A stretch of DNA of 32,000 nucleotides. It comes from Psychrobacter sp. HD31 (GTDB taxonomy: Bacteria; Pseudomonadota; Gammaproteobacteria; Pseudomonadales; Moraxellaceae). The stretch covers positions 870,001-902,000 of the forward strand of contig NZ_CP142525.1 of the NCBI RefSeq assembly GCF_051097895.1, given 5' to 3'. Under the pieces are notes generated by a model, which worked only from the letters and a program-made list of their open reading frames with translations, was not told the origin of the DNA and searched no databases. Within the stretch, counting starts at the first letter, position 1. Each line of letters opens with the position of its first letter. This document shows, piece by piece, positions 1 to 32,000 of this stretch. The position numbers were made by a program, and so were the translations under genes.

Positions 1-753
1 ATAACCATCCATCAATAGCTCAGATGACGAACTGATATAAACAAACATTGCCCCCATCAATAACCCTGCGCCAACAGCAGGAAAACTAAATCTTTGGTCT
101 TTTAATAAATCAACATATTGTTTAATAATCTGGCTAGATGGTTGTGTGTTTCTATATTCATCAGTTAAGGTTTCTTTTAAAAATAATTTACCCAAACCAA
201 TATTTAATAAACCATAAATCAACAAAAACCAAAAAATAGCATGCCAATCTGCAAACTGTAATAACAATGCCCCCAATGATGGTGCCAAAATAGGGGCGAC
301 CCCCATTACCAACATCATTAAAGCAAAAGCTTTTGCTGTTTGCTTGGGAGTTAAAGTATCTCTAATAGCAGCACGTGTAACGACAGATGTTACACACGCC
401 CCTAATGCCTGAAAAGTGCGCGCTGTAAAAAGCACATAGGGATTTTCTGTTTGCAGGCAAACAATTGTTGCCAAAACAAATATAGCCATTCCAATATAAA
501 ATGGTTTAACACGCCCTACTTTATCGCTAAAAGGTCCATAAAATAACTGCCCAAATACCAAACCTATAAAATAGGCTGGCACAGAGTTAGCAATAAAGCC
601 AGTTGAAACCCCAAAACTTTTTGCCATGGCAGGCAAAGCAGGTAAATACATATCTATGGATAAGGGGCCAATAGCAATCATCACCCCCATCACCATTACC
701 CAAAGGCTAGGGAAATCATTATTTTTATTCGTATTTACTTTTTGGTTTGTCAT
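1..753 (-). CDS. MFS transporter, Bcr/CflA-type drug exporter (partial, 3' end outside window)
   Basis: The minus-strand frame is open from the window edge to the ATG at 753-751. My translation of the 5' end is MTNQKVNTNKNNDFPSLWVMVMGVMIAIGPLSIDMYLPALPAMAKSFGVSTGFIANSVPAYFIGLVFGQLFYGPFSDKVGRVKP. TM1/TM2 and the GPxSDKxGR loop are typical of Bcr/CflA MFS proteins. It is absent from the ORF track because it is truncated. Confidence 0.8.
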   Translation of the reverse strand, partial: MTNQKVNTNKNNDFPSLWVMVMGVMIAIGPLSIDMYLPALPAMAKSFGVSTGFIANSVPAYFIGLVFGQLFYGPFSDKVGRVKPFYIGMAIFVLATIVCLQTENPYVLFTARTFQALGACVTSVVTRAAIRDTLTPKQTAKAFALMMLVMGVAPILAPSLGALLLQFADWHAIFWFLLIYGLLNIGLGKLFLKETLTDEYRNTQPSSQIIKQYVDLLKDQRFSFPAVGAGLLMGAMFVYISSSSELLMDGY

Positions 754-910
754 TTAAGTGTCTTTATTATTTTATTAGCATTGATGTTTTCATCAACGTT
801 GGTTTATTAAAACTTCTTAATAAGCCTACTGATTTTTGGTTATGAGTTTAATTTGCATATTGCCCCCATTCTACGCATTTATACGGTAATATTCATTCAT
901 TTTATTGATT

Positions 911-942
911 AAAAAACCTTATGAGCTATCAGCCCATAAGGT
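911..942 (-). terminator. Rho-independent terminator downstream of mutM
   Basis: On the minus strand, ACCTTATG..CATAAGGT forms an 8-bp stem (916-923 / 935-942), followed by a T-run (plus-strand aaaaaa at 911-916), about 30 nt after the mutM stop. Confidence 0.5.
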
Positions 943-971
943 CATACTATTAAGTAAAAGCTCTGCCCTAT

Positions 972-1904
972 CTACAAAGGCTGACACTTTGGACAAAATG
1001 TACTCGCCCGCCCATTAATTTTCACACTCTCTATCATCGTTTTGCAAGTTGGACACGGCTGTTTGTCTTTGCCATAAACCAACAAGGTTTGCTGAAAATA
1101 GCCCGTGGTTCCTCCACCAACGGTAAAATCTTTAAGGGTGGAGCCTCCTTTTTTAATGGCAGTCGCAAGAACGGACTTGATATGAGCAACTAAAAGAGAA
1201 AGTTGCTCTGGCGTTAACACATTGGCAGGCGTGCTTGGGTGGATACTAGATAAAAACAGGCTCTCAGTTGCATAAATATTACCCACACCAACCACCACTT
1301 TTTGTTCCATAATTACCGACTTAATAGCACGGCTAATTGGCTTTGCCTGTTTGCTTATCTTATTACCATCTGCATCTAATCTATGGATATAACGGTATAA
1401 ATAATTAGCATCAAAAGCGTCATCGGCTGGTTCTACGCCTAGGTGGTCAAGCAAACGCTGACGATAAGTTTTGCCTGATTCATCTATTACATCTGCCCAC
1501 AACACAGCCCCAAACTTACGTGGATCATGATAATGTAACTGAGTTATCTTACTGGCATCCTCCACAAACTCAACAATAAGGTGATCATGCTTTCGTTTAT
1601 CTGTCTGTTTTGGGTATTGCTGTAAACTGCCCGACATACCAAGGTGAATGATGAGTGATTTTTGAGTAGAACCCCGCCCATTCACACTTTCTTTATGGAA
1701 AAAGGATGTGGCTTTCTCAAAGTCCAAAATTAAATATTTTGCACGTCGATTCAGCTTGGTTAGGCGGTAACCTTCAAGCTCATCAATATCGGCAGGGATT
1801 TGCCAACGCAATTTAGGCTGATAAAGACGCACGGCTTGCACTTTTTGGTTAAGCAACGGCTCTAAGCTTTTTTTTGTGGTTTCTACTTCTGGCAACTCTG
1901 GCAT
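972..1904 (-). CDS. mutM: Formamidopyrimidine-DNA glycosylase (Fpg/MutM)
   Basis: It has the N-terminal MPELPEVET catalytic signature, an H2TH region and a C-terminal CPTC...CPKC zinc finger. At 310 aa it is longer than the roughly 270-aa E. coli type because of internal insertions. Confidence 0.95.
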   Translation of the reverse strand: MPELPEVETTKKSLEPLLNQKVQAVRLYQPKLRWQIPADIDELEGYRLTKLNRRAKYLILDFEKATSFFHKESVNGRGSTQKSLIIHLGMSGSLQQYPKQTDKRKHDHLIVEFVEDASKITQLHYHDPRKFGAVLWADVIDESGKTYRQRLLDHLGVEPADDAFDANYLYRYIHRLDADGNKISKQAKPISRAIKSVIMEQKVVVGVGNIYATESLFLSSIHPSTPANVLTPEQLSLLVAHIKSVLATAIKKGGSTLKDFTVGGGTTGYFQQTLLVYGKDKQPCPTCKTMIESVKINGRASTFCPKCQPL

Positions 1905-1926
1905 ACGCTTACCTTAAACTCATAAC

Positions 1927-4476
1927 CTACGCCACCGCACGGCGAGACTGGATAATACCAGGTTGTTGTTCTAATTTAGCCAATAGTTTAGACAATTGTG
2001 CCAAACCAGATACCTCAATGTGGAAAGTCATCCGAGCAATATCATCTTCTGTACTCAGGGTTTCTACCTTACGGATATTAATATTCTCATTATCAATCAC
2101 TTCAGATAAACTGCGCAACAAACCTCTACGGTCATAAGCTTCAACTTGCACAACAACAGGCTGTGCCCGCCCAACTTCAGCATACCAAGTGGCATCAATT
2201 TGTCGCTCTGGTTCTTTTTCTATTAAACGTGCATACTCAATACAACCACGGTTATGAATACTGACCCCTTTCGATTGTGTAATAAACCCAGCAATCGGTT
2301 CTCCTTGCACAGGTGAGCAGCATTTAGCTAGGTGAGTTTCAATATTATCTAACCCATCAACATTAATCTCATAGGCATTTAGCTTGCCAGTTGCTTTAGG
2401 ATGAACACTTGGTTTAAATTCAATTTCATCGGCTTCTGGTTCTAAGTCAAGTTCTTTAGAAATTTGGTTAGTTAATTGATGTATACCAATATCGCCTGTA
2501 ACCAAGCCAACCAAAATATCGTCAGCATTATTAACGCTAAAATGATTTGTATAATTGTTCAAATCAATACTGTTGGGATGCACAGACAAACGCTCAAGCT
2601 CTTTGTTAAGCATTTGTGTACCAATTTCAATGTTTTTATCCCTATCTTGACGATTAAACCACTGGCGCAGTTTACTTCTTGCTCGGCTGGTATGGATATA
2701 ACCTAATGAGGGTACAAGCCAATCACGGTTTGGCTCTCTTGCCGCTTTGGTTATAATTTCAACCTGTTCGCCCGTTTTAAGTTTATAAGTTAACGGCACA
2801 TATCTTTGGTTAACCCTTGCTGCTTGGGCACGGTTACCAACTTGAGTATGCACATAATACGCAAAGTCTAAAACCGTTGCACCTTTCGGCAGTTCGGTGA
2901 TTTCACCATCTCGGCTAAAGACATAAATACGCTCAAATTCTTCAAAATCAACGAGTTGTTCTTCTTCATCAAGTTCTACTGTTTCATCAAATTCATCATT
3001 AAACTTGCCATCAGCCCCTGTTTTTTGGTTATCATTTTGTAATGCCAAAAGGTGGCGTAATGAGCTAATCTTTTGATTAAGATAAGTGTCACTCTTACCA
3101 CCCTCTTTATAATTAACATGAGCGCACATACCCAGCTCTGCTTCAAAGTGCATATTATGGGTTCTTATCTGCACTTCTAATGATTTTTGCTCTGCAATGA
3201 CTGCGGTGTGTAGTGAGCGATAACCATTGGATTTTGGGTTGGTTATATAGTCATCAAACTGCTCTGGTATATGCCGCCATAAGCTGTGTACAATACCCAG
3301 CACAAAATAGCATTCGGCTTTGGTATTTACTAAAACCCTTAATGCTCTAATATCATACAACTGATCAAAGGATAGCCCTTTTAATTTCATCTTGCGATAA
3401 ATAGAATAAATGTGCTTCACTCGCCCTGAAACTTCACTTTCAATACCTTCTTCGGCAAGTGCGTCAACCAACTGGTTTTGAACACGCTCAATATAGGCTT
3501 CTCGTTCACTACGCTTTTCTGATAAGAGTTTGGCAATTTCTTTATATCTTTCTGGTGAGGAATAACGAAACGCTAAATCCTCAAGCTCCCACTTTAATTG
3601 CGCAATACCTAAACGGTGAGCAAGTGGTGCATAAATCGTCATCACCTCTCTAGCAACGCGCTTTTGGCGTTCTTCTGGGGCAAATGCAAGCTCTCGCATA
3701 GAAAAAGTACGCTCGGCAAGTTTGATTAAAACCACGCGTACATCATTTGTTACCGAAATCAACATACTGTAAATGTTGGTTAAATGCTCTCGCTGATTAT
3801 TGATAACATAGTCTTCAAGTCGCTGGTTTTTTTCAATGGTTTCCGACAAGCGCCCCATCGCCAGTGCTTCTTGCACAAGGTTGTTGATATTTTTACCAAA
3901 TTTTTCTTCAATCTGTTGCTGCGTAATCAAGGATTCACGAGCACTACGATATAGCATTGCCGCAACAAGCGCTTCTTCATCTTGGTGTAAATACGTTAAG
4001 ATATCCGTCATGCCAATACCTGTGGCAAAAGTACTGGATCTATCTTCATCATTACTTTCATCACACTGTTGAATAAAAGCAACGGCTGTCTTTAAATTAT
4101 CTAATTGCTTTTTCCCAATCCTATCAGCAACTTTTAATAGCCAAGCATCGACATCAATATCAACTTTAAAGTTAATGTTGCCTTCATCTGTATAATGATT
4201 TTTATTTTCTGTTTCTTGTTTTTTTGGGAAGTCCTCAAAATACAAATCAGGCAAATGCACTTCTTCGGCATTATACTGACGTTTGGATGAGCGATCTAAG
4301 GTTGAGTTAAGCTTACGAGTGTGTAGTTGATGGATGTAGTCCTCATGCCAGCTTTGTGCCTTTTTTACTTGGTTGGCTACTTGAGGGACATTTGCAATTT
4401 TTGCCGTGAGACTAACACTGTCTACCTCGGTTATTTGTCCATCTACTAGCGGCAATCCTTCTCTAATTTTTACCAC
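1927..4476 (-). CDS. relA: GTP pyrophosphokinase, RelA-type (p)ppGpp synthetase
   Basis: It has a RelA/SpoT synthetase core (YSIYRKM, NGYRSLHT) with the acidic EQFDDY motif of RelA rather than the RFKD of SpoT. The HD region is degenerate, and TGS and ACT-like C-terminal regions are present. It has a GTG start with AGGAG 7-8 nt upstream and an N-terminal extension of about 100 aa. Confidence 0.9.
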   Translation of the reverse strand: MVKIREGLPLVDGQITEVDSVSLTAKIANVPQVANQVKKAQSWHEDYIHQLHTRKLNSTLDRSSKRQYNAEEVHLPDLYFEDFPKKQETENKNHYTDEGNINFKVDIDVDAWLLKVADRIGKKQLDNLKTAVAFIQQCDESNDEDRSSTFATGIGMTDILTYLHQDEEALVAAMLYRSARESLITQQQIEEKFGKNINNLVQEALAMGRLSETIEKNQRLEDYVINNQREHLTNIYSMLISVTNDVRVVLIKLAERTFSMRELAFAPEERQKRVAREVMTIYAPLAHRLGIAQLKWELEDLAFRYSSPERYKEIAKLLSEKRSEREAYIERVQNQLVDALAEEGIESEVSGRVKHIYSIYRKMKLKGLSFDQLYDIRALRVLVNTKAECYFVLGIVHSLWRHIPEQFDDYITNPKSNGYRSLHTAVIAEQKSLEVQIRTHNMHFEAELGMCAHVNYKEGGKSDTYLNQKISSLRHLLALQNDNQKTGADGKFNDEFDETVELDEEEQLVDFEEFERIYVFSRDGEITELPKGATVLDFAYYVHTQVGNRAQAARVNQRYVPLTYKLKTGEQVEIITKAAREPNRDWLVPSLGYIHTSRARSKLRQWFNRQDRDKNIEIGTQMLNKELERLSVHPNSIDLNNYTNHFSVNNADDILVGLVTGDIGIHQLTNQISKELDLEPEADEIEFKPSVHPKATGKLNAYEINVDGLDNIETHLAKCCSPVQGEPIAGFITQSKGVSIHNRGCIEYARLIEKEPERQIDATWYAEVGRAQPVVVQVEAYDRRGLLRSLSEVIDNENINIRKVETLSTEDDIARMTFHIEVSGLAQLSKLLAKLEQQPGIIQSRRAVA

Positions 4477-4736
4477 AATATACTCCTATTGCCCCTATTC
4501 TTTTTGTTGAGTTATATTAAATCAACTTTTTATTATAGATAATCATTATGACGTATCCATAAATTATTGCAAGGCATTGGCTGTTGTTATTTTTTTTCTG
4601 CTTTATTACTAACCATGCGCGATAAATAAGTTTTTGGAATAAAATTAAACACAATTGTAACTGAACTTTATCAGAGATATGCTAATTTAAAAAAATCATT
4701 TAGAATAAAAAATAGTAAAACAATTGGTAATCTAGT

Positions 4737-6173
4737 ATGAGTGATGAAAACAAAAGCAATTCTAGAGTCATCGTTGAACTATTTGACTTACGTAAAGACC
4801 AAGCCAATGCTGATGACATAGACGAAACACTGCGCACAAACGTAAAGGTTGCAGGCACCAATTTGTGGGTATTGTTTTTTGCAATTTTGGTTGCATCGGT
4901 TGGGTTAAATGTAAACTCAACGGCAGTTGTGATTGGTGCGATGTTAATTTCCCCTTTAATGGGACCAATTGTGGGTATTGGCTATGGCATGGGCGTAAAT
5001 GATGCCTCACTTATTAAGCTTGCCCTACAAAACTTGGGAATATTCACCCTCATTAGTTTGATTGCGTCCACTCTTTATTTTACCATTAGTCCGCTTGATG
5101 TTGCCCAATCCGAACTATTATCACGCACCTCACCTACTTTGTGGGATGTACTGATTGCCTTTTTCGGTGGCTCTGCCGGCATTATTGCTACCACTCGTAA
5201 AAGCATGTCTAATGTTGTACCTGGGGTTGCCATTGCCACGGCATTAATGCCACCTTTGTGTACTGCTGGGTTTGGATTGGCTCAAGGAAATTGGTCTTAT
5301 TTTGCTGGGGCTTTCTTTTTATATTCGATTAACAGCGTGTTTATTGCCCTCGCCACCTTCTTGTTTGTGAATATCTTTCATCTACCAAAGCGTCATTATG
5401 TGGATAAAAAAACCGAAAAACGCAATCACATGTACATTGTTATTACTGTTTTATTAATGATTATCCCCAGCATTTACTTTGCTTATAATCTTGTAAAACA
5501 AAGCCAATTTACACAATTTACAAACCAATACATCAATGCCAGCATTAATAATAACGGTCTTATCTTACTTGGAAAAGACGTAAACCCTCAGCAACAATCG
5601 GTTATATTAACATTGGGTGGCGCAGATGAGCCTAATAAGATTCAAAATGAGTTTGAACACCAACTTATCCAAAGAGGTTTTAAAAAAGCCAACGTAACGA
5701 TTAGAAACTCTGGCACAAGCGCACTTGACTTAAGTAACTTAAAAACTGAGCTAACACAAGATTTATACAATAGTATGGTCAATCAAGTAGAAATGTTAAG
5801 TAAAGAAAACCAGCGCCTTGAAACTGAGTTGGCCTCCTCTAGCAAACTTATATCAGAAGACGAAAGCCTATATGCCGAACTGGCTGCACAATATACAAAA
5901 ATACATAGCACAACCATTAGCCGTGGCGAGCTTTTTGCAAAAGACAAACAACCAATACCACTAATAAAAGTTGAAATAGGCAGTAAACAAGCATTAAGTG
6001 ACACAGACAAAAAACGCATTGAAAATTGGCTTACGGCAAAATACCAACAGCAAGCACTAAAAGTTGAATATCAGGTAACCAGCACTGTTCCAACCGTCAT
6101 TCAACCAGTTAAAGTTAAAGCAAATAGCCAAAAAACACAAACAATAGAAAAACAGCAACCAGCGATTCAATAA
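4737..6173 (+). CDS. DUF389-family integral membrane protein with long C-terminal soluble extension
   Basis: It has multiple TM helices and the LISPLMGPIVG motif characteristic of the DUF389 (TIGR00341-like) hydrophobic domain. The C-terminal 200 aa or so are hydrophilic with coiled-coil-like segments. Confidence 0.8.
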   Translation: MSDENKSNSRVIVELFDLRKDQANADDIDETLRTNVKVAGTNLWVLFFAILVASVGLNVNSTAVVIGAMLISPLMGPIVGIGYGMGVNDASLIKLALQNLGIFTLISLIASTLYFTISPLDVAQSELLSRTSPTLWDVLIAFFGGSAGIIATTRKSMSNVVPGVAIATALMPPLCTAGFGLAQGNWSYFAGAFFLYSINSVFIALATFLFVNIFHLPKRHYVDKKTEKRNHMYIVITVLLMIIPSIYFAYNLVKQSQFTQFTNQYINASINNNGLILLGKDVNPQQQSVILTLGGADEPNKIQNEFEHQLIQRGFKKANVTIRNSGTSALDLSNLKTELTQDLYNSMVNQVEMLSKENQRLETELASSSKLISEDESLYAELAAQYTKIHSTTISRGELFAKDKQPIPLIKVEIGSKQALSDTDKKRIENWLTAKYQQQALKVEYQVTSTVPTVIQPVKVKANSQKTQTIEKQQPAIQ

Positions 6174-6300
6174 CAGGGCTAAACAAGCGTATCCATTGAC
6201 TCAATACTCATATATGACTAAAAAGTTAAAAAAATATTTCACTATAGTTGCAATTAATGTAAAATAAACCCATAGATAAATTATGGTTTTTATCTTGAGC

Positions 6301-6325
6301 AATGTCATTTTATTAAAATGACATT
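6301..6325. promoter_or_regulatory. Perfect 12-bp-arm palindrome upstream of ompW (candidate operator)
   Basis: AATGTCATTTTA-T-TAAAATGACATT ends 35 nt upstream of the likely ompW ATG (6360). The cognate factor is unknown. Confidence 0.4.
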
Positions 6326-6359
6326 AGCGATACCTTCATCAAATGAACTAGAGGAATAT

Positions 6360-6989
6360 ATGATGAAACTTAAAACATTATTAGTTGCAACTGCTACTGC
6401 TTTTACAATGGCTTCAGCCTTTGCTGCCCCTGCTGGCACATGGTCACTGGGTGTTGGTGCTGGTTATGTTATGCCAGATAGCGATAATGGTTCGGTACTT
6501 GACGGCGCTTTAGAGGTTGACGTTGACGGTGATGTTCGCCCAACAATCACAGCTGAATACTTTGTTGCAGATAATTTTGGTATCGAGCTATTAGCGGCAA
6601 CCCCATTTAAACATGACATCTCATTATCTGATGCGGATGGCAATGTCATTGACGCTAGAACAAAACATCTGCCACCTACTTTGTCTTTACAATATCATTT
6701 TGATGGTGCAGATATGCCAGTTAAACCATTTATTGGTGTTGGTGTTAACTATACAACTTTCTTTGACGAGCGTATTTACTTAGCTAATGGTAATGACTTA
6801 GATCTAGATGACAGCGTGGGTGTTGCTGGTCACGTTGGCGTGGATATCCCATTCTCTGCCAGTGAAGCTGTGCGTGTTGACGCTCGCTACATCGATTTAG
6901 AGTCTGATGTAAAACTAAATGACCAAGATATTGGTACTGCCGAAATCAACCCTTGGGTATTTGGCGTATCTTATGTTAAAAACTTCTAA
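6360..6989 (+). CDS. ompW: OmpW-family outer membrane protein
   Basis: It has the signal peptide MMKLKTLLVATATAFTMASAFA, beta-barrel alternation and a C-terminal aromatic ending (YVKNF), with OmpW-like motifs (GVGVNYTTFFDE, INPWVFGVSY). I moved the start to 6360 (GAGGAA RBS at 6351-6356) from the track's 6318. Confidence 0.85.
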   Translation: MMKLKTLLVATATAFTMASAFAAPAGTWSLGVGAGYVMPDSDNGSVLDGALEVDVDGDVRPTITAEYFVADNFGIELLAATPFKHDISLSDADGNVIDARTKHLPPTLSLQYHFDGADMPVKPFIGVGVNYTTFFDERIYLANGNDLDLDDSVGVAGHVGVDIPFSASEAVRVDARYIDLESDVKLNDQDIGTAEINPWVFGVSYVKNF

Positions 6990-7014
6990 TTCATAGTTGT
7001 TTATTAACATAAAA

Positions 7015-7040
7015 AGAGCCAGCTTAGCTGGCTCTTTTTT
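7015..7040. terminator. Bidirectional Rho-independent terminator between convergent ompW and ttcA
   Basis: AGAGCCAGC-TTA-GCTGGCTCT forms a hairpin flanked by an A-run on the left and a T-run on the right. Confidence 0.7.
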
Positions 7041-7053
7041 ATATTGCTATCGC

Positions 7054-8130
7054 TTACAATATCGGATTAACCGTTGGTATGATGCCCTCTTTATTGGCAT
7101 ATTTAGGGTTAAAAGTTTTAACTTTTGGTTGCGTTGGTAAGCCTATGTCTTCTAATTCATCGGTTTGTCCAACTTGTATATTATCCCCTTCAAATAGTCT
7201 TTCTTCATTATCACGATCAAGGGTTAATTTTTCAAAATCAAACAGCTCTCTATCGGCCAGTTGTGATGGCGCAACATTTTGAATGCCTTTAAAAATAGAT
7301 GCCAATCTTTGTGGATGCGCATTATCCCATTCTCGTAACATCTCATTAATTGCTGCGCGTTGTAAATTGGTTTGACTACCGCAAAGTCCGCAAGGGATAA
7401 TTGGGAAGTCTTTATATCGTGCATATTTAATAATGTCTTTTTCTTCTACATACGCAAGCGGGCGGATCAACACATTTTGTTTATCATCACTTAAAAGCTT
7501 GGGTGGCATGGCTTTAATAGAACCGCCATGAAAAAGGTTTAAAAAGAAGGTTGCTAAAATATCATCACGATGATGCCCTAACGCAATTTTTGTTGCCCCA
7601 ATTTGTTTTGCAAAGCCATATAAAGAACCACGACGCAAGCGAGAACAAGCCGAGCAATACGTTTTACCTTCTGGCACTACACTTTTAACAATGCTGTAAG
7701 TATCTTTTTCTAAAATATAATGTGGTATACCCTGCTGGTTTAAATACTCTGGCAAAATATGATCAGGGAAGCCTGGCTGTTTTTGATCAAGGTTCACCGC
7801 AACCACCTCAAAGTTGACAGGCGCAATACGTTTTAAAAACAACAAAATATCAAGCAATGTATAACTGTCTTTACCGCCAGAAATACAAACCATGACCACG
7901 TCACCCTCTTCAATCATGTTAAAATCGCGAATCGCCCAAGACACATGCTTGCGTATCTTTTTTTGCAATTTACGGAACCGAACCGAGTTGACACCTTTAT
8001 GGTAAGGCTCATGTTCTTGTTTATCTTCATCCGTATTATTTTCAGTCACTGTATCTTGTGCATTAATTTGCAAATCAAGTTCATCATCACTGATGTTGGC
8101 TGCGTTAATAAAATTTTGTGGTTGGGTCAT
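7054..8130 (-). CDS. ttcA: tRNA 2-thiocytidine(32) synthetase TtcA
   Basis: It has the PP-loop SGGKDS plus the [10 protein letters not shown] and CGLCGSQ cysteine motifs typical of TtcA. An acidic N-terminal extension of about 45 aa is present. Confidence 0.9.
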
Positions 8131-8281
8131 TGTATATTGTGTATTTAATCATTAAAATTGGTGGGTTATTATAACAAAACTATCCGCTTTTAAACCATCC
8201 GTTACTATTATTTATGCAGTAAAAATTAATTAAATTTGTTAAAATAACCGACCTTTTTTTTAGCTTAAAATTAATAGACCC

Positions 8282-9016
8282 ATGACAATACATGACCAAA
8301 CTCAAAACGCTGTTGTACTTTTATCTGGTGGCTTAGATTCTGTCACCTGCCTTTATTGGGCAAAGAAGCAGTTCAATAAAGTAACCGCCATTAGCTTTAA
8401 TTATGGTCAACGCCACAATAGTGAGCTGCAAACAGCCATCGCTAACGCAAAGCAGGCAGATGTTGCCCATCGTATTATTGATATAGATATTGCACAGCTT
8501 GGTGGATCATCATTAACTGACCACAGCATGATTGTGCCAGATGGTAAGGTTAACAATAGCTCACTCGATTCTAATGAACAAAACACCCTAAACAGTGACA
8601 TACCAAACACGTATGTCCCTGCCCGTAACACTATATTTCTATCTTACGCTTTGGCTGTAGCAGAAGTAACCAAAGCAAACCATATTGTGATTGGTGTTAG
8701 CTCGGTTGATTATTCAGGTTATCCAGACTGCCGACCAGAGTATATTGAAGCGTTTGAAAAGATGGCAAACCTTGCAACAAAATTTGGCGTGACTGGCCAT
8801 AAGCTGCACATACAAACGCCATTACAACAATTATCAAAAGCCGAAACCATCCAGCTTGGTATTTCTTTAGGTGTCGATTATAGTTTAACTACTTCTTGCT
8901 ACCGTGCAGATGAAAGTGGTAAAGCTTGCGGTAAGTGCGACAGCTGTGTACTACGCAAGCAAGGCTTTAAACAAGCTGGTGTTGATGATCCAACGCATTA
9001 CCAATCAAGGCCTTAA
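8282..9016 (+). CDS. queC: 7-cyano-7-deazaguanine synthase QueC
   Basis: It has the [12 protein letters not shown]-loop and a C-terminal Cys cluster ([20 protein letters not shown]). An N/S-rich insertion of about 25 aa is present. Confidence 0.92.
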
Positions 9017-9112
9017 ACTTAACAGAATCGTTACGTTTTGTTAGGCACTCGCATTGTTGATATTTTTTATGCTACAGTTGGGGTTCCCAATTTTAATAAA
9101 TGTAAATTTGAT

Positions 9113-9451
9113 ATGAAAATTTTAAATAATCTATCTTTATGCGCCATTGCGCTTGCCGTCTCATTACCCGCAAATGCGGTTGATATTAAACAACAAATGA
9201 TTGATACTTGTGTTACCGATACCGTAAAGTATAAGGTTGCAGATAACAAAACAGCACAAAAGTTTTGTGGCTGCACCGTTAATGTACGCGGCAAAATGAC
9301 ATTTGAACAAATGTGGCAAGTTCAAAGCCTGACTCAAAGCGGTCAAGACCCAATGACAATGCCTTTTATGGTAAAAATGCAACAGGACCTTCAGCAATGT
9401 ACAGTGGGGCTTAAATTAAACCCACCTCAAAAGCCTGAGCCAACAAAATAA
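9113..9451 (+). CDS. Hypothetical secreted Cys-containing protein
   Basis: It has the signal peptide MKILNNLSLCAIALAVSLPANA and four Cys in the mature part. I recognise no family. I moved the start from the track's 9038 to the ATG that gives a canonical signal peptide. Confidence 0.55.
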   Translation: MKILNNLSLCAIALAVSLPANAVDIKQQMIDTCVTDTVKYKVADNKTAQKFCGCTVNVRGKMTFEQMWQVQSLTQSGQDPMTMPFMVKMQQDLQQCTVGLKLNPPQKPEPTK

Positions 9452-9603
9452 AAAAAGCTCTATATTTTTTTTAATCTACATCGCAATAAAATCATAAATA
9501 AAGACTGGTATAGACTGGTCTTTTTTTATACCATAAGAAGACGTTTTACATTAGACTCTTAACCACATCAAACATTCAAATTAATAAAAAAGGAAATTAA
9601 GTC

Positions 9604-10107
9604 ATGGCAAAACCTACTGACGAAAACATTGCCCTACCAACGTTTAATAGCCAACTCGTCACTCAAAAAAATAAAGAATTTGTCGTCACCGAAACTAACC
9701 TAAGCGAAATACACGCAAATAGTAACAAAGGCTTAATTGTCTATTTTTATCCACGAGACAACACGCCAGGTTGTACCACTCAAGCAGTCGATTTTACAAG
9801 CATGCAAACACAGTTTTCTGACTTAGGTTATGAGATTGTGGGCATTTCTCGTGATAGTGTTGAGTCACACCAAAAATTTATAACAAAAAAAGAACTGGGC
9901 ATTGCGCTCATTAGTGATGGTGATGAACAGTTATGCAACCATTTTGATGTCATTAAAGAAAAAAACATGTATGGCAAAAAGACCATGGGCTTAGTTCGCT
10001 CTACTTTTGTTTTTGATAAAGCAGGCAAACTCACCCACGCACAGCGCAACCTGAGAGCAAAAGAATATGCGCAAAGATTGTATGAAACACTATCAAAACT
10101 TGCATAA
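9604..10107 (+). CDS. bcp: Thioredoxin-dependent peroxiredoxin Bcp
   Basis: It has the AhpC/TSA fold with the peroxidatic motif FYPRDNTPGCTTQA, and its length and layout match Bcp/PrxQ. Confidence 0.88.
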   Translation: MAKPTDENIALPTFNSQLVTQKNKEFVVTETNLSEIHANSNKGLIVYFYPRDNTPGCTTQAVDFTSMQTQFSDLGYEIVGISRDSVESHQKFITKKELGIALISDGDEQLCNHFDVIKEKNMYGKKTMGLVRSTFVFDKAGKLTHAQRNLRAKEYAQRLYETLSKLA

Positions 10108-10191
10108 TAATACTGGTTTTTAAATACAAATCCTTGTAGTATAGGGGGTTAACGTATTTTTGTATTTGTTTTATTTTAGGGAAAACAAGAG

Positions 10192-11307
10192 ATGCTCATT
10201 GCGACTGGTATTACTGATTTTTTTCAGCAAATCGCTAGTGATTTGTATACCAGTTTATATATAGCCATTGGCGGCTCTATAGAAGAAGAAAGCCGAGATT
10301 GGAGCTCACAAATTGCAGAGATTGCCAGTACCGGTATAAAAATCTTCATCTTGCTTGCTATCCTGTGGTTTTTTTACTGGCTTGCCGTTTATACTCTAAA
10401 ACATAACAAAGAACGCCTGCACATTAGTGATAAAACTCAAAAAATTATCCGCTCCGTTTTTAGCTATATTTGGATCATAGCTGGCGTTATTGCCATCATG
10501 AGCCAGATTTCTATTAAACCAGATACCATTAGTGCGACCGCAAAGGCAAGTGTTTGGGCAGCAATATATTATGTGCTTTGGGCATCATCTGGGCAAGTGA
10601 TTCACCGCATTTTACACCACTATGGGCTAAATGAGTCCATCGAGCAACTGCTTAAAAATATTATTTCCGTCTTGATTGTGATGCTTGGCGTTGCCAGTGT
10701 CATGTCACAATTTGGGTTTGATATTGTTTCACTGGTAGCTGGTCTTGGTATTGTCGGTTTGGCAGTCGGTTTTGCTGCACAATCTACCCTAGCAAACTTT
10801 ATTGCAGGTATTACTATTTTGCTTGAACAATCTTTTCAGGTAGGTGATTGGATTAATATCGGTGATAAAGAAGGGCGTGTTATTCTTATTTCACTGCGTA
10901 CCACACACATCCTTACTCGAGATAACATCACCATTATTGTGCCTAACTCCACTGTGGCGTCATCAGAAATTGTGAACCTCACCTCTAAAAACTTTATTCG
11001 TTTTGATATCCGTGCTTGTATCTCTTTTGAGTCAGATGTTGATTTGGCAAAACAATTAATTGCTAAAGTATTGGAAGAAAACTCAAGCATTTTATCTCGC
11101 CCAGAACCAAGTGTCACTGTTGATGAAGTCGGCGATTATGGTGTGTATCTTATCGTGCGTTTTTGGGTAACACCTGCACAGGTATCTCGCATGCCACGCA
11201 TTAAAGAAGGGTTAAACGAACAGATTAAAAAAGCATTAGATGCATCAGACATCAGTATCCCATATCCGCATATGCGTGTGCTTATGCCAAAACCTGAATC
11301 GCTTTAA
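10192..11307 (+). CDS. Mechanosensitive ion channel, MscS family
   Basis: N-terminal TM helices are followed by the MscS beta-domain signature (FQVGDWINIGDKEGRVILISLRTTHILTRDNITIIVPNS). Confidence 0.85.
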   Translation: MLIATGITDFFQQIASDLYTSLYIAIGGSIEEESRDWSSQIAEIASTGIKIFILLAILWFFYWLAVYTLKHNKERLHISDKTQKIIRSVFSYIWIIAGVIAIMSQISIKPDTISATAKASVWAAIYYVLWASSGQVIHRILHHYGLNESIEQLLKNIISVLIVMLGVASVMSQFGFDIVSLVAGLGIVGLAVGFAAQSTLANFIAGITILLEQSFQVGDWINIGDKEGRVILISLRTTHILTRDNITIIVPNSTVASSEIVNLTSKNFIRFDIRACISFESDVDLAKQLIAKVLEENSSILSRPEPSVTVDEVGDYGVYLIVRFWVTPAQVSRMPRIKEGLNEQIKKALDASDISIPYPHMRVLMPKPESL

Positions 11308-11514
11308 CAACGTAAATTTTTTTGCGTTAAACCTTTTATCACATTCACCAAACTAATATGATAAAAGCAGTGCCATTCATGTTTGTGACTTTTTTTATTT
11401 TTAGTGATTAATAACCCGTTTATAAAACTCAGTCATTCAAATATAACCCAATTTATAAAGCCTATTTATGCTAGAATCATTAATAATATTTTTTGATTAT
11501 TTTGGCTTTATTTT

Positions 11515-13797
11515 ATGACATCTTTTGACCTTGTTGTCACCTGTGCTGACGGTCTAGAACAACCCTTACAAACCGAGCTCAACAGCTTTAACATACCCAG
11601 TGAAATAACAGGTACAGGGCGTATTGCCGTATCCGTAACTTTGGCACAAATCTATCATATTTGCTTATGGTCAAGAGTTGCCTCTCGCCTACTTTTACCT
11701 ATTAAAAAGAAGAACCTAAATACAGATTATGACGTCCCAGACCAAATATATACCCTAACAAAGTCGATTGATTGGACAACTCAATTTGGTGTGGAGCAAA
11801 GTTTTGCTATCCGAACCTCGGTAGATAAACGAGTCGCTGTTAACCAACAGTTTTCTATGCTCCGTATTAAAGATGCCATTGCCGACACCTTTAATGAAAA
11901 ACTTGGTAGCCGTCCAGATGTCAACAGCAAAAATCCAGACATCTCAATTTTTGCTACCATTAGCGCAAAAAAAGAAAACAACCAAGCCACTGCAGAGCTG
12001 TTTATTGATTTATCTGGCATTAGCCTACACCGCCGTGGTTATCGTGTTGCTATGACAGATGCACCACTGAAAGAAAACCTTGCAGCTGCCCTACTTTACA
12101 CTGTTGGTTGGCATAAGCAAGTACCAACCCAACCCCTAAACCAACAAGCTTTTGATAGTTTAATCGACCCCATGTGTGGTTCAGGTACTTTTATTATCGA
12201 GGCATTACTGATGTATGCTGGTTATCCCGTGGGGATTGACAAGGCAGAAAATCAATTTGGATTTTATGCTTGGAAACATCATGACGCATTACTATGGCAA
12301 GAGATGGTTAGCCAAGCACAAACCGATTATCACCAAAGATTAGAAAAACTCACTACTGGCGATTATGCCCTTCCTGCCATTTTTGGCCTTGATAACAATG
12401 CCAATGCCATTAAAGCCACCCATAAAAACTTAATGGCGGCGGGCTTAACCAATTTAATTGACAAAATTACGCTTCAACAACGCCCATTAAACCAACTACA
12501 AACCGCACTTAGTAAAGATATTGCTAATGGCACGGTAAACAAACCTTTGTTTATTACTAACCCACCTTATGGCGAGCGAATTGGTGGCACAGAAAGCACA
12601 GACACAATTAAACCTTTATACCAAGGTATTGGTTTAAAGTTACAAACACTGTTTGGTAACCATGGCAACAAGGTAACATTGGGTTTACTGGCATCAGAAG
12701 TAGAGCAAGCCGACACCTTGCCAATCGAAGGCCCACAAACTTTGCGCTGCCATAATGGCTCGATTACGGTTTACTTCCGTTATGGTACTATTTTACGAAG
12801 TGATGGCTCTAGCCTTATCAGCCGTTATGAAAAATCAGACGTACAAATTGAAGAAGCACAAGAGTTTGTTAACCGCTTACAAAAAAACTTAAGTAAACTA
12901 CGCAAACAAGCCATAAAATCTGATGTTACCAACTTACGAGTGTACGATGCAGACCTGCCAAACTTTAAAGTGGCAGTAGATTTATACGGTAATTATGCGC
13001 ATGTGCAAGAATACGCACCGCCTAAAAGCATCCCAGCAGAAACAGCAAAAAAACGTTTTAACTTGGCATTACAAAGCATCAGAGAAGTACTTAATATCAA
13101 CCGTGAGCAAGTATTTATCAAAACACGTGCCAAACAATCTGGAAATGAGCAATATAGCAAACAAAGCACTAAAAAAGGTAAGTTGCATGTTGTTAAAGAA
13201 GACACCGCCTTTTTATACGTTAACTTTACCGATTATTTAGATACCGGTTTGTTTATTGACCACCGCAACATGCGTAGTTTGGTTAAACAAGCCAGCCGTG
13301 GTAAACGTGTACTTAATTTATTTGCCTATACTTGCACCGCCAGTGTGCATTCTGCTTTAGCGGGTGCAAAACAAATCACCAGTGTAGATTTATCAGCCAA
13401 TTATTTAGATTGGGGTAAACAAAATTTTGCATTAAACGGAATAGACATTACCGATACACAAAAGTATCAGTTTATCGCCCATGATGTGTTTACTTGGATT
13501 AAAGACAATACCGAACAGTACGACACGATTTTTATCGATCCACCAACATTTTCAAACTCTAAAAAGTTTAAAGGTACATTTGATGTGCAAAGAGACCACC
13601 CAGCACTCATTAACCGTGCGATGAACCGTTTGACAAATGGCGGCGTTTTGTATTTTTCAAACAACTTTACAAAGTTTGAATTAAACGATAGTTTAAAAGC
13701 GCGCTATCAAGTTAAAGAGATTACAAATCAAACCATTGGCTTTGACTTTAATCCTAAAAAACCCATACACAAAAGTTACGAGATTAGACATAAATAG
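11515..13797 (+). CDS. rlmL: Bifunctional 23S rRNA m2G2445/m7G2069 methyltransferase RlmKL
   Basis: It has a THUMP-like N-terminus, a first SAM methyltransferase domain with NPPYGERIG, and a second with IFIDPPTFSNSK. At 760 aa it fits the fused RlmL/RlmK architecture. Confidence 0.9.
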   Translation: MTSFDLVVTCADGLEQPLQTELNSFNIPSEITGTGRIAVSVTLAQIYHICLWSRVASRLLLPIKKKNLNTDYDVPDQIYTLTKSIDWTTQFGVEQSFAIRTSVDKRVAVNQQFSMLRIKDAIADTFNEKLGSRPDVNSKNPDISIFATISAKKENNQATAELFIDLSGISLHRRGYRVAMTDAPLKENLAAALLYTVGWHKQVPTQPLNQQAFDSLIDPMCGSGTFIIEALLMYAGYPVGIDKAENQFGFYAWKHHDALLWQEMVSQAQTDYHQRLEKLTTGDYALPAIFGLDNNANAIKATHKNLMAAGLTNLIDKITLQQRPLNQLQTALSKDIANGTVNKPLFITNPPYGERIGGTESTDTIKPLYQGIGLKLQTLFGNHGNKVTLGLLASEVEQADTLPIEGPQTLRCHNGSITVYFRYGTILRSDGSSLISRYEKSDVQIEEAQEFVNRLQKNLSKLRKQAIKSDVTNLRVYDADLPNFKVAVDLYGNYAHVQEYAPPKSIPAETAKKRFNLALQSIREVLNINREQVFIKTRAKQSGNEQYSKQSTKKGKLHVVKEDTAFLYVNFTDYLDTGLFIDHRNMRSLVKQASRGKRVLNLFAYTCTASVHSALAGAKQITSVDLSANYLDWGKQNFALNGIDITDTQKYQFIAHDVFTWIKDNTEQYDTIFIDPPTFSNSKKFKGTFDVQRDHPALINRAMNRLTNGGVLYFSNNFTKFELNDSLKARYQVKEITNQTIGFDFNPKKPIHKSYEIRHK

Positions 13798-13959
13798 ATT
13801 GAGGACACTCTATCGTCATACCCAAATGGAGCATATTAACAACATGTACACGGTACATAATTAACGACATAGCGTTAGTACCGTTGGCATGTATTAAAAA
13901 ATAGTTTTTTTGGGCAATTCATTAATCTACTCATTCATATATCACAAAGGAGTTCAAAT

Positions 13960-14757
13960 ATGACTGATAATACCAAAGCAACCTATGCCGTTAGCAACCA
14001 CATTGCTACGATTACCCTAAACGACCCAAAAAGCTTAAATGCTCTAGGTACTGAGCTATCAATCGACATGTTAGCCGCCATTGATCAAGCAGAAGCAGAT
14101 GACTCAGTTCGTGTCATCATTTTGCAAGGCTCTCATGGCAATTTTTCAAGTGGTGGTCATATTAAAGAAATGTTATCAGTTGGCATGGAGCCAGAAGCAT
14201 TATCAGCAAAATTAGAAGCAATGGTTGCTGGCGCAGGTGAAATTAGCCGACGTATTAGAGGGTTAGAAAAACCAATTATTGCCAAATTACAAGGCGCGGT
14301 TGCTGGCGCTGGCTTTAACCTTGCATTAAGTTGTGATTTTCGTGTTGCTAGTGAAGATGCTAAATTCATCCAGTCATTTATTCATATTGGCCTAATCCCA
14401 GATGCTGGCGGTATTTATTTATTAAGTAAACTTATTGGGTCATCTAAAGCAACCGAATTTGCCATGCTTGGCGATACCGTCACCGCGCAACAAGCAGCCG
14501 ATTTAAATCTATTGTATAAAGTAGTACCACTCGAGCAACTTGATGAAACAGCCGAGAAGTTAGCCGCGCGTTTGGTTCAAATGCCTGCTACTGCTCTAGC
14601 AACCATTAAACAAATGACCAATCAAGTTGCGATTTCTGGCTTAAGCCGTGCATTAGATATGGAAACCCAACATCAAGCCATGCTTGCCAAAACTGATGAT
14701 TTTAAAGAGGGCGTTACCGCCTTTGTTGAAAAACGTAAACCTAACTATGTAAAATAG
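13960..14757 (+). CDS. Enoyl-CoA hydratase/isomerase (crotonase) family protein
   Basis: Crotonase-fold motifs are present (VRVIILQG...FSSGGHIKEM, KPIIAKLQGAVAGAGFNLALSCDFRVA, EGVTAFVEKRKP). Its substrate cannot be assigned. Confidence 0.85.
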   Translation: MTDNTKATYAVSNHIATITLNDPKSLNALGTELSIDMLAAIDQAEADDSVRVIILQGSHGNFSSGGHIKEMLSVGMEPEALSAKLEAMVAGAGEISRRIRGLEKPIIAKLQGAVAGAGFNLALSCDFRVASEDAKFIQSFIHIGLIPDAGGIYLLSKLIGSSKATEFAMLGDTVTAQQAADLNLLYKVVPLEQLDETAEKLAARLVQMPATALATIKQMTNQVAISGLSRALDMETQHQAMLAKTDDFKEGVTAFVEKRKPNYVK

Positions 14758-14857
14758 TTGGGTAAAACAAACTTGTAACAAAGCAGTTTTAGCCATTAAA
14801 AAATGACGACAATATTTAACAGCCACAAACTTGCTAACTATCAATAGGATGACTATC

Positions 14858-16042
14858 ATGAAAAAGTTACTGTTACCCCTACTCGTTGCCAGCAGCCTTA
14901 CCACACTTACCGCTTGTGGTGACTGCCAAGCACCAACCAATGCCGATGGCAACTCATCTTGCCCATTAGACAAAAAGCATGCAAAAGATAATATGGCTGC
15001 CAACAAACCAAACTCTAATAGCGATAACCTAGATAAAGCAAAAGCAGGTGCGTTAGCAGGTGTTGGTGCTTTAGCCATGGGCGGTTTTGACTGGAACGGC
15101 ATTAACACCAGTGCTGCCAATATTGGTGACATCATGGATTTTGGCTTACCAGAAGGTATGAAAATCAAATTACCAGAAGGTGCAGACGCGGGTCAAACCG
15201 TTAGCAAAGTTTGGGAGACAACCAAACTTAACCTATTTGATGGCAAACAAATTGTTACCGAAACTGGTAAGTTAGACTATTTAGACGTTGTCATGAAACA
15301 AGATGGCACGACCTTTGATAAAGCCGCTTTTGACAAAAATGTGGGCGACTACATGAATAAAATTGGTGCGGTTGAATTGTTTAACAACGTTGTACCAACA
15401 GAAGTAAGTGAACAAGTTAATAGTCTAGATGGCATGGATATCCAAAGCTATATGGCTGGTGATTTTGCCGAGCGCACTGTACGCCAATTTGCCGTTAACC
15501 ATGCTGATGGTAAACGTATTTACCAAGTAATGAGTGATGATAGCCATGGTGAAATTGGCATTTTGTCCGTCAATAACCCAGCTAAGGCTGATGCCAACCA
15601 AGCAGATGCCACGACAGCTAAAGTAACAGATGATGTTGCACAACAAGATGCCACCAACAGCACACAACCAAGCGAGTCAGAAGCCCCTAAAGCCACGCTT
15701 GATGACACCCAAAAATTGGTATTAAACATCAACTTTGACACAGCAAAGGCAACGGTTCGTAAAGACAGTATGGATGATGTTGAGCAGTTATTTGCTCTGT
15801 TAACGGACAACCCAGAGCTAAAACTTAGTATTGAAGGGCATACCGATAACACTGGTGATAGCCAGATGAACAAAACCTTATCTCAGCAACGTGCCGAAAC
15901 CGTCATGGCAACGTTAATAGACAAAGGTATTGATGCAAATCGCTTAAAAGCCGTTGGTTTTGGTGATACCAAACCTATAGTAGCTAATGACAATGCCGAA
16001 AACAAAGCCAAAAACCGCCGTGTAGAAGCGGTACAGTTTTAA
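14858..16042 (+). CDS. OmpA-family lipoprotein (C-terminal OmpA/peptidoglycan-binding domain)
   Basis: It has a lipobox (MKKLLLPLLVASSLTTLTAC) and a C-terminal OmpA_C motif set (IEGHTDNTGDSQMNKTLSQQRAETV...NRRVE). I moved the start from the track's TTG at 14831 to the ATG at 14858. Confidence 0.8.
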   Translation: MKKLLLPLLVASSLTTLTACGDCQAPTNADGNSSCPLDKKHAKDNMAANKPNSNSDNLDKAKAGALAGVGALAMGGFDWNGINTSAANIGDIMDFGLPEGMKIKLPEGADAGQTVSKVWETTKLNLFDGKQIVTETGKLDYLDVVMKQDGTTFDKAAFDKNVGDYMNKIGAVELFNNVVPTEVSEQVNSLDGMDIQSYMAGDFAERTVRQFAVNHADGKRIYQVMSDDSHGEIGILSVNNPAKADANQADATTAKVTDDVAQQDATNSTQPSESEAPKATLDDTQKLVLNINFDTAKATVRKDSMDDVEQLFALLTDNPELKLSIEGHTDNTGDSQMNKTLSQQRAETVMATLIDKGIDANRLKAVGFGDTKPIVANDNAENKAKNRRVEAVQF

Positions 16043-16240
16043 CTACTCGCTTTAAGCTAAATTTTATTGTTGCTATACACCTAAACCCTGCTTTATAGTG
16101 GGGTTTATCTTTTAATAGATAATCAGTAAATAATAAATAATCAGTAAAACTCTACCCAAAACTTAACCATTAATCGTTATAATAATTAACCAATCTATTT
16201 TTAAAATATTTTTCAAAAGACGACTTTTCAAGACAAAATT

Positions 16241-19216
16241 ATGAGCAATCCCACTCCTACCCAAACTCATACCGCTATCGACCCAACCATCCTGCCCGAC
16301 TTTGATACCATGCCAAACGTCGCCTTGATGGATACCAACCATGTGGATAGAAATGACCCACCGTTTATCCTTGTTGATGGTTCTTACTATTTATTCCGTA
16401 CTTATCATGCCCTACCAGAGATGACCACCAGCAAGGGGTTGCACACCAATGCCATCAAGGGCACGCTCAATGCCTTACATAAGCTGATGCGTCGCTATCA
16501 CCCTACACACATGGCAGTGGCGTTTGATACAAAGTCGCCTACCTTTCGCCATGTGATATCTGAGCTATATAAAGGTGACCGCCCGCCGATGGATGAGGAG
16601 TTAGTACAACAACTGCCTTATATTCATAAGCTGGTTGAGGCATTGGGCATTCCCATGTTGCGTATCGAAGGGGCTGAAGCAGATGACATTATAGGGACGC
16701 TTGCCCACCGTGCAGTTGAGCAAGGTCATCATGTGGTTATCTCTACAGGGGACAAAGACATGGCACAGCTGGTCAATGGTGCCGTGGTGCTAGAAGACAG
16801 CTTTAAAGGCGTGGTTACTGATGTGCAAGGCGTGCATGAAAAGTTTGAGGTTGCTCCAGAGCAAATCATTGATTATCTAACCCTGATGGGCGATGCCTCA
16901 GACGGTATCAAAGGTGTGCCAAAAGTCGGTAAAAAAACAGCGGTTAAACTGCTAAAAGAATATGGCTCACTGGATAATATCCTTACCAATGCACCCAACA
17001 TAAAAGGTGTGGTGGGTAAAAACCTTGTAGAATTTGCTGATAATACCGTCACGGATAAACAGATGGCGACCATTGTCACCAATATGAACATCGGCACCAA
17101 TTGGGAAGCGTTAAGAATCAATACCGACCCAACCGCACATATTGACGAGTTGCGTGCGTTATATACCGAGCTTGAGTTTAGAAAAGACTTGGACTCGCTA
17201 AATCACCCAAACCACCCTGCTAATGCTCAAGCTAATGGATTCCCTACCTCTTCTACAGAGCAAACAGCAACGGTGACGAATGAAGATAAAGACACACCAA
17301 ACGCATGGCACACGGTTCTTGAGCGGCCTGCATTTGATACTTTGGTAGCACGTCTTGCGTCTGCCCCGTATTTTGCCTTTGATACCGAAACCACCAGCCT
17401 AAACTGGCGTGAAGCGGAAATCGTTGGCGTGTCAGTGGCACTAGAAACCAACGAAGCCTATTACATTCCACTGGCTCATGGACTTACCAAAAAAGGCGAA
17501 GAGGCAACCCTAGCACTAGAAGAACAAACAGACCCATTAATTGCCAAACAACTCGACCGTGAGGCTGTGCTTGCAAGGCTTAAACCGATTTTAGAAAATC
17601 CAAACATCGGTAAAGTAGGACAACACTTTAAATACGACTCGCACGTGTTAAGTAACTATGACATTGAGCTAAACGGCTGGCAGTCTGATACCATGCTCGC
17701 CTCCTACGTGCTCAACGCTGCTGCGACTCGCCACGGTATGGACGCACTTGCCAAACATTACCTAAACAAAGATACCATCAAATATGAAGACATAGCAGGC
17801 AAAGGCGCGAAACAAGTCACCTTTGACAAAGTGGCAATCGACATTGCCAGTGATTATGCCTGTGAAGATGCCGACATTACCTTACAGTTGCATGAGCTGT
17901 TTAGCCAACAGTTAAGACAGGATAACAATAATACCCGCCTGCTTACACAATTAGAAATCCCTACCGCTCAAATCCTAACCAAAATGGAAGCCAACGGCAT
18001 TTTAATTAATCGGGCGTTTTTGGCTGAGTTGTCTGAGCGATTTGACCACGAAATCAATGCCCTTGAACAACAGGCGTATGACATCGTTGGTGAGACATTT
18101 AACTTAAGCTCACCAAAACAACTTGGGGTGATTTTATTTGAAAAAATGGGCATTGCAGGCGGTAAAAAGACCAAATCAGGGCAATACTCTACTTCAGAGT
18201 CAGTCCTTGCTAAGATTGACCACCCACTTGTCGAAATTGTACTGGAATACCGCAGTTTATCTAAGTTAAAAAGCACCTATACCGATGCTCTTGCCAAAGT
18301 TGCCGATGGCACAACCGACCGTGTACATACCAGCTACCATCAAGCGTTGACCAGTACAGGGCGTTTGTCGTCTACTGACCCAAACTTACAAAACATCCCC
18401 ATCCGCACGGCAACAGGTCGCCTAATACGTCAAGCTTTTATCGCACCAGAGCCAAGCAAACAGCCTACACAATGCACTGCCAAACGCATCATCATGGCGG
18501 CGGACTACTCACAAATAGAACTTAGGCTGATGGCTCATTTCTCAGGTGATGAAAACTTGATTGCCGCCTTTAACCAAGGCTTGGACATTCATAAAGCCAC
18601 CGCCGCCGAAGTGTTGGGTAAGGACATCAACGAGGTGAGCAAAGAAGAACGACGCAATGCCAAGGCAATTAACTTTGGTTTGCTGTATGGCATGAGCCAG
18701 TTTGGACTTGCCAAACAGCTTGGGTTGTCTCGCACTGAGGCTCAGGACTATATTAATCTGTACTTTGCCCGTTATCCTAAGGTCAAAGACTACATGAGCA
18801 ACACCCGTGCCAGTGCCTATGATTATGGTTATGTAGAAACCATTTTAGGGCGTAAGCTGTATACGCCAGATATCCAAAGCAGTAATCGTATGGTCAAGCA
18901 AGGGGCTGAGCGTGCGGCGATTAATGCCCCACTACAAGGCAGTGCAGCAGATATTATCAAGCTGGCGATGATTGCGGTGGATAAGGCTTTAACGGATAAT
19001 GGCTTTGATGACCATGCCAAGATGCTATTACAGGTGCATGATGAGCTGGTGTTTGAGGTCGATGAAGATAAGGCTGATGAAATTGGTACACTGATTCAAA
19101 CTGCCATGCAAAATGTATTGACAAATACAGCGACAGACTTAGGCTGGCAGGTTGATTTTGCTGTGCCTTTGTTGGTGGAAGTAGATAAAGGTGAAAATTG
19201 GGATGAGGCTCATTGA
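16241..19216 (+). CDS. polA: DNA polymerase I
   Basis: It has a 5' nuclease domain, a 3'-5' exonuclease motif (FDTETTSL) and polymerase motifs (DYSQIELRLMAH, QVHDELVFE). At 991 aa it carries a low-complexity linker insertion. Confidence 0.97.
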   Translation: MSNPTPTQTHTAIDPTILPDFDTMPNVALMDTNHVDRNDPPFILVDGSYYLFRTYHALPEMTTSKGLHTNAIKGTLNALHKLMRRYHPTHMAVAFDTKSPTFRHVISELYKGDRPPMDEELVQQLPYIHKLVEALGIPMLRIEGAEADDIIGTLAHRAVEQGHHVVISTGDKDMAQLVNGAVVLEDSFKGVVTDVQGVHEKFEVAPEQIIDYLTLMGDASDGIKGVPKVGKKTAVKLLKEYGSLDNILTNAPNIKGVVGKNLVEFADNTVTDKQMATIVTNMNIGTNWEALRINTDPTAHIDELRALYTELEFRKDLDSLNHPNHPANAQANGFPTSSTEQTATVTNEDKDTPNAWHTVLERPAFDTLVARLASAPYFAFDTETTSLNWREAEIVGVSVALETNEAYYIPLAHGLTKKGEEATLALEEQTDPLIAKQLDREAVLARLKPILENPNIGKVGQHFKYDSHVLSNYDIELNGWQSDTMLASYVLNAAATRHGMDALAKHYLNKDTIKYEDIAGKGAKQVTFDKVAIDIASDYACEDADITLQLHELFSQQLRQDNNNTRLLTQLEIPTAQILTKMEANGILINRAFLAELSERFDHEINALEQQAYDIVGETFNLSSPKQLGVILFEKMGIAGGKKTKSGQYSTSESVLAKIDHPLVEIVLEYRSLSKLKSTYTDALAKVADGTTDRVHTSYHQALTSTGRLSSTDPNLQNIPIRTATGRLIRQAFIAPEPSKQPTQCTAKRIIMAADYSQIELRLMAHFSGDENLIAAFNQGLDIHKATAAEVLGKDINEVSKEERRNAKAINFGLLYGMSQFGLAKQLGLSRTEAQDYINLYFARYPKVKDYMSNTRASAYDYGYVETILGRKLYTPDIQSSNRMVKQGAERAAINAPLQGSAADIIKLAMIAVDKALTDNGFDDHAKMLLQVHDELVFEVDEDKADEIGTLIQTAMQNVLTNTATDLGWQVDFAVPLLVEVDKGENWDEAH

Positions 19217-19362
19217 TATTTACAACTAATAAGCTGAACCATTTCAAATCAAATAAATATAACACTTACGTATCTAAATAAACATTTATTTAAAATGTTA
19301 ATAGATTATAAAACAAGCAAGCGTAGGCTGGTCTTATATCATATTACGTTAGAGAGTTTACT

Positions 19363-19866
19363 ATGAAAAAAGCATTAATAACCATGCTGGCTTTAAGTTT
19401 GACAGGTTGTGGTATTACTGGTTATATGCAATTGTGGTCTGATTTAGGCTCAGATAAGACCCATGTGTCTAATCAAGATAACCGTTGTATTGAAAATATT
19501 AAGCCATTAATTTTATGGCATGGTCATAAAGTTCATATATACCAAAAATATTTTATTACTCCTACGTCAGTTGCTGATGAACGAATACGAACCCATAAAA
19601 AAACAGATACAATTGATGTGGGCACTAAGTTTAGAGTTAACAGGGTCTATGAAGGTTATAAAGACTATTGGAGGTTACGAGTAAATGTGGAGTTTTTACA
19701 AGGCAAAAATACAGGAATTATTTCTGAATTATCAGGTTTCATTTATCCTCCAAATACACCTTTATTTACTTATTATAATCAGGGAGAAAGAATTACTAAA
19801 AGTGAAGATTTAGCAGCAAATACGGTAACTTTTAATCCTGAGTTTTTTAAATATTGTGATGAGTAA
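19363..19866 (+). CDS. Hypothetical lipoprotein
   Basis: It has a lipobox (MKKALITMLALSLTGC) and an upstream purine-rich RBS. I recognise no family. It lies at the edge of the AT-rich islet. Confidence 0.6.
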   Translation: MKKALITMLALSLTGCGITGYMQLWSDLGSDKTHVSNQDNRCIENIKPLILWHGHKVHIYQKYFITPTSVADERIRTHKKTDTIDVGTKFRVNRVYEGYKDYWRLRVNVEFLQGKNTGIISELSGFIYPPNTPLFTYYNQGERITKSEDLAANTVTFNPEFFKYCDE

Positions 19867-19896
19867 TTGAAGGTAATGTTATCTACGTAGCAAGTA

Positions 19897-20030
19897 GTAG
19901 GGTGCGTTCCACGCACCATTTTATACAACCAAACCAAATTAAATAAAGATTTTTATGATTAATATCATGTATCTATAAACATAATAAAATCAATATCGTG
20001 TCATCTTTCAGTGCGTGGAACGCACCCTAC
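19897..20030. repeat. REPIN/MITE-like element, family A, copy 1 (inverted REP doublet)
   Basis: Its ends are GTAGGGTGCGTTCCACGCAC ... GTGCGTGGAACGCACCCTAC, perfect 20-nt terminal inverted repeats. Each contains a GGTGCGT/ACGCACC hairpin preceded by GTAG. A second copy with about 10 mismatches lies at 21672-21805. Confidence 0.8.
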
Positions 20031-20038
20031 GCACTGTG

Positions 20039-20153
20039 TTAATTTTTTTTATAAGCTTTGCGAAATTGTTCTATATGTTTGGTAAGTAGTTGTGATTTTC
20101 TATCATACAGGTTTATGGTAATAAAGTAACATCCACCTTTGGTTTTGTCTCAT
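20039..20153 (-). pseudogene. Remnant of a REP-associated tyrosine transposase (RAYT, IS200/Y1 family) N-terminus
   Basis: My minus-strand translation is KTKGGCYFITINLYDRKSQLLTKHIEQFRKAYKKN*. This matches the RAYT N-terminal block as I recall it from E. coli YafM (KGGTWFFTVNLRNRRSQLLTTQYQMLRHAI). The ATG (20153-20151) is in a different frame, implying a frameshift, and the ORF stops after about 35 codons next to an A8 run and a REP. Confidence 0.55.
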
Positions 20154-20241
20154 ATTTAGGTTCGCATGCGCTGATTTATCGTTTGATTTTATGTTTATAG
20201 GCTTTGTTCATAATATCGTTTTTATTTGAACATAACAATTT

Positions 20242-20265
20242 GCTGGGCAAGATGCCCAGCCTACG
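20242..20265. repeat. Solo REP, family B
   Basis: The sequence is GCTGGGCAAGATGCCCAGCCTACG, a GCTGGGCA/TGCCCAGC hairpin followed by CTAC (GTAG on the other strand). Confidence 0.7.
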
Positions 20266-20310
20266 TTCTCTGGCTTGATTTTGATAATGGTATCTACGCT
20301 CGCTTAGACA

Positions 20311-20598
20311 TCATGGAATAATCTCATAAGTAAATTTATCTACCCAATTGAATTGTTCATCTTGTTTTTTAGTTTTTTTGAACACTTTAATTATATCATC
20401 AAAAGTATCTATGTTTTTTCTTGACACATCTGCGTTTATCCAAGTGATGTGAACAGGTCTTTCAACATTAGCACTTAATGTGTCCCATAAAGCATCCAGA
20501 TTTTTTCCATAATATTTTTGTATATCAAATACTTTTGCAATTTTATCGTGAAAACCCTGTTCAGTTAAGATTTTTTTTCCATCTAGTACAATATTCAT
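20311..20598 (-). CDS. Barstar-family ribonuclease inhibitor (orphan immunity protein)
   Basis: MNIVLDGKKILTEQGFHDKIAKVFDIQKYYGKNLDALWDTLSANVERPVHITW aligns along its length with B. amyloliquefaciens barstar (..[49 protein letters not shown]), including the barnase-contacting Asp35/Asp39 equivalents. I set the start at the ATG at 20598 rather than the track's TTG at 20610. Confidence 0.85.
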   Translation of the reverse strand: MNIVLDGKKILTEQGFHDKIAKVFDIQKYYGKNLDALWDTLSANVERPVHITWINADVSRKNIDTFDDIIKVFKKTKKQDEQFNWVDKFTYEIIP

Positions 20599-20600
20599 AA

Positions 20601-20684
20601 TTACTTCCAAGTTCCTATAGCTGTTGCTGATTTGTAATGATAGTTTGTGATATATAACAAACCATCATTAGAATAGTTAAGTAC
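20601..20684 (-). pseudogene. Short C-terminal remnant of a barnase-like RNase toxin
   Basis: My minus-strand translation is VLNYSNDGLLYITNYHYKSATAIGTWK*. It resembles the barnase C-terminus (ILYSSDWLIYKTTDHYQTFTKIR) and includes the catalytic His position. The stop is 2 nt before the barstar ATG, and the 5' side is cut off by REPIN-B. Confidence 0.5.
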
Positions 20685-20686
20685 CA

Positions 20687-20820
20687 ATAGGCTGGGCTTA
20701 TAGCCCAGCAGATTATAAAACTAAAAAATCAATACAAACAAACTTTAGAAAAATAACGGATTGAAATATTCGTAAAGTTATACATCCCCTACAAAATAGC
20801 TGGGCAAGATGCCCAGCCTT
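20687..20820. repeat. REPIN/MITE-like element, family B, copy 1
   Basis: The sequence is ATAGGCTGGGCTTATAGCCCAGC ... AGCTGGGCAAGATGCCCAGCCTT. Inverted terminal REP hairpins flank an AT-rich core of about 90 bp. It is near-identical (about 8 mismatches by eye) to 21434-21568. Confidence 0.8.
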
Positions 20821-20830
20821 ATATTCCTTA

Positions 20831-21274
20831 CTAATTCATAATTAGATAAATATTAGGTGGCGACTCATACATAGCATCAAAAAAATTAGCTTCTTTTAAA
20901 TTCATTGTTTGCCATTGCACAACTTCACACATCTGTGCTGTAAGGCTGGTTAAGTATGAATCATTTAATACTAATAAAACTTTTTGAGAAAAAACTGGAT
21001 ACTTATTAACAAACTCTAACCAGCCTACAATATATACATCTTTCCAATTATTCCATTGTTCTATAAACCAATCAGAAACAATATCATGTAAAGCGTCTAG
21101 GTTTTTTCCTATTTGAATGTCCGTACTATAACTGGCTCTAAGATTATTGCCAATAGCTATTAAAAAATCATCTTCTAGCTTACATTGTTTCAGGTTAATA
21201 ATTATATTATCTGAGTTCTCAGACCGTTTTTGACCAAATTGATTCCAGCTTTCTTTATTTTCAAAGACAATCAT
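20831..21274 (-). CDS. Barstar-like immunity protein (extended, 147 aa)
   Basis: The central block DFLIAIGNNLRASYSTDIQIGKNLDALHDIVSDWF carries the barstar GxNLDALxD motif with both Asp retained. Its start codon overlaps the stop of the upstream RNase fragment (ATGA). Confidence 0.7.
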   Translation of the reverse strand: MIVFENKESWNQFGQKRSENSDNIIINLKQCKLEDDFLIAIGNNLRASYSTDIQIGKNLDALHDIVSDWFIEQWNNWKDVYIVGWLEFVNKYPVFSQKVLLVLNDSYLTSLTAQMCEVVQWQTMNLKEANFFDAMYESPPNIYLIMN

Positions 21275-21432
21275 TTTATTCTTCCAAATGAGTCATAATG
21301 AGTACCTGTATAATACATTCTGCCGTCACTACCGACAACGATTCTGTCTGTACCTGCACCTAAACCATCTCTTACATTTTGAATGTCATATTCTTTATAG
21401 GTTATTTTATGACCCGATTTAGTTACAGTACC
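21271..21432 (-). pseudogene. 5'-truncated barnase/RNase Sa-family toxin domain (C-terminal 53 codons)
   Basis: My minus-strand translation is GTVTKSGHKITYKEYDIQNVRDGLGAGTDRIVVGSDGRMYYTGTHYDSFGRIK*. It aligns with RNase Sa (YHEYTVITPGARTRGTRRIICGEATQEDYYTGDHYATFSLID) and barnase (WREADINYTSGFRNSDRILYSSDWLIYKTTDHYQTFTKIR), with the catalytic Glu, Arg and His positions present. It has no start codon, and the upstream side runs straight into REPIN-B. Confidence 0.75.
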
Positions 21433-21433
21433 A

Positions 21434-21568
21434 GTAGGCTGGGCTTTTAGCCCAGAAGATTATAAAACTAAAAAATCAATACAAACAAACTTTAGAAAAA
21501 TAACGGATTGAAATATTCGTAAAGTTATAAACCCCTTACAAAATAGCTGGGCAAAATGCCCAGCCTAC
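21434..21568. repeat. REPIN/MITE-like element, family B, copy 2
   Basis: The sequence is GTAGGCTGGGCTTTTAGCCCAG ... AGCTGGGCAAAATGCCCAGCCTAC. It has the same architecture and core as 20687-20820. Confidence 0.8.
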
Positions 21569-21671
21569 GCTTGCTAGCACCAATGGAATTATTCACATCC
21601 GCTCTACCAATATTGGTTACATTATCCGCATAATAGCCACCCACCACTTGGTCGGGGTTATGTAGACCCAA
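21569..21671 (-). pseudogene. Internal fragment of a toxin-like ORF (possibly an HNH/EndoVII-fold nuclease domain), truncated on both sides by REPINs
   Basis: The minus-strand frame is open across the whole 103-bp unique segment and reads LGLHNPDQVVGGYYADNVTNIGRADVNNSIGASK. The H-x-P-D-x3-G-G ... N-x-S-I-G pattern reminds me of His...Asn cores in polymorphic-toxin HNH-type nucleases. This is recognition from memory only. Confidence 0.35.
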
Positions 21672-21805
21672 GTAGGGTGCGTTTCACGCACCATTTTATA
21701 CAAAAAAGCCAAATTAAATAAAGATTTTTATTATTAATATCATGTATTTATAAACATAATAAAATCAACATCGTGTCATCTTTCAGTGCGTGGAACGTAC
21801 CCTAA
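21672..21805. repeat. REPIN/MITE-like element, family A, copy 2
   Basis: The sequence is GTAGGGTGCGTTTCACGCAC ... GTGCGTGGAACGTACCCTAA. It is colinear with 19897-20030, and its right end provides the stop codon of the 109-aa ORF. Confidence 0.8.
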
Positions 21806-22131
21806 GCACTTCTCCTATAGAATTCTATAAAAACATCATGTTTGTCAGGGCAAGTACGGAAGAATTCTACTTGAGAAGTAGAAAATATCTTGCTATTGAT
21901 GTTATAATCATTTTGTATTGAACTTGCTTCTAAAAAATTATCAATTAATAATGAGAACTCAAACATTATTTCATCTCTTATAACTTCTTCATCTTCATGA
22001 CTTTTATCATTTAGGATAAAATACAGGGATATTTGTTTACCATTCATAGAAAAATAAATTCTCTTGAAGTTATCATTTATCTCACCCAAACAAGCTTGCG
22101 ATAACAAAAAACACACATGAAAAAAATCCAT
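21802..22131 (-). CDS. Hypothetical 109-aa protein (candidate orphan immunity protein)
   Basis: An intact ORF has a strong RBS (AGGAG 7 nt upstream of the ATG). It is small, acidic and cytoplasmic-looking, and its context is a toxin/immunity cassette array. I recognise no family. Confidence 0.5.
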   Translation of the reverse strand: MDFFHVCFLLSQACLGEINDNFKRIYFSMNGKQISLYFILNDKSHEDEEVIRDEIMFEFSLLIDNFLEASSIQNDYNINSKIFSTSQVEFFRTCPDKHDVFIEFYRRSA

Positions 22132-22170
22132 AATCAGCTCCTATTTCACTGGCACTATACTAACTTTCTT

Positions 22171-22187
22171 AGGCTTATAGCCCAGCA
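22171..22187. repeat. Degenerate REP family B half-site
   Basis: AGGCTTATAGCCCAGCA matches the left REP-B (AGGCTGGGCTTATAGCCCAGCA) with a 5-nt deletion that destroys the hairpin. Confidence 0.4.
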
Positions 22188-22407
22188 ATATCATTGCCTA
22201 ACCAACAATACCTAATCGTATTCTAAATCCATTATAGTTAATATACCATCATTACCCCAGTCAGATGAATAAAGACCTTTTTCAATATAGCAAACGCCTC
22301 CAACATTGTTATGCTATGTGCCTTTACTTTTGTTCAATATTATTCTATCAGGGCTATTTTGGCATCTGTTTTTGCGGGGGCTGTTGTGGTGGTTTAGGTT
22401 AGTTGTA

Positions 22408-22429
22408 CTGGGCAAGATGCCCAGCCTAC
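22408..22429. repeat. Solo REP, family B
   Basis: The sequence is CTGGGCAAGATGCCCAGCCTAC, the same hairpin plus CTAC as at 20242-20265 and in the right ends of REPIN-B. Confidence 0.7.
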
Positions 22430-22446
22430 GGTTCCTTTTCAATAAA

Positions 22447-23070
22447 TCAAATTAAATGCAGGTATTTATTGATTATATATTCATATACATGTTTTTTATC
22501 AAACATTGTAATCTCTACTTTAGCAGTGCCACGCTCCCAAAATAAAACTTGCCACTCTGTTTCACTTATTTTTTTTATACTTTCACAATCATTTCGTGTT
22601 TGAAAATCACCATAAAACCAATCTTCAATTTTACCAGTGATAGACTCTTGGTTAATTACAACTTCCTTAAAAACTTCTCGAATCTCATTGATACGTCCAA
22701 CAAAATCTTGATACGTCTCTAAAGGATTCAAGAGAATTGCTACTGCCTCTTCAAAGTTTTTAGTTTCTCGATACCAGCCCTTTGTTGGATATGAATCTAG
22801 ATTTACTGACAGTAATTTTTTTGATTTGTTGCGGTATTGATCAAATAAAACCTGTAAATCAAAAAAGTCTGGATGATATGTACTGATAGATATATGCTTA
22901 CCAGAATCAATTTTATAAATTCTAGATTCATCGCCAAAAGATTCAATCGTGATGCCAGATTCAGACTTTAATGGATAGAGTGTATTACCTACTCTGTCTA
23001 AATCAATATTAAATTCTGTATAAAAAAAACGACGATACTTATTCATTTTTTCCAATCTATCATTGTTCAT
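22447..23070 (-). CDS. Hypothetical 207-aa protein (candidate immunity protein, unknown family)
   Basis: It is an intact ORF with no signal peptide or TM segment. Its ATG directly abuts the TAG of a 27-codon upstream ORF (23071-23154), a coupled arrangement like the toxin-immunity pairs downstream. I recognise no family. Confidence 0.6.
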   Translation of the reverse strand: MNNDRLEKMNKYRRFFYTEFNIDLDRVGNTLYPLKSESGITIESFGDESRIYKIDSGKHISISTYHPDFFDLQVLFDQYRNKSKKLLSVNLDSYPTKGWYRETKNFEEAVAILLNPLETYQDFVGRINEIREVFKEVVINQESITGKIEDWFYGDFQTRNDCESIKKISETEWQVLFWERGTAKVEITMFDKKHVYEYIINKYLHLI

Positions 23071-23427
23071 CTATGTTGGTTCTATACGTTTATAAAATGA
23101 GAAGTTATGTGCATCATACTGTAACTTACCACGCCCATACAAACCAGCAAACATGTAGAGTTTTATTTAAAACTAACCAAAAGAAATTTTTACCCAATTA
23201 TCAAGCGCCAACTTAGGTCGTGTTAACAAGGTACGAGCTTAACACGACAAAATTCTAGTCAGTAAAAAAACACTTAGTTAAGAAAAAACCAGATGCTGAC
23301 ATAGCCCTGATTGCAGCGGTTATACTGCCTGATTTGGTGGGTTGCAAAGGCTAGGTTTTGGCGGGGCGACGCGGTGAGCAAGCGACACGCCAAACCGTGC
23401 CACTGCCCCACAAAAACAGGTAGATAA

Positions 23428-23450
23428 TAGCGAAAAGCAGGTTTTCGCTA
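23428..23450 (-). terminator. Possible terminator hairpin downstream of the DEAD-box helicase gene
   Basis: TAGCGAAAA-GCAGG-TTTTCGCTA forms a 9-bp stem about 65 nt after the helicase stop. On the minus strand a moderately U-rich tract (UUAUCUACCUGUUUUUG) follows. Confidence 0.45.
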
Positions 23451-23513
23451 CAAAATAACGACTTTTAAAAACTAAATAACACCTAAAAATAACATCAAAA
23501 CACAATGTTAAAA

Positions 23514-25073
23514 TTAATGTTTTGGCTTACCCTTTTTAAAGCCCTTAACCATTTTACTGGTTTTACCAAAAACCTCTTCTTTCACACCAGTACGCTTAAC
23601 TGGCTTGCCCATTGGTTTGGCATTACGGTTAGTACGCTTTAAGTTTGGTTTAGGTACTTTTTTATGCTGCTTACCCTCGCCAACGCCTTCACCAAACTTG
23701 TCTGCACGCTCTGCCCCAAAACGCTTGCCTTTTCTTCTTTTTGCTTTGGTTGGGTCATAATCAAAGCCACGGTTTCGTCCATTTTTGCCATTACCTCTTG
23801 GTTTACCATTTCTACCGCCTGCTTTACCACCTCGGCTATTGCGTTCACGCTTGGCAATATAAGGTTTTGGCTCCATACCATTAACTTCATGCACCTCAAA
23901 GGTTTGCTCTAAAAAGTGTTGCAACTCAATTAAACGGCTACGCTCGACATGGGTGGCAACCGTAATTGCCTTGCCTTGCTTGCCTGCACGCCCTGTGCGC
24001 CCAATGCGATGCACATAGTCTTCGTTTTTCATGGGTACGCCATAGTTAAACACATGGCTGATGGTTGGCACATCCAGCCCACGTGCGGCAACATCGGTGG
24101 CAACTAAAATTTTAACCTTACCACTACGCAGTTTTTTAAGTTGCTTCATACGCAAATGCTGTTGCATGCCACCGTGCAAATCAACAACATCATAGCCCTT
24201 TTTGCGTAAATCAAACGCCAAGCGTTCGGTTTCTACCTTGGTTGGGGCAAATACTACCGCTTGCTCTATCGGCTCATTGCGTAACCAATGCATCAGCAAG
24301 GATTGCTTATGCATTTCATCATCTGCCCAATAAAGTGACTGTGTGATGTCGGCATGTTTGTCTTGCGTGTTAGCCAGCTCAATGCGCTCAGGGTTGTTCA
24401 TTAATTTGCTACCAAGGCGCACAATCTCGTCTGCAAATGTGGCAGAAAACAGCAGGGTTTGCTCTCTATTTGCCGAAAACTGAGCAATTTTGGCAAGGGC
24501 TTCACTAAAGCCGAGGTCAAGCATTCTGTCGGCTTCGTCCAGCACTAGGTGGGTAACATAGTCGAGCGAGATGTTGTTTTTGCTTTGTAAATCTAGCAAA
24601 CGCCCAGGGGTGGCAATCACCACCTGTGCCCCTTTAAGCCCAGCAATTTGTTTTGGGTAAGACATCCCACCAACAACGCTGGCAATACGAACGCCTTGTG
24701 TTTTTTTAATTAAATTAACGGCATCTTGAAACACCTGTTGCACAAGCTCCCTTGTTGGGCAAATTACCAAAACTTGCGGACGTGATTTTTTATGGCGGCT
24801 ATGCTCTGGTGGTAAGGTGTTGATAACATTTGCCAAACACGGCAACAAAAAGGCAATGGTTTTACCACTACCCGTTTGGGCAGATACCATCAAATCCTTG
24901 CCTGCTAACGCTTGGTTTAAGGTTTGCTCTTGTACTTGTGTTGGGCTATTAAAACCCATGTCATCCAGTGCTGCTAATAAAGGCTCAGGTAACTGATAAT
25001 CAGCAAACTTTGTTGTATTTGCTGATTGATCAACATCGTTGTTTTGAGGGTTGCTTGTTGTTTGGTTAGGCAT
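23514..25073 (-). CDS. DEAD-box ATP-dependent RNA helicase (RhlE-like) with basic C-terminal tail
   Basis: It has a Q-motif region, AQTGSGKT (motif I), DEAD (II), SAT (III) and HRIGRTGRAG (VI). The C-terminal 120 aa or so are K/R/G-rich. Confidence 0.93.
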   Translation of the reverse strand: MPNQTTSNPQNNDVDQSANTTKFADYQLPEPLLAALDDMGFNSPTQVQEQTLNQALAGKDLMVSAQTGSGKTIAFLLPCLANVINTLPPEHSRHKKSRPQVLVICPTRELVQQVFQDAVNLIKKTQGVRIASVVGGMSYPKQIAGLKGAQVVIATPGRLLDLQSKNNISLDYVTHLVLDEADRMLDLGFSEALAKIAQFSANREQTLLFSATFADEIVRLGSKLMNNPERIELANTQDKHADITQSLYWADDEMHKQSLLMHWLRNEPIEQAVVFAPTKVETERLAFDLRKKGYDVVDLHGGMQQHLRMKQLKKLRSGKVKILVATDVAARGLDVPTISHVFNYGVPMKNEDYVHRIGRTGRAGKQGKAITVATHVERSRLIELQHFLEQTFEVHEVNGMEPKPYIAKRERNSRGGKAGGRNGKPRGNGKNGRNRGFDYDPTKAKRRKGKRFGAERADKFGEGVGEGKQHKKVPKPNLKRTNRNAKPMGKPVKRTGVKEEVFGKTSKMVKGFKKGKPKH

Positions 25074-25153
25074 TTAGGTTAAACTCGCTTATATGTGTAT
25101 GCAGTTGAGGAGGGTAATTTTGAGTCGGTACAATACCGATTAAAGTTGATTAA

Positions 25154-25200
25154 AAAAGATAAAAAGCAAAAGCCCTCATCCTAAAGATAAGGGCTTTTGC
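25154..25200 (-). terminator. Rho-independent terminator of mscL
   Basis: GCAAAAGCCCT...AGGGCTTTTGC forms an 11-bp stem (25166-25200), followed on the minus strand by a T-rich run. Confidence 0.7.
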
Positions 25201-25235
25201 TCTATATAGCAAATTATACGCTGTAATTGTATCAA

Positions 25236-25658
25236 TTACTTGCTAAGTTTTTCGCTAATTTCACGCAGTAGTACCACTTCTTCACTTGGCTCTGCTGGTG
25301 CTTCTTCATCAGCGGCACGCATTTTGTTCATTGAACGTACCATCATAAAGATGATAAACGCTAAAATAACAAAATTGATAAGTACAGTAATAAAGTTACC
25401 ATAAGCAAGCATTGGCACACCGGCTTCTTTAAGTGCTTCATAAGTCATGGCTGTGCCTTCTGGTACGTCACCCAACACAGTAAACATGTTAGCAAAATCT
25501 AAATCACCGCCCATCACAGCAGATACAAGCGGCATGATGATGTCTTCTACCAATGACGTTGTAATTGTGCCAAACGCAGCACCAATAATCATACCAACAG
25601 CTAAGTCGATAACACTACCATTTGCAGCAAAGTCTTTAAACTCTGACATTAAACTCAT
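25236..25658 (-). CDS. mscL: Large-conductance mechanosensitive channel MscL
   Basis: The conserved N-terminus (EFKDFAANGSVIDLAVGMIIGAAFGTI) and two TM helices are present. It is 140 aa, with a GAGGAA RBS. Confidence 0.95.
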   Translation of the reverse strand: MSLMSEFKDFAANGSVIDLAVGMIIGAAFGTITTSLVEDIIMPLVSAVMGGDLDFANMFTVLGDVPEGTAMTYEALKEAGVPMLAYGNFITVLINFVILAFIIFMMVRSMNKMRAADEEAPAEPSEEVVLLREISEKLSK

Positions 25659-25918
25659 GATTGTTTCCTCAAATAATTTATTTATAGATAGTTTTGAATT
25701 AAAAATTTAGTAAACTCAGCATCGGATTTTATAGCAAAAAACGGCAAAAGTCATGTGTTTTTTTGTATTGCATTAACTCTTAACCCATTGTATTTATAGG
25801 GATTTAACTTTTATGAACTCGGTACACATAAAAAAGTAAGGTAAACTATAAACGATTTTTTTATAATAAAAATGTATATTAACTTTAGTTTATGTTACTC
25901 ATTTAAAAGGATATTGAA

Positions 25919-26716
25919 ATGACCAAGCTTACTATTATGATTACCGGCGCTAGCCGTGGTATTGGGCTGGCGACGGCAAAAAAACTTGCTAAACAAGGGC
26001 ATAGTTTAGCACTGTTTGATATAGATACAGACACTTTAGGCAGTGCGTTAACCGATAAAGTTTTTAAAAAAGCGCATAAAGCCAAACGTATTGTACAAGG
26101 GCATTTAGATGTGACTAGCCCAGAAGATTGGGATAGCGCATTAGAACACACCGTAGAGCACCTTGGTGGTATTGATGTGCTCATTAATAACGCTGGCATT
26201 TTGGTATCTGGCGAACTACCCAAAACAGAGCTAGAACAACAGCTAAAACTGGTAGATATTAATTGTAATGGCGTGCTCATTGGTTGCCATAAAGCTGCCC
26301 AACGTTTAAAAGGCGATAAATACAGTAAAATTATTAATCTGTCATCTGCTTCTGCCATTTATGGGCAGTCAGAAATTGCACCCTACTCTGCAAGCAAGTT
26401 TTTTGTACGTGGTTTAACTGAAGCATTAAATATAGAATATGCTGCACTGGGTATTAAAGTGGTAGATGTGATGCCATTGTGGGTTAATAGTAACCTGACC
26501 AAAGGGGTTGAAGTAACCAGCATTAAACGCTTAGGCATTAACCTAAAACCAGAAGATGTGGCAAACACCATTAACAAGCTGGTAAGCAAACCCAATAATA
26601 GAGTCAACAAGCCACACTATGCGGTTGGTATGCCAGCTAAGTTGCTTAACAGTGTTGCTCAGGTTAGCCCAGAGTTTTTAGTGCGTAGTATTAATAAAAT
26701 GGTGGGTGTTAAATAG
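25919..26716 (+). CDS. SDR-family oxidoreductase
   Basis: It has TGASRGIG (TGxxxGxG), NNAG and the catalytic YSASK, on a classical short-chain dehydrogenase scaffold. Confidence 0.9.
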   Translation: MTKLTIMITGASRGIGLATAKKLAKQGHSLALFDIDTDTLGSALTDKVFKKAHKAKRIVQGHLDVTSPEDWDSALEHTVEHLGGIDVLINNAGILVSGELPKTELEQQLKLVDINCNGVLIGCHKAAQRLKGDKYSKIINLSSASAIYGQSEIAPYSASKFFVRGLTEALNIEYAALGIKVVDVMPLWVNSNLTKGVEVTSIKRLGINLKPEDVANTINKLVSKPNNRVNKPHYAVGMPAKLLNSVAQVSPEFLVRSINKMVGVK

Positions 26717-26790
26717 CCAAGGTAATATTAGTGAGTCGCACCGCTTGTTAATAGCATAACGGCTATCATCAAAAGTTATTATCAAAAAAC

Positions 26791-26820
26791 AAAAGCCTCA
26801 TTTAATTTTGAGGCTTTTTT
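26791..26820. terminator. Bidirectional terminator between the SDR gene and the beta-helix gene
   Basis: AAAAGCCTCA-TTTAATTT-TGAGGCTTTT forms a hairpin with flanking A-runs and T-runs. Confidence 0.65.
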
Positions 26821-26859
26821 ATTTAAAAAAATAGCAAACGCACATTAACGCTTACCAAA

Positions 26860-28218
26860 CTAATGTATAACCTGAGTTAATGGTTGGCTCGCTTTGGTTA
26901 TGGATATTTGCTCACTGATTGGTTTGCTGGCAGAAAAAACATTACCGATAATCTTTGTATTTTTAACAGCGCCACGCTCGGTTTGCTCTCTTATTTTTGA
27001 GCCAATCGAAATCGGATGCCCCATGGCTTTGCTAAAATCATTATCTTTAATTAAGGTGCCATCATCTTCTACCACCACGCTTTTATCAGCATTAACAAAA
27101 CGGTTGTTTATAATTTGATTATCCTTAGCACTGTCGTGATGATAACTTGTGGTGGCAGAGTCACTAATCACATATGCCCCACAGCCAAACCCTTTTAGGT
27201 TGCGTGATTGGCGTGCTGCAACCCATACGCCCACTGGTTCATCTAAAAATAAATTGTTTTTGATAATATTGTTTTTGCTAGATTGCGTACGCTTAAAATG
27301 GTTGCTGCGTGTTTTGTCATTGGCATGCTCAAAACAGTTGCGGTACAACAAAATCCCTCCTGCCCCATTATGGATAAATTGATTACCGGTAATAATGTTG
27401 CCTGCAGAGGAGTCAATCGCAATTGCCTCACGATTGGGTTTAAAAATACGAAAGCCGTTATCAACAAATACCGAGTCTTCCACACGATTGTGTTGTGTGC
27501 CAAACTCAAAATAAAGCCCTACCGTGCCCGATGCCCTGACTAACAGCTTGCTAAAATGCACATTGTGGCTATGGTCACCCACAAAAATGCCACTATTTTT
27601 TGAGCCATTTGAGCTAACATTAATAATGTTGATATCGTAAGGGGCAAAAACTTTATTATCTCTTGTGCTTGTCACCCCTTTTAAATATCGACTATTGGGG
27701 TTGGTATGCTGGCGGATATGTAAAGCATGCCCATACCCTTGCACATGACAATTGGCAACCGTGATGTTACTAATCGCCTTATTGGTTTTTGGGCGTATGG
27801 TGATGGCACTGGCATTATTAGTGTCTTTGCTATTTTGGCTTAGCTTAGCGCCTTGGCAATCAAGCGAGGTATTGCTGGTATCTAACAAAAATTTAACCGA
27901 CTTGCCCGTTAGGTCACATTGGGCAGAAAGTTTGGTATGCCCACTTACAGTAATTGTTTGCCCTTTTTTAATACCACTACAATTTATGGTTTTAGTAGCA
28001 CTAGGTATTTTGTTTGAGTTTACAACCCGTGTAAAACCAGCCTCGGTTTTTGTTTGCCCGTCATTCATTACAGAAACTTCTACAACGTCATTAATCATTT
28101 CTAACTGCGCCGGTGAGCAAGCGGTTAAGGCAAAAAAGCCAAGCATTGACATAAGCAAACCAGCTTGGCTTATCCGCAATTTATAACGGCTTTTAAGGCT
28201 GTCAAAATCAATTTGCAT
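26860..28218 (-). CDS. Right-handed parallel beta-helix repeat lipoprotein (NosD/CASH/pectate-lyase-like fold)
   Basis: It has an N-terminal lipobox (GFFALTAC). Short beta-helix coils recur, for example ISNITVANCHVQGYG, INIINVSSNGSKNSGIFVG, NRVEDSVFVDNGF, GNIITGNQFIHNGAGGILL, NNIIKNNLFLDEPVGVWV, DNQIINNRFVN and TKIIGNVF. The function is not assignable. Confidence 0.7.
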   Translation of the reverse strand: MQIDFDSLKSRYKLRISQAGLLMSMLGFFALTACSPAQLEMINDVVEVSVMNDGQTKTEAGFTRVVNSNKIPSATKTINCSGIKKGQTITVSGHTKLSAQCDLTGKSVKFLLDTSNTSLDCQGAKLSQNSKDTNNASAITIRPKTNKAISNITVANCHVQGYGHALHIRQHTNPNSRYLKGVTSTRDNKVFAPYDINIINVSSNGSKNSGIFVGDHSHNVHFSKLLVRASGTVGLYFEFGTQHNRVEDSVFVDNGFRIFKPNREAIAIDSSAGNIITGNQFIHNGAGGILLYRNCFEHANDKTRSNHFKRTQSSKNNIIKNNLFLDEPVGVWVAARQSRNLKGFGCGAYVISDSATTSYHHDSAKDNQIINNRFVNADKSVVVEDDGTLIKDNDFSKAMGHPISIGSKIREQTERGAVKNTKIIGNVFSASKPISEQISITKASQPLTQVIH

Positions 28219-28455
28219 CGTCGTATTTACCTAGTAATAGGTGTTGTAGGTATAGATAGTCGGTATAGTTGGCTGCAATCACTCAGCTTAAAGCAGATTT
28301 ATTTAAATGCAACATAGCGGATGTACGGTATAAACCAAACTAAAGCTTAGTCTATACCCTCTATGTGATACCGTTATCTGAGAAACTTGCAGATTATTGT
28401 AACAACCGCTCACTTAGTCAATTCAATGGTAGTATTTGTATAAGCTTACTCAGTT

Positions 28456-29493
28456 TTATACTGATATATCAATTTTGCCCCACGCATCAATAAGCGGCAA
28501 GGTTATCGCTGCCATTAAATCAATATGTGCAGCATCAACATTTAAGGCAGGGATATAATCATAATGTTTGCCACCTGCATTTAAAAAGTTATCACGGTTT
28601 TCTACAGCAAGCTCTTCTAGCGTTTCCAAACAGTCGGCAGAAAACGCAGGGCTAATGACCTGAACAGAGTCCACTCCTGCTTTACCCCATTCTTCTAACG
28701 TGACATCTGTATAAGGTTTTACCCACTCTTGCGCACCAAATCGAGATTGAAAACTACATTGCCATTCTTCATCGTGCAACCCTAGCCTATCTGCCAGCAG
28801 TTTTGCCGTTTGTCGGCATCGGTCGGCATACGGGTCGCCTTTATCCGCATAAGGTTGTGGGATGCCATGAAAACTCATCAAAAGTTTTTGTGGTTTACCA
28901 TGCTCTGCCTGAAAGGCTCGTACGCTTTCTGCCAACGCACGGATGTATGCTGGGTGGTTATAGTAATCTTTAATAATGGTGATGCCTGGCAAGTTACGGC
29001 GTGACTTTGTCCACTGGCTAATCGCATCATAAGCCGCTCCAGTAGAAGTCGAAGAATATTGCGGAAACAATGGCAAAATAATAAACTGCTCTACGCCTTC
29101 TGCTTGCAGCTGATCAAAGGTGTGTGTGATGCTGGGGTTGCCATAAGTCATGGCTCGGGTAACCACCACTTGCCCCTCGCCAACTCTTGCATCAATGCGT
29201 TGCTGTAACAAGCTGGCCTGTTTGTTTATCAAATGGCGGATGGGCGAGTCTGCTTTTTCATTCGTATCTCCGCCTACACCCCAAATTTCTTTATAGGCAA
29301 GTGCCACTCGTTTTGAGCGAATTGGCAATACAAACAGGTTTAAAATAATCTTCCAAATAAACATGGGGATTTCTATGACCCGAGTGTCTGATAAAAATTG
29401 ACGTAAATAACGACGCACGGCGGATGCGGTTGGCTCATCTGGTGTGCCTAAGTTAAGCAAAATAACCGCTGTTTTGTTTGATTGTTTGCTCAT
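28456..29493 (-). CDS. hemH: Ferrochelatase
   Basis: It has [13 protein letters not shown] at the N-terminus, [13 protein letters not shown], and FSFHGIP-like (MSFHGIP) and [11 protein letters not shown] motifs. Confidence 0.93.
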
Positions 29494-29705
29494 TTTTTTC
29501 TCTACATAATTATTGTCAACACTGATAATAGCCTATCATACTTGTTTTTTAAATGCTGATTTATCAATAGTAGATTAATTCCCACTATTTAACTCAACTT
29601 TATTTTATTTTGTTAATAAATATCATATAATAGAGGGTTGAAAAAATTTGATGAAGCACACATAAACCCAATAGCCATCGCATTACATTAGCCAAAGGTA
29701 AATTA

Positions 29706-31211
29706 ATGAGCACCACTACTCAAACCCAAGTTGTACAAAAATCAGAGCTACTTTGCCCAGCCGGTACGTTTAAAAACATGCAATACGCTTTTGCCTACGG
29801 CGCCGATGCCGTTTATGCAGGGCAAGCGCGTTACAGCCTGCGTGTACGTAATAACGACTTTGATGAAGAAAACCTACAAAAAGGCATTGATTACGCCCAT
29901 AGCCTTGGCAAAAAGTTTTATGTTGTGGTCAATATCCAAGCCCACAACGCCAAGCTAAAAACCTTTATTGAAGACATACGCCCAGTAATAGAGATGAAAC
30001 CAGATGCCTTGATTATGTCTGACGCTGGCATGATTATGATGGTAAGAGAGCACTTCCCGGAACAGGAGATTCATTTATCGGTACAGGCCAATGCCGTTAA
30101 CTGGGCAACCGCAAAGTTTTGGCATCAAATGGGTGTTAGCCGTGTCATTGTTTCTCGTGAACTGTCATTAAAAGAGATTGAACAAATTTGCCAAGAAGTC
30201 CCAGAAATGGAAATCGAAGTGTTTGTACATGGTGCTTTATGCATGGCTTATTCTGGTCGTTGCTTGTTATCTGGCTACATAAACAAACGTGATGCCAACC
30301 AAGGCACTTGTACCAATGCTTGCCGTTGGTCTTACAACACTTATAAAGCCGAAGAAAACGAAACAGGTGATATTGTCCCTGCTGAAAAAACAAATCAGCC
30401 TCAAACTTTTGATCCTTCTCAAAACACTAATCAAAAAATTGATACACAAACCATTGCAGAACCATCAGCCATTGAAGGCATGAATGATGACAATGCCAAC
30501 ACACCAATGATGAACCTAAATGGTGAACAAGTAATGGGCGACGATTATGTACAAAAGCCCAGTGACGAAGTGGTATTGCTAGAAGAACAAAACCGCCCTG
30601 GTGAGCTAATGGCAATGTATGAAGACGAGCATGGTACTTACATCATGAACTCAAAAGACTTGCGAGCGGTTGAGTTGGTTCCTGATTTGGTAAAAATGGG
30701 CGTGCATTCATTAAAAATCGAAGGGCGCACCAAGTCGCATTATTATGTGGCTCGTACTGCTCAGGTTTATCGTAAAGCCATTGATGATGCCTTGGCTGGT
30801 AAAGAGTTTGATACCAACCTTATCTCAGCACTTGATGGGTTAGCAAACCGAGGCTATACCGAGGGCTTTTTGCGTCGTCACGTGCATAGTGATTATCAAA
30901 CCTATGAATACGGCTCTTCAAAAACCGACCACCAGCAATTTGTCGCTGAAGTGATTGAGATAACAGATGCCCGTTTAACGCTTGAGATTAAAAACAAATT
31001 AGAAGTGGGTAACACCATTGAAATCATGACTCCAAAAGGTAATTTAACCTATAAACTAACTGAAATGTGGAACAAAAAAGGTGAAGCGATTGAAGCCGGT
31101 TTAGGCTCAGGCTGGATAGTACAAATCACCAACCCATTTAAAGAGATGGATAACGACATGTTGCAGTTTGCGTTGGTTATGAAAAACCTTGAAAAAGCAA
31201 TTTACACCTAA
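29706..31211 (+). CDS. Peptidase U32 family protein (YegQ/TrhP-like)
   Basis: It has ELLCPAG...GADAVYAG at the N-terminus and the U32 signature E.FVHGALCMAYSGRCLLS. It carries a low-complexity insertion of about 70 aa (ENETGD...QKPSDE) compared with the roughly 450-aa E. coli type. Confidence 0.88.
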   Translation: MSTTTQTQVVQKSELLCPAGTFKNMQYAFAYGADAVYAGQARYSLRVRNNDFDEENLQKGIDYAHSLGKKFYVVVNIQAHNAKLKTFIEDIRPVIEMKPDALIMSDAGMIMMVREHFPEQEIHLSVQANAVNWATAKFWHQMGVSRVIVSRELSLKEIEQICQEVPEMEIEVFVHGALCMAYSGRCLLSGYINKRDANQGTCTNACRWSYNTYKAEENETGDIVPAEKTNQPQTFDPSQNTNQKIDTQTIAEPSAIEGMNDDNANTPMMNLNGEQVMGDDYVQKPSDEVVLLEEQNRPGELMAMYEDEHGTYIMNSKDLRAVELVPDLVKMGVHSLKIEGRTKSHYYVARTAQVYRKAIDDALAGKEFDTNLISALDGLANRGYTEGFLRRHVHSDYQTYEYGSSKTDHQQFVAEVIEITDARLTLEIKNKLEVGNTIEIMTPKGNLTYKLTEMWNKKGEAIEAGLGSGWIVQITNPFKEMDNDMLQFALVMKNLEKAIYT

Positions 31212-31329
31212 TCTATGCGCCTATACTGTCAGTACAACAACGACTGTATATTATGATAGATTGAGATATTTTGCTAAACAGCGTAAAATACGCTCTTTTT
31301 AAACTCAAAATGAGGGAGTAGCTGCCGCC

Positions 31330-31653
31330 ATGACCTTTGTTGTAACCGATAACTGTATCAAATGTAAATACACCGACTGTGTAGAAGTTTGCCCTGTTGA
31401 TTGTTTTTATGAAGGACCAAACTTTTTAGTAATTCATCCAGATGAATGCATTGACTGTGCATTATGTGAGCCGGAGTGTCCTGCAAATGCTATTTTTTCT
31501 GAAGATGAAGTACCCGAAGGGCAAGAAGAATTTATTGACTTAAATGCAGAACTTGCTGAAGAGTGGGAAAACATCACAGAAATGAAAGATAAAATGCCAG
31601 AAGCCGATAAATGGGACGGTGTTGAAGGCAAGGTCCAGTATTTAGAGCGTTAA
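31330..31653 (+). CDS. fdxA: 7Fe ferredoxin (FdxA type)
   Basis: The sequence [29 protein letters not shown]...[12 protein letters not shown] gives the Cys spacing for [3Fe-4S] and [4Fe-4S] clusters. It is 107 aa. Confidence 0.93.
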
Positions 31654-31710
31654 ACGTTGTTTTATTAACTTGTTATTTTTTAGCAAGCTAACTACAACTT
31701 TGCCTAAAAA

Positions 31711-31741
31711 AAACCTACTGCTTAAGAGTAGGTTTTTTTTT
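31711..31741. terminator. Bidirectional terminator between fdxA and the PHP-domain gene
   Basis: AAACCTACT-GCTTAAG-AGTAGGTTT forms a hairpin with an A-run on the left and a T-run on the right. Confidence 0.7.
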
Positions 31742-31749
31742 GCAAGTGT

Positions 31750-32000
31750 TTAAATAAACTGCTCCCAAACACCAACCTGCTCTGCTCCTTTTTTAGGCAC
31801 ATCTCCTAATCTGCGCCATGGCATACTCGCACCATGAAAATCACTGGCAACCGATACCATCAAATCATGCTGAGCAATGGCTCTATCTATCATTTGTCGT
31901 TTGCTAATAGGTTCACAAGTTGCTGGCAACTCACACGCATCGCCGCCCAGTTGTTTAAACGCCTCAATTAACTTACGCACTCGCGTGGCTGATAAATTAT
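31750..32000 (-). CDS. PHP-domain phosphoesterase (TrpH/YciV-like), C-terminal part; 5' end outside window
   Basis: The minus-strand frame stays open to the window edge (..NLSATRVRKLIEAF..). The C-terminal ASDFHG...LG...VGVWEQF matches the end of TrpH/YciV-type PHP proteins. The track's start at 31980 is an internal GTG. Confidence 0.7.
   Translation of the reverse strand, partial: NLSATRVRKLIEAFKQLGGDACELPATCEPISKRQMIDRAIAQHDLMVSVASDFHGASMPWRRLGDVPKKGAEQVGVWEQFI

Follow-up and report, generated by a model that had tools for sequence, protein, structure and literature searches.

Results

In Psychrobacter sp. HD31, the interval between polA and a DEAD-box helicase gene is occupied by a variable, AT-rich islet of about 4 kb (19220-23214, no strand assigned; positions are those of the window, i.e., the whole 32-kb stretch of the 2.17-Mb genome that was analysed). 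The G+C content of the islet is approximately 0.30 vs. approximately 0.45 in the flanks (0.28-0.36 over 19200-23100 and 0.41-0.50 in polA and the helicase gene), as an earlier sequence-only reading of this DNA had described. The islet extends from the polA stop codon to the terminator hairpin of the helicase gene, and these limits were defined by G+C content and by alignment with a contig of a sister strain (L081). The interval is variable in relatives: the flanks of L081 are 98.4% identical to those of HD31, and its cargo at that site is an unrelated 4.7-kb methyltransferase module (C5-methyltransferase, HATPase_c_3 and a 368-aa protein). In the alignment, homology ends 3 nt past the polA stop codon and at ~23214, next to the helicase-proximal hairpin (23217-23248, minus strand) that marks the right-hand junction; both junctions are sharp, and no integrase accompanies them. 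Since the variable segment starts at ~19220, the gene for a 167-aa predicted lipoprotein with the lipobox LTGC (19363-19866, plus strand), which is absent from L081, belongs to the islet. This protein forms a singleton cluster and gave only a weak match of the signal-peptide type. The earlier reading had located the islet correctly, but its limits of 19867-23320 omitted the lipoprotein gene and ran ~100 nt too far at the other end; all of the minus-strand ORFs that it described were in place in the ORF list. A promoter scan revealed no enrichment (21 sites vs. 24 expected).

The first of four intact immunity genes (20311-20598, minus strand) has a GGAAG ribosome-binding site and encodes a 95-aa true homolog of barstar (Pfam PF01337, E 5e-20; PDB barstar, E 2e-10). 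It is preceded by a 28-triplet ORF (20601-20687, minus strand) which begins at the edge of a REPIN-B element and is probably the C-terminal tail of a barnase-type RNase toxin. This tail had no match in Pfam and, in one pairwise comparison, matched only the motif DGxxYxTxxHY (DGLLYITNYHY vs. DGRMYYTGTHY of P0023, E 0.008). The second gene (20831-21274, minus strand) encodes a barstar-like protein of 147 aa and is coupled through ATGA to the C-terminal half of a barnase-family RNase toxin (21271-21432, minus strand), which is cut N-terminally at REPIN-B and corresponds to positions 52-97 of the 98 in PF00545 (E 7.5e-9). The match of the 147-aa protein to Pfam Barstar (E 2e-4, 21.5 bits) lies under the curated cut-off of 23.4, and all four members of its family that were scanned match Barstar weakly; the protein retains the barstar helix-2 motif GKNLDALxD, on which hhalign gave an E-value of 1e-3. 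The RNase half shares 75% identity with P0022, a PT-HINT+RNase toxin. Its intact relatives have this architecture too and precede members of the 147-aa immunity family, again with an ATGA overlap, the homologs of the 147-aa protein overlapping the PF00545 RNase toxins by 4 nt. The likeness to barnase-barstar of Bacillus amyloliquefaciens (PDB 1brs and others) therefore lies in the true homology of gene 1, in the inhibitory helix-2 motif kept by gene 2 and in the PF00545 RNase fragments beside them; unlike barnase, however, these RNases are C-terminal tips of polymorphic (PT-HINT) toxins in relatives and are truncated in the islet, and gene 2 is extended by 50 aa at the C-terminus.

The third gene (21802-22131, minus strand) has an AGGAG ribosome-binding site and encodes a 109-aa protein whose homologs give weak matches to PF26541 (MafI2). 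Its AF2 model (pLDDT 78.7) has 8hhj_A (MafI2) as the best fold match in the PDB (Foldseek E 0.013, TM 0.43-0.46), and a sequence search of the PDB returned no match. A 56% identical homolog lies 10 nt after a PAAR-Ntox50 toxin (contig L085) whose best PDB sequence match is MafB2; Ntox50, the partner family of the islet gene, is listed among the MafB C-terminal domains (PMC4287609, PMC9970974). With similarity that is weak at each level, of sequence and of modelled fold, these observations suggest a MafI2-like immunity gene. Between REPIN-A and REPIN-B lies a 34-codon piece (21573-21665, minus strand), an internal fragment of the Ntox15 (Tde-type DNase) domain which includes the motif HNPD (HxxD) and covers positions 93-123 of the 153 in PF15604 (E 4.9e-6; 27.1 bits vs. 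a curated cut-off of 22.5); the islet holds no cognate immunity gene for it.

Small two-gene modules in which stop and start codons overlap could also be intracellular type II toxin-antitoxin (addiction) modules of the barnase/barstar type instead of interbacterial immunity. We consider this extremely improbable: the intact toxin relatives bear hallmarks of polymorphic toxins that are secreted, namely PT-HINT pretoxin domains or PAAR domains for delivery, and the toxin halves are deleted in the islet, so that nothing is left to neutralise in cis. A silent reservoir of alternative toxin tips, from which pieces recombine onto a full-length toxin gene elsewhere, is very improbable as well. It would accord with the relatives L091-L094, in which orphan toxin C-terminal domains start at the conserved PT-HINT junction WVHN, the homology used for swaps, and the orphan cdiA-CT/cdiI, rhs-CT and mafB-CT/mafI cassettes (PMC4287609, PMC9970974) resemble the islet in being tandem modules of toxin C-terminal domain and immunity gene with truncated toxins. 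However, such arrays directly follow a full-length toxin gene and retain the conserved recombination junction, and our searches found both features to be missing here: the 32 kb contain no full-length toxin, and the deletions have removed the junction together with at least half of each toxin domain, which leaves neither a recombination handle nor a functional tip.

The fourth gene (22447-23070, minus strand) encodes a 207-aa candidate immunity protein of a small Moraxellaceae family with 17 representatives among 1.84 billion proteins. The majority of the members are lone genes. Distant members are encoded behind TNT NADase toxin domains, as in L104, or form a single protein with them; these TNT-linked homologs are ~25-28% identical and all lie on short contigs. 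The AF2 model of the 207-aa protein (pLDDT 88.9) matched no fold in the PDB or BFVD. Judging from gene neighbourhood in its homologs, the protein probably confers immunity against TNT-type NAD+ glycohydrolase toxins. A 27-codon ORF (23071-23154, minus strand) abuts the gene (TAG then ATG) and is a possible C-terminal remnant of TNT, although the resemblance, confined to GRGK, is not significant (E ~10) and no Pfam family was matched. A stop-interrupted frame (22203-22301, minus strand), 100% conserved in the sister contig L083, had no family match.

All four immunity ORFs (558 codons) are thus intact, each with a ribosome-binding site or coupling, and all three identified toxin domains are truncated, as the sequence-only reading had noted. 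Each of the four could be tied to immunity, through Barstar, weak Barstar, weak MafI2 and the TNT neighbourhood, respectively. The toxin identity that the earlier reading gave to the fragments stood for the RNase half and the Ntox15 piece and is probable for the RNase tail; its RAYT remnant gave no match in Pfam but is genuine, as similarity to a Y1 transposase shows (see below). No full-length toxin or secretion gene was found in the 32-kb window, where the other ORFs of at least 100 aa that were scanned, with spurious overlapping ORFs left out, matched housekeeping families or had no Pfam match; this agrees with the earlier remark that cdiBA, Rhs, Maf, T6SS and T7SS genes are missing from the 32 kb.

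The islet contains all 12 REP units of the window (8 REP-B and 4 REP-A vs. ~0 expected from shuffles; none with an assigned strand), arranged much as previously described. Two copies of REPIN-A, 94% identical, are found at 19896-20035 (two inverted REP-A hairpins with GTAGG heads; fold z = -8.0) and at 21671-21810 (overlapping the stop codon of the 109-aa gene; z = -3.3), and two of REPIN-B, 95% identical, at 20680-20819 (a terminator-like hairpin; z = -4.1) and 21427-21566 (z = -5.2). Single REP-B units are located at 20237-20274, 37 nt beyond the barstar stop codon and 70 nt upstream of the RAYT remnant, and at 22402-22439, 8 nt past the stop codon of the 207-aa gene; a degenerate REP-B (22172-22187) has an intact copy in L083. 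A REP or REPIN hairpin lies at most 40 nt from the stop codon of every intact immunity gene, and the toxin truncation points coincide with these elements. The remnant of the RAYT (Y1 transposase), consisting of the N-terminal 42 codons with two in-frame stops (20039-20167, minus strand), is cut by REPIN-A. Over 41 aa, it shares 66% identity (E 1e-18) with the N-terminal end of a 178-aa Y1_Tnp protein, which is flanked by REP-B in metagenome contigs L226 and L163. At least 120 metagenome contigs carry REP-B; none of them encodes an islet protein, and in all six inspected it adjoins ordinary genes.

REP/REPIN-RAYT systems are the class of elements treated by Nunvar (2010), Bertels and Rainey (2011) and Ton-Hoang (2012). 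The islet shares with them (PMC5581495) the short palindromes with GTAG heads, the inverted doublets and the extragenic position 3' of genes, and L226 shares the Y1 transposase flanked by its own REPs; the islet differs in that its RAYT is reduced to a pseudogene of 42 codons, truncated by a REPIN of a second family, and in that its REPs coincide with toxin truncation points. The alternation of genes and hairpin repeats beside a transposase remnant might otherwise indicate an integron-like or RAYT-driven platform, in which immunity cassettes are captured singly by recombination at the repeats, these being either attC-like or REPs on which the RAYT acts, a gammaproteobacterial analogue of rAID-1 with its repetitive intergenic sequences and recombinase (10.1101/471110). 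We regard such a platform as very improbable, given the ordinary surroundings of REP-B in the metagenome contigs. Moreover, dense REPs around a RAYT gene are the normal setting (L226) and the RAYT here is dead, neither an integron integrase nor a XerD-type recombinase was found in the window, and each repeat arm, read directly from the sequence, is self-palindromic and bears the GTAG head of a REP rather than an attC R'/R'' core.

Discussion

The features of the islet point to an immunity-only interbacterial defence cluster within a recombination hotspot between polA and the DEAD-box helicase gene, a prediction from sequence to which we assign a probability of roughly 0.7. Because intact immunity genes lie beside broken matching toxins, the islet most likely shields the cell from the toxins of its neighbours. 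The segment was probably acquired, and is probably swapped between strains, via homologous recombination in the flanking core genes; what is observed is the different cargo of L081 and the abrupt junctions, which lack an integrase. The REP/REPIN hairpins probably serve as 3'-end hairpins or terminators and as deletion substrates.

It is also conceivable that the islet is a neutral graveyard, the wreck of a polymorphic-toxin locus or of imported cassettes, in which the immunity ORFs confer nothing and are intact only because decay is recent. The heavy REP/REPIN colonisation, the dead RAYT, the stop-interrupted frames, the degenerate REP and the lack of promoter enrichment are consistent with such an origin, and the tiny clusters suggest a rare and recent lineage. 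Nevertheless, we consider it unlikely, since all of the immunity ORFs and none of the toxin domains are complete, and since the 207-aa coding sequence has diverged far less than the DNA on either side of it: in the two samples compared, HD31 and L083, it differs by 0.32% (2 of 624 nt), whereas the adjoining non-coding DNA differs by 4.7% and 11.3% (52 of 718 nt in all).

Protective orphan immunity clusters have precedents (10.1101/471110; PMC12247911; PMC7400221). The acquired interbacterial defence (AID-1/-2) and recombinase-associated rAID-1 clusters of Bacteroidales, which stand alone, away from toxin loci (Ross et al., bioRxiv 10.1101/471110; PMC12247911), share with the islet orphan immunity genes without cognate toxins, skewed G+C, pseudogenised remnants, repeats between the genes and a presence that varies from strain to strain; in both, the immunity genes concern toxins of different pathways. 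In contrast to them, the islet has four genes rather than up to 31, resides in a member of the Moraxellaceae, has no XerD-type recombinase or conjugative element, has ordinary REP/REPINs and a dead RAYT as its repeats, and offers a protection that is only predicted. In Salmonella Typhi, a putative T6SS immunity islet, likewise remote from toxin loci (PMC7400221), and in Vibrio cholerae the orphan immunity arrays (PMC5361080) similarly retain immunity on a proteobacterial chromosome after loss or displacement of the effector. However, the V. cholerae arrays lie inside T6SS auxiliary clusters by an active effector, and the islet has no secretion or effector gene in 32 kb; its toxin types (PT-HINT RNase, Ntox50, TNT, Ntox15) are also not bound to one system. 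Since the AID/rAID-1 clusters and the S. Typhi islet were already known, the earlier suggestion of a possibly undescribed arrangement was overstated. What is new is modest, namely the TNT-linked immunity family without a fold match and the REP/RAYT punctuation.

In summary, the islet is predicted to supply four cytoplasmic immunity proteins, two directed against barnase-type RNases, one against a MafB2/Ntox50-type RNase and one probably against a TNT-type NAD+ glycohydrolase, while the toxin domains once paired with them would now be non-functional stubs. When a neighbouring cell injects a toxin domain, the immunity protein that matches it would bind and inhibit it, and Psychrobacter sp. HD31 would thereby survive the attack although it does not own the weapon.

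Results

Extent and variability of the islet

The AT-rich stretch that the sequence-only reading had described between polA and a DEAD-box helicase gene is real, since GC content across 19200-23100 is 0.28-0.36 against 0.41-0.50 in the flanking genes, and all of the ORFs of that reading are present on the minus strand where it had placed them. The window proteins are exact matches to genes VH441_03780-03800 of strain HD31, a strain on which no papers were found in the literature.

Sister contigs were reached via members of protein clusters. One of them, the Logan contig L081 from a separate sample, matches the window at 98.4% identity across 23214-26719 and at 93% identity across the last 146 nt of polA. 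On the left, this homology stops 3 nt past the polA stop codon; on the right, it stops at about 23214, just past the hairpin that follows the helicase gene (window 23217-23248, minus strand; L081:3474-3505). The two strains diverge from within the loop and 3' arm of this hairpin, which places the recombination breakpoint within or directly after it, and the two limits of homology together define the variable segment as 19220-23214. The islet as first outlined captured the AT-rich segment and omitted a plus-strand gene (19363-19866) that falls within these limits and encodes a predicted lipoprotein of 167 aa with an LTGC lipobox. It forms a singleton at 90% clustering and had no family match; a role as a periplasmic immunity protein is at most conceivable.

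Instead of the islet, the polA-helicase interval of L081 contains 4.7 kb of unrelated cargo (L081:3579-8146). This cargo encodes a C5 DNA methyltransferase (PADLOC DrmMII/MTase_II, E 4e-168), a HATPase_c_3 protein of 758 aa and a further protein of 368 aa, and it resembles a module of the restriction-modification or defence type in the same hotspot. With near-identical flanks enclosing unrelated cargo, the interval is variable among relatives, as had been anticipated. A second contig (L083) shares the region of the 207-aa islet gene at 97% identity. Neither an integrase nor flanking direct repeats were found in the variable segment, so that the exchange is most simply explained by homologous recombination in the core flanks. 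Among the matches listed in a polA-anchored scan of species genomes, there were only distant relatives (at most 78% identity) without synteny.

Once spurious overlapping ORFs are excluded, the large ORFs outside the islet belong to housekeeping families or have no Pfam match; their products include Fpg, RelA/SpoT, OmpW, QueC, AhpC, MscS, RlmKL, an OmpA-domain protein, PolA, the DEAD-box helicase, MscL, a short-chain dehydrogenase, a NosD-like protein, ferrochelatase, a U32 peptidase and ferredoxin. No CdiA/B, Rhs, MafB, PAAR, VgrG or T7SS family was detected among the ORFs scanned in the 32-kb window, which holds no secretion-system gene and no full-length polymorphic toxin; the claim that no full-length toxin lies nearby therefore holds for these ORFs. 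NCBIfam and PADLOC returned no match for the islet proteins, and a promoter scan showed no enrichment and was uninformative. As a separate observation, PolA (991 aa) has an apparent N-terminal extension of about 40 residues ahead of its 5'-nuclease domain (16241-16370, plus strand), and the PolA ORF of P. coccoides is of like length (984 aa).

Barstar and barstar-like genes

As judged from its sequence, the 95-aa gene is a genuine barstar, scoring 71.7 bits against Barstar (PF01337; curated cut-off 23.4, E 5e-20) and matching Bacillus barstar in the PDB across residues 3-80 (E 2.4e-10). The probable RNase tail ahead of it lies in the expected position and has a modest similarity to an RNase C-terminus (pairwise E 0.008); it had no match in the six-frame Pfam scan.

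The 147-aa gene scores 21.5 bits against PF01337, under the curated cut-off of 23.4, as do three homologs of its product (18.4-21.3 bits), and its family profile had no match among PDB sequences. Both of the barstar-like features examined were nevertheless found in this gene, namely the helix-2 motif and the pairing with a barnase-family RNase gene. Its 'GKNLDALHD' aligns with 'GKNLDALWD' of the barstar inhibitory helix-2 (family profile, hhalign E 1.2e-3), and its start overlaps the end of a PF00545 RNase fragment as ATGA. In four other contigs, homologs that are 43% (L091) or 32% (L092-L094) identical overlap intact PF00545 RNase domains by the same 4 nt. The window fragment (21271-21432) starts at the edge of a REPIN-B, covers PF00545 positions 52-97 of 98 (36.4 bits against a cut-off of 24, E 7.5e-9) and is 75% identical to one of these RNase partners, which is composed of PT-HINT and RNase domains (P0022). 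Its catalytic domain is incomplete, about 60 N-terminal domain residues of P0022 and P0023 being absent.

The closest intact relative of the RNase cassette (L091:2564-3633) is itself an orphan adjoining HIT-family and Dus genes, and consists of a 210-aa ORF that begins inside the PT-HINT domain and its 146-aa immunity gene; stand-alone modules of a toxin tip and its immunity gene hence seem common in this group. In another Psychrobacter locus, a small unannotated ORF of 140 aa ahead of an orphan RNase C-terminal domain (L092:3-425) looks like a further orphan immunity gene.

A MafI2-like gene and a TNT-linked family

For the 109-aa gene, the local Pfam scan gave no MafI2 match, and its protein and family profile had no direct match, or chance matches only, among PDB sequences. 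Four homologs have weak precomputed matches to MafI2 (PF26541). In Psychrobacter sp. ENNN9_III (L085), a 56% identical homolog begins 10 nt after the gene for a 389-aa PAAR protein whose C-terminus is Ntox50 (E 6e-6) and whose best PDB sequence match is the MafB2 toxin (8hhj_B, E 0.036); MafI2 blocks MafB2-CT, a toxin with the RNase A fold (PMC9970974). When the AlphaFold model of the 109-aa protein (pLDDT 78.7) was compared with 350,542 PDB chains by Foldseek, the top chain was MafI2 itself (8hhj_A) with a probability of 0.96, but with an E value of 0.013 and a TM-score of 0.43-0.46. These lines, although each weak, are independent and concordant. A remnant of a PAAR-Ntox50 toxin was looked for upstream of the 109-aa gene, and none was found. 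After the PAAR-Ntox50/MafI2-like pair of L085, two small unannotated ORFs of 112 and 131 aa (L085:6692-7446) look like further orphan immunity genes.

The 207-aa protein belongs to a very small family, with 17 representatives among 1.84 billion proteins and with Psychrobacter or Moraxella as host wherever the source names one. Its predicted structure is confident (pLDDT 88.9, pTM 0.87) and comprises two beta3-alpha units, and Foldseek found no meaningful match to it in the PDB or among the viral models of BFVD (TM below 0.25). Four members (P0033, P0034, P0037 and P0069; 303-321 aa) carry, on one chain, a complete N-terminal TNT NAD+ glycohydrolase domain (PF14021) fused to the family domain. 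These apparent toxin-immunity translational fusions are kept across clusters less than 50% identical to one another. Three further contigs (L104-L106) encode a toxin, at least 503 aa long, that has TNT as its C-terminal domain; a separate 221-aa family member comes 78 nt after it, and then a TNT fusion (L104:2365-3276). From the fusions and from this neighbourhood, we infer that the 207-aa family is a candidate immunity family against TNT-type toxins.

Elsewhere, family members stand alone between core genes or lie within a type I restriction-modification island. The family gene lacks a TNT partner in the window and in contigs L100 and L107, and the window holds no significant TNT remnant. Of the four assignments, TNT immunity of the 207-aa gene is the weakest. 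When the window is compared with L083, the coding sequence of this gene has 2 differences in 624 positions, against 21 in 443 and 31 in 275 in the adjoining non-coding DNA, a disparity which suggests constraint on the gene. In Psychrobacter immobilis/faecalis-type contigs (L100-L103), a 238-aa family member (8001-8717) lies among small unannotated ORFs between the hsdR/AAA-ATPase and hsdS/hsdM genes of a type I restriction-modification locus.

Toxin remnants and the repeats that bound them

Between REPIN-A and REPIN-B, a 34-codon piece (21573-21665) matches Ntox15 (PF15604 positions 93-123 of 153; 27.1 bits against a cut-off of 22.5). It retains HNPD of the HxxD motif, its domain is incomplete and no immunity gene follows it. 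No toxin link emerged, six-frame Pfam included, for the 27-codon ORF ahead of the 207-aa gene or for the stop-interrupted frame at 22203-22301; taking the 27-codon ORF as a TNT remnant was rejected, as it offered a 'GRGK' resemblance alone (E about 10). All identifiable toxin domains are truncated, each at a REP or REPIN edge, and the proposed pattern of truncated toxin pieces beside intact immunity genes is upheld for the identified toxin domains and the four immunity-type ORFs. These four ORFs (558 codons) are intact and have either a ribosome-binding site or translational coupling.

The repeats are as the sequence-only reading described them, with two 140-nt REPIN-B copies (95% identical), two 140-nt REPIN-A copies (94% identical), two single REP-B units and one degenerate unit. 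Allowing up to 2-3 mismatches, the window has eight REP-B and four REP-A matches, compared with about zero in shuffles, and all lie inside the islet. The REPINs form long hairpins (z -3.3 to -8.0), which account for the excess of terminator-like sites (9 against 2.1 expected). A REP or REPIN lies within 40 nt of the stop codon of every intact islet gene (5/5).

The proposed RAYT remnant was likewise recovered. It occupies 20039-20167, reads 'MRT*I*DKTKGGCYFITINLYDRKSQLLTKHIEQFRKAYKKN*' and is 66% identical over 41 residues to the N-terminus of a 178-aa Y1_Tnp protein (E 1e-18); the same REP-B unit is kept about 70 nt upstream, and the remnant is cut off by REPIN-A. It had no match in the six-frame Pfam scan and was recognised via metagenome contigs. 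Two of these (L226 and L163) encode the intact 178-aa protein (PF01797, E 1e-10) after a ferredoxin gene, with REP-B copies on both sides. A REP/REPIN-RAYT system is expected to have palindromes arranged as inverted pairs and a Y1 transposase bordered by these units; the islet repeats show the former and L226 the latter. In the metagenome contigs L226 (region 3-1250), L163, L168 and L219, the ferredoxin gene is 76-77% identical to window 31330-31652 and has REP-B directly after it, and L226 and L163 also have the intact RAYT between REP-B copies. The ferredoxin gene of the window is followed by a plain terminator alone, and the sole RAYT trace is the islet pseudogene 11 kb away.

It was considered whether REP-B could be a repeat specific to the toxin-immunity cassettes. 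A metagenome scan yielded at least 120 REP-B contigs; none of those listed encodes an islet protein, and in all six inspected for gene context the neighbours of REP-B are ordinary genes. Cassette specificity was therefore rejected, REP-B being a generic REP family that is widespread next to unrelated genes; its density in the islet is as expected around a RAYT gene. An integron or CALIN would have attC sites (R''/L''-L'/R' with a GTTRRRY core) and IntI; on inspection, the repeat arms are self-palindromic REPs with GTAG heads, and the window ORFs scanned yielded no integrase domain.

Discussion

Orphan toxin/immunity arrays of the cdi, rhs and maf type lie directly downstream of a full-length toxin gene, and their orphan pieces keep the conserved pretoxin junction. 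The islet differs in both of these defining features, as it adjoins no full-length toxin and its fragments begin inside the toxin domain at REPIN edges, whereas the orphan toxin pieces of its relatives begin at the HINT 'WVHN' junction. A classical array of this type was accordingly rejected. The likeness is closer to AID-type orphan immunity clusters, in which several immunity genes are grouped without cognate toxins and with signs of horizontal acquisition; in the islet, this likeness rests on the low GC, on the alternative cargo of the sister strain and on four immunity-type genes, of which two are firm and two inferred. The arrangement would work like that of AID and rAID-1 clusters and of the immunity islet of Salmonella Typhi (PMC7400221). 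However, a conserved XerD-family tyrosine recombinase heads the rAID-1 array, and the islet has none in or beside it, only the remnant of a Y1 transposase. It is therefore best filed as a small Moraxellaceae addition to the orphan-immunity clusters.

The best-supported reading is that the islet would serve as an immunity-only defence cluster, neutralising toxin domains injected by neighbours. The barstar-type proteins are predicted from family knowledge to occlude the RNase active site, the MafI2-type protein is similarly predicted to block the RNA-binding surface of its toxin, and the 207-aa protein would act on TNT toxin domains. Besides family knowledge, this reading draws on the precedent of orphan immunity clusters that are protective in Bacteroidales (10.1101/471110, PMC12247911, PMC10470768).

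A bolder proposal, which we regard as improbable, is that RAYT-seeded REPs and REPINs strip toxin domains from imported cassettes and so join immunity genes into an array, a design that would parallel the recombinase and repeats of rAID-1 with an HUH transposase and REPs, and that the 207-aa protein is the founder of a new TNT-NADase immunity fold that also occurs in single-chain fusions.

What is new here is modest. First, the 207-aa family is a candidate for TNT immunity that includes single-chain TNT-immunity fusions and whose predicted fold has no counterpart in the PDB. Second, REPs and REPINs with a dead RAYT mark all of the toxin breakpoints; no papers were found in the literature on REPINs in toxin-immunity arrays. 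Finally, strains that are nearly identical have either the islet or a methyltransferase module at one hotspot between core genes.

In summary, the islet offers three toxin-immunity pairings for testing, a TNT-linked candidate immunity family whose confidently predicted fold is unmatched in the PDB and among viral models, and a concrete case of REPs and REPINs at all toxin truncation points. Since one hotspot holds either cargo, anti-neighbour and (probably) anti-phage defence would share insertion sites. The Moraxellaceae would join the gut Bacteroidales and the few enterics in which defence clusters of the immunity-only kind are best documented.

Follow-up and report, generated by a model that had tools for sequence, protein, structure and literature searches.

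Two intact barstar-family immunity genes beside truncated toxin remnants in a strain-variable island of Psychrobacter sp. HD31

An island of ~4 kb in Psychrobacter sp. HD31 (19218–23213), located between the stop codon of polA and the gene for a DEAD-box helicase, probably contains the remains of an array of decayed orphan polymorphic-toxin cassettes, in which three toxins are reduced to stubs and two immunity genes of the barstar family are retained; these two genes may have a protective role. The window analyzed here is a stretch of 32,000 nucleotides from contig NZ_CP142525.1 (positions 870,001–902,000, assembly GCF_051097895.1), and its numbering is used throughout. The GC profile of the window is 31–33% inside the island versus 41–47% in the flanks. 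A contig that is 98.4% identical (L120) aligns to positions 26719–23214 and 19217–19072 of the window and has a different insert, of 4.67 kb, where HD31 has the island; this insert is a C5-methyltransferase/GHKL-ATPase module. The HD31 island is most probably strain-specific and horizontally acquired. Scans of the window for Rfam families and for tRNAs gave no match, and promoter-like motifs were not in excess in the island (20 found, 19.4 expected from shuffles).

One of the two immunity genes is an intact ORF of 95 residues on the minus strand (20311–20598). It matches the Pfam Barstar profile (PF01337) with 71.4 bits (E 6.5e-20, profile positions 3–85 of 96, cut-off 23.4), and its residues 3–80 align with the solved structure of barstar from Bacillus amyloliquefaciens in the PDB (E 2.4e-10, 28% identity), which bears out the first-pass annotation, where the ORF had been aligned with barstar over most of its length. 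The protein listed by NCBI as "barstar family protein" of Psychrobacter sp. HD31 is identical to it. Barstar inhibits barnase by covering its active site. Barstar residues Tyr29, Tyr30, Asp35, Trp38, and Asp39 are retained in the alignment, and with them the YYG-NLDALWD inhibitory helix, but Trp44 is replaced by Asn and Glu76 by Lys. The gene also follows directly what appears to be a sequence of the barnase/RNase Sa family, as in the barnase-barstar pair; unlike barnase, however, the putative HD31 partner is not a free secreted enzyme but the dead remnant of a C-terminal domain of a large polymorphic toxin. A solitary, terminator-like REP-A hairpin (20243–20264, minus strand) lies 47 nt 3' of the stop codon of the barstar gene.

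The stretch immediately upstream of this gene (20601–20687, minus strand, 28 codons, LNYSNDGLLYITNYHYKSATAIGTWK*) appears to be the tail of a barnase-type RNase toxin domain that keeps only the His position. It has no Pfam match, and in a search with our own RNase HMM it ranked second among the 1525 peptides obtained from all six frames of the window (E 0.07, match of 16 residues). A tail with 52% identity over 31 residues is present in an intact Rhs-RNase of Proteus mirabilis (E 3e-9 pairwise, 0.05 database-wide) that is itself followed by a barstar gene, and tblastn matched tails from Pantoea and Proteus and Bacillus "ribonuclease domain" proteins. The earlier proposal of a second, shorter RNase tail 5' of the 95-residue ORF has the Proteus similarity in its favor, but it received no backing from Pfam and little from the HMM; the location of the fragment directly upstream of a barstar gene makes its RNase identity more credible. 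The stub and the gene are joined by a TAA-tt-ATG spacing (20603–20598), and a Shine-Dalgarno-like GGAAG motif within the stub is located 5 nt 5' of the ORF.

The second immunity gene encodes 147 residues (20831–21274, minus strand), is also intact, and is a divergent barstar-like gene. Its own match to PF01337 (21.5 bits, E 2.2e-4) is below the cut-off of 23.4 and covers only profile positions 4–50, so that the protein corresponds to the N-terminal half of the barstar profile followed by an extension of ~75 residues. Alignment with barstar by hhalign gave a probability of 69.6%, no sequence match was obtained in the PDB, and an AlphaFold2 model computed from a two-sequence alignment had a mean pLDDT of 34. 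Its homologues pass the Barstar cut-off: three members of the family all match the profile, the best with E 8.9e-9, and a fourth, on contig L126, does so with 32 bits. The first-pass assignment of the ORF to the barstar family is supported by its relatives, although the ORF alone falls short of the threshold. The family is rare, with two matches among 5.8 billion proteins and no relatives in a scan of a genome-contig collection, and in the loci examined the gene is always located directly 3' of the same type of RNase.

In HD31 that RNase is represented by a C-terminal half-domain of 53 codons (21271–21432, minus strand), the stop codon of which is coupled to the start codon of the 147-residue ORF through an ATGA overlap (21274–21271); a GGAAG motif is again present within the stub, 6 nt 5' of the ORF. 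Both this overlap and the TAA-2 nt-ATG spacing of the other pair can be read directly in the DNA, as had been pointed out before. The fragment matches Pfam Ribonuclease (PF00545) with 36.5 bits (cut-off 24, profile positions 52–97 of 98) and our own RNase profile with E 1e-19, and its Glu (in KEYD), Arg (in TDR), and His (in THY) align with Glu73, Arg87, and His102 of barnase, which supports the earlier description of it as the end of a microbial RNase with these three catalytic positions. It lacks the N-terminal helices, the equivalents of Lys27 and Arg59, and ~70 residues of the intact domain encoded on contig L125, to which it is 71% identical; identity with a fragment from P. sanguinis is 84%. 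Homology with intact relatives at the DNA level begins at ~21427, and the closest relatives of the fragment are domains at the C termini of polymorphic toxins of the PT-HINT and RHS types. Upstream of the RNase fragments stop codons close every frame, so that both are 5'-truncated as first described and not parts of longer ORFs that had been mis-framed.

The two toxin/immunity pairs have separate origins, as the first-pass annotation had also concluded: the two barstar-type ORFs are 38% identical over 47 residues only, and the relatives of the stubs belong to different lineages. The pair formed by the 53-codon stub and the 147-residue ORF is related to PT-HINT toxins of Psychrobacter, whereas the 28-codon stub and the 95-residue barstar are related to RNases of Proteus and Pantoea found in Rhs or CDI contexts. 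The longer stub would accordingly represent an RNase of the kind located behind PT-HINT pretoxin domains in other Psychrobacter, and the shorter one may derive from an RNase of the kind borne by the Rhs toxins of Proteus.

The third toxin remnant is an internal fragment of an Ntox15 nuclease (21569–21671, minus strand, 34 codons) that contains the HxxD motif (HNPD) and has REP doublets at both ends. It matches PF15604 with 27.0 bits (cut-off 22.5, profile positions 93–123 of 153), and most of its tblastn matches are annotated as "polymorphic toxin type 15 domain-containing protein". The sequence LGLHN at 21671 was considered as a possible PT-HINT terminus (…VHN), but Pfam and tblastn identify it as the HxxD motif of Ntox15. 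Neither this remnant nor the REP doublets at the stub starts nor the variability of the island had been part of the first-pass annotation. All three stubs are taken to be inactive, because each lacks most of the fold and part of the catalytic residues.

Two further ORFs of the island have the same orientation as the barstar genes. One, of 109 residues (21802–22131, minus strand), has no assigned function, and neither has the other, of 207 residues (22447–23070, minus strand), which is followed by a solitary REP-A hairpin (22408–22429). No match to either was found in Pfam, NCBIfam, or PADLOC or by tblastn against plasmids. The 109-residue ORF is possibly another orphan immunity gene, and the same may be true of the 207-residue ORF. 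A candidate for a third RNase remnant, GLYSSDWGNDGILTI (~22290–22213), in which six residues equal the LYSSDW of barnase, is supported by neither the RNase HMM nor Pfam.

All three toxin stubs begin at a REP doublet. The first type, REPIN-A, consists of two inverted GTAG-headed hairpins (GGCTGGGC-N5-GCCCAGC) that flank an AT-rich spacer of ~90 nt. Copy 1 (21434–21568) joins the Ntox15 fragment to the 53-codon RNase fragment and copy 2 (20687–20821) adjoins the start of the 28-codon tail; both RNase stubs start exactly at these ~135-bp doublets. The two copies are 95% identical over 140 nt, which include 7 nt (TGGTACT) past the hairpin that are read in different frames in the two stubs. The presence of such closely similar doublets at both decapitation junctions indicates that the junctions have a common recent history, which the cassettes do not. 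The second type, REPIN-B, is found at the distal end of the array (copy 1, 19897–20030) and at 21672–21805 (copy 2, GTAGGGTGCGTTCCACGCAC), where its head provides the stop codon of the 109-residue ORF. Copy 1 of REPIN-A folds into one long hairpin (z −4.65), and so does copy 1 of REPIN-B (z −9.07). Ten REP hairpins are concentrated in 2.5 kb of the island, whereas the remaining 29 kb of the window have none. A REP hairpin of matching orientation lies 3' of every minus-strand gene in the island. In each REPIN-A copy, the REP-A hairpin that transcription reaches first was called terminator-like; the promoter-distal hairpin of copy 2 is terminator-like for the 147-residue gene. A TTGTTT-N18-TATAAT motif within REPIN-A faces the stubs, and a promoter function for it is only speculation.

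The repeats have the features of REP sequences and of REPINs, the latter reportedly described by Bertels and Rainey: a GTAG head with a short GC-rich palindrome, many dispersed copies, and inverted doublets that can fold into a single long hairpin. Their location just downstream of coding regions is also that reported for GTAG-tagged REP sequences (Di Nocera et al. 2013, PMC3733652), and their distribution is genus-wide, the REP-A hairpin being present, mostly as a solitary element, in >20 species of Psychrobacter and Moraxellaceae. In none of these species does it lie beside barstar or RNase genes. The head of REP-B is common in metagenomes, but neither metagenome contigs nor other Psychrobacter loci contained a match to the interior of REPIN-A. 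The HD31 doublets differ from known GTAG-tagged elements in the ~90-nt spacer between the hairpins, in a composite structure found only in this window, and in the clustering of the copies in one island at gene-truncation junctions. The 135-bp repeats were also compared with integron attC sites, which have RYYYAAC/GTTRRRY cores, and were rejected as such; they have ends of the type GTAGG...CCTAC and no GTTRRRY core, and no integrase is present among the ORFs of the window.

From the anatomy of the junctions, the most likely course of events is that REP doublets were inserted and that recombination or deletion between copies then removed the 5' parts of the toxins. We regard as highly improbable the alternative that the doublets are the boundaries of a site-specific system, integron-like or RAYT-driven, that assembled the array. 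A hairpin 3' of every minus-strand gene and at the start of every stub, the concentration of hairpins in the island, the 7-nt extension common to both REPIN-A copies in spite of the different stub frames, and the helicase-side boundary of the island, which by comparison with L120 lies inside another GTAG/TTAG-headed hairpin, all speak for such a system, but REP-A is a generic, mostly solitary repeat of the genus that is unrelated to toxin genes, the REP-B head is widespread in metagenomes, no integrase, RAYT, or attC-type core was found among the ORFs and repeats of the window, and truncated, useless toxin pieces fit damage better than capture. A related proposal, which is doubtful though somewhat less so, is that the doublets are exchange points of a polA-helicase hot spot, at which recombination between GTAG hairpins, possibly assisted by a RAYT, swaps the cargo of conflict systems, trims toxins, and spares immunity genes. 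It draws on the doublets at the start of 3/3 stubs, the hairpin at the helicase-side breakpoint, and the common REPIN-A flank; if it is true, the immunity cassettes of HD31 and the methyltransferase/ATPase module of the sister strain would be swapped cargo.

In relatives of the locus, toxin loss with retention of the immunity gene recurs. Contig L125 encodes the HINT end WVHN, then the RNase domain in full, and then an immunity protein 59% identical to that of HD31, whose gene overlaps the toxin through ATGA as in HD31. At the P. sanguinis locus the toxin was lost to IS66, and on L126 the catalytic TDR position of the toxin contains a nonsense codon. The immunity ORF is full-length in all four loci (HD31, P. 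sanguinis, L125, and L126), whereas the toxin is dead in three of them, and within this one toxin/immunity family the three inactivations are independent (a REP doublet in HD31, IS66 in P. sanguinis, and a nonsense codon in L126).

This asymmetry bears on the possibility that the island is neutral wreckage, that is, decaying junk in which the barstar ORFs are intact merely through shortness and recent decay and confer no benefit. Destruction of 3/3 toxins, the density of the REP invasion, the absence of the island from a 98.4%-identical strain, and the rarity of the 147-residue family all count in its favor. To a protective role, which the first-pass annotation had described as stockpiling of immunity, comparison lends indirect support through the four intact immunity genes with three dead toxins and through the dN/dS value of the immunity gene, ~0.18 for the unsaturated pair L001-L126. 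This value does not prove purifying selection after orphaning, since most of the divergence behind it is probably older than the loss of the toxin, and the similarly low value of the RNase toxin stub (0.10) implies that such values largely reflect history before decay. Against these points, none of the two immunity genes is disrupted, three related loci show a like asymmetry independently of one another, and start codons, Shine-Dalgarno-like motifs, and stop-start coupling have been kept. Neutral wreckage is therefore unlikely, although we consider it the least unlikely of the alternatives.

Protection of HD31 against its own toxin is a further alternative, in which a full-length PT-HINT, Rhs, or other toxin would be encoded elsewhere in HD31 and the cassettes would be a silent CT/immunity reservoir or duplicated immunity genes. 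Polymorphic toxin orphans include those of CDI (cdiA-CT/cdiI), Rhs, and PT-HINT systems in the classification of Zhang and Aravind, and protection against T6SS, CDI, and Rhs toxins is known for orphan immunity genes and arrays. Orphan arrays normally lie 3' of a full-length toxin gene or recombine with one, as established for CDI and Rhs (Koskiniemi et al. 2014, cited in PMC10469887). L126, with PT-HINT homology retained upstream of the orphan, has the classical orphan layout. The HD31 island has much in common with orphan toxin-CT/immunity modules: an immunity gene follows a C-terminal toxin piece in tight coupling, the island is variable, low in GC, and contains several unrelated cassettes that all point the same way, and the stubs have their relatives at the C termini of PT-HINT and RHS proteins. 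It differs from them in that the 32-kb window contains no full-length toxin, no pretoxin homology (PT-HINT or Rhs core), and no secretion gene, and tblastn with PT-HINT-bearing relatives detected no HINT remnant in it. Moreover, the junctions are REP doublets with stops in all frames, which leaves the stubs no upstream homology for recombination, and toxin parts of 53, 34, and 28 codons are too short for re-arming; the 53- and 28-codon stubs cannot restore a toxin. Self-immunity appears improbable on this evidence, more so than neutral decay.

The reading that we favor, decayed cassettes with retained immunity genes, has its nearest parallel in the AID clusters and orphan immunity arrays of Bacteroidales and of the Vibrio cholerae T6SS, which also comprise immunity genes without toxins in strain-variable islands and for which protection is proposed. 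Such orphan immunity genes and arrays against interbacterial toxins are described in bioRxiv 10.1101/471110, PMC10470768, and PMC12247911. The HD31 array differs in being small, with two recognizable immunity genes and no recombinase or mobile-element backbone in the window, and in its Psychrobacter host and RNase toxins. From the barnase-barstar pair it is further removed by the low identity and the substituted Trp44 and Glu76 positions of the shorter protein and by the half-profile match of the longer one. The ribosome-binding sites of both immunity genes survive inside the retained toxin tails, and a terminator-like REP hairpin lies 3' of each gene. In the proposed mechanism, the immunity proteins would most likely act on incoming RNase toxins, cognate or near-cognate, in the way in which barstar acts on barnase, by binding to them and plugging their active site, and so may protect a cell that no longer makes these RNase toxins.

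Orphan immunity genes are thought to shape survival in dense microbial communities, and the majority of the examples are those of gut Bacteroidales, Vibrio, and enterobacteria. The locus described here is a Psychrobacter example of this known pattern and leaves current concepts unchanged. What it adds is that the truncation points of the toxins are marked by REP doublets, copies of a short repeated element, and that a rare, extended barstar-like immunity family is involved, of which four members were seen. It is also of value for annotation, in which RNase stubs or an Ntox15 piece can easily be mis-called, and the immunity proteins of the family, which are 41–59% identical, form a test bed for cross-protection. 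The three independent losses of the toxin, each of which left the immunity gene intact, give comparative support to the notion of "lose the weapon, keep the shield".

Read along the minus strand from 21700 to 20200, the array begins with a 34-codon open stretch (about 21671–21569) that lies between REP doublets of two families, REPIN-B and REPIN-A, and is followed by REPIN-A copy 1 (21568–21434), a repeat of ~135 bp read from the sequence. An open stretch of 53 codons (stub 1, 21432–21271) closes with a TGA that is overlapped by the ATG of a 147-aa ORF (21274–20831) in the sequence ATGA; these constitute pair 1. REPIN-A copy 2 (20821–20687) leads to pair 2, comprising a 28-codon RNase tail that closes with TAA (20687–20601) and a 95-aa ORF (20598–20311) whose ATG is two bases past the TAA. 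A solitary hairpin (20264–20243) follows. For both pairs, the coordinates, frames, and stop/start junctions of the first-pass annotation proved correct when they were re-read from the sequence with the frames checked. The 53- and 28-codon stretches are not parts of mis-framed longer ORFs because stop codons inside the repeat close every upstream frame. Shine-Dalgarno-like GGAAG motifs are located 5–6 nt 5' of both barstar-family ATGs, within the retained toxin tails, and a REP hairpin, classed as terminator-like by a scan, lies 3' of each immunity gene. The toxins of the island are cut back beyond repair; both immunity ORFs are intact.

The description of stub 1 as the end of a barnase-type RNase is upheld by a match to Pfam Ribonuclease (PF00545) of 36.5 bits, above threshold, that spans just the C-terminal half of the profile (52–97 of 98). 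It aligns with residues 68–109 of barnase and binase, including E73, R87, and H102. A Pfam search with the 28-codon piece gave no match. Against our own RNase profile, built from 150 relatives, this piece ranks second of 1525 six-frame peptides of the window, yet with an E of 0.07; it is best supported by an alignment across 31 residues, at 52% identity, with the C-terminal end of an intact Proteus mirabilis Rhs-RNase, which is in turn followed by a 96-aa barstar. In Pantoea soli, a similar tail is located just 5' of a partial barstar gene, amid CDI orphan genes. The 34-codon stretch, overlooked in the first-pass annotation, derives from the interior of an Ntox15 nuclease toxin domain (Pfam 27 bits versus a cut-off of 22.5; profile 93–123 of 153) with the HxxD motif present as HNPD, and its tblastn matches are mostly annotated "polymorphic toxin type 15." The fragment is itself unannotated, and a cognate GAD-like immunity gene is no longer present. 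All three toxin remnants start at a REP doublet. A peptide at about 22213–22290 (minus strand) that ends in GLYSSDWGNDGILTIMDLEYD and a stop contains LYSSDW, identical to barnase residues 89–94; its DNA matches that of the RNase tail over 21 nt (repeat D13), and a degenerate REP-A half comes next (about 22165–22186). This may represent a further, third remnant of an RNase, but neither HMM supports it.

The 95-aa ORF is unambiguously a barstar (PF01337, 71.4 bits). It aligns with the solved Bacillus amyloliquefaciens barstar across residues 3–80 (E 2.4e-10), with Y29, Y30, D35, W38, and D39 conserved and W44 and E76 lost, and its closest barstar is from Pantoea (51% identity). For the 147-aa ORF, placement in the same family was borne out in part: although its score of 21.5 bits is below the Pfam Barstar cut-off of 23.4 bits and its match is confined to the N-terminal half of the profile, all three known homologues match Barstar (best E 8.9e-9; 32 bits for the member from the related locus L126). 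Profile-profile comparison of this family with barstar gave a probability of 69.6%, and the structure model of the ORF is unusable (pLDDT 34). We class the ORF as an extended but divergent relative of barstar, with a putative barstar fold. Both proteins are 100% identical to NCBI entries of Psychrobacter sp. HD31 from a 2.17-Mb contig.

The longer Psychrobacter sanguinis version of stub 1, used as query in an exhaustive HMMER search, retrieved 960 relatives; the closest are C-terminal domains preceded by PT-HINT pretoxin domains, by RHS repeats, or by a TadE-like N terminus. In locus L125, a HINT end (WVHN) leads into a complete RNase domain and then a 146-aa immunity gene with 59% identity to the 147-aa ORF and the same ATGA overlap. 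The RNase of P. sanguinis (L001) is interrupted by an IS66 element. A PT-HINT fragment is present in L126, a classical orphan array whose RNase (1902–2054) is knocked out by a stop codon in place of the catalytic Arg of TDR, with the remainder in frame. The immunity gene is intact in both. Across the window and the three readable related loci, the toxin has thus been inactivated three times independently, and the immunity gene is intact in all four. The immunity dN/dS of 0.18, from the one unsaturated pair (L001 versus L126), is supportive but not decisive because the toxin tail itself gives 0.10, and much of the divergence may predate toxin loss. That the island is neutral wreckage, in which the immunity genes have simply not decayed yet, we consider unlikely. 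The window toxin tail is closest to that of P. sanguinis (84%) and the 147-aa ORF to that of L125 (59%; 41% to P. sanguinis), a mosaic that suggests either a recombination event where toxin and immunity gene meet or an immunity gene that has diverged very fast. The proposed independent acquisition of the two cassettes is supported because the lineages of the two pairs differ and the two window barstars have only 38% identity, across just 47 residues.

The same element lies directly 5' of both RNase stubs, in copies 95% identical over 140 nt, a feature missing from the first-pass annotation. REPIN-A comprises two inverted GTAG-headed hairpins (GTAGGCTGGGC-N5-GCCCAG) flanking a ~90-nt AT-rich spacer and can fold as one long hairpin (z −4.65). 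REPIN-B (GTAGGGTGCGTTCCACGCAC; hairpin z −9.07), likewise GTAG-headed and ~135 bp long, has copies at 21672–21805 and 19897–20030. The window contains ten REP hairpins, all inside 19897–22430, including a second solitary one at 22408–22429; a truncated REP head is located at 19324–19332. The motif CCTAC GCTTGCT occurs at three REP ends, among them the junction with L120, the contig of a 98.4%-identical sister strain. GTAG-tagged REPs are described as lying just 3' of coding regions and as linked to RAYT transposases (PMC3733652). That the doublets are true cassette-capture sites is highly improbable: the hairpins are generically distributed, and both a recombinase and an attC-like core are absent from the window. 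The REP-A hairpin occurs in >20 Psychrobacter and Moraxellaceae species, mostly as single copies, and outside the window never adjoins barstar or RNase genes in them; metagenomes commonly contain the REP-B head, in many cases as doublets. No copy of the full REPIN-A composite was found beyond the window, in other Psychrobacter loci or metagenome contigs.

The segment 19218–23213, also unremarked previously, is entirely strain-specific. Homology between L120 and the window runs up to 23214 and resumes at the polA stop codon (19217), with L120 3508–8175 in place of the island. This insert encodes a C5 DNA methyltransferase (DrmMII/Type II MTase-like), a 758-aa protein with two GHKL ATPase domains, and a 368-aa unknown protein. 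Because such cargo occupies the same site, the interval between polA and the DEAD-box helicase gene is a hot spot for conflict-system cargo. The GC content is 31–33% in the island versus 41–47% in the flanks. The helicase-side breakpoint is inside another GTAG/TTAG-headed hairpin (23213–23252; GTCGTGTTAA...TTAACACGAC), which has several differences between the strains, with flanks 98% identical. A 27-nt inverted repeat, 85% complementary (22347–22373 and 23285–23311), lies either side of a 207-aa ORF, with its outer arm in DNA conserved with the sister strain, and may have been left behind by an inversion or a small mobile unit. The TAG of a 27-codon ORF (23071–23154, minus strand) abuts the ATG of the 207-aa ORF (TAGATG), and this coupling, as tight as in the toxin-stub/immunity pairs, suggests another toxin tail and immunity gene, for which no homology was found. 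Also within the island, a predicted 167-aa lipoprotein (19363–19866, plus strand) with a signal peptide and a lipobox-like Cys start, without family assignment, may be a periplasmic immunity protein.

REPIN-A copy 1 joins Ntox15 profile position 123 directly to the middle of the RNase domain, a junction that implies that the end of Ntox15 has been lost together with the immunity gene of that toxin and the initial ~70 residues of the RNase domain. The truncations probably arose when REP doublets inserted and their copies then recombined or underwent deletion between them. The immunity proteins are probably made and, acting in the manner of barstar, would neutralize barnase-type RNase toxins that reach the cell, which would be protected without paying for the weapon; orphan immunity of this kind is documented in other systems. 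The short toxin tails would persist as carriers of the translation signals of the immunity genes and possibly of promoters; a promoter scan gave no statistical support for promoters in them. The locus is best classed with the orphan toxin-CT/immunity remnants left by polymorphic toxin systems, and would be expected to work as they do. It resembles AID-type orphan immunity arrays; re-armable orphans, however, keep pretoxin homology, which the window locus does not retain. It is distinctly unlikely that the cassettes provide self-immunity against, or a silent reservoir for, a full-length toxin encoded elsewhere in HD31. The barstar and RNase assignments are ordinary and the new elements modest: the locus adds an example of orphan immunity in Psychrobacter, a very rare extended barstar-like family, an unannotated Ntox15 fragment, and REP doublets exactly at three of three truncation points, within a hot spot that in the sister strain holds a restriction-modification-like module.

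Follow-up and report, generated by a model that had tools for sequence, protein, structure and literature searches.

The two REPIN-B copies that adjoin truncated RNase toxin genes in Psychrobacter HD31 are probably paralogs derived from a single asymmetric REPIN unit; they would mark sites where dispensable DNA was deleted or rearranged. The 13 extra bases that both copies share beyond the REP end most likely belong to the repeat itself, judging from sequence comparison, so the locus would represent ordinary REPIN behavior in a decaying island with no new link to toxins. In our best explanation, these bases are neither toxin-gene sequence nor a conserved toxin boundary, nor do they constitute evidence that RNase genes are targeted. 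The original prediction, if right, would have made REP/RAYT elements a new driver of toxin–immunity cassette turnover.

We analyzed a stretch of 32 kb (the window). The junctions reside in an accessory island of 4.3 kb at about 19.3–23.5 kb of the window, with 30–34% GC, located between polA and a DEAD-box helicase gene. Eight REP-type elements were found in this island within about 3 kb.

Two REPIN-B copies share sequence beyond the REP end

The two REPIN-B copies and their left flanks are as follows:

20674–20686, plus strand: left flank (5' tail) of REPIN-B copy 1, 13 nt, TAGTTAAGTACCA
20687–20819, plus strand: REPIN-B copy 1, with the left REP at 20687–20709 and the right, inverted REP at 20799–20819
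21420–21433, plus strand: left flank (5' tail) of REPIN-B copy 2, 14 nt, TAGTTACAGTACCA
21434–21577 (end approximate), plus strand: REPIN-B copy 2, of which 21434–21566 is the unit in common with copy 1

On the plus strand, the junctions read TAGTTAAGTACCA/ATAGGCTGGG and TAGTTACAGTACCA/GTAGGCTGGG (a slash marks a boundary here and below), exactly as originally quoted. The similarity of about 13 nt beyond the REP end was likewise confirmed: 13 of 14 nt match to the left of both REP doublets, and the two flanks differ by one 1-nt indel. The REPINs themselves align over 133 nt (20687–20819 against 21434–21566) with seven substitutions (94.7% identity), contain an identical 73-nt core and are spaced 747 nt apart. 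Outside the aligned units of REPIN plus flank, the sequences diverge completely at both outer ends. A chance likeness of two unrelated flanks is effectively refuted: the AT-richness of the region (30–34% GC) raises the number of random matches, but random pairs of 13- and 14-mers came within an edit distance of 1 in 0 of 200,000 trials across the whole window and in 11 of 200,000 trials restricted to the repeat-rich island, some of these stemming from the repeats themselves. Overall, the alignment supports a common ancestry of the two copies, flank included.

Each REP-B consists of (G/A)TAG followed by GCTGGGCT-loop-AGCCCAGC and is predicted by folding to form an 8-bp hairpin in single-stranded DNA. 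Both copies comprise an inverted pair of such REPs and a conserved spacer, the arrangement that defines a REPIN. The right boundary of the unit is ...CAGCC/T, and the left one, read on the minus strand, is ...GTAAC/TA in each copy. The right end of copy 1 lacks the outer ACG and the family extension. Copy 2 has both, its right REP keeping CTACG and the genus-wide REP extension (reverse complement TAGCAAGCG) to about 21577.

The repeats belong to a REP/RAYT family of Psychrobacter

The assignment of these elements to REP/RAYT repeats held, since four other Psychrobacter genomes have intact RAYT genes bordered by this REP. The REP pattern R-TAG followed by GCTGGGC-loop-GCCCAGC was detected in about 25 Psychrobacter genomes, the exact pattern having a low copy number of one to three per genome. 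In four of the genomes examined (L005, L009, L012 and L019), inverted pairs of REP-B, 630–650 nt apart, flank the gene of a 178–179-aa protein that matches the NCBIfam REP-associated tyrosine transposase (NF047646, E = 1.5e-51, above the cut-off) and Pfam Y1_Tnp (PF01797). The intact RAYT gene of L012, which is P. submarinus KMM 225, lies at 3653–4189. The left part of REPIN-B aligns with the 3' flank of RAYT and its downstream REP (85% over 41 nt), and REPIN-B would therefore be a RAYT-less derivative. No toxin or immunity genes were found beside these four REP-flanked RAYT loci, which speaks against the earlier proposal that the REPIN prefers a target inside RNase genes.

Among 41 REPs of other Psychrobacter genomes, the sequence 5' of TAGG is conserved for about 8–10 nt (G at position -3 in 39 of 41, C or T at -4 in 39 of 41, A at -10 in 31 of 41), so that 8 of the 13 flank nucleotides fall within the normal REP footprint. 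The single flank indel sits exactly at the boundary of this footprint. The shared flank as such occurred in none of the 41 REPs and in none of the five other REP-B copies of the window. Its AGTACCA part showed no significant likeness to the genus-wide extension AGCAAGCG (longest common subsequence 7–8 of 9, p about 0.04–0.3), mismatching the best-conserved extension positions, -4 to -6; with the likeness not significant, we rejected the flank as a diverged form of the genus-wide extension (TAGCAAGCG). An apparent flank match in L019 (TAGTTAAGT, 40 nt ahead of the RAYT locus; TAGTTAGG in L005) is a coincidence, because it consists of the tail of a conserved upstream gene together with its stop codon.

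We also scanned broader collections. The genome collection, scanned for further REPIN-B copies, yielded only generic REPs of other species. In metagenomes, the REPIN-B spacer core had no match, and the flank plus REP had one chance match in a high-GC TPR gene. Viral scans with the flank or the REPIN-B spacer returned chance matches or none.

The island as a decayed RAYT locus

In addition to REPIN-B, the island contains the following REP- and RAYT-related features:

19303–19338, plus strand: REP-B vestige at the left island edge, with 12 nt of the REPIN-B spacer start (AGATTATAAAAC), the extension AGCAAGCG and the 5' half of a REP
19896–20035, plus strand: REPIN-A copy 1, abutting the truncation point of the RAYT N-terminal remnant
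20045–20167, minus strand: RAYT pseudogene, N-terminal 41 codons with two in-frame stops (tblastn to the RAYT of L019, E = 8e-15)
20240–20265, minus strand: REP-B upstream of the RAYT N-terminal remnant, 45 nt downstream of imm1
21671–21810, plus strand: REPIN-A copy 2 (second REP family, GTAGGGTGCG...), overlapping the stop codon of orf109
22166–22190, plus strand: REP-B, partly deleted, downstream of the RAYT C-terminal remnant
22215–22289, minus strand: RAYT C-terminal remnant, aa about 155–178 (E = 3.6e-4)
22405–22430, minus strand: REP-B upstream of the RAYT C-terminal remnant, 17 nt downstream of orf207

Both RAYT remnants, N-terminal and C-terminal, adjoin a REP-B copy. The stretch 22215–22289 had been a candidate third toxin remnant and was reassigned to the RAYT C-terminus. 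All complete REP-B hairpins of the 32-kb window lie at 20.2–22.4 kb, and the vestige stretches the cluster to about 19.3 kb. Moreover, each of the four REPIN copies of the island, REPIN-A and REPIN-B alike, has a truncated gene beside it: RAYT, Ntox15, RNase 2 and RNase 1. The REPIN-A copies provide a control within the window, as they also share extra left sequence (TAYGTAG...CAAG) and only one of them abuts a toxin fragment. The island is a RAYT locus in decay, complete with its own cluster of REPs and REPINs, and an array of orphan toxin–immunity cassettes is embedded in it. Since the local RAYT is now a pseudogene, any mobilization must be old or have occurred in trans, a point against the explanation that we favor.

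A protein search with the RAYT N-terminal remnant gave no candidates, and an Rfam search of the island returned nothing relevant. We rejected the reading of the repeats as integron attC sites, given that no integrase was found among the window ORFs and that the REP is tied to RAYT; the GTTRRRY core-site pattern fits one flank (GTTAAGT) and not the other (GTTACAG).

Toxin remnants and the position of the junctions

The toxin and immunity features of the island are:

20311–20598, minus strand: imm1, intact Barstar-family immunity gene, 95 aa (PF01337, E = 5e-20)
20601–20675, minus strand: RNase (barnase-like) toxin remnant 1, last 24 codons and stop, assigned by motif and position
20831–21274, minus strand: imm2, intact, 147 aa, immunity family of the RNase clade of remnant 2 (Barstar sub-threshold, 21.5 bits)
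21271–21419, minus strand: RNase toxin remnant 2, C-terminal half of a barnase-like domain, its frame open through the flank to 21432
21570–21670, minus strand: internal fragment of an Ntox15 nuclease toxin (PF15604 positions 93–123 of 153, E = 3.6e-6)

Both RNase toxins lack their N-terminal parts, and each remnant (a partial PF00545 domain in the case of remnant 2) is followed by an immunity gene. The translation of remnant 2 (21432 to 21271, minus strand) is GTVTKSGHKITYKEYDIQNVRDGLGAGTDRIVVGSDGRMYYTGTHYDSFGRIK, followed by a stop. It matches positions 52–97 of 98 of Pfam Ribonuclease (PF00545, E = 7e-9), the match starting only past the flank, and is 66–75% identical to the C-termini of PT-HINT/RNase toxins. 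The remnant overlaps the start of imm2, which is identical to the Psychrobacter sp. HD31 protein of locus tag VH441_03790 and whose homologues are in every case directly downstream of RNase toxins. An inverted-repeat extension of REPIN-B copy 1 into both flanks (72% over 39 nt) was judged to be chance, because the right arm coincides with the natural terminus of imm2 (LIMN and stop), which homologues conserve.

Remnant 1 (YSNDGLLYITNYHYKSATAIGTWK, followed by a stop) is only 24 codons long and alone gave no Pfam match. Its alignment with the barnase C-terminal motif (Y-S-x-D ... Y-x-T-x-x-H-Y) and its position, ending 2 nt upstream of imm1, point to a barnase-like toxin remnant. The imm1 product is 100% identical to a barstar family protein of Psychrobacter sp. 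HD31, and its closest homologue (41% identical) has no upstream toxin. The Ntox15 fragment is truncated at both ends and bordered by REPIN-A and REPIN-B. Within the 32-kb window, we found no complete toxin and no PT-HINT, Rhs or other delivery domain.

REPIN-B had been placed exactly at the truncation point of both RNase fragments. It does adjoin both 5'-truncated remnants; the truncation point itself is precise only to 0–3 codons, because recognizable toxin homology fades in or beside the shared flank. Remnant 2 starts at about PF00545 position 46–52 and remnant 1 at about position 78, placing the two junctions about 30 residues apart within the RNase domain and in different frames (GTVTK against LVLNY). 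On the minus strand, the copy 2 flank encodes G-T-V-T-(K), with T-G in place of the invariant L-P of homologous toxins, and the copy 1 flank encodes L-V-L-N-(Y) in the frame of remnant 1, where the expected catalytic Arg is not supplied. The flank thus stands where the toxin family has the invariant L-P (remnant 2) and the catalytic Arg (remnant 1). With differing frames, junctions about 30 residues apart and invariant residues not encoded, we rejected the flank as homologous toxin coding sequence. Nor do the junctions show a conserved pre-toxin boundary, a possibility that the original prediction had proposed to check.

Origin of the shared flank

In the explanation that we favor, the copied unit would be asymmetric, having an 11–14-nt tail 5' of the left REP and a right end that falls between C and T within CTAC, the complement of the GTAG head. 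With such asymmetry, the shared 13 nt would be part of the element or would have been carried along at excision. From the two REPIN-B copies, we infer that the 5' tail is element-borne. Copy 1, which has no right-hand extension, may be the daughter of a copy-2-like master. The toxin genes would have lost 5' parts of unequal length and the immunity genes would have been kept whole, the deletions presumably arising by RAYT strand transfer at C/T sites or by REPIN–REPIN recombination. As a counterpoint to an element-borne tail, the last 4–7 nt of the copy 2 flank are readable as native toxin, with T-K-S-G matching the closest homologue (L037), and would therefore fit hitch-hiking or a single ancestral junction over a fixed element end. 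The absence of the flank from the 41 foreign REPs and the five other REP-B copies of the window, and its lack of significant likeness to the genus-wide extension, likewise count against an element-borne tail. It is distinctly unlikely, in our assessment, that RAYT cleavage and strand transfer at C/T beside REPINs causes the adjacent deletions, disarming orphan toxins, sparing immunity genes and destroying its own transposase gene. If true, the REP/RAYT system would actively shape immunity-only islands.

The counterpoint raised by copy 2 bears on an alternative history, in which one ancestral junction of REPIN-B and toxin 2 (the flank being toxin-2 DNA) underwent REP-mediated tandem duplication, and an illegitimate deletion then fused the 13 nt to the toxin 1 tail. 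We consider this unlikely, although several observations agree with it. The flank is private to the REPIN-B pair, absent from the 41 foreign REPs and the other REP-B copies of the window; it has diverged (1 of 14) about as much as the REPIN (7 of 133); and T-x-T-K-S-G of remnant 2 matches P-T-K-T-K-S-G of the closest homologue, so that part of it may be native toxin 2. In addition, there is precedent for duplication and deletion mediated by REPs (van der Ende 1999, as cited in PMC10210955), and tandem REPIN clusters are described as including flanks. However, such a history demands both a duplication and a deletion ending 13 nt into the duplicate, it does not predict the missing right-hand extension of copy 1, and the flank fails to encode the invariant L-P. 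The toxin 1 junction is also not at the homologous position, which argues against homologous recombination between the two RNase genes. This history corresponds to the "one event followed by replacement" of the original prediction, and the explanation that we favor does not need it. It also appears highly unlikely that RAYT-driven insertion or strand transfer was directed by a chance motif in barnase-like genes (about TAGTTA on the plus strand, AAC/TA on the minus strand), only AGTACCA(R) being element-borne. The indel indeed falls between AGTACCA and TAGTTA, precisely at the border of the 8-nt slot (AGCAAGCG in other REPs), TAACTA overlaps native-looking codons (T-K in remnant 2, Y in remnant 1), IS200/IS605 relatives use guide-chosen targets of 4–5 nt (PMC8266576), and RAYTs cut C/T or C/A (PMC3333891). 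With regard to a fixed target of 4–5 nt at the left end, as in IS200/IS605, both REPIN-B copies share TAGTTA past the 8-nt slot and none of the 41 other REPs shows such a motif, a comparison drawn from few REPIN-B copies. Yet beyond the 8–10-nt extension the 41 other REPs show no conserved motif, a shared target of 6 nt exceeds the known targets of Y1 transposases, and there are two cases only. Since neither the position nor the frame of the motif would agree between the two toxins, RNase genes would be involved only incidentally. The originally proposed preference for a target within RNase genes is thus not supported, given the position and frame of the junctions and the absence of the flank from all 41 foreign REPs.

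The original prediction had further suggested that REPIN-B may serve as a portable homology block for swapping toxin and immunity modules. It would then be comparable to the conserved pre-toxin region of Rhs/CDI orphan modules. On the coding strand, each REPIN-B indeed precedes a unit of toxin remnant and immunity gene, with the spacing of 747 nt, and the REPINs are about 95% identical next to cassettes that are unrelated in sequence. Nevertheless, we regard this function as very improbable. The related RNase/immunity arrays (L033–L038) carry PT-HINT coding sequence before each toxin domain and no REP. REPIN-B could not form an in-frame part of a live toxin gene, since a stop ends the toxin frame about 13 codons into it (48-aa ORF, 21525–21671), and a swap through the untranslatable REPIN could therefore never give a live toxin. 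Furthermore, a full-length toxin gene was not found in the window, the two junctions lie at different domain positions, and the RAYT neighborhoods of the four other genomes are free of such cassettes.

Comparison with known systems

The closest parallels are the REPtrons of Pseudomonas fluorescens SBW25 (Bertels & Rainey 2011, PMC3116915) and Escherichia coli (Ton-Hoang et al. 2012, PMC3333891). These share with HD31 the GTAG-headed hairpin REPs, inverted doublets and conserved spacer; a single RAYT gene flanked by the same REPs, with REPIN clusters adjoining it; shared flanks in clustered copies, longer on the 5' side; and an asymmetric unit that has a 5' tail and whose right end is at or inside CTAC. 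In SBW25, excised REPINs retain a single-stranded tail at the 5' end and fall short at the right-hand REP, and in tandem REPIN clusters, which adjoin RAYT genes, the repeated sequence includes more of the 5' flank than of the 3' flank (PMC3116915). In E. coli, TnpA-REP cuts C/T inside CTAC as well as C/T sites up to more than 400 nt from the REP, and joins them (PMC3333891). In contrast to these systems, the HD31 RAYT is a split pseudogene, its cluster is embedded among toxin–immunity cassettes, and its REPINs abut truncated coding sequences rather than clean intergenic DNA. The link between REP/RAYT elements and toxin loci had been put forward as new. Their physical co-location is real, and stronger than was realized, given the presence of RAYT pseudogene remnants in this island. 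The interpretations specific to toxins did not hold up, and both flank sharing by clustered REPINs and clustering beside RAYT were already described (PMC3116915).

The cassettes resemble the orphan toxin–immunity arrays of Rhs/CDI systems (PMC3150448) and those formed by sequential displacement in Vibrio cholerae (PMC5361080): intact immunity genes follow 3' fragments of their cognate toxins, and several unrelated cassettes stand in a row in a low-GC island with no delivery domain. Unlike those arrays, whose remnants keep or border a PT-HINT, VENN or PAAR/Rhs core, HD31 has a REPIN in place of this block, and its island has no adjacent full-length toxin locus. REP-type repeats at the endpoints of gene loss or inside coding sequences are also known from deletions by REP-cluster recombination at porA of Neisseria meningitidis (van der Ende et al. 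1999, as cited in PMC10210955) and from intragenic REP insertions (Di Nocera et al. 2013, PMC3733652). Those cases differ from HD31 in involving other REP families and other genes, and, as far as these accounts describe them, include no analysis of shared tails and no RAYT remnant.

IS200/IS605 elements such as IS608 and ISDra2 have in common with the HD31 repeats a Y1 HUH transposase, subterminal hairpins, a short sequence next to the left end (fixed in those elements, shared by the two REPIN-B copies here), and a left end reaching well past the hairpin; that of IS608 extends about 19 nt beyond it. Unlike these elements, the REPIN has no internal transposase gene and no demonstrated target tetranucleotide, and RAYTs behave as single-copy domesticated genes (PMC5581495).

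The value of this locus lies in documenting a REP/RAYT family in Psychrobacter and in providing a natural case in which REPINs stand at every gene-truncation junction of a small island, that of the RAYT gene included. Its boundaries fall at C/T dinucleotides and could serve to examine the rules of RAYT cleavage in organisms other than E. coli. Taken together, the evidence places the locus, on our analysis, within known REPIN biology (RAYT-adjacent clusters, asymmetric units and shared flanks) combined with the known decay of orphan toxin arrays.

A decayed RAYT locus in a low-GC island

The repeats lie in an island at ~19.3–23.5 kb of the window, in which GC content falls to 30–34% (45–47% outside) and all genes are on the minus strand. 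It holds two copies each of REPIN-A and REPIN-B, three further REP-B copies and one REP vestige; across the remaining ~28 kb of housekeeping genes, no further complete REP hairpin was found. Its features include:

19303–19338, plus strand: REP-B vestige between polA and a lipoprotein gene, marking the island’s left edge
20045–20167, minus strand: RAYT N-terminus (E=8e-15) with two in-frame stops
20242–20260, 20798–20818, 21545–21565 and 22405–22430, all minus strand: REP-B hairpins
Downstream of REPIN-B copy 1: RNase toxin remnant 1, YSNDGLLYITNYHYKSATAIGTWK*, 24 codons left, aligned to the barnase C-terminal motif
2 nt after remnant 1: imm1, an intact Barstar gene (E=5e-20)
Downstream of REPIN-B copy 2: RNase toxin remnant 2, GTVTKSGHKITYKEYDIQNVRDGLGAGTDRIVVGSDGRMYYTGTHYDSFGRIK*, Pfam Ribonuclease positions 52–97 of 98 (E=7e-9)
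21570–21670, minus strand: Ntox15 nuclease fragment, internal (positions 93–123 of 153), on the other side of REPIN-B copy 2
22215–22289, minus strand: RAYT C-terminus (E=4e-4)

The REP was found in ~25 Psychrobacter genomes when one genome per species was scanned. At four RAYT loci from this genus (L005, L009, L012 and L019), an inverted REP pair 630–650 nt apart flanks a 178–179-aa protein that matches the NCBIfam family “REP-associated tyrosine transposase” (E=1.5e-51) and Pfam Y1_Tnp, confirming and strengthening the REP/RAYT identity originally proposed for the elements. The left part of REPIN-B aligns to the RAYT 3′ flank and downstream REP, and REPIN-B is thus a RAYT-less derivative, i.e., a REPIN. 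In Psychrobacter coccoides (L005, 4375–7931) and P. submarinus (L012, 408–4246), an intact RAYT locus lies downstream of parC, separated from it by a small ORF of unknown function, a site that differs from the polA–helicase island of the window.

The island itself is a decayed RAYT locus. Both RAYT pieces adjoin a REP-B, and REPIN-A copy 1 cuts off the N-terminal piece. The vestige begins with 12 nt that match the start of the REPIN-B spacer exactly (AGATTATAAAAC), continues with the family extension AGCAAGCG and ends in half a REP. A third toxin remnant, considered at 22215–22289, was rejected given the RAYT C-terminus match there. On the coding strand the C-terminal piece comes first, with ~1.9 kb of cassettes between it and the N-terminal piece; this order implies either that two RAYT copies decayed here or that a rearrangement took place.

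The classical position of a REP is just 3′ of an ORF on its coding strand, and all intact ORFs of the island have a REP hairpin there, within 0–50 nt. For three of the four (imm1, the 147-aa immunity gene imm2, and orf207) this is a REP-B hairpin ~10–50 nt downstream, two of which score as terminator-like and are followed by a T-rich run; the fourth, orf109, runs into REPIN-A. The hairpin at 21545–21565 is preceded only by the Ntox15 fragment. A truncated gene adjoins all four REPIN copies.

Orf109 (21802–22131; 109 aa, no family match) has its last codons and stop (21802–21810) within the right end of REPIN-A copy 2, which may have truncated the ORF or may provide its stop codon. Around the 207-aa ORF (22447–23070) and one REP, we observed a 27-nt inverted repeat (22347–22373 and 23285–23311, 85% complementary), unrelated to REP-A or REP-B, that may delimit a further small element or cassette. 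The DEAD-box helicase gene is closely followed by a sub-threshold match to the Rfam family Flavo-1 RNA (23299–23448, plus strand; 39.2 bits, where the gathering score is 42, and a 74-nt loop insertion) that overlaps one arm of this inverted repeat.

The flank shared by the two REPIN-B copies

The original prediction held that similarity between the REPIN-B copies continues ~13 nt beyond the REP end. The junctions, read from the sequence, are present as quoted: TAGTTAAGTACCA (20674–20686) followed by ATAGGCTGGG at copy 1, and TAGTTACAGTACCA (21420–21433) followed by GTAGGCTGGG at copy 2. A single indel is the sole difference between the two flanks, and none of 200,000 random 13/14-mer pairs drawn from the window matched as well, so the shared extension is real. 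Beyond the flank and the shared unit, the two copies diverge wholly on both outer sides. Aligned over 133 nt (20687–20819 and 21434–21566), they differ by seven substitutions, all in or near the REP ends, leaving a 73-nt core identical. Were differences randomly spread, such clustering would have a probability of (60/133)^7, or ~0.004, which points to gene conversion or chimeric copies, or to a constrained spacer. The REPIN-A copies also have extra left-hand sequence in common, though just one adjoins a toxin fragment.

The extension is common to both copies, but much of it does not lie beyond the REP. Across 41 REP copies taken from other genomes, conserved sequence runs on for 8–10 nt 5′ of TAGG (consensus (T)AGCAAGCG), indicating that the REP edge was originally drawn too tightly; the same 5′ extension is present at the right end of REPIN-B copy 2 and in REPIN-A copy 1. 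The normal REP footprint takes in 8 of the 13 flank bases, and the indel falls exactly at its edge. The flank’s AGTACCA was absent from every other REP checked (the 41 foreign REPs and the other REP-B copies of the window) and bears no significant resemblance to AGCAAGCG, so it is not supported as a variant of the extension. By these comparisons, the left flank is private to the REPIN-B pair.

Toxin remnants and the origin of the truncations

A conserved pre-toxin boundary at the junctions is contradicted by their positions on the RNase profile (~46–52 in remnant 2, ~78 in remnant 1) and by the reading frames of the flank, GGT ACT GTA ACT A and TTG GTA CTT AAC TA, respectively. Nor is the flank toxin sequence: in remnant 2 it takes the place of L-P, which does not vary among the three closest toxins, and in remnant 1 that of the catalytic Arg, and the Pfam match to remnant 2 begins only past it. 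No more than its last few bases could be native toxin sequence, namely those for T-K in remnant 2 and, in remnant 1, the Y codon. Remnant 2 shares 66–75% identity with the C-termini of PT-HINT/RNase toxins, and its stop overlaps the start of imm2, whose homologues consistently lie directly after such toxins. The imm2 stop codon is 8 nt from REPIN-B copy 1, on the side opposite remnant 1.

In related arrays elsewhere (L033–L038), a PT-HINT coding block precedes every RNase domain and no REPs were found. In two of these, both metagenomic (L037, 888–1079; L038, 768–941), the next orphan cassette begins ~50 nt past an immunity gene with a PT-HINT fragment, showing what the REPIN-B copies replaced in the window. 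Toxin and immunity genes were likewise absent from the RAYT neighbourhoods of four other Psychrobacter genomes. The toxin-specific readings, which would tie REP/RAYT biology to toxin-locus turnover, are not supported. Scans of metagenome and viral sequences for the flank or the REPIN-B spacer found no more REPIN-B copies.

Since each REPIN-B copy separates two unrelated stretches of DNA, neither is a simple insertion. The simplest routes to the truncation points are REPIN-adjacent deletion through strand transfer at C|T sites and recombination between REPIN copies, both of which would act in DNA whose immunity genes alone remain under selection. Both ends of the Ntox15 fragment are cut, with REPIN-A bounding one and REPIN-B the other, as would be expected had repeat copies inserted in different genes recombined.

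Comparison with known REPIN/RAYT systems

The left boundaries of both REPIN-B copies read ...GTAAC|TA on the minus strand, and the shared unit ends on the right at ...CAGCC|T; the outer ACG and extension are kept in copy 2 and missing from copy 1. These boundaries fit an asymmetric RAYT-type unit, of which we infer copy 1 to be the daughter copy, and the 5′ tail may be a fixed end of the element, toxin-2 DNA that hitch-hiked with it, or a short target. Excised REPINs of P. fluorescens SBW25 retain a 5′ single-strand tail and end short at the right-hand REP; where REPINs are clustered in tandem, more of the 5′ than of the 3′ flank is repeated, and REPIN clusters lie beside RAYT genes (PMC3116915). 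On single-stranded DNA, the E. coli TnpA-REP cleaves C|T within CTAC as well as C|T sites at distances of up to more than 400 nt, and it also joins such sites (PMC3333891); the choice of site differs among RAYTs (PMC8266576). REP-mediated deletions are also known (van der Ende 1999, as cited in PMC10210955). The locus falls within known REPIN biology, as a cluster of REPINs at a decayed RAYT locus that overlaps with an orphan toxin–immunity array.
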